Positions 1-64,000 of a stretch of 64,000 nt of DNA are shown here, piece after piece. The notes under the pieces were generated by a model that had not been told where the DNA came from, ran no database searches, and worked only from the letters and a program-made list of their open reading frames with translations. A program made the position numbers and the translations under genes. Source of the stretch: Myxococcota bacterium (GTDB taxonomy: Bacteria; Myxococcota_A; Polyangia; Nannocystales; Nannocystaceae); contig JBCCHT010000057.1 of assembly GCA_039028615.1 (NCBI GenBank), positions 1 to 64,000 of the forward strand, given 5' to 3'. Within the stretch, counting starts at the first letter, position 1. Each line of letters opens with the position of its first letter.

Positions 1-208
1 GCTGTCCAGCCTGCACCAGATGCTGCGACAGATCCGTCTCGTGCCCGAGCTATCCCGCGCGATCCCCTACGACATGATGGACAAGCTCTACTCGATGGCC
101 GGTTCGACCTTCTGGCCCTACATGGCGACGGACACCGCCGCCTGGGGGGTGCTCGCGGCCATCGTGCTGATGGTCAAGAGCACCGTCTCGAACCCAGCCC
201 GGAACTGA
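1..208 (+). CDS. 3' end of a hypothetical membrane protein (partial, runs off left edge)
   Basis: Frame open from window start to TGA at 206-208; high GC3; C-terminal hydrophobic segment AAWGVLAAIVLMV. Confidence 0.55.
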   Translation, partial: LSSLHQMLRQIRLVPELSRAIPYDMMDKLYSMAGSTFWPYMATDTAAWGVLAAIVLMVKSTVSNPARN

Positions 209-218
209 GGCCTTCTGC

Positions 219-689
219 TCACGCGAGGTCGCGCGCCAGCTCGGCATAGAACTCGTCGGACAGCAGGTACATCCCCCAGTCCCGCTCCAGCGCCGCCCCG
301 CGGCGCTGCTGAAACAGCACCAGATCGTCGAACTCGCCCTGGTACCAGCCCCACAAAAAGCGCACCCGCATCGCGTTGAGGTTGCGCTTGCGAATGACCG
401 CGGCGACCTCCTCCGTCTCGAGGTCGTCGAGTTCTTCGATGAGCGCCTCGGCTTCGTCGATCAAGATGCCCACGTACTCGATCCCGCGGTCGGTGAGCTG
501 GTAGCGCCCCTTGCGACGGTGGATCTCGACGTGACCATCGAGCACCAGCTGCTCCAACGCGGGCTCGAGCGGGACCAAGGAGTGCGGCAGCACCACGGGG
601 AAGCTCATCCCGCCGTCGTCGGGCGACAGGTCGAGCTTCTTGAGCACGTACATGCAGGCGTAGGTGAGCTTGTCGTCGGAGCTGATCAT
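219..689 (-). CDS. Hypothetical protein with winged-helix-like segment
   Basis: ATG at 689 overlaps the upstream stop (ATGA at 686-689); LEQLVLDGHVEIHRRKGRYQLTDRG resembles a wHTH wing (YxLTxxG). Confidence 0.75.
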   Translation of the reverse strand: MISSDDKLTYACMYVLKKLDLSPDDGGMSFPVVLPHSLVPLEPALEQLVLDGHVEIHRRKGRYQLTDRGIEYVGILIDEAEALIEELDDLETEEVAAVIRKRNLNAMRVRFLWGWYQGEFDDLVLFQQRRGAALERDWGMYLLSDEFYAELARDLA

Positions 690-1252
690 CGTTGGTGCCA
701 AGACTTCGCGTGAAGACGAATGCGAGCCGGAGCCTCGGGCGACACGTCGAGCCATGACAGCACGTCGCCATGGGCAAAGTGGAGCCGCCGCTGGCCGAGC
801 GCCGCTTCGCGCTCCACCGGTTCGTTGCGAGGGTTGCACAGCGCGAGCACGAGGTCGGCGGGCTCGGCGGGGAGCTGGGGCAGCTGCGCCCGCAAGAACG
901 CGGACAGCGGCGCCATCACGGTGAGGGGCTCGGCCTCCACCGGGTCGATGGGATCGGGAATGTCGATCTCGAGCTCGATGCCCGGGGCGTCGGGCTGCTC
1001 GTCGGCGCTGTGTAGCGCCAAGACCAGCGCCCGCTCGATGGAGCGCCGAGTGCCGTCGGCGGACTCGAGCACCAAGCCCTCGACCACGCCCCAGCCATAA
1101 CCCCAAAAATCGTGGTCGGGGGTGGCGCGGTGCTGGCCCTGCTCGTCCGCTTGCAGGTTGAGCAGGGTCAGCGGGTCGCGACGCGGCAGCGGGACCTCGG
1201 CCAGAGACTCTGGCACCGGGCCCCGGTAGTCCTGCGTCGCCTGGTCTGCCAC
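686..1252 (-). CDS. Hypothetical protein
   Basis: 188-aa ORF with typical codon usage, tightly packed between neighbouring genes. Confidence 0.7.
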   Translation of the reverse strand: MADQATQDYRGPVPESLAEVPLPRRDPLTLLNLQADEQGQHRATPDHDFWGYGWGVVEGLVLESADGTRRSIERALVLALHSADEQPDAPGIELEIDIPDPIDPVEAEPLTVMAPLSAFLRAQLPQLPAEPADLVLALCNPRNEPVEREAALGQRRLHFAHGDVLSWLDVSPEAPARIRLHAKSWHQR

Positions 1253-1256
1253 GGGC

Positions 1257-2075
1257 TCAGGCCTCGAGGCGAATCACTCGACCGGAGGGGCGACCCTTGC
1301 GACCGAAGCGGCCTCCGCCGAACGAGCGCGAGCGCGGCCGCGGGCTGGGCGACGAAGAGCTGGGGCGACCGCCGCCGTAGTTGCTGCCCTTGCTGCCGTA
1401 GCTCCGGCCCGACTTGCTGCTCTTGCCCTGGCGGAACTTGTCGGGGTTCTTCTGGCGGTAGCCGTCGCGATGCGAGGTCAGGGCTTTGTGACGGTCGGGA
1501 GAGGTCACGTACGACTGCGTGTACACGGGGCGGTAGCCGGGAGAAAACGCGCGGCTGACCATGTAGCCCAGCACCATGCCGGACGCGATGTTCCACATCG
1601 GCGAGGTGTAGCCGTGATAGGCACCGTGGCCGTGGATGCGGTACTGCGCTTCCTTGTCGCCCGTGATCTCGCGCTTGAGGCTGAAAATCTTCTCGGGCTC
1701 TTCGACCTTGCCGTCGGTGTTCTTGTCGAAGAAGCCGGTAACCTCTTGGGTCTTGTCGTCGACGTCCTGCACCGCGATGCTGATGATCTCGTCGCCGGTG
1801 TAGATCTCGTTGACCTTCTTCTCGAAGTCCTCGGGGCCCTCGGCCTCGCGGTAGGCCTTGCCCACCGCGTCCCAGTCGATGTCGACGGTGGTGTCCTGGG
1901 TGGTGACCCACCGATCGTTGCTGCGGGGGGCGGAGTCGTTGCCGCACGCGGGAATCGCCACGACCAGTGCCGCGGCGACGGCCACGCTGGAGGCCACCCT
2001 CGCGGCGCGCCGACCGGCGACGCCTCGTTGTTGTTCGCTCATTTCAGGGGGCAGCGTAAGCATGAGCACGCCCAC
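1257..2075 (-). CDS. Lipoprotein with EF-hand-like loop and Ser/Gly/Arg-rich tail (DUF1190/YgiB-like C-terminal half)
   Basis: Lipobox-like IPAC; loop DKNTDGKVEEPE; GMVLGYMVSR motif; SRSFGGGRFG tail; true start may be 2063 or 2042. Confidence 0.7.
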   Translation of the reverse strand: MGVLMLTLPPEMSEQQRGVAGRRAARVASSVAVAAALVVAIPACGNDSAPRSNDRWVTTQDTTVDIDWDAVGKAYREAEGPEDFEKKVNEIYTGDEIISIAVQDVDDKTQEVTGFFDKNTDGKVEEPEKIFSLKREITGDKEAQYRIHGHGAYHGYTSPMWNIASGMVLGYMVSRAFSPGYRPVYTQSYVTSPDRHKALTSHRDGYRQKNPDKFRQGKSSKSGRSYGSKGSNYGGGRPSSSSPSPRPRSRSFGGGRFGRKGRPSGRVIRLEA

Positions 2076-2084
2076 GTCAAGGAT

Positions 2085-2480
2085 TCACCACCAACGAGGG
2101 CGAGGACCCGCCCAGGGCGGCCACAGCAGGCGGGCCAGCACCCACGCCACCAACACGCCCGCGGCATCGGCCGCGAAGTCGCCGAGGCTGCTGTTGCGCT
2201 CCCACGGCATCAGCCCCTGGCCGATTTCCGTCACCGCGCCCATGAGCAACCCGAGCGGTACGAGCCGAGAGCCCCGAAGCCCTCGCCAGCCCCACAAGCC
2301 GGTGAAGACCCCCAGCAGCACGAAGTGCACCGCCTTGTCCCACCACCACAGGATGTTCTCGGGGGGCGGAGGCGGAGGCGACCACAACAAGACGAACACC
2401 ACCACCGTCCAGGCCCAGGCGGTGATGTGCACGGCACGGCCCCAGCGGCCGCCGACCAGCGAAGACGAGGGTTCGGTCAC
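2085..2480 (-). CDS. VanZ-family membrane protein
   Basis: WDKAVHF...TEIGQ...R..S..DFAADAAG motifs; about 4 hydrophobic helices. Confidence 0.8.
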   Translation of the reverse strand: MTEPSSSLVGGRWGRAVHITAWAWTVVVFVLLWSPPPPPPENILWWWDKAVHFVLLGVFTGLWGWRGLRGSRLVPLGLLMGAVTEIGQGLMPWERNSSLGDFAADAAGVLVAWVLARLLWPPWAGPRPRWW

Positions 2481-2505
2481 GCGGCTCGAGCCTACCTCAT
2501 GGGCT

Positions 2506-3024
2506 CTACTGCGCCTGCTCGGACTCGGCGTCGACCCACAGCGAGATCATCTCGTTGTTGTCGACGATGCGCGAGTGGTGATGACCCCAGGTATCGCTGA
2601 TGTAGATCGTCGAGCCTTCGTCGAGCTTGTCCGTGAGATAGATGGCGCAGTACTCCGCGTCGCCGCTGCCGATCTTCCCGACCTTGGGCAGGGGCTTGCG
2701 TGACACGGGGCACATCAGCTCGCACTTGGTGCCGTCGGCGAGCCCGTCCATGCCGCTCTTGCGACGATCGCCGTGGATGGCCGACAGGTGGACCTGCTCC
2801 TCACGGTCGCCCGCCTTCACGAGCAAGGTCACTGCGGGGTAGCCCCCGAACGTCACGTCGGAAACCCCGACGAGGTTGTCACCGCCCGGGCCAAAGGCCT
2901 GGTTGACGATGATGATCACCTCGTCCTGCACGGTGAGGGGCGCGTCCGGCCCCCCGCTGGGCTTGGCCCCCGTGATCTGCAGGTTGTCCACGTCGACATT
3001 GTCACGAGCCATCGCGTCACCCAT
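2506..3024 (-). CDS. Hypothetical protein (Cys/His-containing)
   Basis: 172-aa ORF with strong GC3 bias; CELMCP and WGHHHSR motifs; start may be 3012. Confidence 0.75.
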   Translation of the reverse strand: MGDAMARDNVDVDNLQITGAKPSGGPDAPLTVQDEVIIIVNQAFGPGGDNLVGVSDVTFGGYPAVTLLVKAGDREEQVHLSAIHGDRRKSGMDGLADGTKCELMCPVSRKPLPKVGKIGSGDAEYCAIYLTDKLDEGSTIYISDTWGHHHSRIVDNNEMISLWVDAESEQAQ

Positions 3025-3171
3025 AACAACCGGGATCCAAGACGATCCGCAAGCGATAAATCACCACCGGATCGGGCCTGATCGGCGACGCAGCGCGTCG
3101 AGTGGCACCTCCCCCCACCATGCGCTGAACCTGCGACTTCGGTGCTCGATTTCTGCTAGCCTGCGCGCCCA

Positions 3172-4530
3172 ATGGCCCCGCCCGCCACTTTCCATCGGCT
3201 CTTCATCGCCAACCGCGGCGAGGTCGCGGTGCGCATCGCCAAGGCCTGCGACGCGCTGGGCATCACGCCCGTGTTCGCGGTGTCGAAGGCCGACGCCAAC
3301 GCGCCCTATCTCGAGGGGCGCGAGTCCGTCCTATTGGGCCCTGGTCGAGCCGCGCAGAGCTACCTCGATCCCGCTCGCGTCGTGCAAGCGGCCCGGCAAT
3401 CGGGATGCACCGCGCTCCATCCGGGCTGGGGCTTCCTGGCCGAGAACCCGGTCTTCGCCGGCCTCTGTGAGAACCACGGGGTGACCTTCGTCGGGCCTCC
3501 CGCCCACGTGATGCACCTGATGGGCAAGAAGACGCCCGCCAAGCGAGCGATGGCGGCGGCGGGGCTGAACCTCATCCCGGGCAGCGACGGCATCCTGGCC
3601 GACGCCGAAGAGGCTCGCGAGGTGGCCGACCGTATCGGCTATCCCGTGCTGATCAAGGCCGAGAGCGGTGGTGGCGGCCGAGGCATGCGAATCGCCCGTG
3701 CGGCCGATCTGGTCGCCGATGCCTTTGCCGACGCGCAGGCCGAGGCCCGGGCCGCCTTTGGTGACCCGCGGGTCTACATGGAGAAGCTCATCGAGGGCGG
3801 GCGCCACGTCGAGATCCAGGTCATCTCCGATCGCTACCGCAACGGCGTGCACCTGGGCGAGCGCGACTGCACCGTCCAGCGCAACCACCAAAAGCTCATC
3901 GAGGAGTCGCCCTCCCCCGTGCTCGACGAAGCCACGCGGGCACAGAGCCTGGCCGCAGCCGTCGCCGCCACCACGCGCATCGGCTACGTGGGCGCGGGCA
4001 CCATGGAGTTCCTGCTCGACGCCGACGGCGTGCTCCGCTTCATGGAGATGAACACCCGGCTGCAGGTCGAGCACTGCGTCTCCGAGATGCGCAGCGGGGT
4101 CGACCTGGTCACCGAGCAGCTCCGCGTCGCGGCCGGCCATCGGCTCTCGCTACGGCAAGAGGAAATCGAGTTCACCGGTCACGTCATCGAGTGCCGGATC
4201 AACGCCGAAGACCCGGCCGATGGCTTCCGCCCCGCCCCGGGCACCATCACCAAGTGGAAGAGCCCCGAGGCCTCCGACGGCAACGTCCGCGTCGACACCC
4301 ACGTGCAGTCGGGCTACCGGATCCCGCCGCACTACGACAGCCTGATCTGCAAGGTCATCGCCCGGGGCGACGACCGCAACGCCGCCGCCGACCGCATGAT
4401 CGCCGCGCTGTCCGAGCTCACCTGCGAAGGCGTGCCCACCACGGTGCCGATGCACGAGCAGATCTTGGCTTCGGCCGACTTCCGCGAGCACCGCTACGAC
4501 ACCCGGAGCATCCCGGGCTGGAGCGCCTGA
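3172..4530 (+). CDS. accC: Biotin carboxylase subunit
   Basis: IANRGEVAVRI, HPGWGFLAEN, GGGGRGM, FMEMNTRLQVEH, ECRINAED and YDSLICK motifs. Confidence 0.95.
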   Translation: MAPPATFHRLFIANRGEVAVRIAKACDALGITPVFAVSKADANAPYLEGRESVLLGPGRAAQSYLDPARVVQAARQSGCTALHPGWGFLAENPVFAGLCENHGVTFVGPPAHVMHLMGKKTPAKRAMAAAGLNLIPGSDGILADAEEAREVADRIGYPVLIKAESGGGGRGMRIARAADLVADAFADAQAEARAAFGDPRVYMEKLIEGGRHVEIQVISDRYRNGVHLGERDCTVQRNHQKLIEESPSPVLDEATRAQSLAAAVAATTRIGYVGAGTMEFLLDADGVLRFMEMNTRLQVEHCVSEMRSGVDLVTEQLRVAAGHRLSLRQEEIEFTGHVIECRINAEDPADGFRPAPGTITKWKSPEASDGNVRVDTHVQSGYRIPPHYDSLICKVIARGDDRNAAADRMIAALSELTCEGVPTTVPMHEQILASADFREHRYDTRSIPGWSA

Positions 4531-4541
4531 ACCTCCGCACC

Positions 4542-5383
4542 ATGCCCACCGAGAGCGGACAGCTGCAGCACGTGCAGGCCAACGGATTGCGCTTCGCCTA
4601 CTTCGAGCAAGGCGAGGGTCCGCTGGTGTTGCTGCTGCACGGCTTCCCCGACACCGCCCATACCTGGGACGAGGTGCGGCCGGCTCTCGCCGCCGAGGGC
4701 TATCGCGTGGTCAGCCCCTTCATGCGGGGCTACCACCCCACCGAGGCCCCGGCTCGAGACGAATTCGACTCCGACGCCCTGGGCCGTGACGCGCTGGCGC
4801 TGATCGAAGCGCTGGGCGAGACGCAGGCGATCGTGGTGGGTCACGACTGGGGCGCGAGCGCGGCGTACTCGGCCGCGGGCTTGGGCCCGGAGAAGGTCCG
4901 CGCCCTCGTCACCATGGCCGTGCCGCACCCGGCCGGGCTGCGCCCCTCGCCGCGGCTGCTGTGGCAGTTCCGGCACTTCTTCTCGCTGCGACGCAAGGGC
5001 GCGGCCGACAAGGCGCGGGCGAACGACTTCGCGATCATCGACGAGCTGGTGCAGCGATGGTCGCCCGCGTGGCAAGTGCCGCCCGGCGAGACCGAGGCGG
5101 TCAAGCGATGCTTCCGCCAGCCCGGCGCGCTCGAGGCCGCGCTCGGCTACTACCGCTGCCTCCGCCCCCGGCCCCCGGCCGGTCAGCGCCGCCCGGTCAC
5201 CATGCCCGCGGCCGCGTTCGCGGGCACCGAGGACAACATCAGCCCCGAGCTGTACGAACGCACCCGCCCCCGCTACCGCAACCACTTCGAGGTGGTGCGC
5301 GTCCGGGGCGGCCACTTCATGCACCGCGAGCACCCCGAGGGGTTCATCCGCGAGCTTGTTCGAGTAACAAAGGAACTGACGGC

Positions 5384-5387
<4 letters not shown>
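4542..5387 (+). CDS. Alpha/beta hydrolase, epoxide-hydrolase-like
   Basis: LLHGFPD, GHDWGA (Asp nucleophile) and GHFMHRE. Confidence 0.9.
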
Positions 5388-7117
<1,730 letters not shown>

Positions 7118-7142
7118 AGGCAGCCGAGGAGCGAGACGAACG

Positions 7143-7754
7143 ATGAAGCGCGAACACGTCGATGGACGCCTCTTTGTCCCCGAGCTCACCGCGGGGGTCA
7201 GCCGCGACGGCAGCACCATCCAGCTGCTCGCCCCCGGGGTCGGGCACTGGGTCGGACCTCCGCTCGCGGGCAGCGTGGTGATGCCGGGTGGTCTGCTGGG
7301 TGAGCTGGAGATCCTGGGCGTACGACACCGCCTGCGGGCCCCGGCCGAGGCCAGCGGCCTCGTGCTCGCCTACGACGGTCCCCGCGTGGCCCGACGGGCC
7401 GTGCAGTGGAACGACGTGCTGGTCACGCTCGATCCCGAGGCCAGCCCCTCCGGGCTCGCCGCGGGCGATGCCTCGGCCGCGACCCAGAGCGACATCGGGG
7501 GGCTCGCGTTCTCCAGCCCGCTGTCGGGGCGCTACTACGCTCGCCCCGGACCCGACCAGGACGTCTTCGTGTCGGTCGGCGACGTGATCGAGACCGGACA
7601 GACGGTGGCCATCCTCGAGGTCATGAAGACCTTCAACCGGGTGACCTACGGCGGCGAGGGCCTGCCCGCGCGCGCGAAAGTGGTGGCCATCGTGCCCGCC
7701 GACGCCGACGACGTCGACGAGGGCGACGTGCTGCTGCGGGTCGAGCCCGCCTGA
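7143..7754 (+). CDS. accB: Biotin carboxyl carrier protein with an extra degenerate N-terminal biotinyl-like domain
   Basis: SPLSGRYY...FVSVGD...LEVMKTFN (biotinylated Lys). Confidence 0.85.
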
Positions 7755-7910
7755 GCCAGTTCGAGTTCCGGGGCCACGAGGCAAGCAGAGCGACCCTTTC
7801 CGGGCCTCTGTAATATGACGAAAGGTCATTTCCACTCATCCCCGTCCCAGACTCGAGGCCACGAGCCCGAATCGAACCTTCCCTGTTGCGTTTGAGAAGG
7901 GGCGCCCTGA

Positions 7911-8594
7911 TTGGTGGCGCTTTGGATCGGGGGCAAGATGGAAGACGTCATGGGCAGGTCGCGAGACGCTCCTTCTGCGCCATTGTGGAAGGAACCGACG
8001 CAGGCGCGCAGCCGCGAGCGTGTCGATCGCATGCTGGCGGCGACCCACTCGCTCATCCAGGACAGCGGGGCCTACGGCTTCACCATGCAGGACGTCGCGC
8101 TCGGGGCCGACGTCCCCGTGGGCTCGCTGTACCAGTTCTTTCCCGATCGCAACGCCCTGCTCGCCCGGCTCTTCGCCGACTTCCAGGCGCGGGTGGATGC
8201 GTTGTTCCAAAAGCGCTTCGCCGCGGTGGAGACGGCGGACCAGCTCGAGACGACAGCGGTGAGCCTGGTGGGCGCGCTGTATCGGTTCGTGCAGCAAGAC
8301 CCGATGCACGCCGAGCTGTGGCGCGCCGTGCAGGCCAGCCCCGCGCTGCGACACCTCGACGCCGAGGCGACCCGCAGCAACGCCACCCGCGTGTTCGAAG
8401 CCGCGCGGCCCTTGGTCTCCGAGGACGTCTCGACCCGACGCCTGCGCACCGCCTGCTCGATGCTCTGCGATCTGGTGGGCGCCACCGTGCTCAAGGCGCT
8501 GCAACAACGCAAGACGAGCGGCTCGGCCTTGGTGCGAGAGTATGCGGAGATGACCCGGTGCTATATGGGCTCTCTGCTGGACGGCGACGGCTGA
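7911..8594 (+). CDS. TetR/AcrR-family transcriptional regulator
   Basis: PTQARSRERV...FTMQDVA..ADVPVGSLYQFFPDR helix-turn-helix; start may be 7938. Confidence 0.9.
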   Translation: MVALWIGGKMEDVMGRSRDAPSAPLWKEPTQARSRERVDRMLAATHSLIQDSGAYGFTMQDVALGADVPVGSLYQFFPDRNALLARLFADFQARVDALFQKRFAAVETADQLETTAVSLVGALYRFVQQDPMHAELWRAVQASPALRHLDAEATRSNATRVFEAARPLVSEDVSTRRLRTACSMLCDLVGATVLKALQQRKTSGSALVREYAEMTRCYMGSLLDGDG

Positions 8595-8619
8595 TCGCCT
8601 GCCCGCCCGCGCGCTCGCC

Positions 8620-9522
8620 ATGAACGCCCCTCGCCCGTCGCCGCTGCTCGTCCGGGCGCTGCTCGTCACGTGCGTGGGCTTTGCTGGCGTGGGCCTGCTG
8701 CTGACGATCGCCGGGCGCACCGAACTGTTCTCGCCGTGGCGGACCGCCGCGGCGCAGGCCCTGCTCGGGCGCGACGCCCTTCCGCCCTCGGTGCTGCCGC
8801 TGGCCGCCCTGACCGACGGGATCCTCGGCGGCACCGTGGTCGGCAAGTGGGTCGCCGCCGCGTGGCTGGTGGCCGTGCCGCTGCGCCAGGGCCAGCGCTG
8901 GGCATGGTGGGCACTGCTCGCCGGTCAGCTGGGGTGCTTCGTGGTCGGCTCGGGCGTGTCGGTGACGTTGGGCGCCCACTTCAACGTCTGGATGGTCGAC
9001 GCCGCACCGCTGGTGCTCCTCGGCGGGCTGCTCGTGGCGTGCCATCGCTCCACATCCACCACCGCGCCCCCCACCCCTGCGCCGAACCGGGCGTGGCTGT
9101 TCACCCAACGCGCGTGCATCGTCTTCGTCGTCGTGGGCGTCGTGGTCGCCACGACCAGCCACACCGTCATCTTCGAGCTCTACCGCCACGCCATCGCCGA
9201 CACCTGGTTTCGCGGGCAGCTCCCCGCCGATGCCCTCGCGTGGGTGCGCATGAGCTACGCACTCGTCGGGGCGACCTTCGTCGGCCACTTCATCATGCTC
9301 GCGATGGCCCTGCACTACGCCGCGGGGCAGCGCTGGGTCCTGCAGGCCACCGTGAGCTCGATGCTGGCGTGGTTTTTCATCGACAGCATCGCCGACCTCG
9401 TGCACGGGGCGTGGTTCAACGTCTGGATGATCAACCTGCCCTCGCTGTCCGCGGTGCTCATCCCGGCCGTCCTCGCCTACCGGCACATCGCGGCCTCCAG
9501 CCAAGGCCACGGTGTCGACTGA
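8620..9522 (+). CDS. Integral membrane protein with internal duplication
   Basis: About 8 hydrophobic segments; GQRW and GAxFNVWM each occur twice. Confidence 0.8.
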   Translation: MNAPRPSPLLVRALLVTCVGFAGVGLLLTIAGRTELFSPWRTAAAQALLGRDALPPSVLPLAALTDGILGGTVVGKWVAAAWLVAVPLRQGQRWAWWALLAGQLGCFVVGSGVSVTLGAHFNVWMVDAAPLVLLGGLLVACHRSTSTTAPPTPAPNRAWLFTQRACIVFVVVGVVVATTSHTVIFELYRHAIADTWFRGQLPADALAWVRMSYALVGATFVGHFIMLAMALHYAAGQRWVLQATVSSMLAWFFIDSIADLVHGAWFNVWMINLPSLSAVLIPAVLAYRHIAASSQGHGVD

Positions 9523-9534
9523 GCGAGCGGTGAT

Positions 9535-10992
9535 TCAGCGGATCAGCTCGAGGATGGAGGCGCGGCTGGTCGGGTCGGCCCGCACTCGGATCGCGGTGCT
9601 CTTGCCGACCACCCGCTCGGCCAGGGCGGACAGGGCCCCGAGGTCGCGATAGTGCAGCCGCCAGCCGAAGACGTACTCGAGCACCCAGGTGGTGGCCGGC
9701 TCGGCCCGCAGGTTGCCCAGCACCAGACGTCCGCCCGAGCGCAGCCGCGAGTACAAGGTGCGGACCACCGCGCGTGCGTCGGAGTCCTTGAGCCCGCCGA
9801 GCACCCCCGCACCGTAGATGAGATCGAAGGGCGGCTCGTCGGACAGGTTCACGGGCAAGCCGGTCGGCGAGCGCCAGCTGACCTTGAGGTCGGCGTCGCG
9901 GCCCGCCCAGCGCTCGCGCCAGAAGGGCTCCCGATCGATGCGGGTCTGCGAGTCCGTCTCGAGCAGGGTGAGGTCGACCCGATGCCCCCCGATGAGCTGC
10001 GCGTCGGCCAGCTCGACGGCGGGACCGGGCTGCACCACGAGGACCCGGGCGTCACGCTTGTCGCGGAGGCTGTCCCACAGCTCACCGAGCCACTGGGGTC
10101 GCGCCAAGATCGTGCGGATGAGCGGATAGCGAGCCCAGGCGTAGCGCAGGAACCGGGCGTGCAGGGTCGACGCGTCGTACTCGGGCGAGAGGAACAACGC
10201 GGGGAGCTGGTAGTCGTCGATCGCCCCGTGCACGGGCGGCGGCGGCAGCTCGCCGGGATACATGTCGTGGGACAGCTCGCTGCGGGCGTGGCCTCGCGCC
10301 GCCTCGCGCTGCGCCTCGTCGAACCCGGTGCTGAGATCGTGCAGGCGCCCCAGCGACCCCAGGCAACGCGGACCCCACTGGGTGAAGAAGTCGGAGAACA
10401 CCGCGTGCTCTTGGGCCGGGATCAGCTGGTCGCCCATCGGCCGCGTGGCGTGGTCGAGGAAGAAGCTGCTCCAGCGCAGGACCTGCCCGAACTCGGCCAC
10501 GGCGGCCCGCCAGTCGGCCGGCAGAGCAGCGGCCTCGGGGCTGGCGCCGCCGGGGTCGACGGGGGCACCGTCGCGAAGCCGCAGGTTGCGGAGCTCGACG
10601 CCACGCCCGGTGAAGCGCAGGCCGGCTCGTCGCGCCGCCCCTTGCAGCAGGTTCACGACGTCGGCCGAGCCGTGGGCGACGATCGCTTCGCCCTGCTCGA
10701 GGCGGACCTCGTCGACATGCATGCCCAAGGCGATCTTCACGTCGCGACCGAGGCGGATCCCGATGCCGCCCGCGGACACGTCGAGCACGGTGCACTCCCC
10801 CAGCTCCCGACCCTGGCTGATGAGGAACACCCGCAAGGGCTTGGCGAGCTCGTCCGCCACGATCCGAAGCGGCCGCTGCCGAAACGCAAGAGTCGCGGCC
10901 GCGAGATTGACGTCCGTCTTGTAGTGCGTTCGATGCCTCGGCGTGCGGACGGGCGCCCCGTCCTCCCGTTCTTCTTCGGACACGAACTGCAC
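9535..10992 (-). CDS. PilZ-like domain fused to a class I SAM-methyltransferase-like domain (degenerate)
   Basis: RTPRHR and DVSAGG (PilZ RxxxR and DxSxxG); FDLIYGAG...LRSGGRLVLGN...WRLHYR; start uncertain (10992-11040). Confidence 0.75.
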   Translation of the reverse strand: MQFVSEEEREDGAPVRTPRHRTHYKTDVNLAAATLAFRQRPLRIVADELAKPLRVFLISQGRELGECTVLDVSAGGIGIRLGRDVKIALGMHVDEVRLEQGEAIVAHGSADVVNLLQGAARRAGLRFTGRGVELRNLRLRDGAPVDPGGASPEAAALPADWRAAVAEFGQVLRWSSFFLDHATRPMGDQLIPAQEHAVFSDFFTQWGPRCLGSLGRLHDLSTGFDEAQREAARGHARSELSHDMYPGELPPPPVHGAIDDYQLPALFLSPEYDASTLHARFLRYAWARYPLIRTILARPQWLGELWDSLRDKRDARVLVVQPGPAVELADAQLIGGHRVDLTLLETDSQTRIDREPFWRERWAGRDADLKVSWRSPTGLPVNLSDEPPFDLIYGAGVLGGLKDSDARAVVRTLYSRLRSGGRLVLGNLRAEPATTWVLEYVFGWRLHYRDLGALSALAERVVGKSTAIRVRADPTSRASILELIR

Positions 10993-11091
10993 GATACCGC
11001 CGGGTCCGGGCCCTGGGGTGATTGGTGATCCCCCCGACACCGCCCTACGGCGAAATCGCCGCTCTGGGGGCCCAATCGGCGTTCGCCAACC

Positions 11092-12354
11092 TCAGGGTGT
11101 GGCCGCGCTTCGAGCTGCCCAACGAGGCTCGGGCGGCAGTGCGCGATCTGGCGCAGGGTCGTCGGTGCACTGGGCGGCGACGGGCGGGGGCTCGGCCACG
11201 GGTGCGGATTCTCCGGGGCTGAGGGCTCCCACGACTCCGGCCACCGCCAATCCCGCCAGCAAGGTCATCGAGCGCCAAGGCGCCGAGCGTCGGAGGCAGG
11301 CCTCGAGCGCGCCGAGCAGCTCTTCCATGTCGCGGAAGCGGCTATGCGACTCGATGGACAGGCCCTTCTTGAGCACGCGGTAGAGCCGAGTCGGCACGCC
11401 GCGTCGGGGGCCCACCACACGACCGCGGACGAGGGAGCGCTGCAGCGAAGGCAGGTCGTTGCCCGGGTAGGGCCGACGGCCGTAGAGCGCCTCGAACAGG
11501 GCAACGCAGAAGCTGAACTGATCGCTCGTGGGGCGGACGGAGCCGCCGTCGAACTGCTCGGGCGCCATATAGGCGGGGGTGCCGAGCACGGCCCCGGTGC
11601 AGGTGAGATCGACCCCGACCGACGTGCCGTCGTCGTCGAGGGTGGGCAGGAACTCGCCCATGCCCGTGCTGCGCGCGAGACCGAAGTCCACCACCCGCGC
11701 CTGACCCTGCTCGTCGATCAGCACGTTGTCGGGCTTGAAGTCACGGTGGACGAGGCCAGCGTGGTGCGCCGCCGCGAGGCCGCGACCGGCCTGCGTGAAG
11801 ACCTCGACGATCTCCCGCCAGCTGCGAGGCCGAGCCCGAAGCCAGCGCTTGACCGTGCGGCCCTCGACCAGCTCCATCGCGATGAACAACACGTCGTCGT
11901 TCGCCCGACCCACCTCGTAGACCATGGTCACGTGGGGGTGACGAAGACAGGCGAGGGCTTGCGCCTCGCGAAGCATCCGCGAGCGCGCGTGGAGACCTCG
12001 TCGCGCCGCCACGTCGGGGCGCAGGACCTTGAGGGCACAGCGGCGGTCGAGGTCGGGATCGTAGGCCTCGTAGACGACGCCCATCGCCCCGCTGCCGAGC
12101 CGCCGCAGCAACTGGAAGCGCCCGAGCGTGGGACGCTTGGGGGGGTTGGCACCGAACAGCTGCTCCTCGACGTTGGCCAGCATGACCGCTGCGTCGGGGC
12201 TGCGAGGAGCCGGACTACGATGCGGGACCAGGGCCTCGCGTCGCGTCTGCTCCCACGTCTCGACCGTCTCCGCTCCGGTGGAGCTGGTCAGCGAGACTGT
12301 CGTGGTGCTTTCCACATTCACAGCATAACTCCTAAAACTAATCTGAGTCAACAC
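11092..12354 (-). CDS. Hanks-type Ser/Thr protein kinase with one TM helix and a short tail
   Basis: LGSGAMGVVY, ALKVL, HRDFKPDN, DFGLA, GTPAYMAPE; start uncertain. Confidence 0.93.
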   Translation of the reverse strand: MLTQISFRSYAVNVESTTTVSLTSSTGAETVETWEQTRREALVPHRSPAPRSPDAAVMLANVEEQLFGANPPKRPTLGRFQLLRRLGSGAMGVVYEAYDPDLDRRCALKVLRPDVAARRGLHARSRMLREAQALACLRHPHVTMVYEVGRANDDVLFIAMELVEGRTVKRWLRARPRSWREIVEVFTQAGRGLAAAHHAGLVHRDFKPDNVLIDEQGQARVVDFGLARSTGMGEFLPTLDDDGTSVGVDLTCTGAVLGTPAYMAPEQFDGGSVRPTSDQFSFCVALFEALYGRRPYPGNDLPSLQRSLVRGRVVGPRRGVPTRLYRVLKKGLSIESHSRFRDMEELLGALEACLRRSAPWRSMTLLAGLAVAGVVGALSPGESAPVAEPPPVAAQCTDDPAPDRALPPEPRWAARSAATP

Positions 12355-12607
12355 ACAAAGCGAACGTAGTTTGCAAGGGTGCCGTTGCTTGCAGGGCTCG
12401 CGATGGGTTGGGCAGGAGCATGGTCGGAGGAAGGGAGAGGTGGGAGCGGCGGCGGGTCACTGGAACAACGGCGCGGGCGCCAGCTCCCTACACCTCTAGT
12501 TTCGCCCGAATGTGGTTTTCATTACACATGCTGGGCACTCTAAAGTTTAGACACGGAGCGGAGCCGAGCGGTTGCCGGGGGCGGGCGGACAGACGTACGC
12601 CTAGACC

Positions 12608-13219
12608 ATGGTCGGATCTGACAACGAATCGCGTGCGCTCGCCCCGCGGGAGGAATCGAAGCCGGCCACGACCGACGCCTACGAGCGCGAATACATGAAG
12701 GGGCAAGGGATGGTGCTGCACCGCGCGAAGCAGCGAACACCCTGGCCGATGGGCGCGTTGATGGGGGTGATCTCCCTGTTGCCGTTGATCCCAGTGGTAG
12801 CCGGACAAACCGGCGCCTGGATTGCGGCGGCGTTCACTTTGCCGATCATGTTCGCGATCTGGATGCTCTTCGCCGTGCTCCGCGTCACGGTGTCGGAGGG
12901 CAGCGTCGACATCCAGTACGGACTCTTTGGGCCTAGCATTCCAACCCGGGCGATCGAGTCGGCGGAGGCCACGACCTACAGCTGGGCCAAGTTCGGCGGC
13001 TGGGGCATCCGCCGCGGGCGGGACGGCGAGTGGATCTACAACATGCCCGGCGACGAGGGCCGGGCGGTGCGGGTGGTCTGGCGCGACGAAAAAGGCCGAC
13101 GCAAGGTCACCTTGATCGGCTCGAAGGACCACCTCGCGCTGGCGGAGGCGATCGGCAAGGCCCGGAACGCACTGCCGCCGGCCGACGACGCCGAAGCGCT
13201 GCCACCGGCCGGCGACTGA
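12608..13219 (+). CDS. Hypothetical membrane protein (2 TM plus bacterial PH-like domain)
   Basis: Two hydrophobic helices followed by an FGGWGIR motif. Confidence 0.8.
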   Translation: MVGSDNESRALAPREESKPATTDAYEREYMKGQGMVLHRAKQRTPWPMGALMGVISLLPLIPVVAGQTGAWIAAAFTLPIMFAIWMLFAVLRVTVSEGSVDIQYGLFGPSIPTRAIESAEATTYSWAKFGGWGIRRGRDGEWIYNMPGDEGRAVRVVWRDEKGRRKVTLIGSKDHLALAEAIGKARNALPPADDAEALPPAGD

Positions 13220-13246
13220 CTGCGACCCGAGCGATCGCGGAGGACT

Positions 13247-14587
13247 TTAGGGAGTCGACAGCACGATGGTGACCAGCTCATCGTCTTGCGAGCCGACCAC
13301 GACGTCCATGATCCCGTCGAGGTTCGCATCGCCCAGGGCCAGCGAGTCGACGGCGCTGCCGATGGTGATGTCGACGCGGTCACCGAAGGTGCCGTCGCCG
13401 AGGCTCGGGAACACGCTCAGCACCGCGGCGTCGCTATGCGACACGATGAGGTCGTCGAGGCCGTCGTTGGTCACGTCGGTGCTCTCGACGTAGTTGGCGT
13501 AGCCGGCGGTGTCGAGCATGACCGCGCCCTCGAAGCCGGCCGCGCCCGTGCCGAGCATGACGAGCACGTCGATGCCGTTGGCCACCGCGAGGTCGTCGTC
13601 GCCGTCGCCGTCGAAGTCACCCACGCCCAGGCCGAGCGCGTCGGTGGAGGCCACGCTGATGTCGAGCTCGCTGCCGAGGCTGCCCGTGCCGTCGCCCAGG
13701 CGCATGCGCAGCTGATCGCTGTCGCTCTGCACGGTGTAGACCACGTCGGGCGTGTCGTCGCCGCTGAAGTCACCGATGGCGATCTCGCGGCCGAAGTCAC
13801 CGATGCTCAGCGAGTCCTCGTGGGTGAGCGAGCCGGCCCCGTTGGCGAGGAAGATCCGCACGTCGCTGCCCGCCCCGCTGATGCTCACCACGTCGTCGAC
13901 GTCGTTGTCATCGAGGTCGGCCACCGCCAAGGCCCGCGGATCGCCGCCGCTGAACAAGGGGAGATTCTGCAGGGCGAAGCTGCTGGCGCCGTTGCTGAGC
14001 GCTACGTCGAGTTGCTCGGTGAAGGGCTCGAGCAGCACGAGGTCGGGGATGTCGTCGCCGTCGAGATCGGCGGCTTCCATCTGCTGAGCGAACACGGTCT
14101 CGTCGGGCAGCTCCACGCCGAAGTCGCCGTCGCCCGTGCCCAGGCGCACCACGATCTGATCGGTGATGAGATAGACCAGGTCGACGTTGCCGTCGTCGTT
14201 GGTGTCGAGCAGCCGGGGCGAGTACACGACGTCGCCGGCCGACAGCGCCATGGCATCGTCGAAGCAAATCTCGCCTTCGACCGGGATGCCGTCGCCACAC
14301 TCGGGCTCGACGGGGTCTCCCGAGGAGCCCTCTTCCTCGGTGGCCGAACCGGAAGAATCGGCGTCGGCAGAATCTGCGGTATCGGTTCCGGCAGATGTTT
14401 CCTCTGCGGCAGTATCCGCAGTGGTGGTGGGGTCATCCGCGGCGTCGGTCGCTTGTCCTTCCGACGTCGATGCACCGTCCGTATCGCCTGTGCTGGCGTC
14501 GTCGGTGGTACCGGCGTTCCCCGGATCGAAGCAGGCGGGCAACAAGGCGAGAGCGGCCAGGGCCCACGAGGTAGAGCGGAAATCCAT
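13247..14587 (-). CDS. FG-GAP/VCBS-repeat lipoprotein
   Basis: Lipobox LPAC; T/S/D-rich linker; CGDG motif; about 7 repeats of D[LF]xGDxxxD[LV]. Confidence 0.9.
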   Translation of the reverse strand: MDFRSTSWALAALALLPACFDPGNAGTTDDASTGDTDGASTSEGQATDAADDPTTTADTAAEETSAGTDTADSADADSSGSATEEEGSSGDPVEPECGDGIPVEGEICFDDAMALSAGDVVYSPRLLDTNDDGNVDLVYLITDQIVVRLGTGDGDFGVELPDETVFAQQMEAADLDGDDIPDLVLLEPFTEQLDVALSNGASSFALQNLPLFSGGDPRALAVADLDDNDVDDVVSISGAGSDVRIFLANGAGSLTHEDSLSIGDFGREIAIGDFSGDDTPDVVYTVQSDSDQLRMRLGDGTGSLGSELDISVASTDALGLGVGDFDGDGDDDLAVANGIDVLVMLGTGAAGFEGAVMLDTAGYANYVESTDVTNDGLDDLIVSHSDAAVLSVFPSLGDGTFGDRVDITIGSAVDSLALGDANLDGIMDVVVGSQDDELVTIVLSTP

Positions 14588-14972
14588 GGCCGGAATGTAG
14601 CGCTGCAAGGTCGACGTGCACGGGTCTTCGACGGCGATGCAACCGGGTGTTCCGCGGCTCTCGGACGCACCCTACGGGTAGGTGCAACGATGCTTGCCGC
14701 CTGCGATCTCGCGGCGCACGAACTCGACCGTGACGACGGAATGCGGCTGCGGCCGAGCCCGGGTACCCATGCGACGACGGTTGGCGATTCTCCGCGTCGC
14801 TCGACGAACACCGTCGTCGTCGATCGAAATTCTCGGGAGTGGCAACTGTTGTTTGCCACGATTTCTCTGCGTCTCGTGGCCGGTCTCACGATGCAACGCG
14901 GTCGCCCAACGAGACGCCGCGGCTCCCACCGCAGTACCCGCAGCCGGGCTCCCCCCTACGGGCTCGATTTCG

Positions 14973-16553
14973 TCAGTCGTCGAGCGCCCCGGCGGCGATC
15001 CACTCCCGCACCATCGCGACGAGCGAAGGCTCGAGCAGAAACGGCGCGTTCGAGGGCATATGCGTCACCGGGGTGCCGGCATCGTCCACCGGATCGCATT
15101 TCGCCATCTTCTGAAACAGCCAACTTTGTTCCGGTGCGCCCGGGTTCACCAAGGGCATCGCCGTCTCGTTGCTCACCGCGTGGCCGAGCAGCTCGGCGTG
15201 GAGATCGGCCGCGTCGAGGTCGAGACCGCCCGCTTGCCCACCCGAGCCATGGCACGAGGAAAAGCCACACGCGGGGAAGACGTGGTCTCGCAGGTTGGAC
15301 AGGGTCGGTGCCCACCCGGGTGCGACTTCGGCCGAGGCATCGACACACTCGGGCACGGGCGGCAGGCCCTGGTCGTCGGGATCGACGGGCGGCAGATAGA
15401 GGTCACCGTCGAGCTCCGCCTGGCTCGGGGGACCCTGCTCGGGCAGCGGCGCCGCAGTGAGCGTGAGGCAGTTGCTCTCGAAGCGCAGGATTCCGCCTTC
15501 GTTGCCGACCACCTCGCCGTTGTCGGCCGCGGCCTGGCTGATGACGGCTGCATCGGCGAACCCGAACGCGATGCACATCTCGTTGATCCCGATCCCATAG
15601 TTGATGGTCTGGTCGGTCCAGTTGTCGAAGCCACAGGTCAGGCGAATGCCCTGTGCGTCCCCGAGCAAGACCGGAGGGTCGAGACGCAGGCCGGCCGGCG
15701 ACGCATCGAAGCCGGAGATCTCGTGCAGCGCCTCGCCATCGCGACTGCCCCCGAGCAGCTCGAGCCGGAAGTAGTTCCCCAGGTAGTGATAGTGGGGAAG
15801 GATCCAGTGGAAGGCAAAGGGTGCCCCGCCCACCTGCACCTTGGACGCGAACTGATCGCACTGGGCCGTCACCCGGGACTCCGACATCGGAGGCAGCTGC
15901 AGGTCGGTGTACTGGATCGCGAAGGGCGTCAGCACGACATCGACATCGCGCGGGTGCACCAGTTCGAGGCTCGCGCGGAGCGAGGCCTCGGCTTCGTGGG
16001 CGGTGAGGTTGAGCAGGTGGAGCTCGGCCACCACTTTGTAGCCGGCCGGGATCTTGACCACCGCGCCTTCGTTGAAGCGCTGCTCCTCGACCCACGACTG
16101 TGTGGACTGAGCAAAGAGCACCGTGCCCAGCGTCGACGCTTGCAGCGTATTGAAGCCGCGCTCGCTGCAGTTCCACACCCCGTCGGGGCCCTCGAATACG
16201 TCCTCGGGAACCACGAACCCGTTGGAGTGATGGAAGCCGCCGTCGTTGGCCAAGGTCACCGCCTGCACGTACAGCGGCTGCTCGTTGTCCAGCGTCCACG
16301 ACACGCAGGGCTGCGTCTCCTCGAAGGGATCGAGCACCGCAGGCGGGAACTGATGGGTGATGATGGCCGTCTCGGGCGGGGGCTCGGTGGTCTCCGTGTC
16401 CGTCTCGAGTTCACCCGTGGTGCTGCTGCTCGACGAGGCCTCGGGTGGAGTGGAAGGGCCCTCGGTACCCGCCTCCGTGTCGACCCCAGGCGAGGACGAT
16501 CGGCACGCGAGCGAGACGACCCCCAGCCCTACGATTGCCCATCGCCATTCCAT
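14973..16553 (-). CDS. Lipoprotein: copper type II (PHM/DBH-like) monooxygenase domain plus C-terminal cytochrome c-like domain
   Basis: Lipobox SLAC; FHHS, ELHLLN, PHYHYLG and NEMC; then CGFSSCH...HMP...WIAAGA. Confidence 0.75.
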   Translation of the reverse strand: MEWRWAIVGLGVVSLACRSSSPGVDTEAGTEGPSTPPEASSSSSTTGELETDTETTEPPPETAIITHQFPPAVLDPFEETQPCVSWTLDNEQPLYVQAVTLANDGGFHHSNGFVVPEDVFEGPDGVWNCSERGFNTLQASTLGTVLFAQSTQSWVEEQRFNEGAVVKIPAGYKVVAELHLLNLTAHEAEASLRASLELVHPRDVDVVLTPFAIQYTDLQLPPMSESRVTAQCDQFASKVQVGGAPFAFHWILPHYHYLGNYFRLELLGGSRDGEALHEISGFDASPAGLRLDPPVLLGDAQGIRLTCGFDNWTDQTINYGIGINEMCIAFGFADAAVISQAAADNGEVVGNEGGILRFESNCLTLTAAPLPEQGPPSQAELDGDLYLPPVDPDDQGLPPVPECVDASAEVAPGWAPTLSNLRDHVFPACGFSSCHGSGGQAGGLDLDAADLHAELLGHAVSNETAMPLVNPGAPEQSWLFQKMAKCDPVDDAGTPVTHMPSNAPFLLEPSLVAMVREWIAAGALDD

Positions 16554-16831
16554 TACGACCCCATCATACCCCGCGGTCGAGCCGAGAGGTCCGGCCCGCG
16601 GACCAGCGCACGGGACCCGCTCGCGGCGGCATCGACACCCGGCGGAGGCGTGGCTCCGTGGCGACCCAGCGCAATAAACGCCCGTGCCCGCGGGCGGCAA
16701 AAGGTTTCACCGATCCGAGGTGAGAAAGGAGGCCGCATTAAGTGGGAAAAAATCGTCGAAAGGCGGCAATGAATCTCGGCCGACGGAGGTCTCCATGCAC
16801 GCCAACCGCAAACGAACAGGAACTCGCCGCC

Positions 16832-16936
16832 ATGCTGCCCTTCAACATCGCCCGCACCCTCGCCACCGCCATCGCCAACCTCGTGGGTTACCCCCCCGCG
16901 CTGAGCGAGGACCTCCGCGGTCGCCTTCTTCGCTAG
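16832..16936 (+). CDS. Putative 34-aa small protein (MLPFNIARTLATAIANLVGYPPALSEDLRGRLLR)
   Basis: Nearly all codons end in G/C; AGGA upstream; terminator-like hairpin downstream. Confidence 0.5.
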   Translation: MLPFNIARTLATAIANLVGYPPALSEDLRGRLLR

Positions 16937-16962
16937 TTCCTTTTTCGTTCCCCCAACGCCGC

Positions 16963-17010
16963 CGCGGCGCTTCGTCGAGTTCATTCTCGACGGGCGCCGC
17001 GTTCGTCTTT
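16963..17010 (+). terminator. Probable intrinsic terminator after the small ORF
   Basis: CGCGGCGCTTCGTCGAG-TTCATT-CTCGACGGGCGCCGCG followed by TTCGTCTTT. Confidence 0.55.
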
Positions 17011-17202
17011 GGTTGGTCGCACATCCACGCAGACCGAGCCCACGACGCCGGTCCCGCCGAGCGCGGCGAATGTTTCCAGTAATGTTTTGACGATTGGAGT
17101 CAACTAAGGAGGTGTTCGGCCGTGACATGAGGGACGGCGCCTCATCGCTCGCCTTCGTCCACATCCATGGGACTGGCTTGATCCGATTCGGTATCGCGTG
17201 AC

Positions 17203-18462
17203 TTGGTTTTCCATCGACTCTGCCACCGAGGGCGGGCGTCACGGCCGAACAACTCGAACCTCGAAGAGACCCATCGTTTGAGCGCACGACTCCGATTGGC
17301 CCGCGCCATCACTCGCTCCGTGGCTTCCTTCGCGCTGCTGGCCGCGTGGCCCACCGTCGCGAACGCGGCCGCACCCGGCCCGGCTCTCGCCGCGACCGTG
17401 GCGTCACTGAGCCTGGGGGGCGAATCCGAGATCCCTCTGCAGCGCCCGATCGGGATGGAGGCGGCGACGCTCGATGCCGCGCCGCACTCGCCGACGTCTT
17501 CGCCCGCGCCTGCACCCGCGGCCGCGGCCCCGACGGCGGCTTCACCCGCGGCACCGCCGAATCCGAGCACCGCCCCGGCGTCGCCACCCTCGAGTTCGGG
17601 CCGCCCCACCTCCTCCCCGGCGCCCGCCTCGGCCCAGGTTCAGCCGCAGCCGCAGCCGCGACCGGTGCCCAAGCCCAGCCCGCGTGATGCCGAGGCCGCT
17701 TCGGACCCGGGCTCGTCCTCGCCGCAGGCCACGTCGGCCGCCGAGGGAGACGATCGCGAACAGTTCCCCCATGCGGGCACGGTGCTCGACTTCCGCCTCG
17801 GAACCCTCGGCTGCATCGGCGCCTTCTGCCGCGACAACGGCCACGACGTCAGCCCGGGCATCCGCTTGGGCGGGTTCCTCGGCGGCAACATCCGCGGATG
17901 GTTCGAGATGGGCCTGGGCGGGGCATGGGGCACGATGAACCCCAACGTCACCCCGGGCACCAACGCGCTGGTGCTCTACGGCCTCGACCCGGGGATCCTC
18001 CAGCAAGCGCTCGCGGCCCAGGCCGCAGGCATCCTCAACGTCGACCTCGCCGGGCTCGCGGTGCAGGACGCCCAGCTGCGCGATCTCCAGGTCGGCCCCT
18101 CCATGCGGGTCCACCTCGTGCCCCGCGGGCGCTTCGACGCGTTCATCGGGGCGGGCGTCGGCTACCACCGCCTGCGCTCGCAGTACGAGACCGGGGTCGG
18201 CAACGTCCGTCTCGACTTCCACGGCATCGACGTTCCGGTCGAGGCCAACGTCAGCGTCTACGTGCTCCGCAACCTCGCGGTGGGCGTGCAGTTCGACTAC
18301 ATGTGGACCTGGTACGGGCTCGCGGTGCTCGACCACCCCGAGCAGCGACTGGCCATGCCCATGGGCGTGCTCCAGGCCGCGGCGGCCCAACAAGGGGTCG
18401 ACCTGCGAGGACAGCTGCCCCAACTGTGGACGGTGGGCCTCGCGCTACGCGGCCGCCTGTGA
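17203..18462 (+). CDS. Secreted protein with Pro/Ala-rich N-terminus and probable C-terminal outer-membrane beta-barrel
   Basis: Signal-like FALLAAWPTVANA; alternating beta-strand pattern; ends WTVGLALRGRL; start uncertain (TTG 17278 possible). Confidence 0.7.
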   Translation: MVFHRLCHRGRASRPNNSNLEETHRLSARLRLARAITRSVASFALLAAWPTVANAAAPGPALAATVASLSLGGESEIPLQRPIGMEAATLDAAPHSPTSSPAPAPAAAAPTAASPAAPPNPSTAPASPPSSSGRPTSSPAPASAQVQPQPQPRPVPKPSPRDAEAASDPGSSSPQATSAAEGDDREQFPHAGTVLDFRLGTLGCIGAFCRDNGHDVSPGIRLGGFLGGNIRGWFEMGLGGAWGTMNPNVTPGTNALVLYGLDPGILQQALAAQAAGILNVDLAGLAVQDAQLRDLQVGPSMRVHLVPRGRFDAFIGAGVGYHRLRSQYETGVGNVRLDFHGIDVPVEANVSVYVLRNLAVGVQFDYMWTWYGLAVLDHPEQRLAMPMGVLQAAAAQQGVDLRGQLPQLWTVGLALRGRL

Positions 18463-18739
18463 GGACACTCGTGTCCCGGAGCCGGGCGCGGGCCGGGACC
18501 GAGCGGGCGGGCTCCGGCGGCGGAACGGCGCCCAGACCGTCGCCACGTGCACTGCACGGGTACTTGACCGCACTTGGCTCCGGCCCGGCCATCGCGCGCC
18601 GAGGCCTCGGATCCCCGCTCCCGTGGCGTCCAACGGCCATTGATCGCCGCTGGGGGTGAAAACCAGGCGGTCCCCGTGCGTTTGACGTTCGGCGCGAGCC
18701 CATCCTAGAGTCCGCGCGCCGCGTCCAGGAGCACGAATT

Positions 18740-19702
18740 ATGAAGCGATTCCTCTTCAGCATGGGCTTGCTGAGCACCCTCGCCCTCGGGGCCTGTGAGC
18801 CCAATGGCAATTCCGGGTTCAACATCCCGACCGTCAAAGAACTCGAGCCAGGCGGTGTGTACGTGTCCTACGTGCACGGCTGCGACAAGGGCTGTGACCA
18901 GGTCGAAAAGGGTGACCTGATCAAGAAGATCGACGGCAAGGACGTCGCCACCGGCGAGGACTTCGACAAGGTCGACATCATGGACGGCAAGCCGCACTCG
19001 CTCGACATCGTCAGCAAGGACGGCGCGAGCAAGAAGGTCGAGCTGGTCGCCCAGCCCAAGACCGACATGCCGCCGCTGGAGAACGTCCCCCCGATGTGGA
19101 CCTCGGGCGCGGCCCGTCTCAACCAGACCCCCGAGTGGGCGCGCCGCCGCATGTTCGGCCACGCCAGCCCCTCGGTGATGCTGGTGAGCGTGGACGGTGG
19201 CATCCTCGACGGACGCCAGCTCTACGGCAAGAAGCGCCTGGTCGTGTACTGGGACCGTGGTGACCGCGAGGAGCAGGCGGCCGCCGTCTCGTTCCTCCAG
19301 GTGCTGCAGAAGGCCCAGGCCGACCTCGCCGCCAAGGGCGTCGAGGTCATGTACGTGCAGGTCCGCTTCCCCACCGGTCGCCAGGTCGAGATGAACGACA
19401 GCGACCTGCGTGCCTTCCAGGAGAAGTGGTCGGTCAAGTCCGGTGGCAAGAGCATGCCGAAGCTGCCGATGTACCGCTTCCCCAACAAGACCGAGTTCAA
19501 CCCCGCCCGCGAGCTGGGCATGGAGAACGCGTACACCGTGTTCGAGAACCTCGGCGAGGCCCCGGCCATCCTCCTGCTCGACGAGCGCGGTATCGTCCGC
19601 TGGCACTCCGAGGGGCTCCAGCAGCCCGGCTCGGGCGGCGTGTCCGACCCGGCGCAGTACACCATCATCGAGGCCGTGAAGTTCTCGCTGGAGAAGCTCT
19701 AG
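18740..19702 (+). CDS. Lipoprotein with PDZ-like and thioredoxin/redoxin-like domains
   Basis: Lipobox LGAC; VEKGDLIKKIDGKDV (PDZ-like); PAILLLDERGIVRW (redoxin C-terminus) without CxxC in that domain. Confidence 0.75.
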   Translation: MKRFLFSMGLLSTLALGACEPNGNSGFNIPTVKELEPGGVYVSYVHGCDKGCDQVEKGDLIKKIDGKDVATGEDFDKVDIMDGKPHSLDIVSKDGASKKVELVAQPKTDMPPLENVPPMWTSGAARLNQTPEWARRRMFGHASPSVMLVSVDGGILDGRQLYGKKRLVVYWDRGDREEQAAAVSFLQVLQKAQADLAAKGVEVMYVQVRFPTGRQVEMNDSDLRAFQEKWSVKSGGKSMPKLPMYRFPNKTEFNPARELGMENAYTVFENLGEAPAILLLDERGIVRWHSEGLQQPGSGGVSDPAQYTIIEAVKFSLEKL

Positions 19703-19732
19703 CGAAGCGCCCGTAAGGGCCTCGACGAAACG

Positions 19733-19775
19733 AAGCGCGTCATCCCCCTCGGGATGACGCGCTTTTGCTTTGGTT
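19733..19775 (+). terminator. Rho-independent terminator between convergent genes
   Basis: Perfect 14-bp stem AAGCGCGTCATCCC/GGGATGACGCGCTT followed by a T-rich tract. Confidence 0.85.
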
Positions 19776-19874
19776 TCAGCCGACCTACGACAGGTCGTCG
19801 TCTCGGTGGCGATCCCTTCGCAGGCACGCCCTCTGGGAACGGACTGGCCGCAAAAACGCGAGGAACGAGTGCCG

Positions 19875-21836
19875 TCAGCTCGCGTCGTCGGTGGCGGGGG
19901 CGTCCGGGCTCGACTCGGTCGGTTCCGCGTGCTCGGCTCCCTCGGCCGCGGCTTCGCGTCGGAGCGGGTGCGGCAGCGTCGGCAGGCGCTCGTACTCGCC
20001 GCGCTCCATCAGCAGCTCGAGGCCGTCGATGATCAGGGGCGGCGAGGTGACCTGCACGTCGACGGTCTGGCTGAGGATGCCGTCCATGCCCACGTCGGAT
20101 GCGAAGCCGCCGAAGGAGCCCACGGGCAGGCGCAGGCGCTCGGTGTGCTCGGGCTGGCCGACGGCACGGATGCGTCGGAGCGCCCGGATCGACGCGGGCG
20201 CCAAGATGGCCCCTCGCACGAGCGTGCGCTTGCCGCTGGCGTCGACGCGGAAGACCCGAGCGGGCAGCGGAAGATCGAGCTTGCCCGTGCCCGCGTAGGC
20301 GGCCGCGCTGGACCGCATGACCGAGCCGAGCACGGTGCCGTCGCGCAGGGCCTCGACCACGTAGGCGAAGTCGTAGCCGTCCTCGCGGGCGCGCCGAAGC
20401 AGCTCGCGCTGTAGACCGGTCGGGTTGAGGCCCCGTTTGCGACTACGAAGCCGCAGGTTGCTCAGCGCGGGGCCGATCTCGAGCGAGGGGGTCATGCGGG
20501 CGCGACCGTTGCTCTGGGTGCCGTGATGGGGGTTGGGCACGCGCGTGAGCAGCAAGTCCCGCAGGACCCCGGCTTCGACCAAGGTGACCGGCCCGGGCAC
20601 GAAGCCCTCGATGTCGATGGCGAAGTCGCCGAACCCCTTGGGCTGCGTGGGGTCGTCGACGAGATCGAGATAGGGCGGCAGCACCGTCTTGCCGACCTTG
20701 TTCTGCCACGCGGGCTCGAGGTCCATGACCCGGCCTCCGTCGGCCAGCGGCGCGGGATAGCCCGAGGCCTCGGTCGCCACCGTGGACGCGAGGAACTGGG
20801 CCGGAGCCGCCCCGACCAGCAAGATCGGGCCGTCGTACTCCTCTTCGATCATCGGCGCGTCGACCTGCTCTTGCAGCTCGCGCAGCACCTGGTCGACGAG
20901 CGCCTCGCCCTTGGCCCGCAGCGCATCGTCGATCGCGGGGACGCCCTCGAAGTGCAGGGCGAGGCCATGGTCGAGGGGCATGCCGTCGGGGGCCTGGGTG
21001 TCGGCCACCACCGCCAGCACCGAGCGCTCACGGGTGCGCACCACCACCACGCCATCGGAGGTGACCACCGTCTCGTGGCTGCGCAGCACCTGGAAGTGCA
21101 CGTCGCCGTTGTCGATGGTGGGCGCCTGCTCGAAGCGCCCGGAGAGGTCGGCGACCAGCGTCGCGAAGCCGGCCCGGTCGACGTCGTCGCCACGGAACAG
21201 CCGATGGTCGTCGACGGGTGCGGGCGCGGGGCCGAGATCGGGCAGCGTCGTCTCGGTGGACAGCTGCTCGAGCGCGACTTCCTTCTGCGAGTAGGCCACG
21301 GTGGCGCCGCGGAAGGCCCGGTCGAGGGCGAGCCAGACCTGCTTGCGGAGGTAGCGGGGATCGGGATCGACGGGCACGTCGAGCCGGGTGATGCCCGCGT
21401 CGCTGCCGAAGAAGTTGCTGTCGTCGCGCTCGGGCGTGCCCACGCGCAGCTCGACGATGCCGGCCGCCTGCTGCTGGAGCACGTTGGTGATGACGCCGCC
21501 GTAGGAGCCATCGAGGCTGAGCAGCTCGGCGCGGACCCAGCGGGCCTGGGCGCGATGCGGGGCCGGGGTGTCGGGCAGGCTCAGGCCTTCGACGCCGCGC
21601 ACCAGCTCGGCGCGCACGGCCTCGACCTCGTCGAGACGGGCCTTCTTCCATTCTTCTTCGGTGAGCTCGGGAGCGGCGGGAGCCTCCGTCGCGGCGCTCG
21701 AGGCCTCTGCCTCGGGGCTCGCGACCTCCGGGGACGGACTGGCGGGGCTCTGCTCGGGGGCCGCGGTGGCCTGCCCGGCGGTGCTCATACCCAGCGCGAG
21801 CACGAGGGCGGTGGCCAGCTTCGTGGTGCGGTTCAT
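19875..21836 (-). CDS. TldE/PmbA-like (non-catalytic) metallopeptidase subunit with signal peptide
   Basis: LDLVDDPT, DIEG, LVEAGVL, SNGRAR; lacks HExxGH; Sec-like N-terminus. Confidence 0.85.
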   Translation of the reverse strand: MNRTTKLATALVLALGMSTAGQATAAPEQSPASPSPEVASPEAEASSAATEAPAAPELTEEEWKKARLDEVEAVRAELVRGVEGLSLPDTPAPHRAQARWVRAELLSLDGSYGGVITNVLQQQAAGIVELRVGTPERDDSNFFGSDAGITRLDVPVDPDPRYLRKQVWLALDRAFRGATVAYSQKEVALEQLSTETTLPDLGPAPAPVDDHRLFRGDDVDRAGFATLVADLSGRFEQAPTIDNGDVHFQVLRSHETVVTSDGVVVVRTRERSVLAVVADTQAPDGMPLDHGLALHFEGVPAIDDALRAKGEALVDQVLRELQEQVDAPMIEEEYDGPILLVGAAPAQFLASTVATEASGYPAPLADGGRVMDLEPAWQNKVGKTVLPPYLDLVDDPTQPKGFGDFAIDIEGFVPGPVTLVEAGVLRDLLLTRVPNPHHGTQSNGRARMTPSLEIGPALSNLRLRSRKRGLNPTGLQRELLRRAREDGYDFAYVVEALRDGTVLGSVMRSSAAAYAGTGKLDLPLPARVFRVDASGKRTLVRGAILAPASIRALRRIRAVGQPEHTERLRLPVGSFGGFASDVGMDGILSQTVDVQVTSPPLIIDGLELLMERGEYERLPTLPHPLRREAAAEGAEHAEPTESSPDAPATDDAS

Positions 21837-23659
21837 CGGGACCTCCCGAACGCCGCGCCTTCACTCGGCGGAGGCAGCAATGGTGGTCGATCGCGGTCGT
21901 GGGCCGCCCGCTCGATCTCGATGCTCTCGAGCAGCAGCGAGGGGCTCACCGCGCTCACGGGCACCCAGCCCGACTCCGCCCCGCACATGCCGTTGAAGAT
22001 CCCGGGCTGGTCGTCGGTGGCGATGATGGTGTTGAAGGCCGAAAGCGGCGTGCCGACGATCTCGACCCCGCGCACCAGCTCGTCGGGGCGGCCCGGCTCG
22101 GGGTAGACGCGATAGACGAGCAAGGGCGTGACCCGGAACGCCTGCGGCCCGCTGCGGTCGGTGATGGTGTAGCCGCCGTCGATGTCGGAGAACACCAGCC
22201 CGTAGGGCCGACCCTGGCGCTTGATCTCGGCCACCAGCTGCTGCCGAAGCTCGCGTCGCGTGTACGACTTGCGCGAGGTGACCACCAGGTTGCCCTGGCG
22301 CGCGACCGTTTGATAGCCGGGCTCGCGGCGACCGTGGCCGTTGCTGCGCTTGAAGGGCAGCACGGGCGAGCGACCGAGCAAGAAGGTCTCGAGCCGACCC
22401 CGCTCGACCAGCAGCACTCGCTCGGAGGGCACCCCCTCGTCGTCGATGAAGTAGTGCCCGGACAGCGGCATGCCACCCAGCGAGCTCACCGTGGGGTCAT
22501 CGACCACGTCGAGGAACGAGGGCAAGATGCGACGCTCGAGCTTGTTGGTGAAGGTCTGGCCCTCGAGGTCGTCTTTTTGGCGGTGCCCCTCGAGGCGATG
22601 GCCGAAGATCTCGTGGAAGAACACGCCCGCGGCTCGCCCCTCCAAGATGGCGGGCCCGGTGTAGGGCTCGGCGAGCGGGGCCTCGCGCAGCGCGAGCAGC
22701 TCGGCCTGCAGGCGCTCGGCCGCCTCGTTGACCTGCTCGAGGGTGGGGAGCTGATCGATGGCGTGGGCCTCGAAGCTCTCGGAGCGCTGCAGCAGCATGC
22801 CGTCCTCGGCCTGCGCCTGGGCACCGAGCATGATCCGCAGCCGGGCCCGGCCCGTCTGCACCCGCGTGCCTTCGGTGTCCACGGTGTAGCGGTTTTGCAC
22901 CTCGCCGCTCAGGGTGACCGAGCTGCGCAGCACCAGCGGGTCGCTGCCCAAGGTGGCCGACGCCTGGGCCAGCTTGTCGCGCCAGGCCTCGCGCACCGCC
23001 GACAGGTCCATCTCGTGGGCGGGCTCGAGGTGCACGGTGGGCTCCTCGCGGCTGAAGTCGGGATGGTCGGGGCTCTCATCGTCGCTGCGCAGCTGCTCGC
23101 TGCTCTCGACGTCGCGGAGCTTGGTGACCGCCGCCTTGTACTGCGACTCGGTGTCGAGCCAGATCGCCTGCGCGAGCGACAGCTCGACGTCCTCGAGCGT
23201 GACCGGCAGCCCCGAGCCGAGGCCGTTGCCCGGCCCGTAGTCGCCCCCGAGGCTGTGGCTATTGTCGAGCTGGTAGTCGCCCACCCGCACGTCGATGTCG
23301 AGCGTGCGCCGGGCATCCCGATCGTCGCGCATGACGGCGCCGTACTCCGCCGCGACATAGAGTTCGTCGATGGCAGTGACCGTGTAGCCCATGTAGTACG
23401 CGGGCGGGTCGAGGTCGGGCGCGCTGAGCAGCGCGAAGTTGCGATCGAGCTCGGTCGAGAGCAGGTCGAGCACGGCGGCGGGCTCGCCCTTCTTGGCCTC
23501 GATGCGGTCCATGACGATCCGCGGGCCCCCCTTGCGCTTGCCTCCACCCCACACCCGGGAATCGGGCGGGTCGCTCTTGCGGGGGTGGCATGCCAACGCG
23601 AAGGCACCCGTGAGCGCTCCGGCCAACGCGAGCATACCGAGGGAGCGGAGTCGAACCAT
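21833..23659 (-). CDS. TldD-family metallopeptidase, lipoprotein
   Basis: HEIFGHRLEG, DDEG, SNGHGR, GMCGAESG; lipobox ALAC; ATGA coupling to its partner. Confidence 0.9.
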   Translation of the reverse strand: MVRLRSLGMLALAGALTGAFALACHPRKSDPPDSRVWGGGKRKGGPRIVMDRIEAKKGEPAAVLDLLSTELDRNFALLSAPDLDPPAYYMGYTVTAIDELYVAAEYGAVMRDDRDARRTLDIDVRVGDYQLDNSHSLGGDYGPGNGLGSGLPVTLEDVELSLAQAIWLDTESQYKAAVTKLRDVESSEQLRSDDESPDHPDFSREEPTVHLEPAHEMDLSAVREAWRDKLAQASATLGSDPLVLRSSVTLSGEVQNRYTVDTEGTRVQTGRARLRIMLGAQAQAEDGMLLQRSESFEAHAIDQLPTLEQVNEAAERLQAELLALREAPLAEPYTGPAILEGRAAGVFFHEIFGHRLEGHRQKDDLEGQTFTNKLERRILPSFLDVVDDPTVSSLGGMPLSGHYFIDDEGVPSERVLLVERGRLETFLLGRSPVLPFKRSNGHGRREPGYQTVARQGNLVVTSRKSYTRRELRQQLVAEIKRQGRPYGLVFSDIDGGYTITDRSGPQAFRVTPLLVYRVYPEPGRPDELVRGVEIVGTPLSAFNTIIATDDQPGIFNGMCGAESGWVPVSAVSPSLLLESIEIERAAHDRDRPPLLPPPSEGAAFGRSR

Positions 23660-23782
23660 TGCGGACAAGGGTAGCCCGGCCACTGGGTCCCGGCTCACCC
23701 CTTTTGAACCCGATCTAGGGGGATTTGTTTGCTGGCTCGCGTCCGATGCCACAAACGCGGGACGAGGGTAATCTTGGGCCCG

Positions 23783-25663
23783 ATGGCCGCGCCGAAGATT
23801 CCGGTCTACACGCCCATCCTCACCCCGGAGGATGCAGCGGCGGTGGAGGCCACGGTGGCCAGCGGGTGGGTCTCCGGCACGGCGCCGGTCGTCGGGCGGT
23901 TCGAGCGGGCCTTCGCCGACTACTGCGGGGCCCGGGGTGGAGCCGCCGTGAACAGCGGTACGACGGCCCTGGAGGTCGCCCTGATCGCCCTGGGCGTCGG
24001 GCCCGGCGACGAGGTCCTCCTCCCCGCGTTGACCATCATTTCATGTGCGCAGGCCATCCTCGCCGTGGGCGCGACCCCGGTGCTGGTCGACGTCGACCCG
24101 CGTACCTGGGGTCTGGACGTCGACGCGGCCCTTCGCCGGGTCGGGCCCCGGACCCGCGCCGTCATGGCCGTCCACCTCTTCGGTCACCCGGTAGATCTCG
24201 ATCGACTGAGACCACTGCGGGACCGCGGGATCGCCTTGCTCGAAGACGCGGCCCAGGCCATCGGCTCTCGGGTCCGCATCCACGGCGAGTTCGTGCGCTG
24301 CGGCAGCGTCGGTGATGCGGCCGCGTTCAGCTTCTACGCCAACAAGAGCATCACCACCGGAGAAGGCGGCATGGTGCTGGGCGCGTCCCCGCCGATCGTC
24401 GACCGGGCCCGCAGTGCCGCCAACTTGTTCTTCGGCCGGGAGCATCGCTATCGCCACGAGGAGCTGGGACGCAGCTACCGAATGAGCGGCATCCAGGCCG
24501 CCCTGGGGCTGTCGCAGCTGGCTCGCCTCGATGCGCTGCTCGAGCGCAAGCGGAGCGTCGACCAGCGCTATCGGGAGAGGCTCGACGATTTCGACCGGGT
24601 CTCGTTCATCGAGACCCAGCCCTGGGCCGCGCCCGTGCCTTGGATGGTGGCGGTGCGGCTTCACGGCGCCGAAGCGTCGGAGGTCCAGCGGCGCCTGGCC
24701 GAGCGCGGCATCGACTCCCGGCGGCTCTTCGTCGGCCTGCACGAGCAACCTGCGCTACGTGGGCGCGGTGTCGATGGAGATCGTGGGTTCGAGGTCACCG
24801 AGGCCCTCAGTCGCCACGGCCTGTATCTCCCCTCGTCGCCAGACCTCGACACCGCGCAGATCGAGCGGGTCTGCGACACGCTGCGGGAGGTGCTGCATCC
24901 GTCTACGCGCACCGCCTCGTCTCGGGAGTTCGGCCCGCGCTACGCCTCGGTCTACGACGCGATCTATGCCGACAAGCCCTACGCACTGGAGGTCGACCGG
25001 GTCCTCGCCGCGCTGGCTCGGTTCGGCGATGCCCCGCCCGCGCGGGTACTCGACCTGGGGTGCGGTACCGGGCGCCACGCGCAGCTGCTGGCGAAACGGG
25101 GCCTCGCCGTCACCGCCGTCGATCGCTCCGAGTCGATGCTGGTCGCGGCCTCCGACGAGTCCGAGGTGCGCTTCGTGCAAAGCGACATCGCGGCGCTCTC
25201 GCTGGACGTCGAGCCCTTCGATGCTGCGCTGATGATGTTTGCGGTGCTCGGCTACCAGGCCACGGACGAGCAGCTGTCGCGCTCTCTGGCCGCCGTGCGG
25301 GCCCACCTGCGCCCGGGAGGCTTGTTCGTCGCCGACTTCTGGCTGACGGGCGCGGTGCTCCAGCAACCTCCCGCCGAGCGAGCGACCCAGTTCACCGCCG
25401 ACGGGCAGGCGTGGGTACGGCGAGCCCGGCCCCACCACGACCGAGAGCGCAACGTGGTCACCGTGCACTTCGACCTGGAAGACGAACACGGGGTGACGCA
25501 GAGCACCGAGGTCCACCGCGTTCGCCACTTCGACGAGCCACAGCTGCGCGCCGCCTTGGCGGAGGCCGACCTCGAGCTGGTGCACCTGGGCAACTGGCCC
25601 GACATCGACGCCCCACCCACTCACGACGGCTACTCGGCATGCCTGATCGCCCGCGCGCGCTGA
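23783..25663 (+). CDS. DegT/DnrJ/EryC1/StrS (perosamine synthase-like) aminotransferase fused to class I SAM methyltransferase
   Basis: NSGTTAL, EDAAQA, SFYANKSITTGEGG (PLP Lys); then YDAIYADKPY and VLDLGCGTGRH in the same ORF. Confidence 0.9.
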   Translation: MAAPKIPVYTPILTPEDAAAVEATVASGWVSGTAPVVGRFERAFADYCGARGGAAVNSGTTALEVALIALGVGPGDEVLLPALTIISCAQAILAVGATPVLVDVDPRTWGLDVDAALRRVGPRTRAVMAVHLFGHPVDLDRLRPLRDRGIALLEDAAQAIGSRVRIHGEFVRCGSVGDAAAFSFYANKSITTGEGGMVLGASPPIVDRARSAANLFFGREHRYRHEELGRSYRMSGIQAALGLSQLARLDALLERKRSVDQRYRERLDDFDRVSFIETQPWAAPVPWMVAVRLHGAEASEVQRRLAERGIDSRRLFVGLHEQPALRGRGVDGDRGFEVTEALSRHGLYLPSSPDLDTAQIERVCDTLREVLHPSTRTASSREFGPRYASVYDAIYADKPYALEVDRVLAALARFGDAPPARVLDLGCGTGRHAQLLAKRGLAVTAVDRSESMLVAASDESEVRFVQSDIAALSLDVEPFDAALMMFAVLGYQATDEQLSRSLAAVRAHLRPGGLFVADFWLTGAVLQQPPAERATQFTADGQAWVRRARPHHDRERNVVTVHFDLEDEHGVTQSTEVHRVRHFDEPQLRAALAEADLELVHLGNWPDIDAPPTHDGYSACLIARAR

Positions 25664-26418
25664 CCCTGTCGTTGGTGCTGCCCGTCCTGGACGAGGCCGA
25701 CAACCTTCGCGAGCTGCTGCCGCCGCTGCTCGAACGCGTGCCCCACCTGCACGAGATCATCATCGTCGACGACGGGTCGACCGACGGGTCCGGGGCGCTG
25801 GTGGAGACAATGGCGAAGTCCGACCCGAGGCTCCGCTGGCTCGCCCGAAACGGGGCTCCGTCGCTGACGGACTCGCTTCGCGAAGGGTTCGCCGCCGCCA
25901 CGGGAGACCTCATCGGCTGGATGGATGCGGACGGCACCATGCCGATCGCCGACCTTCACCGCCTCGCCGAGGCGGTTCGGGACGGAGCCGCGCTCGCGGT
26001 GGGCTCCCGGTTCGTCCCCGGCGGCGGCATCAAGGGCGAGCTCGACGGCGGGCGTATGGCCGCGCTCTTGCGGGTCGGTCGCTCCCGCGACCCGGTCCTG
26101 CCCGTGCTGCTCAGCTGGGCCCTCAATACCGTCGTGGTCCCCGTGATCGTCCGCGACGGGGTGCACGACTACACCAGCGGCTTCGCGGTGGGGCGGCGAG
26201 AGGTGGTGCAGGGCTTCGAGCTTCGCGGGCGCCACGGAGAGTACTTCGTGAGCCTCTTCGCCCAGGCCCGACGACGAGGACACGAGGTCGTCGAGCTGCC
26301 CTACCGCGCCCGCCCGCGCACGACCGGGCAATCCAAGAGCGTCGGTCGCTGGATGGACTACGTCACCCGCGGTCGCCAGTACCTGGGCGCGGCGTGGGCC
26401 GCCCGCGACCTGGCCTAG
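25639..26418 (+). CDS. GT2 glycosyltransferase (polyprenol-phosphate mannose synthase-like)
   Basis: LVLPVLDEA, IIVDDGSTDGS, WMDADG, GSRF, DYTSGF, R..GQSK. Confidence 0.9.
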   Translation: MPDRPRALTLSLVLPVLDEADNLRELLPPLLERVPHLHEIIIVDDGSTDGSGALVETMAKSDPRLRWLARNGAPSLTDSLREGFAAATGDLIGWMDADGTMPIADLHRLAEAVRDGAALAVGSRFVPGGGIKGELDGGRMAALLRVGRSRDPVLPVLLSWALNTVVVPVIVRDGVHDYTSGFAVGRREVVQGFELRGRHGEYFVSLFAQARRRGHEVVELPYRARPRTTGQSKSVGRWMDYVTRGRQYLGAAWAARDLA

Positions 26419-26424
26419 GCCCGC

Positions 26425-27405
26425 TCAGCGCTCGACGACGACGCGGTCCTGCCACGGCCAGCGGTGACCGTTTTCGGCGAACCACCGCACCGTGCGCTCG
26501 AGCCCCTCTTTGAGGGACACCTTGGGCGCCCACCCCGTCGCCTCGCGGAGCAACGTGGAGTCGGCCTGCAGGTGATCGATGTCGTTGTGCCGATAGCGGG
26601 TGTCGTCGACCTCGAGCTCGAGCTTGCCGCCCATGATCTCGGCCACGTACTCGGCCACCTCGCGCACGCTGTGGCTGTGATTCGACCCGATGTTGACGGC
26701 CTGGCCGGCCGCGATGGCCGACGAGTTCATCGTGGCGATGAGGGCACGCCCCGTGTCTTGGACGTAGGTGTAGTCGCGCCGCGCATCGACATTGCCCAGG
26801 CGAATCGGCCCGCCCAGGTGGTGCTGCCGAATGATCTCGGGGATCACGTAGGGCTCGGTCTCCCGCGGGCCGTAGCAGTTGAACAGCCGGGCGACGACGA
26901 CCGGGATGCCGTGCTCCCGATGCAGGGTGAAGCTGACCCGGTCGGCGGCGAGCTTGCTGACCGCGTAGGTGTTGGCGGCCGACAGCGGGTGCGTCTCGGT
27001 CAGCGGCACCGCGCCCGGGTTGCCGTAGACCTCGGCCGTGCTGGCGTAGACGATGCGCTCGACCTCGTACTCCCGGCACGCCATCAGCAGATTCAGGTGC
27101 CCCTCGAGGTTCACCCGGATGAATCGCCGCGGCATGTCGTACGCGGTCGGCACGTAGGTCTCGCCGACGAGGTTGAAGACGCGCTCGGGTCGGTACTGCT
27201 TGAAGGCCGAGAGCACGCACCATTCGTCGAGCAGATCGACCGTCACCACGTCGATTTCGGAGCGCAGGTGGGCGAGGTTGGCTCGGGTGCCGGTCTGAAA
27301 GTTGTCGAAGACGACGACTCGGGCGCCTTCGCGAACCAGCTCTTCGACCAGCGATGATCCGACGAAGCCAGCACCCCCGGCGACCAATACCCTCGTGCCT
27401 CGCAT
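26425..27405 (-). CDS. NAD-dependent nucleotide-sugar epimerase/4,6-dehydratase
   Basis: VAGGAGFVG, STAEVYG, YAVSK, FNCYGP, RDYTYV. Confidence 0.92.
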   Translation of the reverse strand: MRGTRVLVAGGAGFVGSSLVEELVREGARVVVFDNFQTGTRANLAHLRSEIDVVTVDLLDEWCVLSAFKQYRPERVFNLVGETYVPTAYDMPRRFIRVNLEGHLNLLMACREYEVERIVYASTAEVYGNPGAVPLTETHPLSAANTYAVSKLAADRVSFTLHREHGIPVVVARLFNCYGPRETEPYVIPEIIRQHHLGGPIRLGNVDARRDYTYVQDTGRALIATMNSSAIAAGQAVNIGSNHSHSVREVAEYVAEIMGGKLELEVDDTRYRHNDIDHLQADSTLLREATGWAPKVSLKEGLERTVRWFAENGHRWPWQDRVVVER

Positions 27406-27631
27406 CTCGCCTTCGGCATCCAATATACTCCATCCCGAACGGGCGTCGCCAGGCACCGAGCGGGCGTGAACCACGTTTCGAGCCGGGGACACCACGCTGC
27501 GAGACCGGCACGCAACGCAGCCAGCCCCGCGCAGAACACGGATTCACGGGCCCGCTACGGGAGCTGCGGTCTCCGGCTGCATCCTCGCCGCACCGCGCGC
27601 GGTTCTCCGCGGAGCTTGCTCTACGACTCGA

Positions 27632-28591
27632 TCAGCGGGGGTCCACGCCGTCACCCGACGACGCGGCCGAAGCCTCGCCCATGCGTCGCGCTCGGAGCCG
27701 CGAGAGCGCAGGCATGAAGGCTAGGCCCACCACGACCTGTGCCAACGCACTGCCAGCGGCCAGTGCGATCCCGGCCGAGACCAGGCTACCCAGCTGCTGT
27801 GCATTCACGGCGGTGCCGAGCAAGGCGAACGCGGTGAGGTCACGGGCCCCGATGCCGTGCGGCACCAGGGGCACCGCGCTGACCAGCGCGAGCACGGGCA
27901 TCACCGCCATGGTCTCCGCGAACGAGAACTCGAGGCCAAAGAACGCGTAGGCGATCCACAGCTCGGCGATGGCCAGCGCCATCATGGGCAGCCGCAGCAG
28001 CATGAGGGCGACCTGCGTGGTCACCCCGATCTGCTGGAGCTTGGCGAACACCCGCAGCCGCGACAGCACGGCGGGCGGCCGCAACAAGACCACGCCGTAC
28101 AGCGACGCCGCCACCAGGCACCCGATCACCCCGGCCGTCAGCCACCCCGGCGCATCCAACAACGCCACGGGCACGATGCCCAAGCCCACCAGCGCCCCGA
28201 GGGTCGTGCCGTAGCAGACCAAGGTCGTGGCCACGACGTCGGTGACCCCGGCCCCGCACACGCGAACCAGGAGCCAGCCCACCTGCGCCTGCCCCAAGTG
28301 GACATGAATCGCGCCGCCGAGATGAGCGGCGCCCCGCACCACCAGGTACTCCGAGCGCTTCAGGTCGGGCGCCGCGTGGCGATGGGTGGGCACCGCCGAG
28401 AGGCTGTCGAGCAGCAGGTTGAGCAGCGCAACGCCGACGCAGAACACGGCGTAGAGCAGCGGGTCGACCGTACGCAGCGCCGCGAGGACCGCATCGCCGG
28501 ACACGCTGCTCACCACCCACGCCACCGCCGACAGCCCCAGCACCCACTGCAGGACCAGCGCGCCACGGCCACCCGCCCGGCGCGTGATCAT
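27632..28591 (-). CDS. Multi-pass membrane protein, flippase-like (LPG-synthase TM / UPF0104)
   Basis: About 8 TM segments; PLVPHGIGARD motif; adjacent to sugar genes. Confidence 0.7.
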   Translation of the reverse strand: MITRRAGGRGALVLQWVLGLSAVAWVVSSVSGDAVLAALRTVDPLLYAVFCVGVALLNLLLDSLSAVPTHRHAAPDLKRSEYLVVRGAAHLGGAIHVHLGQAQVGWLLVRVCGAGVTDVVATTLVCYGTTLGALVGLGIVPVALLDAPGWLTAGVIGCLVAASLYGVVLLRPPAVLSRLRVFAKLQQIGVTTQVALMLLRLPMMALAIAELWIAYAFFGLEFSFAETMAVMPVLALVSAVPLVPHGIGARDLTAFALLGTAVNAQQLGSLVSAGIALAAGSALAQVVVGLAFMPALSRLRARRMGEASAASSGDGVDPR

Positions 28592-28703
28592 CGTGGCGGC
28601 ATCATCGGCGGAGCGGGGCACGGGGATTGCCCAGGATACCGCGCTTTTCGCAGGGTCGGGTCGCAGGCGCCCTGCGGGGAGGATGGCGCCGGCCGTCGCC
28701 GCG

Positions 28704-29993
28704 CTACAGCTCTTCGCGGAAGTCGAGCACCACTGGGTACCGGCCCTGAATCAGCGACAGCTCGGCCGCCGCCTCGGGCTCGCAGTGCAGGGTCTCCTCG
28801 AGCACGGCCGAGCTGGCGAAGTTGATGATCTCCCAGCCCTCGGGGTCGGGCACGAAGCTGTCGTCGCACTGGAACAGCGCGCCCGCGAACACGGTGCCGC
28901 AGACATCGTAGGCCTGGGCGATCTCGACGATGTTGTCCCCGCTGTCGTTGGACAGCGAGCACAGCCCGGAGAACGCGAGGTGACCCGTGTTGGCGATCCC
29001 CACCAGGCGTTTGCGCGGGGGCGTGGCGTCGTAGCCCGCGGTCTGGCTGGAGAACGCGACCACGCTGTCGGCCAGGGCCCCGAGCACCAGGCTGGACTCG
29101 ACCACGGGTCCGTCCTCGACCCCGCCCGCGGCCATCGGGATGATCACCTGGGCATCGGTGCCCGTGCCCGACACGGCATTGCCGCCCGCGCTGTGGCCCG
29201 ACGTGGCGATGCGGGTGCTGTCGATGCGATCGCCGAGGTCCTCGAGCCCGGGGATCTCACCCCGCACCGCCGACAGCATGATGCCCAAGTCGCCCTGGAG
29301 GTCCTGCGGGACCATGCCCGCGCCGCAGGCGATGCCGAGCAGGTCGGCCATGTACAGGCCGGGGTGGTCGGCCGCCATCACCACGAAGCCGCGGCTGGCC
29401 CAGTGCTCCATCTGCGGCAACGACTGGGTGCGGAAGCCGGCCGTGCCGTGCACGAACAGGATGACGGGATAGGGCCCGTTGTCGCCGTCGATGGGCACGT
29501 CGCGGTAGCAGTCGCAGTTCTGCCAGGGATTGTCCTCGTCGGGGATGAGCCCCTGCTCGGACTCGGGCAAGAACTCGCGGACGTCGTAGACGACCGGGTC
29601 GACGCCCGCCTCGGATCCGGGCGCGGCCGGGTACCAGACCTCGACGGTGAGGCCATCGAGGTCGACGGTTCGCGCCCCGACCTCCCAGGGCCCGCGCTGC
29701 GCCGTGTCGGCCGGGCGCGGGGGCAAGGTCACCCCTTCGCAGCTGCCCATCAGCTCGGCTCCGCCACCGTCGGTGCCGGTCGAGTCCACACCGTCATCGC
29801 TCGAGTCGACGTCGGTGCCCGGGGTGGGCTCACCCGTGGAGTCGGCCGCTTCGGTGGTCGCCACCGAGGTCGCGGCGGTCGAGCCCGCCATCTCGGTTTC
29901 GCCTTCGGTGCCCGCCGGGCTCGAGTCGTCGCCACAGGCCCCGAGCACGAGTGCCACTGCCACGCCCCAGATCTGCTTCGTACCGCGTTTCAT
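28704..29993 (-). CDS. Lipoprotein alpha/beta hydrolase (chlorophyllase/PAF-AH-like)
   Basis: Lipobox LGAC; VWYP, FVHG, ASRGFVV, GHSAGG, GHLAF. Confidence 0.85.
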   Translation of the reverse strand: MKRGTKQIWGVAVALVLGACGDDSSPAGTEGETEMAGSTAATSVATTEAADSTGEPTPGTDVDSSDDGVDSTGTDGGGAELMGSCEGVTLPPRPADTAQRGPWEVGARTVDLDGLTVEVWYPAAPGSEAGVDPVVYDVREFLPESEQGLIPDEDNPWQNCDCYRDVPIDGDNGPYPVILFVHGTAGFRTQSLPQMEHWASRGFVVMAADHPGLYMADLLGIACGAGMVPQDLQGDLGIMLSAVRGEIPGLEDLGDRIDSTRIATSGHSAGGNAVSGTGTDAQVIIPMAAGGVEDGPVVESSLVLGALADSVVAFSSQTAGYDATPPRKRLVGIANTGHLAFSGLCSLSNDSGDNIVEIAQAYDVCGTVFAGALFQCDDSFVPDPEGWEIINFASSAVLEETLHCEPEAAAELSLIQGRYPVVLDFREEL

Positions 29994-30213
29994 CCTCAAT
30001 CTCCCTCACCTACGTAGGTCTCCGGTGTACCACTGCGACGCGGCGCCGTCATGCGTCACCGCGTCGACGAGCGCCACGATCCGGGACGGTCAACGAGCCG
30101 AGCGTCGCCACCACGCGCCCGGCGAACGCAGCCGTGGACGTAGTCGGTCGCCCGTGCCCCGGGTTCAATATGCAACGAGCACGGGCGAGCGAGACTGCGG
30201 TACGGGCGACGAG

Positions 30214-31359
<1,146 letters not shown>

Positions 31360-31509
31360 GGGCAGGCGGCAGCCTATCAAGTGCACCCAGGCCACGAACC
31401 CGGCTTTGTGTCGCGATGAGCGGGTACGCGCTTGCACCGCGCTTCTGACCGCTCGTATCCTCTGTAATGGGTAGCCCGTCATCCGTCCCACCAGGGATGC
31501 GGGCGCGCC

Positions 31510-32715
31510 ATGGACTGGCGAATCGTGACCACGAAGGTCGGCATCGGGACGAGTCGAGCGCTCTCGACACAACGGGCGGGCACGGAGGCAGCCACCTCCG
31601 CTCTGGCTCCGCTCGACGGGTCGGCCGATCTGCTGCTCGTGTTCGCCTCGACCGGCTACGACCAACGAGAGCTCGTCGCCGCCATCGCCAGCCAGGCCCC
31701 CGAGGCGACGCTGGTCGGTTGCTCGGGCGAGGGCGTGATCACCCGCGACGCGTGCAACGAAGACTCGCACGTCGTCGGCGTCATGGCGCTGCAGTCGAAC
31801 ACCATCCGAGCCGAGGCGTGCCTGGTGCCGGGCTTCGCCGACGACTCGGCCGAGGCCGGCCGCGCGCTCGTGCGCTGGGTCGAGCAGATGGGCAACGGCG
31901 AGGCGCGGCTGCTCATCCTGCTGCCCGACGGGCTGGTCGGCAACTGCACCGATCTGCTCCGCGAGCTCGACGACAACCTCGACATCCCCGTCGTCGGCGG
32001 CACCTCGGCCGACGGGATGATCCTGACCAAGACGCACCAGTACCACGGCACCCGCGTCGTCAGTGAGCACGTCGCGGCCCTGCTGCTGTGCGGCGACGTC
32101 GAGCCGGTCATCGCGGTCAGCCACGGCTGCACCCCCTTGGGCCTGCCCCGCACCATCGATCGAGTGGAGGACGGCTGGGTCCGCGAGATCGACGGGCAGT
32201 CGGCCTGGGAGGTCTTCAAGGAGTATCTCGACGGAGATCCCGAGGACCTCAACGCCGATGGCGTGGTGCACCTGTGCGTCGGCGAGCCTCTGCCCTCCGC
32301 GCTGGCGGCCGACTACCACCCCCACGTCATCAATACGCCGCTGAAGCTCGACGCCGACCGCGGCTCGCTGTTCTTCCCGGGCGGCCGACTGCGCGCGGGT
32401 CAGCGCGTCCAGCTCATGCGTCGCGACGCGGACGAGATCGAAGCCAGCGCCCATGCCTGCGCCGAGCGAGTCCGAGCGACCAGACCCGACGAGGACGCCT
32501 GCCTCATGCTCCAATTCGACTGCGCGGGGCGGGGCCAGATCATGTTCGGCTCGATGGCGCGGGAGCGCACCGTGACTCCGGTACAGTCGGTCTTCCCCGA
32601 GTCCGTGCCGTGGCTCGGCTTCCACACCTTCGGCGAGATCGCCCCCATCGGCGACCGCACCTACTATCACAATTACACGGTGGCGCTGTGCGCCCTGTTC
32701 GAGGGTCGGACTTGA
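31510..32715 (+). CDS. FIST-domain sensor protein (NosP-like)
   Basis: GCSGEG, VVGGTSAD, VSHGC, FDCAGR, GFHTFGEI, YHNYT. Confidence 0.88.
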   Translation: MDWRIVTTKVGIGTSRALSTQRAGTEAATSALAPLDGSADLLLVFASTGYDQRELVAAIASQAPEATLVGCSGEGVITRDACNEDSHVVGVMALQSNTIRAEACLVPGFADDSAEAGRALVRWVEQMGNGEARLLILLPDGLVGNCTDLLRELDDNLDIPVVGGTSADGMILTKTHQYHGTRVVSEHVAALLLCGDVEPVIAVSHGCTPLGLPRTIDRVEDGWVREIDGQSAWEVFKEYLDGDPEDLNADGVVHLCVGEPLPSALAADYHPHVINTPLKLDADRGSLFFPGGRLRAGQRVQLMRRDADEIEASAHACAERVRATRPDEDACLMLQFDCAGRGQIMFGSMARERTVTPVQSVFPESVPWLGFHTFGEIAPIGDRTYYHNYTVALCALFEGRT

Positions 32716-34544
32716 GCTCCATCGGTGAGCTCGAGGATGAACTCGAGCGCCTGCGAAGCGACAACAAAGCGCTGCACGAGCAGGTCAAGCTGCTGGTGCG
32801 CACGGAGCATCGGCTCTATCGCTCGCAAAACCAGATCGACCGTCAGCTCGCCCGCGTGCGCTCGCTGGGCGACTACGTGCTCGACTGCCCCAGCGTCGCC
32901 AGACCCGAGGAAATCCTCATCGGCGTGACCGAGCTGGTGGCGCGACACTTCAACGTCGATCGCGTGCAGCCCTACGAGGTCATCGCCCGCGGGGACACCA
33001 TGCGCCTGCATGCCCCGCCCGCCGTCGAAGTGACCGTCACGGCCGAAGATCGCGAGGCCCTCGAGGCGCTCAGCGGCCCCTGGCTCGGCACCAACGAACC
33101 GGGGCAGGTCTTCTCCGCGCTCTTTGCCGCCCTCGATGCCGCCGACGCGCAGCCCGAGCCCCACCCCGAGACCGGCGACGCGGCGTTGATCCCCATCCGG
33201 GTCATGGGTCGGCTGGCGTGGGTGCTGGCGGTGCGCCGCTTCTCTCGACGCCCCGCCAATCGCTTCCAAGAGGTCCCGAACGAGAGCCACGCCCCCTTCT
33301 TCATGCTCATGGCGGGCCACATCGAGCGCGCCCTGGAGAATGCCGAGCTCAACCACGACCTGCGCATCCAGGCCGAGGAGCTCGCGGAGAGCAACCGCAA
33401 GCTCAAGGACAGCCTGGGCGATCTGGCCAGCACCCAGCATCAGCTCATCCAGGCCAGCAAGATGGAGGCCCTGGGTCGGCTCGCGGGCGGGGTCGCGCAC
33501 GACTTCAACAACCTGCTCACCGTGATCGTGGGCACCGCCCGGCTCATGCTCCACGAGGACCTGACCCCCTCGCTGCGGGAGGACTGCCGGACGATCATCG
33601 AGGCGGCCGAGCGCGGCACCGACCTCGGCCGCCAGATGCTGACCTTTGGCCGCCGTCAGTCGGGCGAGGCCCAGCGCATCGAGGTGCACCCGCTGCTCAC
33701 CGACATGAGCCGGTTGCTGCGGCGGATCATCGGCGAAGATGTCTCGCTCGAGCTGCGCCTGGAAGCCCGCAACGACGCCGTCCAGGCCGATCCAGCCCAG
33801 GTCGAGCAGGTGCTCATGAACTTGGTGCTCAACGCCCGCGACGCCATGCCCCACGGCGGCGCGATCGTGGTGGAGACCGGCCTCGCCCGCCCCGGCGATC
33901 AGCCCGACGGGCCCACCATGTTCTGCCTGACCGTCAGCGACACCGGGCGGGGCATGGACTCGAAGACGCAGGCCCGGGTCTTCGAGCCCTTCTTCACCAC
34001 CAAGGACGTCGGCGAAGGCTCGGGCATGGGCCTGGCCACCGTGTACGGCATCGTCCAGCAGCTCGAGGGCCACGTGCAGCTCGAGAGCGAGCCCGGCGAG
34101 GGCTCACGCTTCGAGGTCTACTTGCCGCTGGCCGGCCAACCCGTCGTCGAAGAGCCCGTGCCCAGCGGTGCCGTCGCGCGCCCCACCGTGCTCGTCGTCG
34201 AGGACGAAGCCGCCATTCGACGGCTCGTGGTGCGCATCCTCGGTCGACAGGGCTACGAAGTGCTGGCCGCCTCCGATGGCGAGAGCGGCCTGCGGCGCTT
34301 CGTCGAGCGCGGCGACATCGACCTGGTGCTCACCGACATCGTCATGCCCGGGCTCGACGGCGTGGGCTTGGTGCGCCTGCTTCGTCGGCGGCGACCCGAG
34401 CTGCCGATCGTGTTCATGTCCGGCTACTCGGGCGACCACCGACGGGGCATCGGCGTCGCCGACCGCAAGCGCATGCTCGACAAGCCCTTCACACCCGAGC
34501 AGCTCGTCGAGCGCATCGACGAAGCGCTGCGCACCTCGGTTTGA
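32712..34544 (+). CDS. Hybrid sensor histidine kinase / response regulator
   Basis: TTG start overlapping the FIST stop; GGVAHDFNNLL, NLVLNARDAM, FEPFFTTK, GMGLA; receiver VEDE...TDIVMP...KPF. Confidence 0.92.
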   Translation: MSSIGELEDELERLRSDNKALHEQVKLLVRTEHRLYRSQNQIDRQLARVRSLGDYVLDCPSVARPEEILIGVTELVARHFNVDRVQPYEVIARGDTMRLHAPPAVEVTVTAEDREALEALSGPWLGTNEPGQVFSALFAALDAADAQPEPHPETGDAALIPIRVMGRLAWVLAVRRFSRRPANRFQEVPNESHAPFFMLMAGHIERALENAELNHDLRIQAEELAESNRKLKDSLGDLASTQHQLIQASKMEALGRLAGGVAHDFNNLLTVIVGTARLMLHEDLTPSLREDCRTIIEAAERGTDLGRQMLTFGRRQSGEAQRIEVHPLLTDMSRLLRRIIGEDVSLELRLEARNDAVQADPAQVEQVLMNLVLNARDAMPHGGAIVVETGLARPGDQPDGPTMFCLTVSDTGRGMDSKTQARVFEPFFTTKDVGEGSGMGLATVYGIVQQLEGHVQLESEPGEGSRFEVYLPLAGQPVVEEPVPSGAVARPTVLVVEDEAAIRRLVVRILGRQGYEVLAASDGESGLRRFVERGDIDLVLTDIVMPGLDGVGLVRLLRRRRPELPIVFMSGYSGDHRRGIGVADRKRMLDKPFTPEQLVERIDEALRTSV

Positions 34545-34557
34545 GCGCGGCCGAAGG

Positions 34558-34902
34558 CTACTTGCGCGGCGACCCGCGCTTGGGCAGCTGGATCGGCGGC
34601 TTGGTCTCGTTTTTGGGGTGATCGGCGGGCCGCGGCCGATACAGCACCACCACCCGGCCGATGACCTGGGTCAGGTCGGCCTCGGCGGCATCGGCCAGCT
34701 CGCGCGCGCCTTCCTTGCGGTCACCCTCGTACGACTGCCCGAGCCGCACCTTGATGAGCTCGTGCTCGAGCAGCGCCTCTTGGGTCGCCTTGACGATCGC
34801 CTCGGTGATCCCCTGCCCTCCCACCTGCACGACGGGGTTGAGCCCGTGGGCGAGCGAACGGAGGTGAGCGCGAGCGCGGACGTTGAGCTGCGGAGCGGCC
34901 AT
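34558..34902 (-). CDS. yhbY: YhbY RNA-binding (CRM domain) protein
   Basis: HLRSLAHGLNPVVQVG, HELIKV, QVIGRVVVLYR. Confidence 0.92.
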   Translation of the reverse strand: MAAPQLNVRARAHLRSLAHGLNPVVQVGGQGITEAIVKATQEALLEHELIKVRLGQSYEGDRKEGARELADAAEADLTQVIGRVVVLYRPRPADHPKNETKPPIQLPKRGSPRK

Positions 34903-34968
34903 GGCGAGCCGCCGACCTTGCCCGCTTTGCCCGGGGCACGCAAGCCAGCGCGCCGCGCGTCGTACGAG

Positions 34969-35781
34969 CTAGCTCTCGGTGGGCGGCGTGTCAGCCAGCG
35001 GCGGCGTGGTGGCCCCGCCCGACCAGCGCAGCCACAAAAGCCACTCGCGGTTCCCGGTCTTGCCCTCGAGCTCGGACGCACAGGCATCGATGAAGCGCAG
35101 GCCGTGCTCGGCCGCGCTCTGGCGCGCCCGCTCGAGAGCCTCTTGGCGAAGGGCCTCCTCGCGCACGATGCCGCCTTTGCCCACGCGACCGGGGTCGAGC
35201 TCGAACTGCGGCTTCACCAGGATCACCGCGTCGGCGTTGGGCGCCATGAAGCGCGGCAGGTGGGGCAGGACCTTGGCGGCGGAGATGAACGAGCAATCCA
35301 TCACCACCAGCTGCACGGGCTCACCCAGCTCGGCGGGATCGAGCTTGCGAATGTTGCGACGGTCGTGGACGACCACGCGCTCGTCCTTGGCGAGCGACCA
35401 GGCCAGCTGCCCGTAGCCGACGTCGACGGCGTGCACCCGGGCCACGCCCGACTGCAGCAGACAATCGGTGAAGCCCCCGGTCGAGGCGCCCACGTCCATG
35501 GCCACCCGCCCCTCGACCTGCAAAGGCTCGTGCTCGATCTCGGTATTGGGGGCGGTGAAGCGCCGCAGCGCGCCCGCCAGCTTCAGGCCGCCGCGCGAGA
35601 CATAGGGGTTGTCGTCGCCGCGCACCCGGATGTCGGCATCGCGCGCGACCATGGTGCCGGGCTTGTCGACGCGCTGCTCCGCGACCAGGACCTTGCCCGC
35701 CATGATCAGCGCCTGCGCCCGCGTGCGGCTGGGCACGAGGCCTCGCTCCACGAGCAAACGATCGATGCGGTCGCGCTTCAT
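34969..35781 (-). CDS. tlyA: TlyA-family rRNA 2'-O-methyltransferase
   Basis: S4 domain; YVSRGGLKL, DVGASTGGFTD, LVKPQFE, GNRE. Confidence 0.95.
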   Translation of the reverse strand: MKRDRIDRLLVERGLVPSRTRAQALIMAGKVLVAEQRVDKPGTMVARDADIRVRGDDNPYVSRGGLKLAGALRRFTAPNTEIEHEPLQVEGRVAMDVGASTGGFTDCLLQSGVARVHAVDVGYGQLAWSLAKDERVVVHDRRNIRKLDPAELGEPVQLVVMDCSFISAAKVLPHLPRFMAPNADAVILVKPQFELDPGRVGKGGIVREEALRQEALERARQSAAEHGLRFIDACASELEGKTGNREWLLWLRWSGGATTPPLADTPPTES

Positions 35782-36041
35782 CCCGACCCGCGCAGGCTAG
35801 AGCACCCACCCGGGCGACGCCACGAACCCCCGATGTCGGGGCGCTGGGGAGCCGAGCCCACACCGTGCGTGCGGAAGAATCCGAGCCCCCGAGCCGCGCT
35901 TGCTGCGAGTCGCCGCCGACGGACGGGTACGACTTCGTGCCCTGGGACCGGATGGCACACGAGGTGACACAAAGTGAGCAGATCCCGCAGTGGTTGGAGG
36001 TGCCCGCAGGACTCGGCCAACCGCGCTACCCTTGCGTCCGC

Positions 36042-36218
36042 ATGCGCGAGTGGCTGATGAGCCTGACCCGCCCCGAGGACCACCTGTTGTGGGCCTGGGC
36101 GGTGATCGTTGGGGGCTACGGGGTCATTGGCGCGATGTTGGGCGTCCGCGCCCGGCGGCGAGAGGCCGCCGCTTCGGCCTCCGCCTCCGCGTCGGAAACG
36201 AATTCCAGCTCACGCTGA
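36042..36218 (+). CDS. Possible small single-TM protein
   Basis: Hydrophobic stretch followed by RARRRE; start uncertain. Confidence 0.35.
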   Translation: MREWLMSLTRPEDHLLWAWAVIVGGYGVIGAMLGVRARRREAAASASASASETNSSSR

Positions 36219-36268
36219 GGCGGGCTTGCGCGGCTGTGCGCGTTCGGCTAGGTTCCCCCGCACTTCAC

Positions 36269-36341
36269 GGGGCCGTAGCTCAGCTGGGAGAGCGGTGCGT
36301 TCGCAATGCACAGGTCAGGGGTTCGATCCCCCTCGGCTCCA
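36269..36341 (+). tRNA. tRNA-Ala, anticodon CGC (3' CCA not encoded)
   Basis: GGGGCCG/CGGCTCC acceptor stem with G3:U70; D-arm; anticodon loop TTCGCAA; GGTTCGATCC T-arm. Confidence 0.97.
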
Positions 36342-36450
36342 CCCCTAAAAACCTCCTCGACCCGGTGCTACCATGCTCGGCATCCCAAGGGATGCGAGCC
36401 CCGGTAGACACCGGGCAAGGTAGCCCATTCGGGCTTCGGTTCACGGAGGC

Positions 36451-37227
36451 ATGTACAAGCTCTTCAAGCGCTCTCATGTGCCGGGGATCTTCGAGATCCA
36501 GATCTCCGGTGCCTGCGATCCGGGCATCGCCCGCGATCACAACGAAGACGCGATCGCCATCCAAGAGGACGATGGGCGGGGCTACATGCTCGTCATCGTC
36601 TGCGACGGCATGGGCGGGCACAGTGCGGGCGAGGTTGCATCCGCCCTCGCGGTGGGGGTGATCAGCGAGTACATCGAGCGCGAGTTCGGTGGCGACAAGA
36701 CCCCCGACCAGCTGCTGCAGGAGGGCTTCGCCCTCGCCAACGAACGCATCGACGAGCAGGCCCAGGTCAACCCCAGCGCCCACGGCATGGGCTGCACCTG
36801 CGTCGCGGTCATGGGCGTCAAAGACCGCATGTGGATCGGCCACGCCGGGGACAGCCGGCTGTATCGCGTTCGCGATGCCACGGCCGAGCAGATCACCGTG
36901 GACCACACGATGGTCCAGGAGCTCGTCGACCAAAACTTGATCACGCCCGAGCAGGCGGCCACGCACCCGTACCGGGGTCGCATCAGCCGCTGCCTGGGGC
37001 ACGGCAAGCACAAGAGCGACGCCAGCATCAACGAGCTGACCTTCGAGAAGGGCGACAACCTGCTGCTGTGCAGCGACGGCCTGAGCGACGTGGTCCCCGT
37101 CGAGGAGATCCAAGCCCTCGTGGGTCAGCGCGACGTTCGAGACGCCACGCGGCGGCTCATCGAAGCGGCGAACAAGCACGGCGGGCCCGACAACATCTCG
37201 GCCATCGTCATGCGCCGCGTCGTCTAG
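36451..37227 (+). CDS. PP2C-family Ser/Thr phosphatase
   Basis: RDHNED, VCDGMGGH, GDSRLY, LCSDGL, GGPDN. Confidence 0.95.
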   Translation: MYKLFKRSHVPGIFEIQISGACDPGIARDHNEDAIAIQEDDGRGYMLVIVCDGMGGHSAGEVASALAVGVISEYIEREFGGDKTPDQLLQEGFALANERIDEQAQVNPSAHGMGCTCVAVMGVKDRMWIGHAGDSRLYRVRDATAEQITVDHTMVQELVDQNLITPEQAATHPYRGRISRCLGHGKHKSDASINELTFEKGDNLLLCSDGLSDVVPVEEIQALVGQRDVRDATRRLIEAANKHGGPDNISAIVMRRVV

Positions 37228-37727
37228 CTTCGCGGCGGGGCCAGCGATTGTTCGTACTGGGTGAACGAGCGCCCGTCGCGTTCGCGCACGAACACGTGCG
37301 TGGCCGAAAAGCCTTGGCCGAGCACGAAGGCGGTGGCGCGCCCGTTGACGGTGGCCACCGTGGCCCGCACGCGAGCGGCCGACTGCAGGCGGGGCGCCCG
37401 AAGCAGGGCGAGCAGGGCCCCGGCGCCCGCCCCCGTGCCCACCAGGTCGGGGCGTAGGCCGATCCCGACATCGACCACCTCGTCATCGTCGGCGTCGTCG
37501 TAGCGACCGCCCGGCACCCGGGCTTCGACCCCGAAGGTGCCGTAGCCGAGCAGCTCGCCGCCCGGAGTGCTCAGCGCGACATGATCGGGAGCCCGCAGCT
37601 CGGCCGCGCCCGCGCCCGGATCGTAGATCTTCAGCGCTCCCGGGTAGGACCAGGTGGCGATGGCCCGGCGGTCGTCGTCGGTCAGCGGTCGAACCGAGAA
37701 CTCGGGCAGCGGCGGACGGGCGACCAT
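37224..37727 (-). CDS. GNAT-family acetyltransferase
   Basis: IATWSY; VGIGLRPDLVGTGAG acetyl-CoA-binding motif. Confidence 0.8.
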   Translation of the reverse strand: MVARPPLPEFSVRPLTDDDRRAIATWSYPGALKIYDPGAGAAELRAPDHVALSTPGGELLGYGTFGVEARVPGGRYDDADDDEVVDVGIGLRPDLVGTGAGAGALLALLRAPRLQSAARVRATVATVNGRATAFVLGQGFSATHVFVRERDGRSFTQYEQSLAPPRS

Positions 37728-37778
37728 GGCCTCGCCAGTGTGCCCGACCGATGTCCGCGTGCAACACCGAGCCCGGGC

Positions 37779-38921
37779 TCACCCCGCGGGTTCGGTGACC
37801 GGACCGCCGCCGCCTTCACACTGGAAGCGGAAGTTGTCCAGGAACACCATGCTGTTCAGGTTCACGTCGTCGAGGTCGAAGACGGCGAAGACCAGCTCGA
37901 TCTCCTCGCCCGGCTCGACCGCGGCCGTGCTGGTGAGCCACGGCGTGCCTGCGCCGTAGCGCATGCAGGTGCCGGAAAACTGCGGCAGGTCTCCGTTGGT
38001 GTCCTGGTAGTCGAAGAACGCCGCGTTGAGCGAAAGCGCGTTGCCGCCGTCGTCGTAGGAGATGTTGCCGCTCCAGCTGGGCCCCTCGAGCCACGCGAGG
38101 AACATGTCGTTGTAAGGCTGCCCTGCGAAGACGGGCCACTCGGTGGTCAGGTAGGCCACGTCGAAGCTCAGCGCATGGGCATCGTCGGGCACGGTCAGGC
38201 TGATGCGCAGCTCCTGATAGTCGTACTTGAAGCCGCTCTGGGAGAACTGGTCCTGGATGGTGTTGGAGCAGTCGCCCGTCCCCACCAAGCCGGGATTGGC
38301 CATGCAATCGCCGCCCACGTTCTGGGCCTGAATCGGCGCGGGGAAGGTGGCGGTGTTCATGCCATCGCCGGGCGAAAACCAGTCGTTGCAGTGATTGATC
38401 TGATCGCCGGGACCGGTGGGCTCGTCGCCGAGCTCCGCCACGTGCCCGGTGGAGAGCACCACGTACGAGCTGCCCTCCCGCGGGGCATAGGTCCCGTCCG
38501 CGCCGAAGCTCGTCAGGATGCCGAGGCCATCGGGGTGGGCGTCGATGCTGGAGACGATCTCCGTCTCGCCAGCACAGCCCAGGCCCATCGCATGGAAGGG
38601 ATCGTCGGTCCCCGCGTCGCAGGGGGTGTGGATCACCGCCTCGCAGTCGCCGGGGAAGATCCCCGTCTCGTCGTTGCCGATGTCGAAGAGGAACCCGGTG
38701 GTATCGCCGCCCGGATTCGAATCGCTGGCCGAGCCGCCCTCGGTACCCGCCGTGTCGTCGGCCGATCCGGGGCCGCCCCCGCTCGCACCGGGATTCGACG
38801 TCGCACCGTCGGCCGTCGTGGTCGGCACGCCGAACGGGCTATCGCCCCCGTCGTCATTGCAAGCCGGCAACAGGCACGGCAACACCAACAACGAAGCAAC
38901 GTGAGCAACAGACGAAGTCAT
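37779..38921 (-). CDS. Lipoprotein with choice-of-anchor-L-like domain
   Basis: Lipobox LPAC; VLSTG, EWP.F....YNDMF, GAGT.WL, FAVFDL.D...SMVFLDNF. Confidence 0.75.
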   Translation of the reverse strand: MTSSVAHVASLLVLPCLLPACNDDGGDSPFGVPTTTADGATSNPGASGGGPGSADDTAGTEGGSASDSNPGGDTTGFLFDIGNDETGIFPGDCEAVIHTPCDAGTDDPFHAMGLGCAGETEIVSSIDAHPDGLGILTSFGADGTYAPREGSSYVVLSTGHVAELGDEPTGPGDQINHCNDWFSPGDGMNTATFPAPIQAQNVGGDCMANPGLVGTGDCSNTIQDQFSQSGFKYDYQELRISLTVPDDAHALSFDVAYLTTEWPVFAGQPYNDMFLAWLEGPSWSGNISYDDGGNALSLNAAFFDYQDTNGDLPQFSGTCMRYGAGTPWLTSTAAVEPGEEIELVFAVFDLDDVNLNSMVFLDNFRFQCEGGGGPVTEPAG

Positions 38922-39104
38922 GACGACTCCATCTTACGGCCCCCATCGGTCCTAAATCGGACGCTTTGGGTGCAACCGCCTATTGAACGTGACAGCACCG
39001 AAGTGATCGAAACGCACAGGTTCGCTCGAGGGTACGACTCGAGTGAGCTGCATGGGCGCGCCCTCGAAACGGAGCGCGGCCGACTTCCAAACGCGCCGAA
39101 GGGC

Positions 39105-39365
39105 TCAGGAGCGGGCTTGCGCCAGCTCGCCTGCCTCTTCGTTCGCCGCGTTGAACTGCGGCTGCGGAGTGCGGCCGTAGTTCACCGACATCCACGTGCG
39201 CTCGTGCAGGTAGTACGCGAAGATCTTCAGCAGCGAGTCCGCAAAGCCTAGTGACAGTGCGAACGCGGCCTTGCCGGTATAAAGGTACGCAATCGTCGCG
39301 GTAATGGACCACGCGATCACGCGCCAGCTGAGGGCCTTTGCCAAGCTCCGTCGCTTCGACTCCAT
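39105..39365 (-). CDS. DUF2061-domain small membrane protein
   Basis: ESKRRSLAKALSWRVIA...YYLHERTW. Confidence 0.85.
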   Translation of the reverse strand: MESKRRSLAKALSWRVIAWSITATIAYLYTGKAAFALSLGFADSLLKIFAYYLHERTWMSVNYGRTPQPQFNAANEEAGELAQARS

Positions 39366-39678
39366 CGTACCGTCTCCTGTTGCCTTGTCCGCTCGCAGCT
39401 TCGTTCCCGCGAGACAGGAAGAGTCTTGGACTTTTGCGTGGCTTTTTCAAACGGCAAAGCACCGTGAATTATAGATTTCTTGGATCGACCCATTTTCGTC
39501 CCTCGGCCTCGGGTCGTCATTAAGTCGAGATTTCAAGATCATAGGAGGGAATTCGGTCTCTCCTGGAGCCCTTCATATTAAACAGCGACATACCGTATAT
39601 AAAGCTCGTTCCGCCGGGCTCGCCGCGTCGCTTAACCTAGGAGCCGCGACGCTCCCCACACCGGGATGGTCATCAAAA

Positions 39679-41034
39679 GTGGCGGCACCGCTTCGAGCAC
39701 ATGCGAAACGACTGGGGCTCTTCGGTACTGCGGCATTGATCTGGTTGTGCTTCGTCGGGCTCGCGATCGCGGCCCCGCGCGACGTGCCTTCGGGGTGGAA
39801 CTCCGGCGATGCAGCGGCTGCCACGGCGCAGAGCAACGCGGCCGATTGGGCGGCGGCGTGGGGAGGTCAGGTCGAGTTCGTGATGTCGACGCCCGACGAC
39901 GACGCGCTGGTCGAGACGCTCGTCATCGTGGACGTGCCCGCACCGCTCCCCGACGGGTTCACGAGCGACTCGAGCACTGCCCACGCCTGGCTCGAGCCCC
40001 GCGCGCAGAAGGCCTTCGGCACCCAGCTCTCGCTGCCCGCCACGGCGACGAGCTTCGAGCCCACCGATCGACCCGACGTCGGCATCACCCGCGGCCGGGC
40101 CACGATCGACGACCGCGTGGTCCTGCTCGCCGTCGCACCCAAGGGAGCGCGCCACGTCGTGGTCGTCATGGTGTTGGCTGCGAACGAGGAAATCCTCTAC
40201 GGCGACGTCTTCGAGTCGACGGTGGACGGGCTCGATGGCCTCAGCTCGACCATCGCTCCGTTTCCCCGCACCACCTGGCGCATCGTCGGCTGGGCGCTGT
40301 GGCTCGTGTTCGGCCTCGGGGCGGCGATCGAGTGGACGCGTCGTTCCTTGCCGCGTCCGGGCGCTCGGGTGGCGGGTCGCCAGGTCGCCGCATTGCTGGC
40401 GGCGACCTCGATCCTCGTGCTGGTCGTGCTCGGCCCGAGCCTCGGCGACTCGGCCGTCGAGCTGACCCTGGCCGGGACCACCCCCTGGAGCTTCGCGGCC
40501 GAGCTGGCCGCGGGGGGAATCGTGGCGGCGATCCTCGCGGTGGTCGTGACCGAGCTGTGGGCGCGGCGGCTGACTCCGGTAGCCAGCGCCCCGCGGGCGG
40601 GCACCTTTGCGCCCGTGGCCACCGCCCCGCGAGCGGCAGAGTCCTCGGCCTCGACCCTCGAGGTCCGCAACCCCGCCCTGCCCCCGGTCCCCTCCATCGA
40701 CGTGCCGAGCGACGACCCGGCCCTGTCCACCACCTCGAATACCGGCGCTCCGCTGGCCCCCGCCCGCCCCGAGCCCGGTGCGCCCGACGGTCCCGCCTCG
40801 CTCATCGACGCTCGCGAGAGCGGACCCGAGCCCTCGTACGACGACCCCACCAAGCCCATCGTCGTCGGCTCGATTCCCAAGGCGATCGACCCCGAAGAAG
40901 CGCCCACGCCCGCGCCCGAGTCGACCGGTGCCTCGCAGAGCGACCTGTTCCCGCGGCTGACCGTCGAGCGGGGGCCGCAGCCCACCGACTCACACCCCGC
41001 CCTGGACGCACCGATTCCGACGTACGAGGACTGA
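39679..41034 (+). CDS. Membrane protein: exported N-domain, 3 TM helices, Pro-rich tail
   Basis: Signal-like N-terminus; hydrophobic segments; low-complexity C-terminus. Confidence 0.7.
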   Translation: MAAPLRAHAKRLGLFGTAALIWLCFVGLAIAAPRDVPSGWNSGDAAAATAQSNAADWAAAWGGQVEFVMSTPDDDALVETLVIVDVPAPLPDGFTSDSSTAHAWLEPRAQKAFGTQLSLPATATSFEPTDRPDVGITRGRATIDDRVVLLAVAPKGARHVVVVMVLAANEEILYGDVFESTVDGLDGLSSTIAPFPRTTWRIVGWALWLVFGLGAAIEWTRRSLPRPGARVAGRQVAALLAATSILVLVVLGPSLGDSAVELTLAGTTPWSFAAELAAGGIVAAILAVVVTELWARRLTPVASAPRAGTFAPVATAPRAAESSASTLEVRNPALPPVPSIDVPSDDPALSTTSNTGAPLAPARPEPGAPDGPASLIDARESGPEPSYDDPTKPIVVGSIPKAIDPEEAPTPAPESTGASQSDLFPRLTVERGPQPTDSHPALDAPIPTYED

Positions 41035-41047
41035 GCTCGAGCGGGTT

Positions 41048-42163
41048 TCAGCCGGCGGGGATCTGCTCGCAGGTCTGCACGATCACCTGCGCGAGCGTAT
41101 CGACCAGCACGGGCTCGAAGACCGCGGGGTCGCCACCGCCGAAGGGCAGCTCGGACACCACGGGCGGCGAGCCGAAGTTGTCGAAGAGCACGCCCAGCGG
41201 GGTCTGGTCGAGGCAGAAGTCGTCGACGAAGCCGCCCCCGACCACGCACTCCATGCCGCCGCACCCGGCCTTGGCCGCGGCGAGCTTGTCGACGAGCTCC
41301 ATCGCCTCGGTGTTCGGGGTCTGGTCGCCTTCGTCTTGAATGAAGAAGATCACCAGCACCGCGCCCTCGTCCCGAATGAAGCCCGCGTTGGTCGCGGCGT
41401 TGGCCGGGTCCGCAACCCAGCCCGCGCCTGCGCTCGACATCTCGATCTGCGAGCCGCTCTCGCCGATGTTGGCCGCGGCCGAAAACCAGCTCGACAGCGC
41501 GTCGACCTCGGCCTGCCCCGCGTCGGTGTTCAGCTCGAAGTAGAACTGTCCCTCGGCCTCGAAGAGCCGCCCCTGGGCCCCGTTGACGCCGGTATTGGTG
41601 ACGTCGGGAGTCACGTAGAACGCGGCGGCCGGTTGATCGCCGTCTCCGGTGGCGACGCAGTTCGAGGTGGAGCCGGAGTTGGAGTAGCCCATGGTGGTGC
41701 CGGTCACGCCCACGTGCAGGCTGGTGCCCGGCGGCAAGGTGTCGACGATGGCGTCGGCGAACGAGGGGAAGGCCTCGCCCAGCGCGACCTGGTGTTGGTT
41801 CATCGAGACGGAGTCGTCGATCACGAACAGCAGGTCTACCGCGGTGCAGCCGAGACAGACCTCGCCATCGACACAGCGCCCGTCCCCGCCGTCGGGCGGA
41901 CCGACATCGAGGATGAGCCCACCGTCGGACGAGCTTCCGCCGCTGGACCCCGCGCCAGATCCCGCGGTGGTGCTGGTGGCATCATCCACGCTCGCACTCG
42001 TGACCGCGGTCATCGTGGCCTGCCCCGCCGTGGTGCCGAGGTCCGCGTCGCCCGAGTCGAACAGGCCGACGTTGGACTGGAGCGGCTGGCATGCGACGAC
42101 GCCGACCAGAGTCATCCCGACTCCCGTCCATCGACCGCCACCCTCGATCATTCCACGTCGCAT
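41048..42163 (-). CDS. vWA-like (MIDAS) lipoprotein
   Basis: Lipobox-like VVAC; DLLFVIDDSVSM; paralog of 44729-45895; start uncertain (42115-42163). Confidence 0.82.
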   Translation of the reverse strand: MRRGMIEGGGRWTGVGMTLVGVVACQPLQSNVGLFDSGDADLGTTAGQATMTAVTSASVDDATSTTAGSGAGSSGGSSSDGGLILDVGPPDGGDGRCVDGEVCLGCTAVDLLFVIDDSVSMNQHQVALGEAFPSFADAIVDTLPPGTSLHVGVTGTTMGYSNSGSTSNCVATGDGDQPAAAFYVTPDVTNTGVNGAQGRLFEAEGQFYFELNTDAGQAEVDALSSWFSAAANIGESGSQIEMSSAGAGWVADPANAATNAGFIRDEGAVLVIFFIQDEGDQTPNTEAMELVDKLAAAKAGCGGMECVVGGGFVDDFCLDQTPLGVLFDNFGSPPVVSELPFGGGDPAVFEPVLVDTLAQVIVQTCEQIPAG

Positions 42164-42177
42164 CGGCTTCGCTTCGA

Positions 42178-43143
42178 TTACAGCACGACCTCCAGGCCGA
42201 GGCCCGTGCGCATGGCCACGGGGCGCGTGCGATGGGCTTCGCCGAGATCGGCAACGACGAATGCATGAGGTGTGAGCGGGACCAGGCCATCGATCTGCAG
42301 CCGGAGTCGTAGCCGCGGGCGCACCGCGTAGGCGAAGGCCGCGCTGGCCTGCAGATCCACGAGCAGACGATGCACGGTAAAGGGCTGCTGGAGGCCTTCG
42401 CCACGGGCCCGCAGCCAGCCGAGCTCCGGGCCCGCGCAGAGCGGCAGGGAGATGGCGTTCCATTCCGGGCGAACGCAACCGAGCGCGGCCACCCCGAGAA
42501 AGGAGATTCGAGCACCGCCGCTCGTGTCCGCCACGAACGCAGACTGCGGGATGTCGAAGGTCGTGCGCAGCTCGGCCCGCAGTGCCCCCCGCTCGACACT
42601 CCCCGACAACGAAGGGGCAAACCCGATCCGCGGCAGGACCCCGAAGGCGGCGAGCCCCGCAAAGCCCACGGTGCCTCGCACCCGCGGCTCGACGGGCGAG
42701 GGCACGGGCTCCACGTCTGGCTCCGAGGGGGCGGGGGCCTCCTCGACCGGCTCGACGACGGGCTCACGCGGGGGTCCGCTGGCTTCGATCTCGGCCAGTA
42801 CCGCCTGGGGATCGAGCAGCACCGAGACGATCAACGCCGCGCCTTCGGCCACCACGGCGCAGCTCTCCCCGTCGATGGAGCGCCAGACCTCACCCTCGGG
42901 GAAGCGCATCCGCAGCGTCAGCACCCACTGTCCCTGCACCTGCTCGACGCGGGCTTCGGCTCGGGCACGCCAGCCCTCGGGTCGCGGGGCAGCGCTGACG
43001 AAGCGCTGCACCATGGTGACGACCTCGTCGTGAACGGGGCAGCCCGCGGGCGCCGTCCAAGCGAGGTCGACCGGAGCCACCTCCGCTGGCGCAGCCAGCT
43101 TCGCCGCCAGCACCACGCTCCACCCGAGCATGCCGACGAGCAT
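42178..43143 (-). CDS. Secreted protein, WxAPxxCP N-domain plus probable beta-barrel
   Basis: WTAPAGCP; Pro/Glu linker; amphipathic strands; paralog of 59004-60062. Confidence 0.75.
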   Translation of the reverse strand: MLVGMLGWSVVLAAKLAAPAEVAPVDLAWTAPAGCPVHDEVVTMVQRFVSAAPRPEGWRARAEARVEQVQGQWVLTLRMRFPEGEVWRSIDGESCAVVAEGAALIVSVLLDPQAVLAEIEASGPPREPVVEPVEEAPAPSEPDVEPVPSPVEPRVRGTVGFAGLAAFGVLPRIGFAPSLSGSVERGALRAELRTTFDIPQSAFVADTSGGARISFLGVAALGCVRPEWNAISLPLCAGPELGWLRARGEGLQQPFTVHRLLVDLQASAAFAYAVRPRLRLRLQIDGLVPLTPHAFVVADLGEAHRTRPVAMRTGLGLEVVL

Positions 43144-43185
43144 ACGACGACTCTCGCCGTCGTGGGCGAGGCATCGACCGCGCGA

Positions 43186-44016
43186 TCAGTCGAGCGCGCC
43201 GATGCAGGTGCCGGCAAAGCGACGCCGCAGCGCTTCGGAAGGATGCTTGGCGAGGTAGCGCTGGGCGACGTCTCGAGCCGACGGCTCGCGCCCGAGCTCA
43301 CACAACGCGGTGACGCGCGACAGCTCGCGCTCGCGGGCAAAGGTGCCGTGGGGGAACTCGCGATGGTGCCGCTCGAGCAACACCAGCGCGCGCTTGGGCT
43401 TGCCCTCGGCCAACGCCCGCCGGGCGGCCCCAAACAGCGCGACCTCCCCTTCGAGCCCGGGCTCGTCGCCCTGCCCTTCGGCCTCGTCGACGGCCGTCGT
43501 CTTCACCTCGTCGGGCTCGACCGAGTGCTCGACGGCCGCACGCCGGACTGCCGCCCGCGAAGGCCTGCGAGCAACGTCGGACTCCGGCGACGTGGCCTCC
43601 ACCGTCGGCTGCGACGACGGAGACTCCAGCGGCGCCCCTCGTTCTCCTCCCGTGGCCGCAGGCGCAGGCATGGCCGCGGGCACGGGCCCTTCGGGCGCCG
43701 CGGTCTCGACCGGGCTCGCGGGTGGAGTGCTCGCCGCAACCGTGGGCGGCGATTGCTCGTCGTCCCCCGGACTCACCACCACCAGTGCGACCACCCCGGC
43801 GAGCAATCCACCCGCGAGCACCATCCACCCCTTGGCCAGCCCCGTCTGGGTCGCGGTGGCCGTGGTGGTCGCCCCCGGTTCGATCGGCGGCCCGTGATCG
43901 CCGGCCGCCCAGCGCCGCTGCACGGCCGACCACGTGCGGGTCTTGACCGCCGTGCTCGGGCTATCGAAGCGCTGCGCGGCGTCGATGATGGCCTGGACCG
44001 AATCTTCTGAACTCAT
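43186..44016 (-). CDS. Putative membrane-bound anti-sigma factor with C-terminal TPR-like domain
   Basis: ATGA-coupled to the ECF gene; single TM; ARRAL...HHREFPHG...ER...ALC..GR. Confidence 0.75.
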   Translation of the reverse strand: MSSEDSVQAIIDAAQRFDSPSTAVKTRTWSAVQRRWAAGDHGPPIEPGATTTATATQTGLAKGWMVLAGGLLAGVVALVVVSPGDDEQSPPTVAASTPPASPVETAAPEGPVPAAMPAPAATGGERGAPLESPSSQPTVEATSPESDVARRPSRAAVRRAAVEHSVEPDEVKTTAVDEAEGQGDEPGLEGEVALFGAARRALAEGKPKRALVLLERHHREFPHGTFARERELSRVTALCELGREPSARDVAQRYLAKHPSEALRRRFAGTCIGALD

Positions 44017-44570
44017 GGTGTCGTCCTCCGCCCCTGGCGCTGCGCCCTTCGAACGTACTTCTCGAAGCGTACGCGGAGCTTGCGGCGTTGGGAGTACAAG
44101 GTGTTGCGATTGAGCCCGAGCGCAGCCGAGGCCTCGGTCCCCGACAGGTCCTCCAGCTCGCACAGCACGAACAGGGCCCGGGCCCCCTCGTCGAGCTGCT
44201 CGAGGAAACCGTTGACGAGGTCGGCCGCTTCTCGGGCCGAGGCACGCGACTCGGGGTCGGGGGGTGGCTCGACCGGCGGGAGGGCCTCCAGCCGTCGCGC
44301 GGCCCGCTGGGCGCTGCGCCGATGGTCCTTGGCCACGCGCCTCGAGATCCCGAACAGCCAGGCTCGCATGGGAAACGCGGGGTCGTAGTCCGGCAGTCGG
44401 CGGCGGACCACCAAGAACACGTCTTGGGCCACGTCCTCGGCGCTCGACGAGGACAACCCCAGCCGAATGAGCGAGCGCCAGACGAAGCTGAAGTGCTCCT
44501 CATAAAGAGCCCCCAGGTCGGGAAGCTCCTGCTGCGTCCGGGCGGCGCCCACAACCTTCGACTTGGCCAC
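44013..44570 (-). CDS. ECF (group 4) sigma-70 factor
   Basis: FVWRSL, AEDVAQDVF, RAWLFGI, LFVLCELE, NTLYS; GTG start estimated. Confidence 0.92.
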   Translation of the reverse strand: MAKSKVVGAARTQQELPDLGALYEEHFSFVWRSLIRLGLSSSSAEDVAQDVFLVVRRRLPDYDPAFPMRAWLFGISRRVAKDHRRSAQRAARRLEALPPVEPPPDPESRASAREAADLVNGFLEQLDEGARALFVLCELEDLSGTEASAALGLNRNTLYSQRRKLRVRFEKYVRRAQRQGRRTTP

Positions 44571-44728
44571 GGTCCCCGATGATTGTGACGCGAAATGAAC
44601 GTCGTCGTGGCGACATTGTGCGCACCCGCATGAAAGCCGAGATTTTTCGACACAATCTCGTCGCCGGGCGCCCAATACCCGACGTGTATGGCCGCGAGGG
44701 CTCGTCCGCCCTCCGGGAGGGTGTGATC

Positions 44729-45895
44729 ATGGTTGAGGCACGTTTTGCGCTCACGACGGCGCTGTTCATTGGGCTGCTCGGCTGTAACGGCTCCGACGAC
44801 GACAACCCCTTCGACAACCCCACGGGGGCAGGAGGGGGCGGCAACGCGACGCTGGGCAACGACGACGACGACGGGCTCGACGACGGCCCGGGTGCCGGCA
44901 CGAGCAACGGCGGCTCCGCAACCGCGGGCGACGGCGCGGACGAGAGCGCCGACGACGACGACGGCCCCAGCGGACCCCTGCTCGACGTCGCGGCCAGCGA
45001 CATCGGAGGCGGCTGCGTCGGCGAGGGCTGCAACGCGGGCTGCACCAGCGTCGACCTCGTGTTCGTGATCGACAACTCGGGCTCGATGGGCGGCTACCAG
45101 GCCGCGCTGGGCCTGGCCTTCCCCGCCTTCGCCGAGACCCTCGACTCGGCCCTGCCACAGGGCACCAACCTGCACGTCGGGGTCACCAGCACCGAGATGG
45201 GCTACTCGAGCGGCGGCAGCACCTCGATCAGCAACGGCACCTGCAACTTCACGGGGGACGACGGCCAGTCGAACGATGCCTTCTACGTGACCCCGGACGT
45301 GATGGACAGCGGGCGCAACGGAGCGCAGGGTCGGCTCTACGACCCGGGCGGCGGCCAGACCTACTTCGAGTACACGACGGGCACGGGGGGCGCCGAGCTG
45401 GGCGCGCTCGAGAGCTGGTTCTCCTCCGCGGCCAACATCGGCACGGGCGGCTCCAACATCGAGATGTCGGGCGCGCCCGCGGGCTGGGTCGCGGACGCGA
45501 GCAACGACGCGACCAATGCCGGCTTCATCCGCGACGAGGGCTCGGTGCTGGTCGTGTTCTTCATGCAGGACGAGCCCGACCAGACCCCGACCCAAGTCGG
45601 GGGGCAGCCGGCCGGGCCCGCCATGCTCGACAAGCTCATCGCGGCCAAGGCAGCCTGCGGCGGCACCGACTGCATCATCGCGGGCGGGTTCCTCAACGCC
45701 AACGCCTGCAGCGCGACCGGAAACCTCCCGCTCGACGACATCCTCGCGGGCGTGGGCGAGGCCCCGATCGTGCAGCCGCTGCCCAACGAAAACCTCGGGG
45801 CCCAGGCCGCGGCCGACGAAATGAACGTCGTGCTCAGCGGCACCCTGGCCGAAGTGATCGCCCAGACCTGCGACGAGATTCCACCCGCCGGCTAA
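44729..45895 (+). CDS. vWA-like (MIDAS) lipoprotein
   Basis: Lipobox LLGC; DLVFVIDNSGSM; QDEPD. Confidence 0.85.
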   Translation: MVEARFALTTALFIGLLGCNGSDDDNPFDNPTGAGGGGNATLGNDDDDGLDDGPGAGTSNGGSATAGDGADESADDDDGPSGPLLDVAASDIGGGCVGEGCNAGCTSVDLVFVIDNSGSMGGYQAALGLAFPAFAETLDSALPQGTNLHVGVTSTEMGYSSGGSTSISNGTCNFTGDDGQSNDAFYVTPDVMDSGRNGAQGRLYDPGGGQTYFEYTTGTGGAELGALESWFSSAANIGTGGSNIEMSGAPAGWVADASNDATNAGFIRDEGSVLVVFFMQDEPDQTPTQVGGQPAGPAMLDKLIAAKAACGGTDCIIAGGFLNANACSATGNLPLDDILAGVGEAPIVQPLPNENLGAQAAADEMNVVLSGTLAEVIAQTCDEIPPAG

Positions 45896-46000
45896 CCCTC
45901 CCTTCCACTCACCCTAGCCGGCTCATCCAACCCACACCCAAAAGGAACGGCCCGGCTCACCGCTCGCGGTGGGCCGGGCCTTCCGTCCATGGGGGTGTCG

Positions 46001-46969
46001 CTACTTGCCCGGGGGGAACCCGCGGGGCGGACGGATCTCGATGCCGTCCATCAAGTTTCGCTCGCGCGCCTGCTCGACGTAGTAGTCGGCTTCGCGCCCG
46101 CCCTCGACGGTGCCGTCGAGGCACAGCGCTTCGAGTCGCTGACGCAGCTGCGCCAGGTGCTTGCCCGGCGGCAGGGCCAGCGCCTTCATCAGTGAGTTGC
46201 CGAGCCCCGCGGGCAGCGGCTTGGGGCGAGCGTCTTCCTCGGCCAGCCGAGCGATCCGCTCCTCGAGCTCCTTGATCCCCCGCAGGCACCGAGCGCGCTT
46301 GCCCGGTCGCTTGCTGGTGACGTCGGCCCGCGAAAGATCGAGCAGGTCGACCAAGAACGGGGCCATCTCGCGATGGAAGCGACGCACCGCGCTGTCCGTC
46401 CAGCCGCGCTCGTACTGCCCCGCCCGCAGGTGGTGCAGGATCAGCAGCTCCACCCGCTCCTCGAGATCGGAGGGAAAGCCGATGCGCCGCGCGGGACCGC
46501 GCCTAAACATGCGGACCCCCTCTTCGGCGTGACCGTGGAAGGTCACCTTGCCGTCGGGCAAGAAGCGACGAGTCGTCACCTTCCCGATGTCGTGCAGCGC
46601 CGCGGCCCAGCGAACGGCCGGACGTGGTACGGCTTGGCGGACGACCGTCTTGGTATGGTCCCAAACGTCCTTGTGACGCCGGCCGCCTTCCTGGGACAGC
46701 GCATGGGTCGCGTCCAGCTCGGGCAACAAGCGGATCAGCAACCCTGCGTCCCGCAGCCACTGGAGCACGGCGTGCGGGTGACGGGCGCATAGCGGCGGCG
46801 TCAGGCGTTCGTAGATCTCGGCGGGCTCGATCTCGAAGACGAGGTCGGCCTGCTCAGCGATCTGCGCGGTCAGCGAGGAATCGGGCAGCTCGCCTGTCTC
46901 ACCGATCTTGGCGAGCGGCGTAAACAGGTCTCCGGGTGCCACGGAAGCGATGGAAGGTGCGACGGACAC
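46001..46969 (-). CDS. HD-domain protein related to the C-terminal part of CCA-adding enzymes
   Basis: LLPEL, HKDVWDHT, LHDIGK..T, TFHGH, HLR, SAVRR, AD; no nucleotidyltransferase head; start estimated. Confidence 0.85.
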   Translation of the reverse strand: MSVAPSIASVAPGDLFTPLAKIGETGELPDSSLTAQIAEQADLVFEIEPAEIYERLTPPLCARHPHAVLQWLRDAGLLIRLLPELDATHALSQEGGRRHKDVWDHTKTVVRQAVPRPAVRWAAALHDIGKVTTRRFLPDGKVTFHGHAEEGVRMFRRGPARRIGFPSDLEERVELLILHHLRAGQYERGWTDSAVRRFHREMAPFLVDLLDLSRADVTSKRPGKRARCLRGIKELEERIARLAEEDARPKPLPAGLGNSLMKALALPPGKHLAQLRQRLEALCLDGTVEGGREADYYVEQARERNLMDGIEIRPPRGFPPGK

Positions 46970-47129
46970 GGTACCGCGGTGGTGTTTACCCCAGATCGAC
47001 GGGATGGGGCAGCGGTGCTGGGTGGGCCCGACCGAGCCACCGCTGAGGGCGTCTGAACCGGTGCAGATCGCCACAACGGCCCGAGCCCGCGGCGACCGTG
47101 ATAGGCTCCGGTCAGGGTCTCGGGGCTTC

Positions 47130-47843
47130 ATGTCGTCGCATTCGCCGCAGCTCGGCTACAACCACAACATCCCGCACCGCGGCCGCCTGTACCACGTGCA
47201 AACCGAAGATTCGGGCATCGATAAGGCCCACATCTTCACGCACATCTTCTACGACGGCACGATCATCTCGAGCCGGAAGGTCGACTACCAAGACAAGGTC
47301 GAGCCCGGCGTCGATGCGAGCGACCTGGGGCCGATCATCATCGGCTTGATGCAGGACTCGCACAAGACGATGATCAAGTCGCTGCGTCACGGCGACTTCG
47401 ACGAGAAGATCGTCGCGGTCATCGGCGAGCACCCCGTCGCGGACAACAGCGCGCCCTTCGAGCCCGCCGCGGCCGAGTCCTCCGAGCGACCCGAGCGGCG
47501 CCCCGTGCCCGAGCCTCGCGACGTGGAGTCGCAAGGCCCGCCGCTTTCGCCGGGCAAGCCGGGGCCGACCGTCGACCCGAGCCTCTCGCACCCCGTCTAC
47601 GCGTCGTCCGAAGCGCGCGCTCAGGTCCGAGCGAGCGCCGCGGGGCACGGCCCGCAACGACCGAGCCGCGGCCCCAGCCGCATCCGACGGCGCGCCATCG
47701 GTGGCATCGGTGGCGCGGGCGTCAAGGCGGGCACTCCCGTTCCGATCAACGAGCGCCGCGACATCATCGTCGGCAAATTCGCCAGTGAGCATCAAGCTCA
47801 GCTCGATGAGGACATCCTCTCGCTGCTGCGCGACGATGCGTGA
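47130..47843 (+). CDS. Hypothetical protein (GYNHNI...YHVQTEDSG N-domain)
   Basis: N-terminal motif I associate with myxobacterial hypothetical proteins; ends LDEDILSLL. Confidence 0.8.
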   Translation: MSSHSPQLGYNHNIPHRGRLYHVQTEDSGIDKAHIFTHIFYDGTIISSRKVDYQDKVEPGVDASDLGPIIIGLMQDSHKTMIKSLRHGDFDEKIVAVIGEHPVADNSAPFEPAAAESSERPERRPVPEPRDVESQGPPLSPGKPGPTVDPSLSHPVYASSEARAQVRASAAGHGPQRPSRGPSRIRRRAIGGIGGAGVKAGTPVPINERRDIIVGKFASEHQAQLDEDILSLLRDDA

Positions 47844-47858
47844 TAGGCAACGCGGGTC

Positions 47859-48173
47859 ATGGCCCAGACCTCGGCCCACGATCTCCCGGAGGGACTCGCT
47901 CCTCCCACGTCTCCCGATGCCCCCGTCGTGCTCTACACGACGCCGTGGTGCGGCTTCTGCCGAGCCGCCCTCGCGTTGCTCGAGCGCCGCGACATCGCGT
48001 TCGTCAACGTGGACGTGATGGGCAACCTCCCCGCGCGCAACTGGCTGATGCAGGCCACGGGGCGCGGCACCGTCCCGCAGATCTTCATCCATGGAGAGAG
48101 CATCGGCGGCTTCGACGAGCTCGCTCAGCTCGACGGAGACGGCTCGCTCCACTCCATGGTCGTCAAATCCTGA
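47859..48173 (+). CDS. Glutaredoxin
   Basis: CGFC active site; TVPQIFI; IGGFDEL. Confidence 0.93.
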   Translation: MAQTSAHDLPEGLAPPTSPDAPVVLYTTPWCGFCRAALALLERRDIAFVNVDVMGNLPARNWLMQATGRGTVPQIFIHGESIGGFDELAQLDGDGSLHSMVVKS

Positions 48174-48264
48174 GTCGACCCGCGTGGTCGTGGCCCGCAT
48201 CGGGATGCCATCGCATGGCTGTTCTCGTGGGTGACTGCACGTTATGATCCCTTTGCCAAGCACC

Positions 48265-48990
48265 ATGTCCGCCCTCACTCATGCCCCATCCTCGTGGCTC
48301 CGCCCCCTTGCCTTTGCCCTCGTGCTGGGTGCGGGAGCGCTGGCCGCCCCCAATGCTCTCGCCAGTGAAGTCAAGTTCGCCGCCGAGCCCTTCGAGACCA
48401 AGGACGACGGCAGCCTGACGGATGCCGGCCGCGGTGCGGCCATCAGCGAACTCGCCAGCCTGCCTGGCGAGGAGAGCTGGCCGCTCCACATCTGGGCCAA
48501 GCTCGATAAGGGCGCCCCCGGTCCGCTCTACGTCGAGTTCTTCGACAAGCTCCCCGGCAGCGGCAAGCGCTACATGGCGTGGCGCTACGAACACAACGGC
48601 TACGAAGGGGAGAAATACGTCTCCATCGAGGTCGAGCTCGACGGCAACACCGGCTTCAACAAAGACCACACCTATACGGTCGAGGTCAGCCAGGTGAACG
48701 ACAAGGGCCGCAACATCAAGCTCACCGAAGGCAAGCTGAAGCTGACGTACACCGAGCCCCCCGAAGACGAGGGCGACGACGACGGCGAGGACGAAGAGGT
48801 CTCCGAGCAGGACGTGCTCGACAGCTTCGCCGGCGGTGACGAAGACGGCGACGGCGACGAAGCGCCTCCCGAGATCGCGCCCCCCGCCAAGAAGAAGGGC
48901 TGCAACGTCGATCCGGGCGTGGGTGCTGCGCCAGGTGTGCTCGTGCTGCTGCTGCTCGGCGGCGGACTCGTCCGACGTCGTCGCCGCTGA
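48265..48990 (+). CDS. Secreted protein with MYXO-CTERM sorting signal
   Basis: Signal peptide ending ALA; acidic linker; KKKGCNV...LVLLLLGGGLVRRRRR. Confidence 0.88.
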   Translation: MSALTHAPSSWLRPLAFALVLGAGALAAPNALASEVKFAAEPFETKDDGSLTDAGRGAAISELASLPGEESWPLHIWAKLDKGAPGPLYVEFFDKLPGSGKRYMAWRYEHNGYEGEKYVSIEVELDGNTGFNKDHTYTVEVSQVNDKGRNIKLTEGKLKLTYTEPPEDEGDDDGEDEEVSEQDVLDSFAGGDEDGDGDEAPPEIAPPAKKKGCNVDPGVGAAPGVLVLLLLGGGLVRRRRR

Positions 48991-49081
48991 CGATTGCTCC
49001 ATCGCCTCCCCCACCCTGGGTCATCGGCAGCGATGGGTCCGGGTGGGGCATCCAGCCCCAACCGCGCGGGCATGGAAACGG

Positions 49082-49120
49082 AACAAGGTCTCTTCCCGCT
49101 CGGGTCGAGACCTTTGTTGC
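49082..49120 (+). terminator. Possible terminator hairpin
   Basis: AACAAGGTCTC...GAGACCTTTGTT with inner CCCG/CGGG stem. Confidence 0.4.
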
Positions 49121-49323
49121 GTGATCGGTGGAGCCAATCCCCCCACCGAACCATCGTCGATCCGCGGGCCGCGCACCCTCATGTTGGACATGACAGGAAT
49201 CGCGCCGTCACTGCGGTGATCCGTCGCAATCGTCATCGTGCCTGCGCTCGCTCACCGCGCTACCCTTGGAACCGTTACTCGATTTCCCCTGAACCTGGCT
49301 CGCACAAAGAGGATCGCTTGAAC

Positions 49324-51789
49324 ATGAAACCGACCCGACGCCGCATCCCCTGGTCGATCGGCTGTGTGTCGTTGGTTTCGCTCGCCACCGCGGCTTGCGG
49401 AGACGACGCTCCCACCAACCCCACCGACCCCAGCACGACCTCCGGCACGTCCATCACCGACACCTTCCCCGACGACAGCTCTGGCACCACGGGCGGAGAG
49501 ACCGAGGGCAGCACCTCCGGCACGACCGAGGTCGCCGACGAGACCGGCGATACCGGCGAAGTCTGCGAGACGATCTTGTGCGGCGGGGTCTGCTGCGACG
49601 AGACCGAAGAGTGCGTCAACGACAGCTGCCTGCCGATCTGCGAGACCGAGATTCGCTGCGGTGAAGATCAAGAGCTGTGCTGCGACGAGGGCCAGGTCTG
49701 CTTGGCCACCGCATGCGTGACGCCGACCGGCGAGTGCACCGACGCCTACGACTGCGAAGAGGGGGAGTTCTGCGAGCCCACGCTCGGGCAGTGCCTGCCT
49801 CAGCCCGATCCCCTCGACTGCGAGCTCGTCCCCGAGTTCGACGACATCGAGGTTCAGGTCGAGTGGTCCTTCGAGGACGAGCAGATCATCTCGATGCCCG
49901 CCGTCGGCGACGTCGACGGTGACATGCGCCCCGAGGTGGTCATCAACACCTACTTCGCCACCGACCCCGGCGGCAGCTCGGCCGAGTTCTTCGGCGAGAT
50001 CATCGTGCTCGACGGCGAGAACGGCAACGTGCAGTTCCGCGTCGAGAACAACCCGGGCAGCGGCGAGTTCGGCTCGTACGCCCGCTCGACCATCGGCCTC
50101 GCCGACGTCGACGGCAACGACCTGGCCGACATCATCTATGTCGGCCGGCCCACCACGGGCATCGCCCCCTTCGCCAGCAACTCGTCGATCATTCACGCCA
50201 TCGACGGCCTGGGCAACACGCTGTGGGCCAGCCACGACGAGGACGACGAGCCGTACTACATCTACGTGCGCCACGGCGCCCCGGCCTTCGCCAACTTCGA
50301 CAACGACTCCGCGTCGGAGATCGTGTTCGGCACCACCGTGCTCGACAACGATGGCCTCGTCGTCTTCGACAACGACGTGTTCATCGGCGCCACCAACTAC
50401 CGCGGCGGCATCTCGGGCTCGAACGGCAACTACCTGGGCGGCATCTCGCTCATCGCCGACCTGACCGGCGACGACTATCCCGAGATCATCTCGGGTCGCC
50501 AGGCCTGGACGGTCACCTGGGACGACGGCGTCAGCCCGCCCGACGTCGAGCTGACCCCGCTGTGGGAGTACACCGGTCCCGATGGCTTCCCCGCCATCGC
50601 CGACCTCGATCTCGACGGTGACCCCGAGGTCGTCATCGTGGCCGACCCCGCGCCCTTCAACGTGCTCGACGGCACCATCATCGTGCTCGACGGCGCCACC
50701 GGTAACCTATGGTGCGGCATCGACCCGACCGGGGCCATGTGCGAGGGCAACGACTCGCTGCGCACCCAGCCCATCGACATCCCGGGCGGCGGCCGCGGTG
50801 GCCCGCCCACCATCGCCGACTTCGACGGTGACGGACGGCCCGAGATCGCGGTCGCGGGTGGCTCTTCGTACTCCGTGTACGACCTCAACCGCATGGGCGA
50901 GGACATCGTGCAGCCCGCGGGCGATCCTCCGCCCCAGGCCGGCGACATCTACGTGCGCTGGACCTCGACCACCCAGGACCAGAGCTCCAACGTCACCGGC
51001 TCCTCCGTGTTCGACTTCCAGGGCGACGGCATCTCCGAGGTCATCTACGCCGACGAGTGCTTCCTGCGGGTCTACAGCGGCGACGACGGCAACATCATCC
51101 TCGAGCAGGAGAACTCGAGCGCAACCATCCACGAGTACCCGATCGTCGTCGATGCCGACGGCGACGGAAACTCCGAGCTGCTGGTCGTGGCCAACGACGC
51201 CAACGCCGACGCCGACTGCGGGTCGATCCCCGGCTACGAGACCCGACGCGGCGTGTTCATGTACGGCGACGTCAACGACCAGTGGGTCCGCACCCGCCAG
51301 GTCTGGAACTCGCACACGTACCACGTGACCAACGCGACCTCGTCGGGCCTCACCCCGACCATGCTGGAGAACAACTGGGAAGACCCCCAGCTGAACAACT
51401 TCCGGCAGAACTTCCAGGGCGCGGGCGTGTTCAATGCCCCCGACCTGTCGGTCGACCTCTCCGTCGGCCTGGCCAACTGCCTGCAGAAGGAGTTCGAGGT
51501 CATCGCCACCGTGCGCAACACCGGCTCCATCGGCATCCCGCCGGGCGTCGACGTCACGCTCTACCGCGGCACCGACAACACCGGTGAGGTGGTCAGCACC
51601 CAGCAGACGGCCGTGCCGCTGCTCCCGGGCGCCTCCACCAACGTCTCGTGGCTCGAGCCCAACCCGGGCGGCACGCCGCAGGACTACTTCGTCGAGGTCG
51701 ACTTCGACGACGTCGATGTCGTGACCGAGTGCGACGAGGACAACAACACCGCCGACGCCAACGCGGTGGCCTGCCCGATCCCCGAGTGA
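49324..51789 (+). CDS. Large lipoprotein: Cys-rich region, FG-GAP/VCBS propeller, C-terminal CARDB-like domain
   Basis: Lipobox TAAC; repeated D[VLF]DGDxxPE; WN.H.Y..TN; PDL...VRNTG...ECDEDNN. Confidence 0.9.
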   Translation: MKPTRRRIPWSIGCVSLVSLATAACGDDAPTNPTDPSTTSGTSITDTFPDDSSGTTGGETEGSTSGTTEVADETGDTGEVCETILCGGVCCDETEECVNDSCLPICETEIRCGEDQELCCDEGQVCLATACVTPTGECTDAYDCEEGEFCEPTLGQCLPQPDPLDCELVPEFDDIEVQVEWSFEDEQIISMPAVGDVDGDMRPEVVINTYFATDPGGSSAEFFGEIIVLDGENGNVQFRVENNPGSGEFGSYARSTIGLADVDGNDLADIIYVGRPTTGIAPFASNSSIIHAIDGLGNTLWASHDEDDEPYYIYVRHGAPAFANFDNDSASEIVFGTTVLDNDGLVVFDNDVFIGATNYRGGISGSNGNYLGGISLIADLTGDDYPEIISGRQAWTVTWDDGVSPPDVELTPLWEYTGPDGFPAIADLDLDGDPEVVIVADPAPFNVLDGTIIVLDGATGNLWCGIDPTGAMCEGNDSLRTQPIDIPGGGRGGPPTIADFDGDGRPEIAVAGGSSYSVYDLNRMGEDIVQPAGDPPPQAGDIYVRWTSTTQDQSSNVTGSSVFDFQGDGISEVIYADECFLRVYSGDDGNIILEQENSSATIHEYPIVVDADGDGNSELLVVANDANADADCGSIPGYETRRGVFMYGDVNDQWVRTRQVWNSHTYHVTNATSSGLTPTMLENNWEDPQLNNFRQNFQGAGVFNAPDLSVDLSVGLANCLQKEFEVIATVRNTGSIGIPPGVDVTLYRGTDNTGEVVSTQQTAVPLLPGASTNVSWLEPNPGGTPQDYFVEVDFDDVDVVTECDEDNNTADANAVACPIPE

Positions 51790-52047
51790 TCGGCCGCTTC
51801 GTACGCGCCTGACGAGCGGGCGGGGACCTCGGTCTCCGCCCGTTTTCAATTGCGGCCCCAGAAGACCCGCTACGGGGCGTCAGACGACGCCCGAAGAAAA
51901 ATCGAAGTTTCCTTGTAATCGCCAGCCCGCTCGCGCGCCTCACCGTTGAGTACGGCAAAGCGAAGTGGCGCGCGGCCCCGATGTTGTTCGGAGCCGCGCG
52001 CCGCCACGGAGGTCTTTGCCCGACGACGAACGATTGAGGACTACATC

Positions 52048-52863
52048 ATGACCCACTACGCGTTTTCCAAGCTTCGTACCCTGGGCCTCGGGCTCGGTCT
52101 GCTGATTCCCGCCTTTGCCGTCTACGGCTGCGATCCCGTCGAGGAAGAGCCCGGAGCAGGCGAGTCCGGCGGCGCCGACGAAGGCGGTGCCGACGAAGGC
52201 GGTGCCGACGAAGGCGGTGAAGAGGGCGGAGCCGAAGGAGGAGGCGAAGGCGACGACGGAGCCGATGATGGGGCCGACGACGGCGAGCCGACCGACTGCG
52301 AAGAGGCCGAGCAAGCCTGCGCCGACGCGGACCTCACCCCCGAGCAGTGCGCCGCCGAGTTCCCCGAGTGCTTCGATCCGCCCGCGCCGCCCAGCTGCGA
52401 AGAGGCCGAGGAGATCTGCGCCGCCGAGAAGCTCTCCCCCGAGCAGTGCGCCGCCGAGTACCCCGAGTGCTTCGACGAGCCCAACGACTGCAAGGAGGCC
52501 GAACAGCAGTGTGCCGCCGACGAGCTCACGCCCGAGCAGTGCGCCGCCGAGTTCCCCGAGTGCTTCGACGAGCCCAACGAGTGCGACCAGGTCGAGGAGA
52601 TCTGCGCCGCCGACAAGCTCACGCCCGAGCAGTGCGCGGCCGAGTTCCCCGAGTGCTTCGACCCCGTGCCCCCCGAGTGCAAGGAGGTCTTCGGCCAGTG
52701 CGAAGAGTGGATGCTGACCGAGGAAGAGTGCGCCCTGGAGTTCCCCGAGTGCTTCCCCGCGCCCCCGCCCCCCGAGGTCAACTGCGACGAGGTCTGGGGT
52801 ATCTGCGAGAAGCTGGGCCTCGGCGAAGAGCAGTGCGTCTCCGAGTTCCCCGAGTGCTTCTAG
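52048..52863 (+). CDS. Cys-rich tandem-repeat lipoprotein
   Basis: GAGGA RBS; lipobox VYGC; six C-x6-C-x9-C-x6-CF units. Confidence 0.88.
   Translation: MTHYAFSKLRTLGLGLGLLIPAFAVYGCDPVEEEPGAGESGGADEGGADEGGADEGGEEGGAEGGGEGDDGADDGADDGEPTDCEEAEQACADADLTPEQCAAEFPECFDPPAPPSCEEAEEICAAEKLSPEQCAAEYPECFDEPNDCKEAEQQCAADELTPEQCAAEFPECFDEPNECDQVEEICAADKLTPEQCAAEFPECFDPVPPECKEVFGQCEEWMLTEEECALEFPECFPAPPPPEVNCDEVWGICEKLGLGEEQCVSEFPECF
52168..52212 (+). repeat. 15-bp tandem repeat x3 (encodes GGADE)
   Basis: GGCGGYGCCGACGAA x3. Confidence 0.85.
52297..52860 (+). repeat. Six intragenic repeats of about 93-105 bp
   Basis: CCCGAGCAGTGCGCSGCCGAGTWCCCCGAGTGCTTCGA recurs, more diverged in the last two units. 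Confidence 0.9.
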
Positions 52864-52879
52864 ACTACGACTGAACACG

Positions 52880-52917
52880 ACGAAGCTCGGTGGGCCGCGA
52901 GGCTCACCGAGCTTCGT
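52880..52917 (+). terminator. Strong hairpin, probable terminator
   Basis: ACGAAGCTCGGTGGGCC-GCGA-GGCTCACCGAGCTTCGT (GNRA loop); weak U-tract. Confidence 0.75.
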
Positions 52918-52975
52918 TGCGTCGCCCCTTCCCCTCGGCGGCCGCGGTTCCTACCCTCGCCCCCGCCAGGGACTG

Positions 52976-53614
52976 ATGAGCGACTCCAAGACGATTTGTG
53001 TATTCGGCGCGACCGGTCAGGTCGGCAGCCAGTTTCTTCCGCTCGCGCTCGAGGCCGGCTACCGCGTCCGCGCGCTCGTCCGCAAACCGGACAAGCTCGC
53101 GCAGCGGGACCACGAGCACGTCGAGGCGATCGCGGGCAACGCCACCGACGCGGGCGACGTCGCCAAGGCGGTGGCCGGCTCGCAGCTGGTCACCAGCTTT
53201 CTGGGCAACCCCAGCAAGGACCTCCACATCATGGAGGCCGCGAACCGCAACATCCTGGAGGCCGCCCGCGAGCAGGCGAGCCCGCCGCGGTGCCTGTTCA
53301 TCTCCAGCATCGGTATGGGCGGGTCGTCGTGGCTCATCGGCGGCATGCTCAAGCTGATGGCCGGCAAAGCGAGCATCATGGACTACGAGCGGGCCGACGC
53401 GCTCGTGCGTGCCGAGACCACGGTGCCCTACGCGCTCATCCGTCCCTACGCGCTCACCGACAAGCCGGGCACGGGCACCTACAAGCTCATCCCCAAAAAA
53501 ACGGTGCACTTCGCCAAGCCGATCGCCCGGGCCGACGTCGCCAAGTTCTTCTTCGACTGCCTCGAGAACACGCAGTGGGATGGACCGGCGGCGGTCCACC
53601 TCACGGGCGCCTGA
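52976..53614 (+). CDS. NAD(P)H-binding oxidoreductase (atypical SDR, BVR-B-like)
   Basis: VFGATGQVG, ALVRKPDKL, IARADVA. Confidence 0.9.
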   Translation: MSDSKTICVFGATGQVGSQFLPLALEAGYRVRALVRKPDKLAQRDHEHVEAIAGNATDAGDVAKAVAGSQLVTSFLGNPSKDLHIMEAANRNILEAAREQASPPRCLFISSIGMGGSSWLIGGMLKLMAGKASIMDYERADALVRAETTVPYALIRPYALTDKPGTGTYKLIPKKTVHFAKPIARADVAKFFFDCLENTQWDGPAAVHLTGA

Positions 53615-53655
53615 GCGTGGCCAAAGGCGCCCGCACACGATAGCGTCCCGGGCTC

Positions 53656-54348
53656 ATGCCCTACTCGTGGTTGCTCTTCGACGCCGACGGGACCCTCTAC
53701 GACTTCCGCGCGGCCGAGGCCAGCGCCATCGCCAAGACCTTCACCCACCTCGGGGTCGAGCCGAGCCCGGACGTCACCGCGACCTATCGCGAGATCAACA
53801 CCCGGGTGTGGCAACAGCTCGAGCGCGGCGAGCTGCTCCCCGCCGACCTCGGGGAGCGACGCTTTGCCCTGATCTTCGAGGCCCTCGGCCTCGACTTCGA
53901 CCCGGCCGATGCCAGCGCGCGACACTTCGTGCACCTGAGCGAGGGCAGCGAGCTGCTCGCGGGCGCCGAGGCGCTCATCGAAGACCTCCGCCGCGACCAT
54001 CGGCTGGCGATCATCACCAACGGGCTCTCGGCCGTGCAGCGACCACGCTTTGCCGCCTCGAGCATCGGGCACCGTTTCGACCCAGTGGTGATCTCCGACG
54101 AGGTCGGCGTCGCCAAGCCGGACCCGCGCATCTTCGACCTCGTGTTCGAGGGTATGGGGCACCCCGCCAAGGACGAGGTCTTGCTGATCGGCGACAGCCT
54201 GTCCTCGGACATTCGCGGCGGCTCGAACTACGGCCTGGACACCGTCTGGTTCAACCCGCAGCAAAAGACCGCACCGAGCGATCTGAGCATCACGCATCAG
54301 ATCGCGGCACTCACCGAGCTGCCTGCGCTGGTGCGAGGCGAGCCGTAG
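53656..54348 (+). CDS. yjjG: YjjG-family HAD nucleotidase
   Basis: FDADGTLYDF, ITNG, KPDPRIF, IGDSLSSDIRG. Confidence 0.88.
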   Translation: MPYSWLLFDADGTLYDFRAAEASAIAKTFTHLGVEPSPDVTATYREINTRVWQQLERGELLPADLGERRFALIFEALGLDFDPADASARHFVHLSEGSELLAGAEALIEDLRRDHRLAIITNGLSAVQRPRFAASSIGHRFDPVVISDEVGVAKPDPRIFDLVFEGMGHPAKDEVLLIGDSLSSDIRGGSNYGLDTVWFNPQQKTAPSDLSITHQIAALTELPALVRGEP

Positions 54349-54355
54349 CGAGGGC

Positions 54356-55219
54356 TCAGCCCACCGCTCGGGCGAAGGTGCCGGTATCGGTCTTGGGCGC
54401 CGTCTGGACGCCGAGGGCAGCGCGGAGCCGACGGGCGACCAACCGCGCGTCGGAATCACGCTGCGGCACCGAGGGCCGCAACATGCGATCGAGCGCGAGC
54501 TGGGCGGCGACTGGCAGCATGGGGGAGCCCGGAGGAAGCCGGTCGAAGTCGGGCCGGAACGCGATGCGACAGGCGATGTCGACCGGCATGTCCACGAACG
54601 GCGCATGGCCACTGATCGCATGCCAGAGCACGACCCCGAGCGAGTAGATGTCGGAGGCGGGGCGGCAACCGGTGCCGGCCAGCAGCTCGGGCGCAGCGTA
54701 GGCAGCAGCACTGCTCGCACGCGAGTCGAACGACAGCGGCTGCTCTTCGGCGGCCACGAGCGAGACTTGATCGAGACCGACCAGCTTGATTCGCCGGGCG
54801 ACGCCGGAGCGGATCATGATGGCGTTGGGCGAGAGGTTGCGATGCACCAGCCCCTCGTCGTGCAGCGCGGCCAGCCCTTCGAGCACCTGGGCCCCGAGGT
54901 CGAAGACCTCGAACCACGACATGCGACCGACCTCGGTCAGGGCTTGCGCCAGGGTCAGACCGTCCACGCCTTCCATGACCAGGCAGGGGCGACCGCCCTC
55001 GAGCAAGCCAAAGTCGACCAGGCGCACCACGTTGTCGTGCCGCAGCGCGGCCATGGCCTCGCCCTCGAGCAGCGCACGCTCCGAGTCGCCCTCGGCCCAC
55101 AGCTTGATGGAGACGGGGCCTGCGGTCTCGGTGTCCAGGCCTCGCCAGACCTGTCCGTTCGCGCTGGATGCTTGGAGTGACTCGACGCGATAGCGCCCGA
55201 ACAAGAGCTCACCGATCAT
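54356..55219 (-). CDS. Ser/Thr kinase-like protein, probable pseudokinase
   Basis: VSIK, H.NVVRL, YAAPE and DIYSLG present; HRNLSPNA replaces HRDLKPxN and VGL replaces DFG. Confidence 0.8.
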   Translation of the reverse strand: MIGELLFGRYRVESLQASSANGQVWRGLDTETAGPVSIKLWAEGDSERALLEGEAMAALRHDNVVRLVDFGLLEGGRPCLVMEGVDGLTLAQALTEVGRMSWFEVFDLGAQVLEGLAALHDEGLVHRNLSPNAIMIRSGVARRIKLVGLDQVSLVAAEEQPLSFDSRASSAAAYAAPELLAGTGCRPASDIYSLGVVLWHAISGHAPFVDMPVDIACRIAFRPDFDRLPPGSPMLPVAAQLALDRMLRPSVPQRDSDARLVARRLRAALGVQTAPKTDTGTFARAVG

Positions 55220-55517
55220 TCCATGTACTCGTTTTCGCGGTCGCACTAGTAGGACGAGGACCTGCATGCATCGCAGGCGCTTCGTAACCACCGTCGTTCC
55301 CCTTACGAGCTAACACGTGAAGCGGATCACGGCCGCCTCCATTGCGAGTCAATACGGCGACCCAGTGTCCACTTTCGGTTCGGACGCGAAGGGTTCACCC
55401 CACTGCGTTAAACGAACAACGCGATCACGACGAAGAGCATCGTCGCATCGCGTTTGATCGATCGATCGGCCACCGCCAACGAGTGTTCCGGCGGTCCGAT
55501 TCGTTCCCTCGACTCGC

Positions 55518-56816
55518 CTACGCGAGGAGTCCCTCGTGCGCCCGGAAGCCGGCGTCTTCGAGGGCACCTCGGATCTTGGTGAGGGCCCGCTCTTGCAGCT
55601 GACGAATGCGCTCGCGCGACAACCCGTGCAGCTCACCCACTTGTCGCAGGGTGAGGGTCTCGGCCCCGTCGAGCCCGAAGCGGTGTCGCAGGATGTCGGC
55701 CTCCATCGGACGCAGGGTCTCGAGCGCGTCGCCCAGCGCATCGTCCAGTCGCGTGTCGTGCAGGAGGTGATCGGCACTGGGACCTTCGTCGGCGATGACC
55801 TCGATGCCTCGCGCCACCCCTTCGCGATCGGGCTCGTCGAACGACGCGTCGCGTTGGGTCAAGGTCCGCTCGAGGCGCTCGAGCTTCTCCTCGGCCACGC
55901 CCAGCGCCTGCGCCAGCTCGGTGCGGTCGGGCACGCGCTGGTTGGCGATCTCGAACTCGCGACGCGCCTGCACCATCTTGTGCTGCAGCTCCACCACGTG
56001 CACGGGCAGACGGACGGCACGGCCCTTGTCGCTCAGCGCCCGGCCGATGGCGTGACGAATCCACCAGCTACCGTAGGTCGAGAACCGGAAGCCCTTGCGC
56101 GGGTCGAAGCGATCGACCGCGGTCATGAGACCCAGGTTGCCCTCTTGAATGAGGTCGGACAGCGGCATCCGGCCGTTGCGGCGATACCGATGGGCCATCG
56201 TCACCACCAGGCGAAGGTTGGCCCGCACCATCTGATGACGCGCGCTCGAGTGCGCCATGCGAGCGGCGCGAACGGAGTGGAGGTAGCGCTGGAAGGTCGC
56301 GCTGCCTCGCGCCGGGCTGCGCACGCCGAGGCTGGTGTTGCGCCCCTGGCCGGCGTCCATCGCCTCGAGGTCGGCCACGATGCGGTCGGCGATCTCCACC
56401 GAGGGATCGAGCTCACCCATCTCGTCGGCAAACTTGGCCCGGGTCGACTCGGCGGCCAGGCGGGGCTGCGTGCGAGGGCGACCGCGAAGGACGGCGGCGG
56501 CCTTGGTCATGGCCTTCATCGTCTTCGCCTTGCGGCCGTTGGACTCCAGGGATTCCCCGATGACCGCGAGCATGGCCTCGATGAAGGGCGCGTAGCCAAG
56601 GAGCTTCTCCCAGTAATCCCGTCGCAAGCGCTGGATTCGCTCGGCGACCTGGCGCTCCTGCGCGGCGTCCATCAGCTGCTCTTGGTCCAGCTCGGCGAAA
56701 TACAGCTCGATGCCCTCATCCGACCTGGGACCGGCATGGCTACGGTCCGCACCGCGGCGTTTGGGCTGGCGCTGGGAAGTCACTCCCCCCGTGGACGTCG
56801 TGTTTGCTTTGAGCAT
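55518..56816 (-). CDS. RpoD/SigA-like alternative sigma-70 factor lacking region 1.1
   Basis: ANLRLVV, DLIQEGNLGLM.AVDRFD..KGFRFSTY..WWIR, VRLPVH, LSRERIRQ; ATG 56816 preferred over TTG 56855. Confidence 0.93.
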   Translation of the reverse strand: MLKANTTSTGGVTSQRQPKRRGADRSHAGPRSDEGIELYFAELDQEQLMDAAQERQVAERIQRLRRDYWEKLLGYAPFIEAMLAVIGESLESNGRKAKTMKAMTKAAAVLRGRPRTQPRLAAESTRAKFADEMGELDPSVEIADRIVADLEAMDAGQGRNTSLGVRSPARGSATFQRYLHSVRAARMAHSSARHQMVRANLRLVVTMAHRYRRNGRMPLSDLIQEGNLGLMTAVDRFDPRKGFRFSTYGSWWIRHAIGRALSDKGRAVRLPVHVVELQHKMVQARREFEIANQRVPDRTELAQALGVAEEKLERLERTLTQRDASFDEPDREGVARGIEVIADEGPSADHLLHDTRLDDALGDALETLRPMEADILRHRFGLDGAETLTLRQVGELHGLSRERIRQLQERALTKIRGALEDAGFRAHEGLLA

Positions 56817-56833
56817 CGCTGGCCTCGAGTCGT

Positions 56834-56906
56834 GATCTACTTGGGGTTCGGTCAACTGTCAAAGGTTTGTACAAAAATAATTCAAGCTTTGACAAAGCTC
56901 TCACAA
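56834..56906 (-). promoter_or_regulatory. Candidate sigma-gene promoter overlapped by CarH-like operator
   Basis: Minus-strand TTGACA (56862-56857), 17 bp, TAGATC; plus-strand TnnACA units with ACA at 56871, 56892 and 56903; TGTCAAAG/CTTTGACA inverted repeat. Confidence 0.5.
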
Positions 56907-57080
56907 CGAGACGCGAATCGCAACGCTCCTTCGTGGCCGTGGAACGGGGAAAATTCGGCGATATGGGCCCAAAACGACGGTTTTCGGATCTGAGTTCGAT
57001 CCTGTCGACCGTACCCGGCCCTGTGGCATCCCGACGCAACCACCGAGATTACGGTAACGATGCGCGCGTTCATCGCTGTT

Positions 57081-57131
57081 CTATTGAACAACCTTTGACA
57101 ACATCTCAGCAGAGTGCACAATCTTCATACA
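57081..57131 (+). promoter_or_regulatory. Candidate carH promoter with tandem 10-bp operator repeats
   Basis: TTGACA at 57095-57100, CACAAT at 57117; ACA at 57088, 57098, 57118 and 57129 (first three fit TnnACA). Confidence 0.6.
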
Positions 57132-57165
57132 GCTCGGGGCGCGTGCGTCCGAAGACGAGGCGACC

Positions 57166-58095
57166 GTGGCCGATCAACAAGGCAAGTACCGCATCAACGC
57201 GGTCTCAGAGATGACCGGCATTCCATCCGCGACGTTGCGGGCATGGGAGCGGCGCTACGGCGTGCCCGAGCCTCGGCGCACGGAGTCCTCGTATCGCGTC
57301 TATAGCGATTCCGACGTGGAGCTCATCTGCCGGGTGCGGGACCTGGGAGAGCAAGGCATGGCGCCGTCCGAGGCCGCCAAGCTGGTGCTCGCCGACCTCG
57401 AGCGTCAGCGTAACGCGGCCCCGGCCAACGGGGCCGACCCTTACGTGGGCGCCACCCAGGCCATCGTGCACGGGGTCGAGGTCTTCGATCCCGAGCAGGT
57501 CCACTCTGCGGTTCGCCACGCGCTGGTGATGGGCCCCGCCACGACCGTCTTCGATCGAGTGTTTCGCCCCGCCATGCGGGAGATCGGTCAGCGCTGGCAC
57601 GACGGCACCTTCTCCGTCGGGCAAGAGCACATGGCCACCCAGATCGTCGAGGGCGCCACCATCTCCATGCTCAACCTCGTTCAACAAGAGGACGCGGACA
57701 AGAGCGCGGTGGTGGCCTGCTTTGCCGACGACACCCACTCGCTTCCCGTGCTCGGCTTCGCCCTGCACATGGCCACCTGGGGCTTCCGAGTCGTTCGGCT
57801 CGGCACGCGAACCCCCCCGGCCGCGATCCGGCAATCCATCGAGCAGCTCTCCCCTACCGTGGTGGGGCTTTCGGTCACCGTGACCCCTCCGCCCCATCGG
57901 GCGCGAGAACTCGTCGAAGAGTACGCCAGCGCATGCCGCAACACGCCGTGGGTGGTCGGCGGTGCGGCTGCGGCCGACCTCCGCCCGCTCATCGAGCAGC
58001 ACGGCGGCCAGGTCATCGAGGGCTATTCCCCTCGCGAGATCCGGCGGGCGATCGAGACGACCATCACCAAGCACCGCCGTCGCAAACGCTCCTGA
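57166..58095 (+). CDS. MerR-family B12-binding regulator (CarH/CarA/LitR family)
   Basis: TLRAWERRYG; W-x9-EH (WHDGTFSVGQEH); DTHSLP...LSVT...VGG cobalamin-binding motif. Confidence 0.92.
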   Translation: MADQQGKYRINAVSEMTGIPSATLRAWERRYGVPEPRRTESSYRVYSDSDVELICRVRDLGEQGMAPSEAAKLVLADLERQRNAAPANGADPYVGATQAIVHGVEVFDPEQVHSAVRHALVMGPATTVFDRVFRPAMREIGQRWHDGTFSVGQEHMATQIVEGATISMLNLVQQEDADKSAVVACFADDTHSLPVLGFALHMATWGFRVVRLGTRTPPAAIRQSIEQLSPTVVGLSVTVTPPPHRARELVEEYASACRNTPWVVGGAAAADLRPLIEQHGGQVIEGYSPREIRRAIETTITKHRRRKRS

Positions 58096-58149
58096 ACGGC
58101 GGGTCCCCGGCGGGGCCTCGGGTATGAGACACTCGATTTTCGAAGCCCC

Positions 58150-58986
58150 ATGACCGCATCGACCTGGCCCGACGGTACCGAGCGACGCCCCTACGCCCTC
58201 GACGAAGCCTACGCGTGGTGTGAGGCAGTGGTCGCCGACCACCCCGAGCACTACCCGGTGGCCTCGCCCCGCATGGCCGAGCCCCTGCGCCGCCATGCTT
58301 CGGCCGTCTATGCGTTCTCGCGGGTCGCCAACGACTTCGCCGATCACCCCGACTACGCCGACCGGCGGGGCAAGTGCCTCGACGCGTGGCAGGAGCTGCT
58401 CGAGCGGGCCTACCACGGCGAGTCCGAGCACCCGGCCTTCGTCGCGCTCGAGGCCACCGTGCGGCAGGCCAACATCCCGGTCACTCCGTTTCAGGATCTG
58501 CTCGCGGGGTTCCGCATGGACCTGAGCAAGCACCGCTACTCGACCTGGGGCGAGCTGCTCAACTACTGCACGCTCTCGGCCGTCCCCGTGGGTCGCCTCA
58601 TGCTCTTCTTGGCGGGCGAGCAGCGACCCGAGCTGCAGGCGCTGGCCGACCCCCTGTCCATCGCCATGCGCATCGCCGACATCCTGCTCGACGTGGGCTC
58701 CGATGCCCGCCAAGGCCGGGTGTACCTGCCCGACGAAGACCTCCTGCTCTTCGGCGTCGACCGCAGCGCCCTCGCCTCGAGCGAGCGCTCCGTGGAGCTG
58801 GGCGAGCTGGTGTCGTTCCAAGCCGCCCGCGCCCGCATGTGGCTGGCCCGCGCCCGCCCCTTGCTGCGCAAGGTCGGCCCCGGCCTCGCCGACGAGGTGG
58901 AAGGCATCTGGCAGAGCGGGCAGAACACGCTCGACCAGCTCGAAGCGGGCACCATCGACGTGCTCGCCGACCGCTCCTCCAACTGA
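58150..58986 (+). CDS. Squalene/phytoene synthase family, HpnC-like
   Basis: HPEHYPVAS, VYAFSRVANDFAD, YC..SA.PVGRL, GRVYLP. Confidence 0.85.
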   Translation: MTASTWPDGTERRPYALDEAYAWCEAVVADHPEHYPVASPRMAEPLRRHASAVYAFSRVANDFADHPDYADRRGKCLDAWQELLERAYHGESEHPAFVALEATVRQANIPVTPFQDLLAGFRMDLSKHRYSTWGELLNYCTLSAVPVGRLMLFLAGEQRPELQALADPLSIAMRIADILLDVGSDARQGRVYLPDEDLLLFGVDRSALASSERSVELGELVSFQAARARMWLARARPLLRKVGPGLADEVEGIWQSGQNTLDQLEAGTIDVLADRSSN

Positions 58987-59003
58987 CGTAAACTCGCTCC
59001 CCG

Positions 59004-60062
59004 ATGCTCGGGCTCGGTGCAGCCGCGTTGCTCGGGGCCCTGAGCCTCGGACCCGGCGCGCCGACGGCCCCGATCCCCATCGAGTGGTCTGCCCCTGCGC
59101 AGTGCCCCGACGAGTCGCGGGTGCAGCAGTGGTTGGCGGAGGCCCTGGCCGACAGCGCCGCCGATCCGGCCGGGATTCGGGCCCGGGTCGAGATCACCGA
59201 AGTCGACGATGGCCTGAGCCTTCGGCTCGCGCTCGATCGCCCCGAGGGCCCGGTCGGCCGCCGCACCATGAACGCCAGCGACTGCCATGCCTTGGCGACC
59301 GCGGCGGTCCTGGTCATCGCGCTCACCGTCGATCCGCAGGCCGAGATCGGTGCGCTCGACGAAGAGCCCGTGCCCTCCGAGCCGCAGTTCCCGGAGCCCG
59401 TCTCGGTCGTGCCCGTCGTCGAGCCCGAGCCCGAGACCCCCGCGGAACCGGAGCCCGAACCCGAGCCGCCCCCCGCCGCCGAGCCGAGCCCGCAAGCGCC
59501 TCGGCCGACGCCCGCCGACGCGGCGCCCGAGCCCGAGCCGCGCGTACGAGTGAGCGCGCGAGCTTCGGCCGCAGCGGGGCTGTCGGTGCTCTCGGGTCCG
59601 ACCGCCGCGCTGTCACTGACCGCGATCCTTCACGGGCACCGTTTTCGAGCGGAGTTCGGGGGGAGCTACTGGACCCCGGTCGAAGCCCGCGCCCCCGACG
59701 GCCCGGGCGGGCGGATCCAGCAGTGGACCGTCGACGCCCGCGGCTGCGGCGTGCTTCGTCCGGGACCACTGGAGTTGCCGCTGTGCGGAGGCCTCGACAT
59801 CGGTGCCGTGCATGGCCAGGGCATCGACGTGCTCGACCCTCAGCGAGTCACCTCCCTGCGGCTGGCCGCCGCCGCAGGAGCAGCCGTGCTGTGGCGCCCT
59901 GCTCGACTCGGCGGACGACTCGGGCTGTGGGCGGGCGCAGATGTGCTCGTCGCCCTGGTTCGCGCCCGCTTTCGACCCACGCCCGCGGCAACGGCGCTCG
60001 CGTACTACACCCCGCCCGTGGGCGGCCGGCTGGGAATCGGGGTCGAGGTACGATTTCGATGA
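59004..60062 (+). CDS. Secreted protein, WxAPxxCP N-domain plus probable beta-barrel
   Basis: WSAPAQCP; PE-rich linker; RGC...LPLCGG; ends VEVRFR; paralog of 42178-43143. Confidence 0.78.
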   Translation: MLGLGAAALLGALSLGPGAPTAPIPIEWSAPAQCPDESRVQQWLAEALADSAADPAGIRARVEITEVDDGLSLRLALDRPEGPVGRRTMNASDCHALATAAVLVIALTVDPQAEIGALDEEPVPSEPQFPEPVSVVPVVEPEPETPAEPEPEPEPPPAAEPSPQAPRPTPADAAPEPEPRVRVSARASAAAGLSVLSGPTAALSLTAILHGHRFRAEFGGSYWTPVEARAPDGPGGRIQQWTVDARGCGVLRPGPLELPLCGGLDIGAVHGQGIDVLDPQRVTSLRLAAAAGAAVLWRPARLGGRLGLWAGADVLVALVRARFRPTPAATALAYYTPPVGGRLGIGVEVRFR

Positions 60063-60130
60063 CGGATCGGCGGGGCGGCGGACTTCAACAATGACGTGGA
60101 CGACCCGCCGCCACGTCCGCCCACGAGCCC

Positions 60131-60661
60131 TTGCTCACCCTCGAAGACATCTACGCCGAACACTGCGGGTTCGTGTGGCGCACGGTCCTTCGCATGGGCA
60201 TCCCCGAGCACGCGGTCGAGGACTTGATGCACGAAGTGTTCTTGGTGGTGCAGCGCAGGCTGGGTGACTACGACGGGCGGGTCGCGATGACCACGTGGCT
60301 GTATCACCAGACCCGCGGCGTGGTGAGCAACGACCGCCGTCGCCATCGTCGCGAGCAACGACGCATCGCGCTGGTCGACCCCAAGCCCCAGGCCGCGCCC
60401 GACCCCGAGGTGCAGACCGAGCGCCAGCAGGCGGCCCAGTTCGTGCGCGAGTTCCTGGAGCAGCTCGACCCCGACAAGCGGGAGGTCTTCGTGCTCGCCG
60501 AGATCGAAGGGCACCCCATGCCGGAGGTCGCCCGCAGCCTGAAGATCAAGCTCAACACCGCGTACTCCCGCCTCCGGGCCGCGCGCACCAGCTTTCAGCG
60601 GGCGGTGAAGCGCCGTCGAAGCGGCGACGCGCCCGCTCAGTATCGGAGCCGAGTGGGATGA
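60131..60661 (+). CDS. ECF sigma-70 factor
   Basis: FVWRTV, VEDLMHEVF, TWLY, VFVLAEIEG, NTAYSRL. Confidence 0.92.
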   Translation: MLTLEDIYAEHCGFVWRTVLRMGIPEHAVEDLMHEVFLVVQRRLGDYDGRVAMTTWLYHQTRGVVSNDRRRHRREQRRIALVDPKPQAAPDPEVQTERQQAAQFVREFLEQLDPDKREVFVLAEIEGHPMPEVARSLKIKLNTAYSRLRAARTSFQRAVKRRRSGDAPAQYRSRVG

Positions 60662-61458
60662 ACGAGCGCCGCCAGATGCCCGAGCTCGGCGAGGACGAGG
60701 CCGCCCTTTTGGGTGCCTATCGAGCGGAGACCGAGATGCCGCCCGAGCTCGGCGCTCGGGTGTGGGATCGCCTCGAGGCGCCCGCGCCCGTGGGGCTCGA
60801 GGCCGCGGGATGGTCGGTGCGTGGCGTGGTGGTGGGCATGCTGGCGGCCGCGGCCGTCATCGGGCTGTGGATCGGGGCGCAGCAGCTTCGAACGAGCCCG
60901 ACGCGGGCGCCCGCCGAGCAAGCGGGCTACCAGCACGGCGGAAACGGGTCGCCCGAGGCCGCCACGCCCCGGGAGCCCGATGCGGCGGCCTCCAAGTCGG
61001 ACACCGCGGGCTCGACCGCCCTCCCCGAGCGCGCTCCCTCGCCCGATACGAGCGCGCCATCGATCGTGCCCGGTCCCACCGACGACGCGGCGCCGACCGG
61101 TGCCTCCAGCGGGTCCCCGGCCCCCGCGTCGAACCGAGCACCCTCCCGTCGCTCGCCGGCCTCCACGTCGACGCCCGAGCCCGCGCCGACCGACCGCCTC
61201 GCAGAGGAAAACCGCGTGCTCAGCCGCGCCCGCAAGGCCCTGCTCGACCACGCGCCCGAGCGCGCGCTCGAGCACCTGCGCGACCACGCCCGTCGCTTTC
61301 CCCGCGGCGTGCTGTCGCCCGAGCGCCAGGCCCTGCGCGCCATTGCGCTGTGCGAGGCCGGCCGTGAGATCGAAGGCACGGCGGCGGCTCGCGGTTTCCT
61401 GCGTGCGCACCCGCAAGCGACGCTGGCCGCTCGCGTCCGCACCGTGTGCCTGAAATAA
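60658..61458 (+). CDS. Putative membrane-bound anti-sigma factor with TPR-like C-domain
   Basis: ATGA-coupled to the ECF gene; RVW; TM; ARKAL...HARRFPRG..SPER..ALC..GR. Confidence 0.78.
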   Translation: MNERRQMPELGEDEAALLGAYRAETEMPPELGARVWDRLEAPAPVGLEAAGWSVRGVVVGMLAAAAVIGLWIGAQQLRTSPTRAPAEQAGYQHGGNGSPEAATPREPDAAASKSDTAGSTALPERAPSPDTSAPSIVPGPTDDAAPTGASSGSPAPASNRAPSRRSPASTSTPEPAPTDRLAEENRVLSRARKALLDHAPERALEHLRDHARRFPRGVLSPERQALRAIALCEAGREIEGTAAARGFLRAHPQATLAARVRTVCLK

Positions 61459-61523
61459 AGTCCGACGGATCCTCGAGGCCGTGGACTATGACGTCATGAA
61501 CCGCCGACGGCGGCCCGATTATC

Positions 61524-62405
61524 ATGACTCGCTCTAACGACTACTTCCTCGGAACTTCCCTCGCTGTCGCCCTCGGTGGCCTGCTCGCCGGCTTCAGCGG
61601 CGTCGCCTGTGACCTCCCCGACGAGGACCTCGGATCCGACAGCGCCACCTCGACCTCGGGTGGTGAGTCCGGTGACGCGCCCGTGTGCATGGACGGGCAG
61701 ACGATGATGCCCGACTCCTGCAACACCTGCTTTTGTGAAGACGGGGGCTGGGCGTGCACCGAGATCGGCTGTGGCGACGGCACCGGAGGCGACGACTCCG
61801 GCCAGACCTGCGACCCCGACGACCTGCCCCCCGAAGCCGATTGCTCCAACAACTGCGGCTGCGAAGACGGCGAGTGGGTCTGCGATCTGGTCGGCTGCGC
61901 CGACTCGGGCGACACCACCACGGGCGGCGGCAACCCGACTGGCGGAGGCACCGACGGCAAGGCGTGCAACTTCGAGCCCGAGCCCAAGGTCGAGTGCAAC
62001 GAGTGCATCTGCGACGAAGAGGACTGGGCGTGCACCGACTTCGCGTGCCCCACCGCGCCGCCCGTCACCGTGTGCTCCGGCGCCGATCTCATCGACCCGC
62101 ACACCGTGCTCAACGCCAACATCATCGGCCACGAGCTGTTCCTGACGCTCGAGTCGAGTGGGGGTTGTGCCGAGCACGTGTACGGAAATTGCTGGGAGGA
62201 GAGCTTCGAAAATTCCCTACCTCCGATGGTCTCCATCACCGTGACGCACGACAGCAACGCCGACCCCTGCGAGGCGCTGGTCATGGAAGAGACCGTTTTC
62301 GATCTCATGCCGCTTCGCAACGCGTACATCGAGGCGTACCAAGAGCTGTCCGGCACGATGACGGTCAATGTCGCGGGATGGGGTCCCATCGACTACACCT
62401 TCTAG
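61524..62405 (+). CDS. Cys-rich lipoprotein with three pacifastin-like repeats
   Basis: Lipobox GVAC; CNTCFC..GGWACT, NNCGC..GEWVC, CNECIC...DWACT; C-domain SGGC.EH...CEA. Confidence 0.82.
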   Translation: MTRSNDYFLGTSLAVALGGLLAGFSGVACDLPDEDLGSDSATSTSGGESGDAPVCMDGQTMMPDSCNTCFCEDGGWACTEIGCGDGTGGDDSGQTCDPDDLPPEADCSNNCGCEDGEWVCDLVGCADSGDTTTGGGNPTGGGTDGKACNFEPEPKVECNECICDEEDWACTDFACPTAPPVTVCSGADLIDPHTVLNANIIGHELFLTLESSGGCAEHVYGNCWEESFENSLPPMVSITVTHDSNADPCEALVMEETVFDLMPLRNAYIEAYQELSGTMTVNVAGWGPIDYTF

Positions 62406-62576
62406 CGGCCCCTCGGTCGGGGGCGAGATTAATGTAGTGGACACCTCCCAATCTCGCCTCCGATCTCACCGCGATCGCGTTTCCATGTTTTCCCTATAAC
62501 CACTCGCGGTGTCTCTACGTTAGCCTCCGGGCTGGATGGTAGTTCTTTCGTTCGACGAGGATGGCTCGCCGACCTC

Positions 62577-63323
62577 ATGAGTGCCGAGCCTCTCCCCCAA
62601 GGGTCGGCTGCGGCCGAATCCCCTTGCCGACAGATACGCATCGAACTTCGCGACGCGGCGTGCTTTCCCCATGCCTTCGAGCGCTACCAAAAGGGCCTGA
62701 CCAAGGCCCTACGCACCGAAGGACGGGGTCCCATCGAAGATCCCGTCATGATCCCGTGGGAGCCCGAAGAGTGCCTGCTCGTCGCCGCCCTCGATGAACG
62801 TGGCTACACCATCGGCGGGATCCAGCTGCAGCGACACGGCTCGCGACGCCCCCTGCCCTGCTTCGAAACGATGCGCCGCGCCGAGGTCTCCATCGACGAG
62901 CTGGTCGGCGAAGACACCTTCGATGGCGGGCACGGTGAGCTCGGGGGTCTGTGGATCGGTGCGGCCTACCGCGGGTACGGCCTCGACTCCGCGCTCACCG
63001 AAGCCGCGATGTCCCTGGCCCGAGATTTTTGTGGCCGTTGGCTGTGGGGCCTATGCCCCGAGCCGATGCTGGTCGACTACGTGGCGGTGGGGTTTCAGCT
63101 CCGCCGCGACCTCGCGGAAGACGGCCGATGCTGGTCGGAGCCGATGCGCGAGCACGCGTGGATCATTCACGCCGATCTCGACTCGGCCCAGGCTCGCTCG
63201 GCCCCGCGCTACGGGCTGCGACAACGGCTCGCCCGACAGCGCCGTGATCGCTACCGCCTCGGCGGGCCCCGGGATGCCCTGTCGGTGTCCTTCGACCTCC
63301 GCTGGCCGCAGCGCTCACCGTAG
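62577..63323 (+). CDS. Hypothetical GNAT/acyltransferase-fold protein
   Basis: IGGIQL...GELGGLWI..AYRGYGL. Confidence 0.6.
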   Translation: MSAEPLPQGSAAAESPCRQIRIELRDAACFPHAFERYQKGLTKALRTEGRGPIEDPVMIPWEPEECLLVAALDERGYTIGGIQLQRHGSRRPLPCFETMRRAEVSIDELVGEDTFDGGHGELGGLWIGAAYRGYGLDSALTEAAMSLARDFCGRWLWGLCPEPMLVDYVAVGFQLRRDLAEDGRCWSEPMREHAWIIHADLDSAQARSAPRYGLRQRLARQRRDRYRLGGPRDALSVSFDLRWPQRSP

Positions 63324-64000
63324 GTCGTCGACGTAGCTGCCCACCCCGTGGGCGCGGACCAGCGCCTCGACCAGAGCGAGCGGGGCTCGAAAGTCGGGCG
63401 CATCGGTGGGCACGACCATCGGCAGCGAGCGCGCCACCCAGATGCGAACCGCTTCGTCGCGCAGCGCGGTGCTCAGCGCACCACGGCCCGCCCAGCGATA
63501 GCCATGCAGACCGGTTCGCCAGTAGCGAGCCTCGTGCTCGCGCAGCTCGGCCGGGAGCGACAGCGCTTCTTCCAGCGTCGCGGGATCGCACAGCAGCAGG
63601 GTCACGGTCGCGACCGCAGTGCTGATGCGCCGCACCAGGTCCTGCTCGCTGCGCCACTGCGCGTGCTCGCGGGCGCGGGCCGACGCCCGGTCCTGAAAGG
63701 CAGCGATCCACGGCTGCACCTCTCGGGCCGCGGGGGGCTCGGCGCGCCAGCATGCGTCCAGCCGCTCTCCCGCGTCGAGCAATCCGTGCTCGTCCACCAT
63801 CGCCGCCAGAGCCCACTGCGTCGCCGCCAGGTCGGCGGGCACGGGGCGCTCGGCCAGCGCTGAAAACCACTGCCGAACCTGGGCTCGAGGCGCCCACTGC
63901 CCGGACCGGAGCTCGATCGAGTCGGGCAAGGTATCGACCACGATCGTCGGGGGCAGCGAGGCGCGCTCCGTCCAGCCTTCCGACACCAGCGGCTCGGCCT
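63315..64000 (-). CDS. Hypothetical protein (C-terminal part, probably runs off right edge)
   Basis: Open frame from the window end to the stop at 63315; typical codon bias. Confidence 0.6.
   Translation of the reverse strand, partial: AEPLVSEGWTERASLPPTIVVDTLPDSIELRSGQWAPRAQVRQWFSALAERPVPADLAATQWALAAMVDEHGLLDAGERLDACWRAEPPAAREVQPWIAAFQDRASARAREHAQWRSEQDLVRRISTAVATVTLLLCDPATLEEALSLPAELREHEARYWRTGLHGYRWAGRGALSTALRDEAVRIWVARSLPMVVPTDAPDFRAPLALVEALVRAHGVGSYVDDLR

Follow-up and report, generated by a model that had tools for sequence, protein, structure and literature searches.

A predicted CarH-type operator over the promoter of a group-2-like sigma factor gene in a Nannocystaceae genome

In the 64,000-nucleotide stretch of Myxococcota genomic DNA analyzed here (the window), a gene for a putative B12-dependent photoreceptor lies back-to-back with a gene for a sigma-70 factor. 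An earlier note on this DNA had proposed that a CarH-type repressor controls a primary-like, SigA-like sigma factor, that light could relieve the repression and thereby drive a wide regulon, and that this architecture was not known to have been described. We confirmed all four open reading frames at the locus, which encode a CarH-like protein, the sigma factor, an HpnC-like protein and a kinase-like protein.

The CarH-like photoreceptor and the flanking genes

The carH gene (57166..58095, forward strand), the only one in the genome, encodes a 309-aa protein with a MerR-type DNA-binding domain and an AdoCbl-binding domain. Matches to MerR_1 (PF13411), B12-binding_2 (PF02607) and B12-binding (PF02310) all exceed the Pfam cut-offs and correspond to the MerR winged-helix, four-helix and Rossmann B12 domains that make up CarH. 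The best PDB matches are to T. thermophilus CarH (5C8D and 3WHP, E 4e-24), with which the protein shares its domain order and aligns at RxWERRY, W-H-x8-EH and the B12-binding His, although the two are distant in sequence. According to the available text of PMC9304148, CarH proteins are recognized by RxWERRY, by an intact Wx9EH with a His after the Trp, which is the feature that separates CarH from CarA, and by D/ExHx2G/Px41SxT/Vx22-27GG. The translation carries these as R25-x-W27ERRY31, W144-H145-x8-E154H155 and D189-x-H191-x2-P194-x41-S236-x-T238-x26-G265G266, which places it with CarH (class I LitR) as that text describes it and bears out the RxWERRY, W-x9-EH and D-x-H-xx-P motifs reported earlier. 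RxWERRY, W144, H145, E154, H155, H191, S236, T238, G265 and G266 are invariant in all 11 aligned homologs. The NCBIfam CarH equivalog NF052513 is the best-scoring family but its cut-off is missed (124.6 vs 400 bits); this model is, we infer, taxonomically narrow, and it is not among the criteria given in PMC9304148. Since the genome encodes two B12 adenosyltransferase families, methylmalonyl-CoA mutase and a large B12-domain protein that is likely MetH, it is plausible that AdoCbl is available. Judged from its sequence, the carH product is likely a light-sensing repressor that depends on B12.

The two outer genes are also as had been reported, with qualifications. The HpnC-like gene of the squalene/phytoene-synthase family (58150..58986, forward strand) follows carH in all five genus relatives and is likely co-transcribed with it. 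This second, divergent copy lacks the marks of HpnC that we looked for, namely a score above the TIGR03464 cut-off (221 vs 250 bits), a DDxxD first motif and an hpnD neighborhood: its first Asp-rich motif has ND in place of the DD of the canonical HpnC of this genome (ND or NA in 5/5 aligned genus copies), and it is the canonical copy, on contig C13, that adjoins an HpnD-like gene. The kinase-like gene (54356..55219, reverse strand, likely start 55219) begins 299 bp downstream of the sigma gene and encodes a pseudokinase, in which HRD is changed to HRN and DFG to GLD, so that the catalytic HRD Asp and the DFG of active Hanks-type Ser/Thr kinases are both absent. H-x-N and GL-x are seen in 3/3 orthologs, the two aligned with this protein being degenerate at both motifs as well, and in 3/6 genus members the pseudokinase is one of the two genes next downstream of the sigma gene.

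The sigma factor and its family

The sigma gene (55518..56816, reverse strand; stop at 55518) likely starts at ATG 56816, which is preceded at 6 nt by a GAGG that resembles a ribosome-binding site (56823..56826, reverse strand), rather than at TTG 56855. Its 432-aa product comprises region 1.2, a helical insert of ~130 aa, and regions 2, 3 and 4, and lacks region 1.1. Regions 2 and 4 score above the Pfam cut-offs; regions 1.2 and 3 are weak matches below cut-off (E 0.04 and 0.034, respectively) that appear as helices in the structure model, and the predicted fold matches RpoD/SigA chains. This is the layout of group 2 sigma factors such as RpoS, cyanobacterial SigB/D and mycobacterial SigB, which have regions 1.2-4 without region 1.1. 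Unlike these, the family to which our sigma belongs carries His where E. coli has Q437 (His437) and contains the ~130-aa insert, and among the genomes sampled it occurs in the class Polyangia only. Light induction of cyanobacterial group 2 sigma factors is not known to use CarH.

We rejected assignment to the primary (RpoD/SigA, group 1) sigma factors because region 1.1 is absent, Q437 and T440 are replaced by His and Gly, and the score against the RpoD model is 200 bits, below its cut-off of 354. Two separate RpoD-type genes are present in the genome, on contigs C1 and C27, and "group-2-like" therefore replaces the "primary-like" of the earlier note. The RpoS, RpoD and SigB models score the protein comparably, and it falls short of every curated equivalog and subfamily cut-off, passing the general sigma-70 superfamily model alone.

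The protein, with three paralogs, belongs to a Polyangia-class family that 36 genomes of the class were found to carry, with no match outside the class (250 sampled); a metagenome search returned only generic sigma factors. On a possible identity with M. xanthus SigD, the open-licence literature yielded no papers. Most other genera of the bacterial family yielded no full-length ortholog. Region 4.2 is conserved, and the residues of regions 2.4 and 4.2 are nearly identical to those of paralogs that have no link to light. An effect of Q437H is reported (available text of PMC2613000). We considered whether His437 is a speciality of the light-linked clade for reading crt promoters with C at -12, and found no support for this. 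His437 is present class-wide, C at -12 is about as frequent as T genome-wide, and it is equally frequent in the crtE and carH promoters of genomes that lack the ortholog; crtE promoter elements are alike whether the ortholog is present or absent. Because C(-12) is as common without the ortholog and His437 is class-wide, the -12 comparison of crtE and carH promoters between carriers and non-carriers identified no sigma target.

The predicted operator and its conservation

The sigma gene has a predicted sigmaA-type promoter (56834..56862, reverse strand) with -35 TTGACA (56862-56857), a 17-bp spacer and -10 TAGATC (56839-56834). The -35 and a -10 starting with TA are kept in 6/6 genus members; this promoter went unreported by our consensus promoter scan, in which a -10 has to end in T. 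Four 11-bp repeats in register, with the repeat frame taken from Fig. S10 of PMC9304148, form a predicted CarH operator (56856..56899, reverse strand): two degenerate repeats are followed by two perfect ones (TGTACA-N5-TTGACA), the last of which contains the -35. In both the motifs of its protein and the way in which 11-bp TnnACA repeats cover a sigmaA -35 TTGACA, the locus resembles the myxobacterial CarH systems described in the available texts of PMC9304148 and PMC8156234.

To score such sites, we used a de novo motif trained on 23 regions upstream of carH, crtD|crtE and photolyase genes of relatives, with no sigma regions and none from the genome under study. The motif consists of two TnnACA-like repeats 11 bp apart, is near-palindromic, and agrees with CarH repeats published for myxobacteria, ACCTTTGACAA among them (available text of PMC9304148). 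Among 24.5 million positions scanned in the 12.3-Mb genome, the sigma site ranks first with 31.1 of 31.4 bits (the next scores 23.6), and it keeps that rank with a matrix built anew from other genera alone. A separate, weaker operator is predicted at the likewise predicted carH promoter (57080..57122, forward strand; TTGACA 57095-57100, 16 bp, CACAAT 57117-57122), where one perfect repeat and a slipped one score 18.7 bits (rank 7), and the crt promoters of this genome carry weak operators of 4.5 and 10.8 bits.

Promoter function accounts for part of the operator's conservation, as a perfect -35 lies within it. The element is nevertheless more than a -35, because its upstream half alone sets it apart from the 380 other TTGACA sites (18.9 bits, next best 7.6); a perfect repeat 11 bp upstream occurs in only 2/381. 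Nor is the motif merely the sigma gene's own promoter, since it also occurs at carH/crt promoters of three genomes without the ortholog (G017, G085 and G087). A search of 73 family genomes with an exact pattern, written after the sigma sites were seen, gave 59 matches, most of them at carH, crt and sigma promoters, whereas the reversed control gave 5. Genera g15 and g10 keep the repeats, although their hexamer often departs from TTGACA.

Sites of at least 14 bits, a threshold picked after the scores were seen and applied to related genomes that are not independent, lie upstream of 18/20 sigma orthologs from three genera, compared with 0/101 core or out-of-family paralogs, 0/25 other duplicates and 54/9337 genes of the genome under study. 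The orthologs of G003 (8.5 bits) and G079 (12.0 bits) fall below it. We discarded G079 as a control in which CarH and operator are both lost, as crtI runs off the contig end where carH is expected and degenerate repeats remain. Other sigma duplicates in four more genera bear a CarH-type site, and a single clade for all operator-bearing sigma factors is rejected (p-AU 1e-5) in a quick LG+G4 tree of 28 of 166 rows, with the group named after the trees were seen. Operators on duplicates that do not group with the present sigma factor in one clade suggest that selection favored a light-controlled copy more than once.

The divergent arrangement itself is not conserved. The direct back-to-back pair occurs in 1/20 orthologs, that of the present genome, and in a strict sense the synteny expected of the pair thus fails; a sigma gene lies within 1.5 kb at 0/25 carH loci of relatives and 0/27 carH loci phylum-wide. 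Looser linkage to carH, crt or photolyase genes is seen in 16/20 orthologs. Elsewhere the sigma gene sits behind photolyase or crtE in a carotenoid cluster, or far from carH, and where it lies beside adenylate kinase, far from carH and crt, the operator is retained in 3/4 genomes, the fourth scoring 12. The crt clusters of the relatives have the design of those of E. salina and P. pacifica in the available text of PMC9304148. What is conserved is the predicted CarH-type operator over the sigma gene's own promoter, not adjacency. The direct layout likely arose in this lineage, where the photolyase and crt genes, which in relatives stand between carH and the sigma gene, would have moved elsewhere.

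A proposed light-gated sigma factor and competing explanations

Because the sigma promoter bears the repeats typical of this repressor family, light likely switches the sigma gene on. The light derepression proposed in the earlier note thus gains backing from a strong, conserved predicted operator over the -35, and the locus probably encodes a relay like that of LitR and LitS, built with a non-ECF sigma factor, in which CarH and light gate the sigma gene. In the dark, AdoCbl-dependent CarH oligomers would bind the 11-bp repeats covering the -35 of the neighboring sigma gene; in the light, photolysis of the Co-C bond would disassemble them, as known CarH chemistry suggests (available texts of PMC9304148 and PMC8156234). 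With CarH released, the sigma factor could then be produced. CarH likely also represses its own gene and the HpnC-like gene via the weaker site ~200 bp away. At the least supported step, the induced sigma factor might extend the light response to operator-free genes, most likely those for photo-oxidative stress.

Alternatively, the sigma gene could be controlled by CarH and light and yet have no regulon of its own, the protein being a redundant booster or competing with sigmaA and the core paralog for TTGACA promoters that they share. The near identity of regions 2.4 and 4.2 to those of non-light paralogs, the likeness of crt promoters with or without the ortholog, and the failure to find a full-length ortholog in most other genera of the family all speak for this. 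We consider it unlikely, however, as the sigma gene and operator are kept in 20 genomes in several contexts, other duplicates outside its clade bear operators too, and G005 (94% complete) and G001 (72%) retain the gene without having a crtI above the family cut-off.

We give little credence to the idea that CarH repression of the sigma gene answers mainly to how much B12 is available, as might be the case in sediments, and less to light. In its favor, a lack of B12 relieves the repression of CarH targets in the dark as well in those myxobacteria that have been tested (available text of PMC9304148), and the crt promoters of this genome have weak operators; against this, the W-H-x8-EH photoreceptor motif is intact and the regulon of relatives consists of photolyase and carotenoid genes. 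It is similarly improbable that CarH plays no part in controlling the sigma gene, the element being nothing more than a strong promoter for sigmaA (or a self-recognized one) and the adjacency a by-product of gene loss. This reading fits the unique adjacency and a TTGACA-containing motif whose near-palindromic form would be expected of overlapping divergent -35 elements, but not the distinctive upstream half, the excess of exact-pattern matches (that pattern being post hoc) or the repeats kept in g15 and g10.

The proposed gating of the sigma gene by CarH and light has a precedent in Streptomyces. In the available text of PMC11519972, LitR, an AdoB12-binding MerR photoreceptor, is modeled as repressing bidirectional promoters of its own gene and a neighboring sigma gene, and light frees LitS, an ECF sigma factor shown to drive crtEp. 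Thus, the route from photoreceptor to divergent sigma factor to targets is already described, and only the sigma class and the lineage of the proposed architecture appear undescribed in the open-licence PMC and bioRxiv literature. In that literature, we found no description of a CarH-controlled group-2-like sigma factor. Both systems place a photoreceptor operator (here predicted) on the promoter of the sigma gene, but the partner here is group-2-like with regions 1.2-4 rather than ECF, carH and the sigma gene each have their own site, and their adjacency is not conserved. CrtS, a sigma factor of the SigB family, induces carotenoids when overexpressed in S. griseus. Among myxobacteria, the CarH targets given in the available texts of PMC9304148 and PMC8156234 are crt genes and carH, with no sigma factor listed, and the word "photolyase" does not occur in that of PMC9304148. 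CarQ, in the same two texts, is an ECF sigma factor of a separate, B12-independent pathway confined to Cystobacterineae.

It is possible, though doubtful, that Nannocystaceae repeatedly placed duplicates of a Polyangia-wide His437 group-2 sigma factor under CarH and so acquired a global transcription program triggered by B12 and light in myxobacteria lacking the CarQ pathway; in the present genome, whose crt promoters would have lost strong operators, the sigma factor would then be the main relay from light to photoprotection. While the photochemistry of CarH itself is already known, the relay, if real, would put CarH of myxobacteria, otherwise a local repressor of carotenoid genes, at the top of a sigma cascade, would give an unstudied Polyangia-class sigma family its first function, and would represent convergence on the logic of LitR-LitS with a different sigma class. 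The relay can be tested in a cultured species, Paraliomyxa miuraensis, which has a protein of this clade with 65% identity (WP_266221495.1).

The carH locus and its predicted operator

The four open reading frames of the locus are real. ORF prediction together with domain and motif searches bears out the earlier note's description of a gene with CarH motifs (carH, 57166-58095, plus strand) back-to-back with a sigma factor gene (55518-56816, minus strand), flanked by an HpnC-like gene (58150-58986, plus strand) and a pseudokinase gene (54356-55219, minus strand). The genome, G000, measures 12.3 Mb and is 97% complete; the window is its contig C57. In domain searches, the carH product contains a MerR domain and both B12 domains, and it carries every motif by which PMC9304148 separates CarH from CarA. 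Its closest solved structure is T. thermophilus CarH, and it scores below the NCBIfam CarH cut-off. This is the only CarH in G000, which also codes for PduO-type and CobA-type adenosyltransferases and for methylmalonyl-CoA mutase. Several family genomes (G003:C62, G004:C1, G014:C1, G017:C241 and others) have an additional CarH-like gene that is more divergent (36-42% identity), and CarH-like genes lie in tandem in two genomes of genus g2.

A motif was learned from 23 upstream regions of carH, crtD/crtE and photolyase in relatives; no sigma regions, and none from G000, were included. It consists of two TnnACA-like repeats with 11 bp spacing and is the same as the repeat ACCTTTGACAA of E. salina and P. 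pacifica in Fig. S10 of PMC9304148, where a one-base variant of it is listed at an S. cellulosum site that was bound in vitro. Among 24.5 million positions in G000, rank 1 falls at 56874-56857 on the sense strand of the sigma gene (31.1 of 31.4 bits), within predicted repeats (56856-56899, minus strand) that overlie its -35 element. The site keeps this rank with a matrix built from other genera only, and its upstream half by itself sets it apart from 380 other TTGACA hexamers. The predicted site of carH itself ranks 7 (18.7 bits), the upstream regions of four other G000 sigmas tested all score below 7 bits, and neither the HpnC-like gene nor the pseudokinase gene has an operator of its own.

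We then compared 166 distinct sigma genes with sufficient upstream DNA, drawn from 249 loci of which the remainder were duplicates, partial or non-sigma. At a threshold of 14 bits, set post hoc and applied to related genomes that are not independent, sites precede 18 of the 20 clade members of the window's sigma (orthologs), none of 101 core or out-of-family paralogs and none of 25 other duplicates, against a background of 54 in 9337 upstream windows in G000. Further duplicate groups also have such sites (5/7 in g14, 4/5 in g4, 2/3 in g17 and 2/5 in g2, all genera of the family). CarH-type repeat arrays lie upstream of duplicates at L380 and L399-L404 (g14), L427, L429, L431, L432 and L434 (g4), L374, L419 and L420 (g17), and L370 and L430 (g2); where wider context was read, these genes are distant from carH and crt genes. 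Grouping every operator-bearing sigma into one clade is rejected (p-AU 1e-5, 28-row subset), suggesting repeated recruitment or, alternatively, losses. The exact repeat pattern has 59 matches across 33 of the 73 family genomes (reversed control, 5). From these sequence comparisons, it is very probable that CarH directly represses the sigma gene.

Gene order around carH and the sigma gene

The ortholog clade, defined by profile search of 73 family genomes and by trees, comprises 20 intact genes (6/6 in the window's genus, 8/8 in g15, 6/11 in g10). The earlier note had proposed the divergent pair as a putative light switch and its conservation across Myxococcota as a check. The pair is not conserved: only the G000 ortholog is directly back-to-back with carH (1/20), and carH has no sigma gene closer than 1.5 kb at any of 25 loci from relatives or 27 phylum-wide loci. 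The light-switch reading itself gains a predicted operator on the sigma promoter in 18/20 orthologs, and it is this predicted operator, rather than the gene pair, that is the conserved unit.

Despite the lack of close pairing, the ortholog is usually near carH. Eight of the 20 are divergent from carH and separated from it by photolyase and/or crt genes spanning 2.7-10.4 kb, two are convergent with a photolyase that adjoins carH, five lie behind crtE or at the contig end of a fragmented assembly, and four adjoin adenylate kinase away from carH, among what we take to be ribosomal-protein genes. The intervening genes in relatives are crtE, crtD, crtC, a glycosyltransferase, an acyltransferase, crtB, crtI and a class II photolyase. 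In G000, C43 carries the crt block, C32 the photolyase and C17 a TIGR01777 gene, and both flanks of the window locus match G005; thus, the adjacency in G000 most likely resulted from loss in place. The relocated photolyase (C32:69632-71733, L296) lies directly behind msrA, and in G015 msrB is 3' of the crt-linked sigma. The G084 ortholog (L284:~6000-7180; genome 63% complete) has multiple frameshifts with the operator kept, reflecting assembly error or a pseudogene.

The sigma factor and its possible role

The sigma gene most likely starts at ATG 56816, giving 432 aa. Regions 2 and 4 exceed the cut-off; regions 1.2 and 3 are weak. The predicted model (pLDDT 84.6, N-terminal 30 residues disordered) matches RpoD/SigA chains best (E 5e-14), with a TM of only about 0.4 because domain placement differs. 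Region 4.2 suggests recognition of a TTGACA-like -35. Four G000 paralogs, including this one, have His at E. coli Q437; the two full-length RpoD-type genes (C1:724360-726150 and C27:118762-120561), away from the window locus, have Q437. The His437 family spans 36 genomes, all of the same class, with none outside it among 250 genomes sampled; His437 is present in 28/28 members read across the class, and the named relatives belong to Nannocystaceae. PMC2613000 reports that Q437H allows E. coli sigma70 to accept C at -12. At the crtE and carH promoters, however, C(-12) shows no association with ortholog presence, and it is common genome-wide.

According to PMC9304148 and PMC8156234, AdoCbl-bound CarH oligomers sit over the -35 in the dark and are released by light. 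The sigma gene would then be transcribed from TTGACA-N17-TAGATC, a predicted promoter similar to M. xanthus PB (TTGACA, TACCTC) as given there. Two hints favour a relay function for the sigma, or one that extends beyond carotenoids. G005 (94% complete) and G001 (72%) keep carH, photolyase and sigma with no crtI over the cut-off, and predicted operators in the G000 crt block (C43:9585-18214, L294) score just 4.5 and 10.8, whereas in G014, G017 and G080 the operators of split crt blocks retain scores of 16-27. These weak scores are no proof of operator loss, since CarH can bind even weak sites (PMC9304148). A full relay, from light through sigma to a distinct regulon, is somewhat favoured. Streptomyces LitR-LitS, as described in PMC11519972, shares the working logic, but the present system falls outside it because its sigma is not ECF. 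Neither a CarH-controlled group-2 sigma nor a study of the His437 family was found in searches of the open PMC and bioRxiv literature.

Further candidate targets and neighbouring genes

The exact pattern also lies upstream of DUF4397 lipoprotein genes in three g10 genomes (L391, L392, L394), and the rank-3 site of G000 stands 5' of a DUF4397 gene (C1:621993-623040, L455), independent support that the matrix detects a conserved regulon. Likewise, a G043 fasciclin gene has CarH-type tandem repeats upstream. DUF4397 lipoprotein and fasciclin genes are candidate further CarH targets.

The HpnC-like gene, its first Asp motif altered, is 3' of carH in 5/5 genus relatives, and the pseudokinase gene is near sigma in 3/6 genus members. 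Beyond the HpnC-like gene, 59004-61458 encodes a secreted-looking unannotated protein, an ECF sigma and a putative anti-sigma, a group that is syntenic in G017 as well as in several members of the genus and shows no operator evidence. A Cys-rich repeat lipoprotein (51946-52863) and an FG-GAP/CARDB protein (48994-51789) are typical of the lineage. Lipocalin and SOUL heme-binding genes adjoin the G000 crt block; this genome yielded no homolog of the lycopene cyclase-CrtU fusion. Many Myxococcota crt clusters contain a gene of ~225 aa, 3' of carH or facing crtI (L061:15250-15921; G000 C43:9585-10175), that has no Pfam match; the predicted fold of its product resembles an outer-membrane beta-barrel (TM about 0.56).
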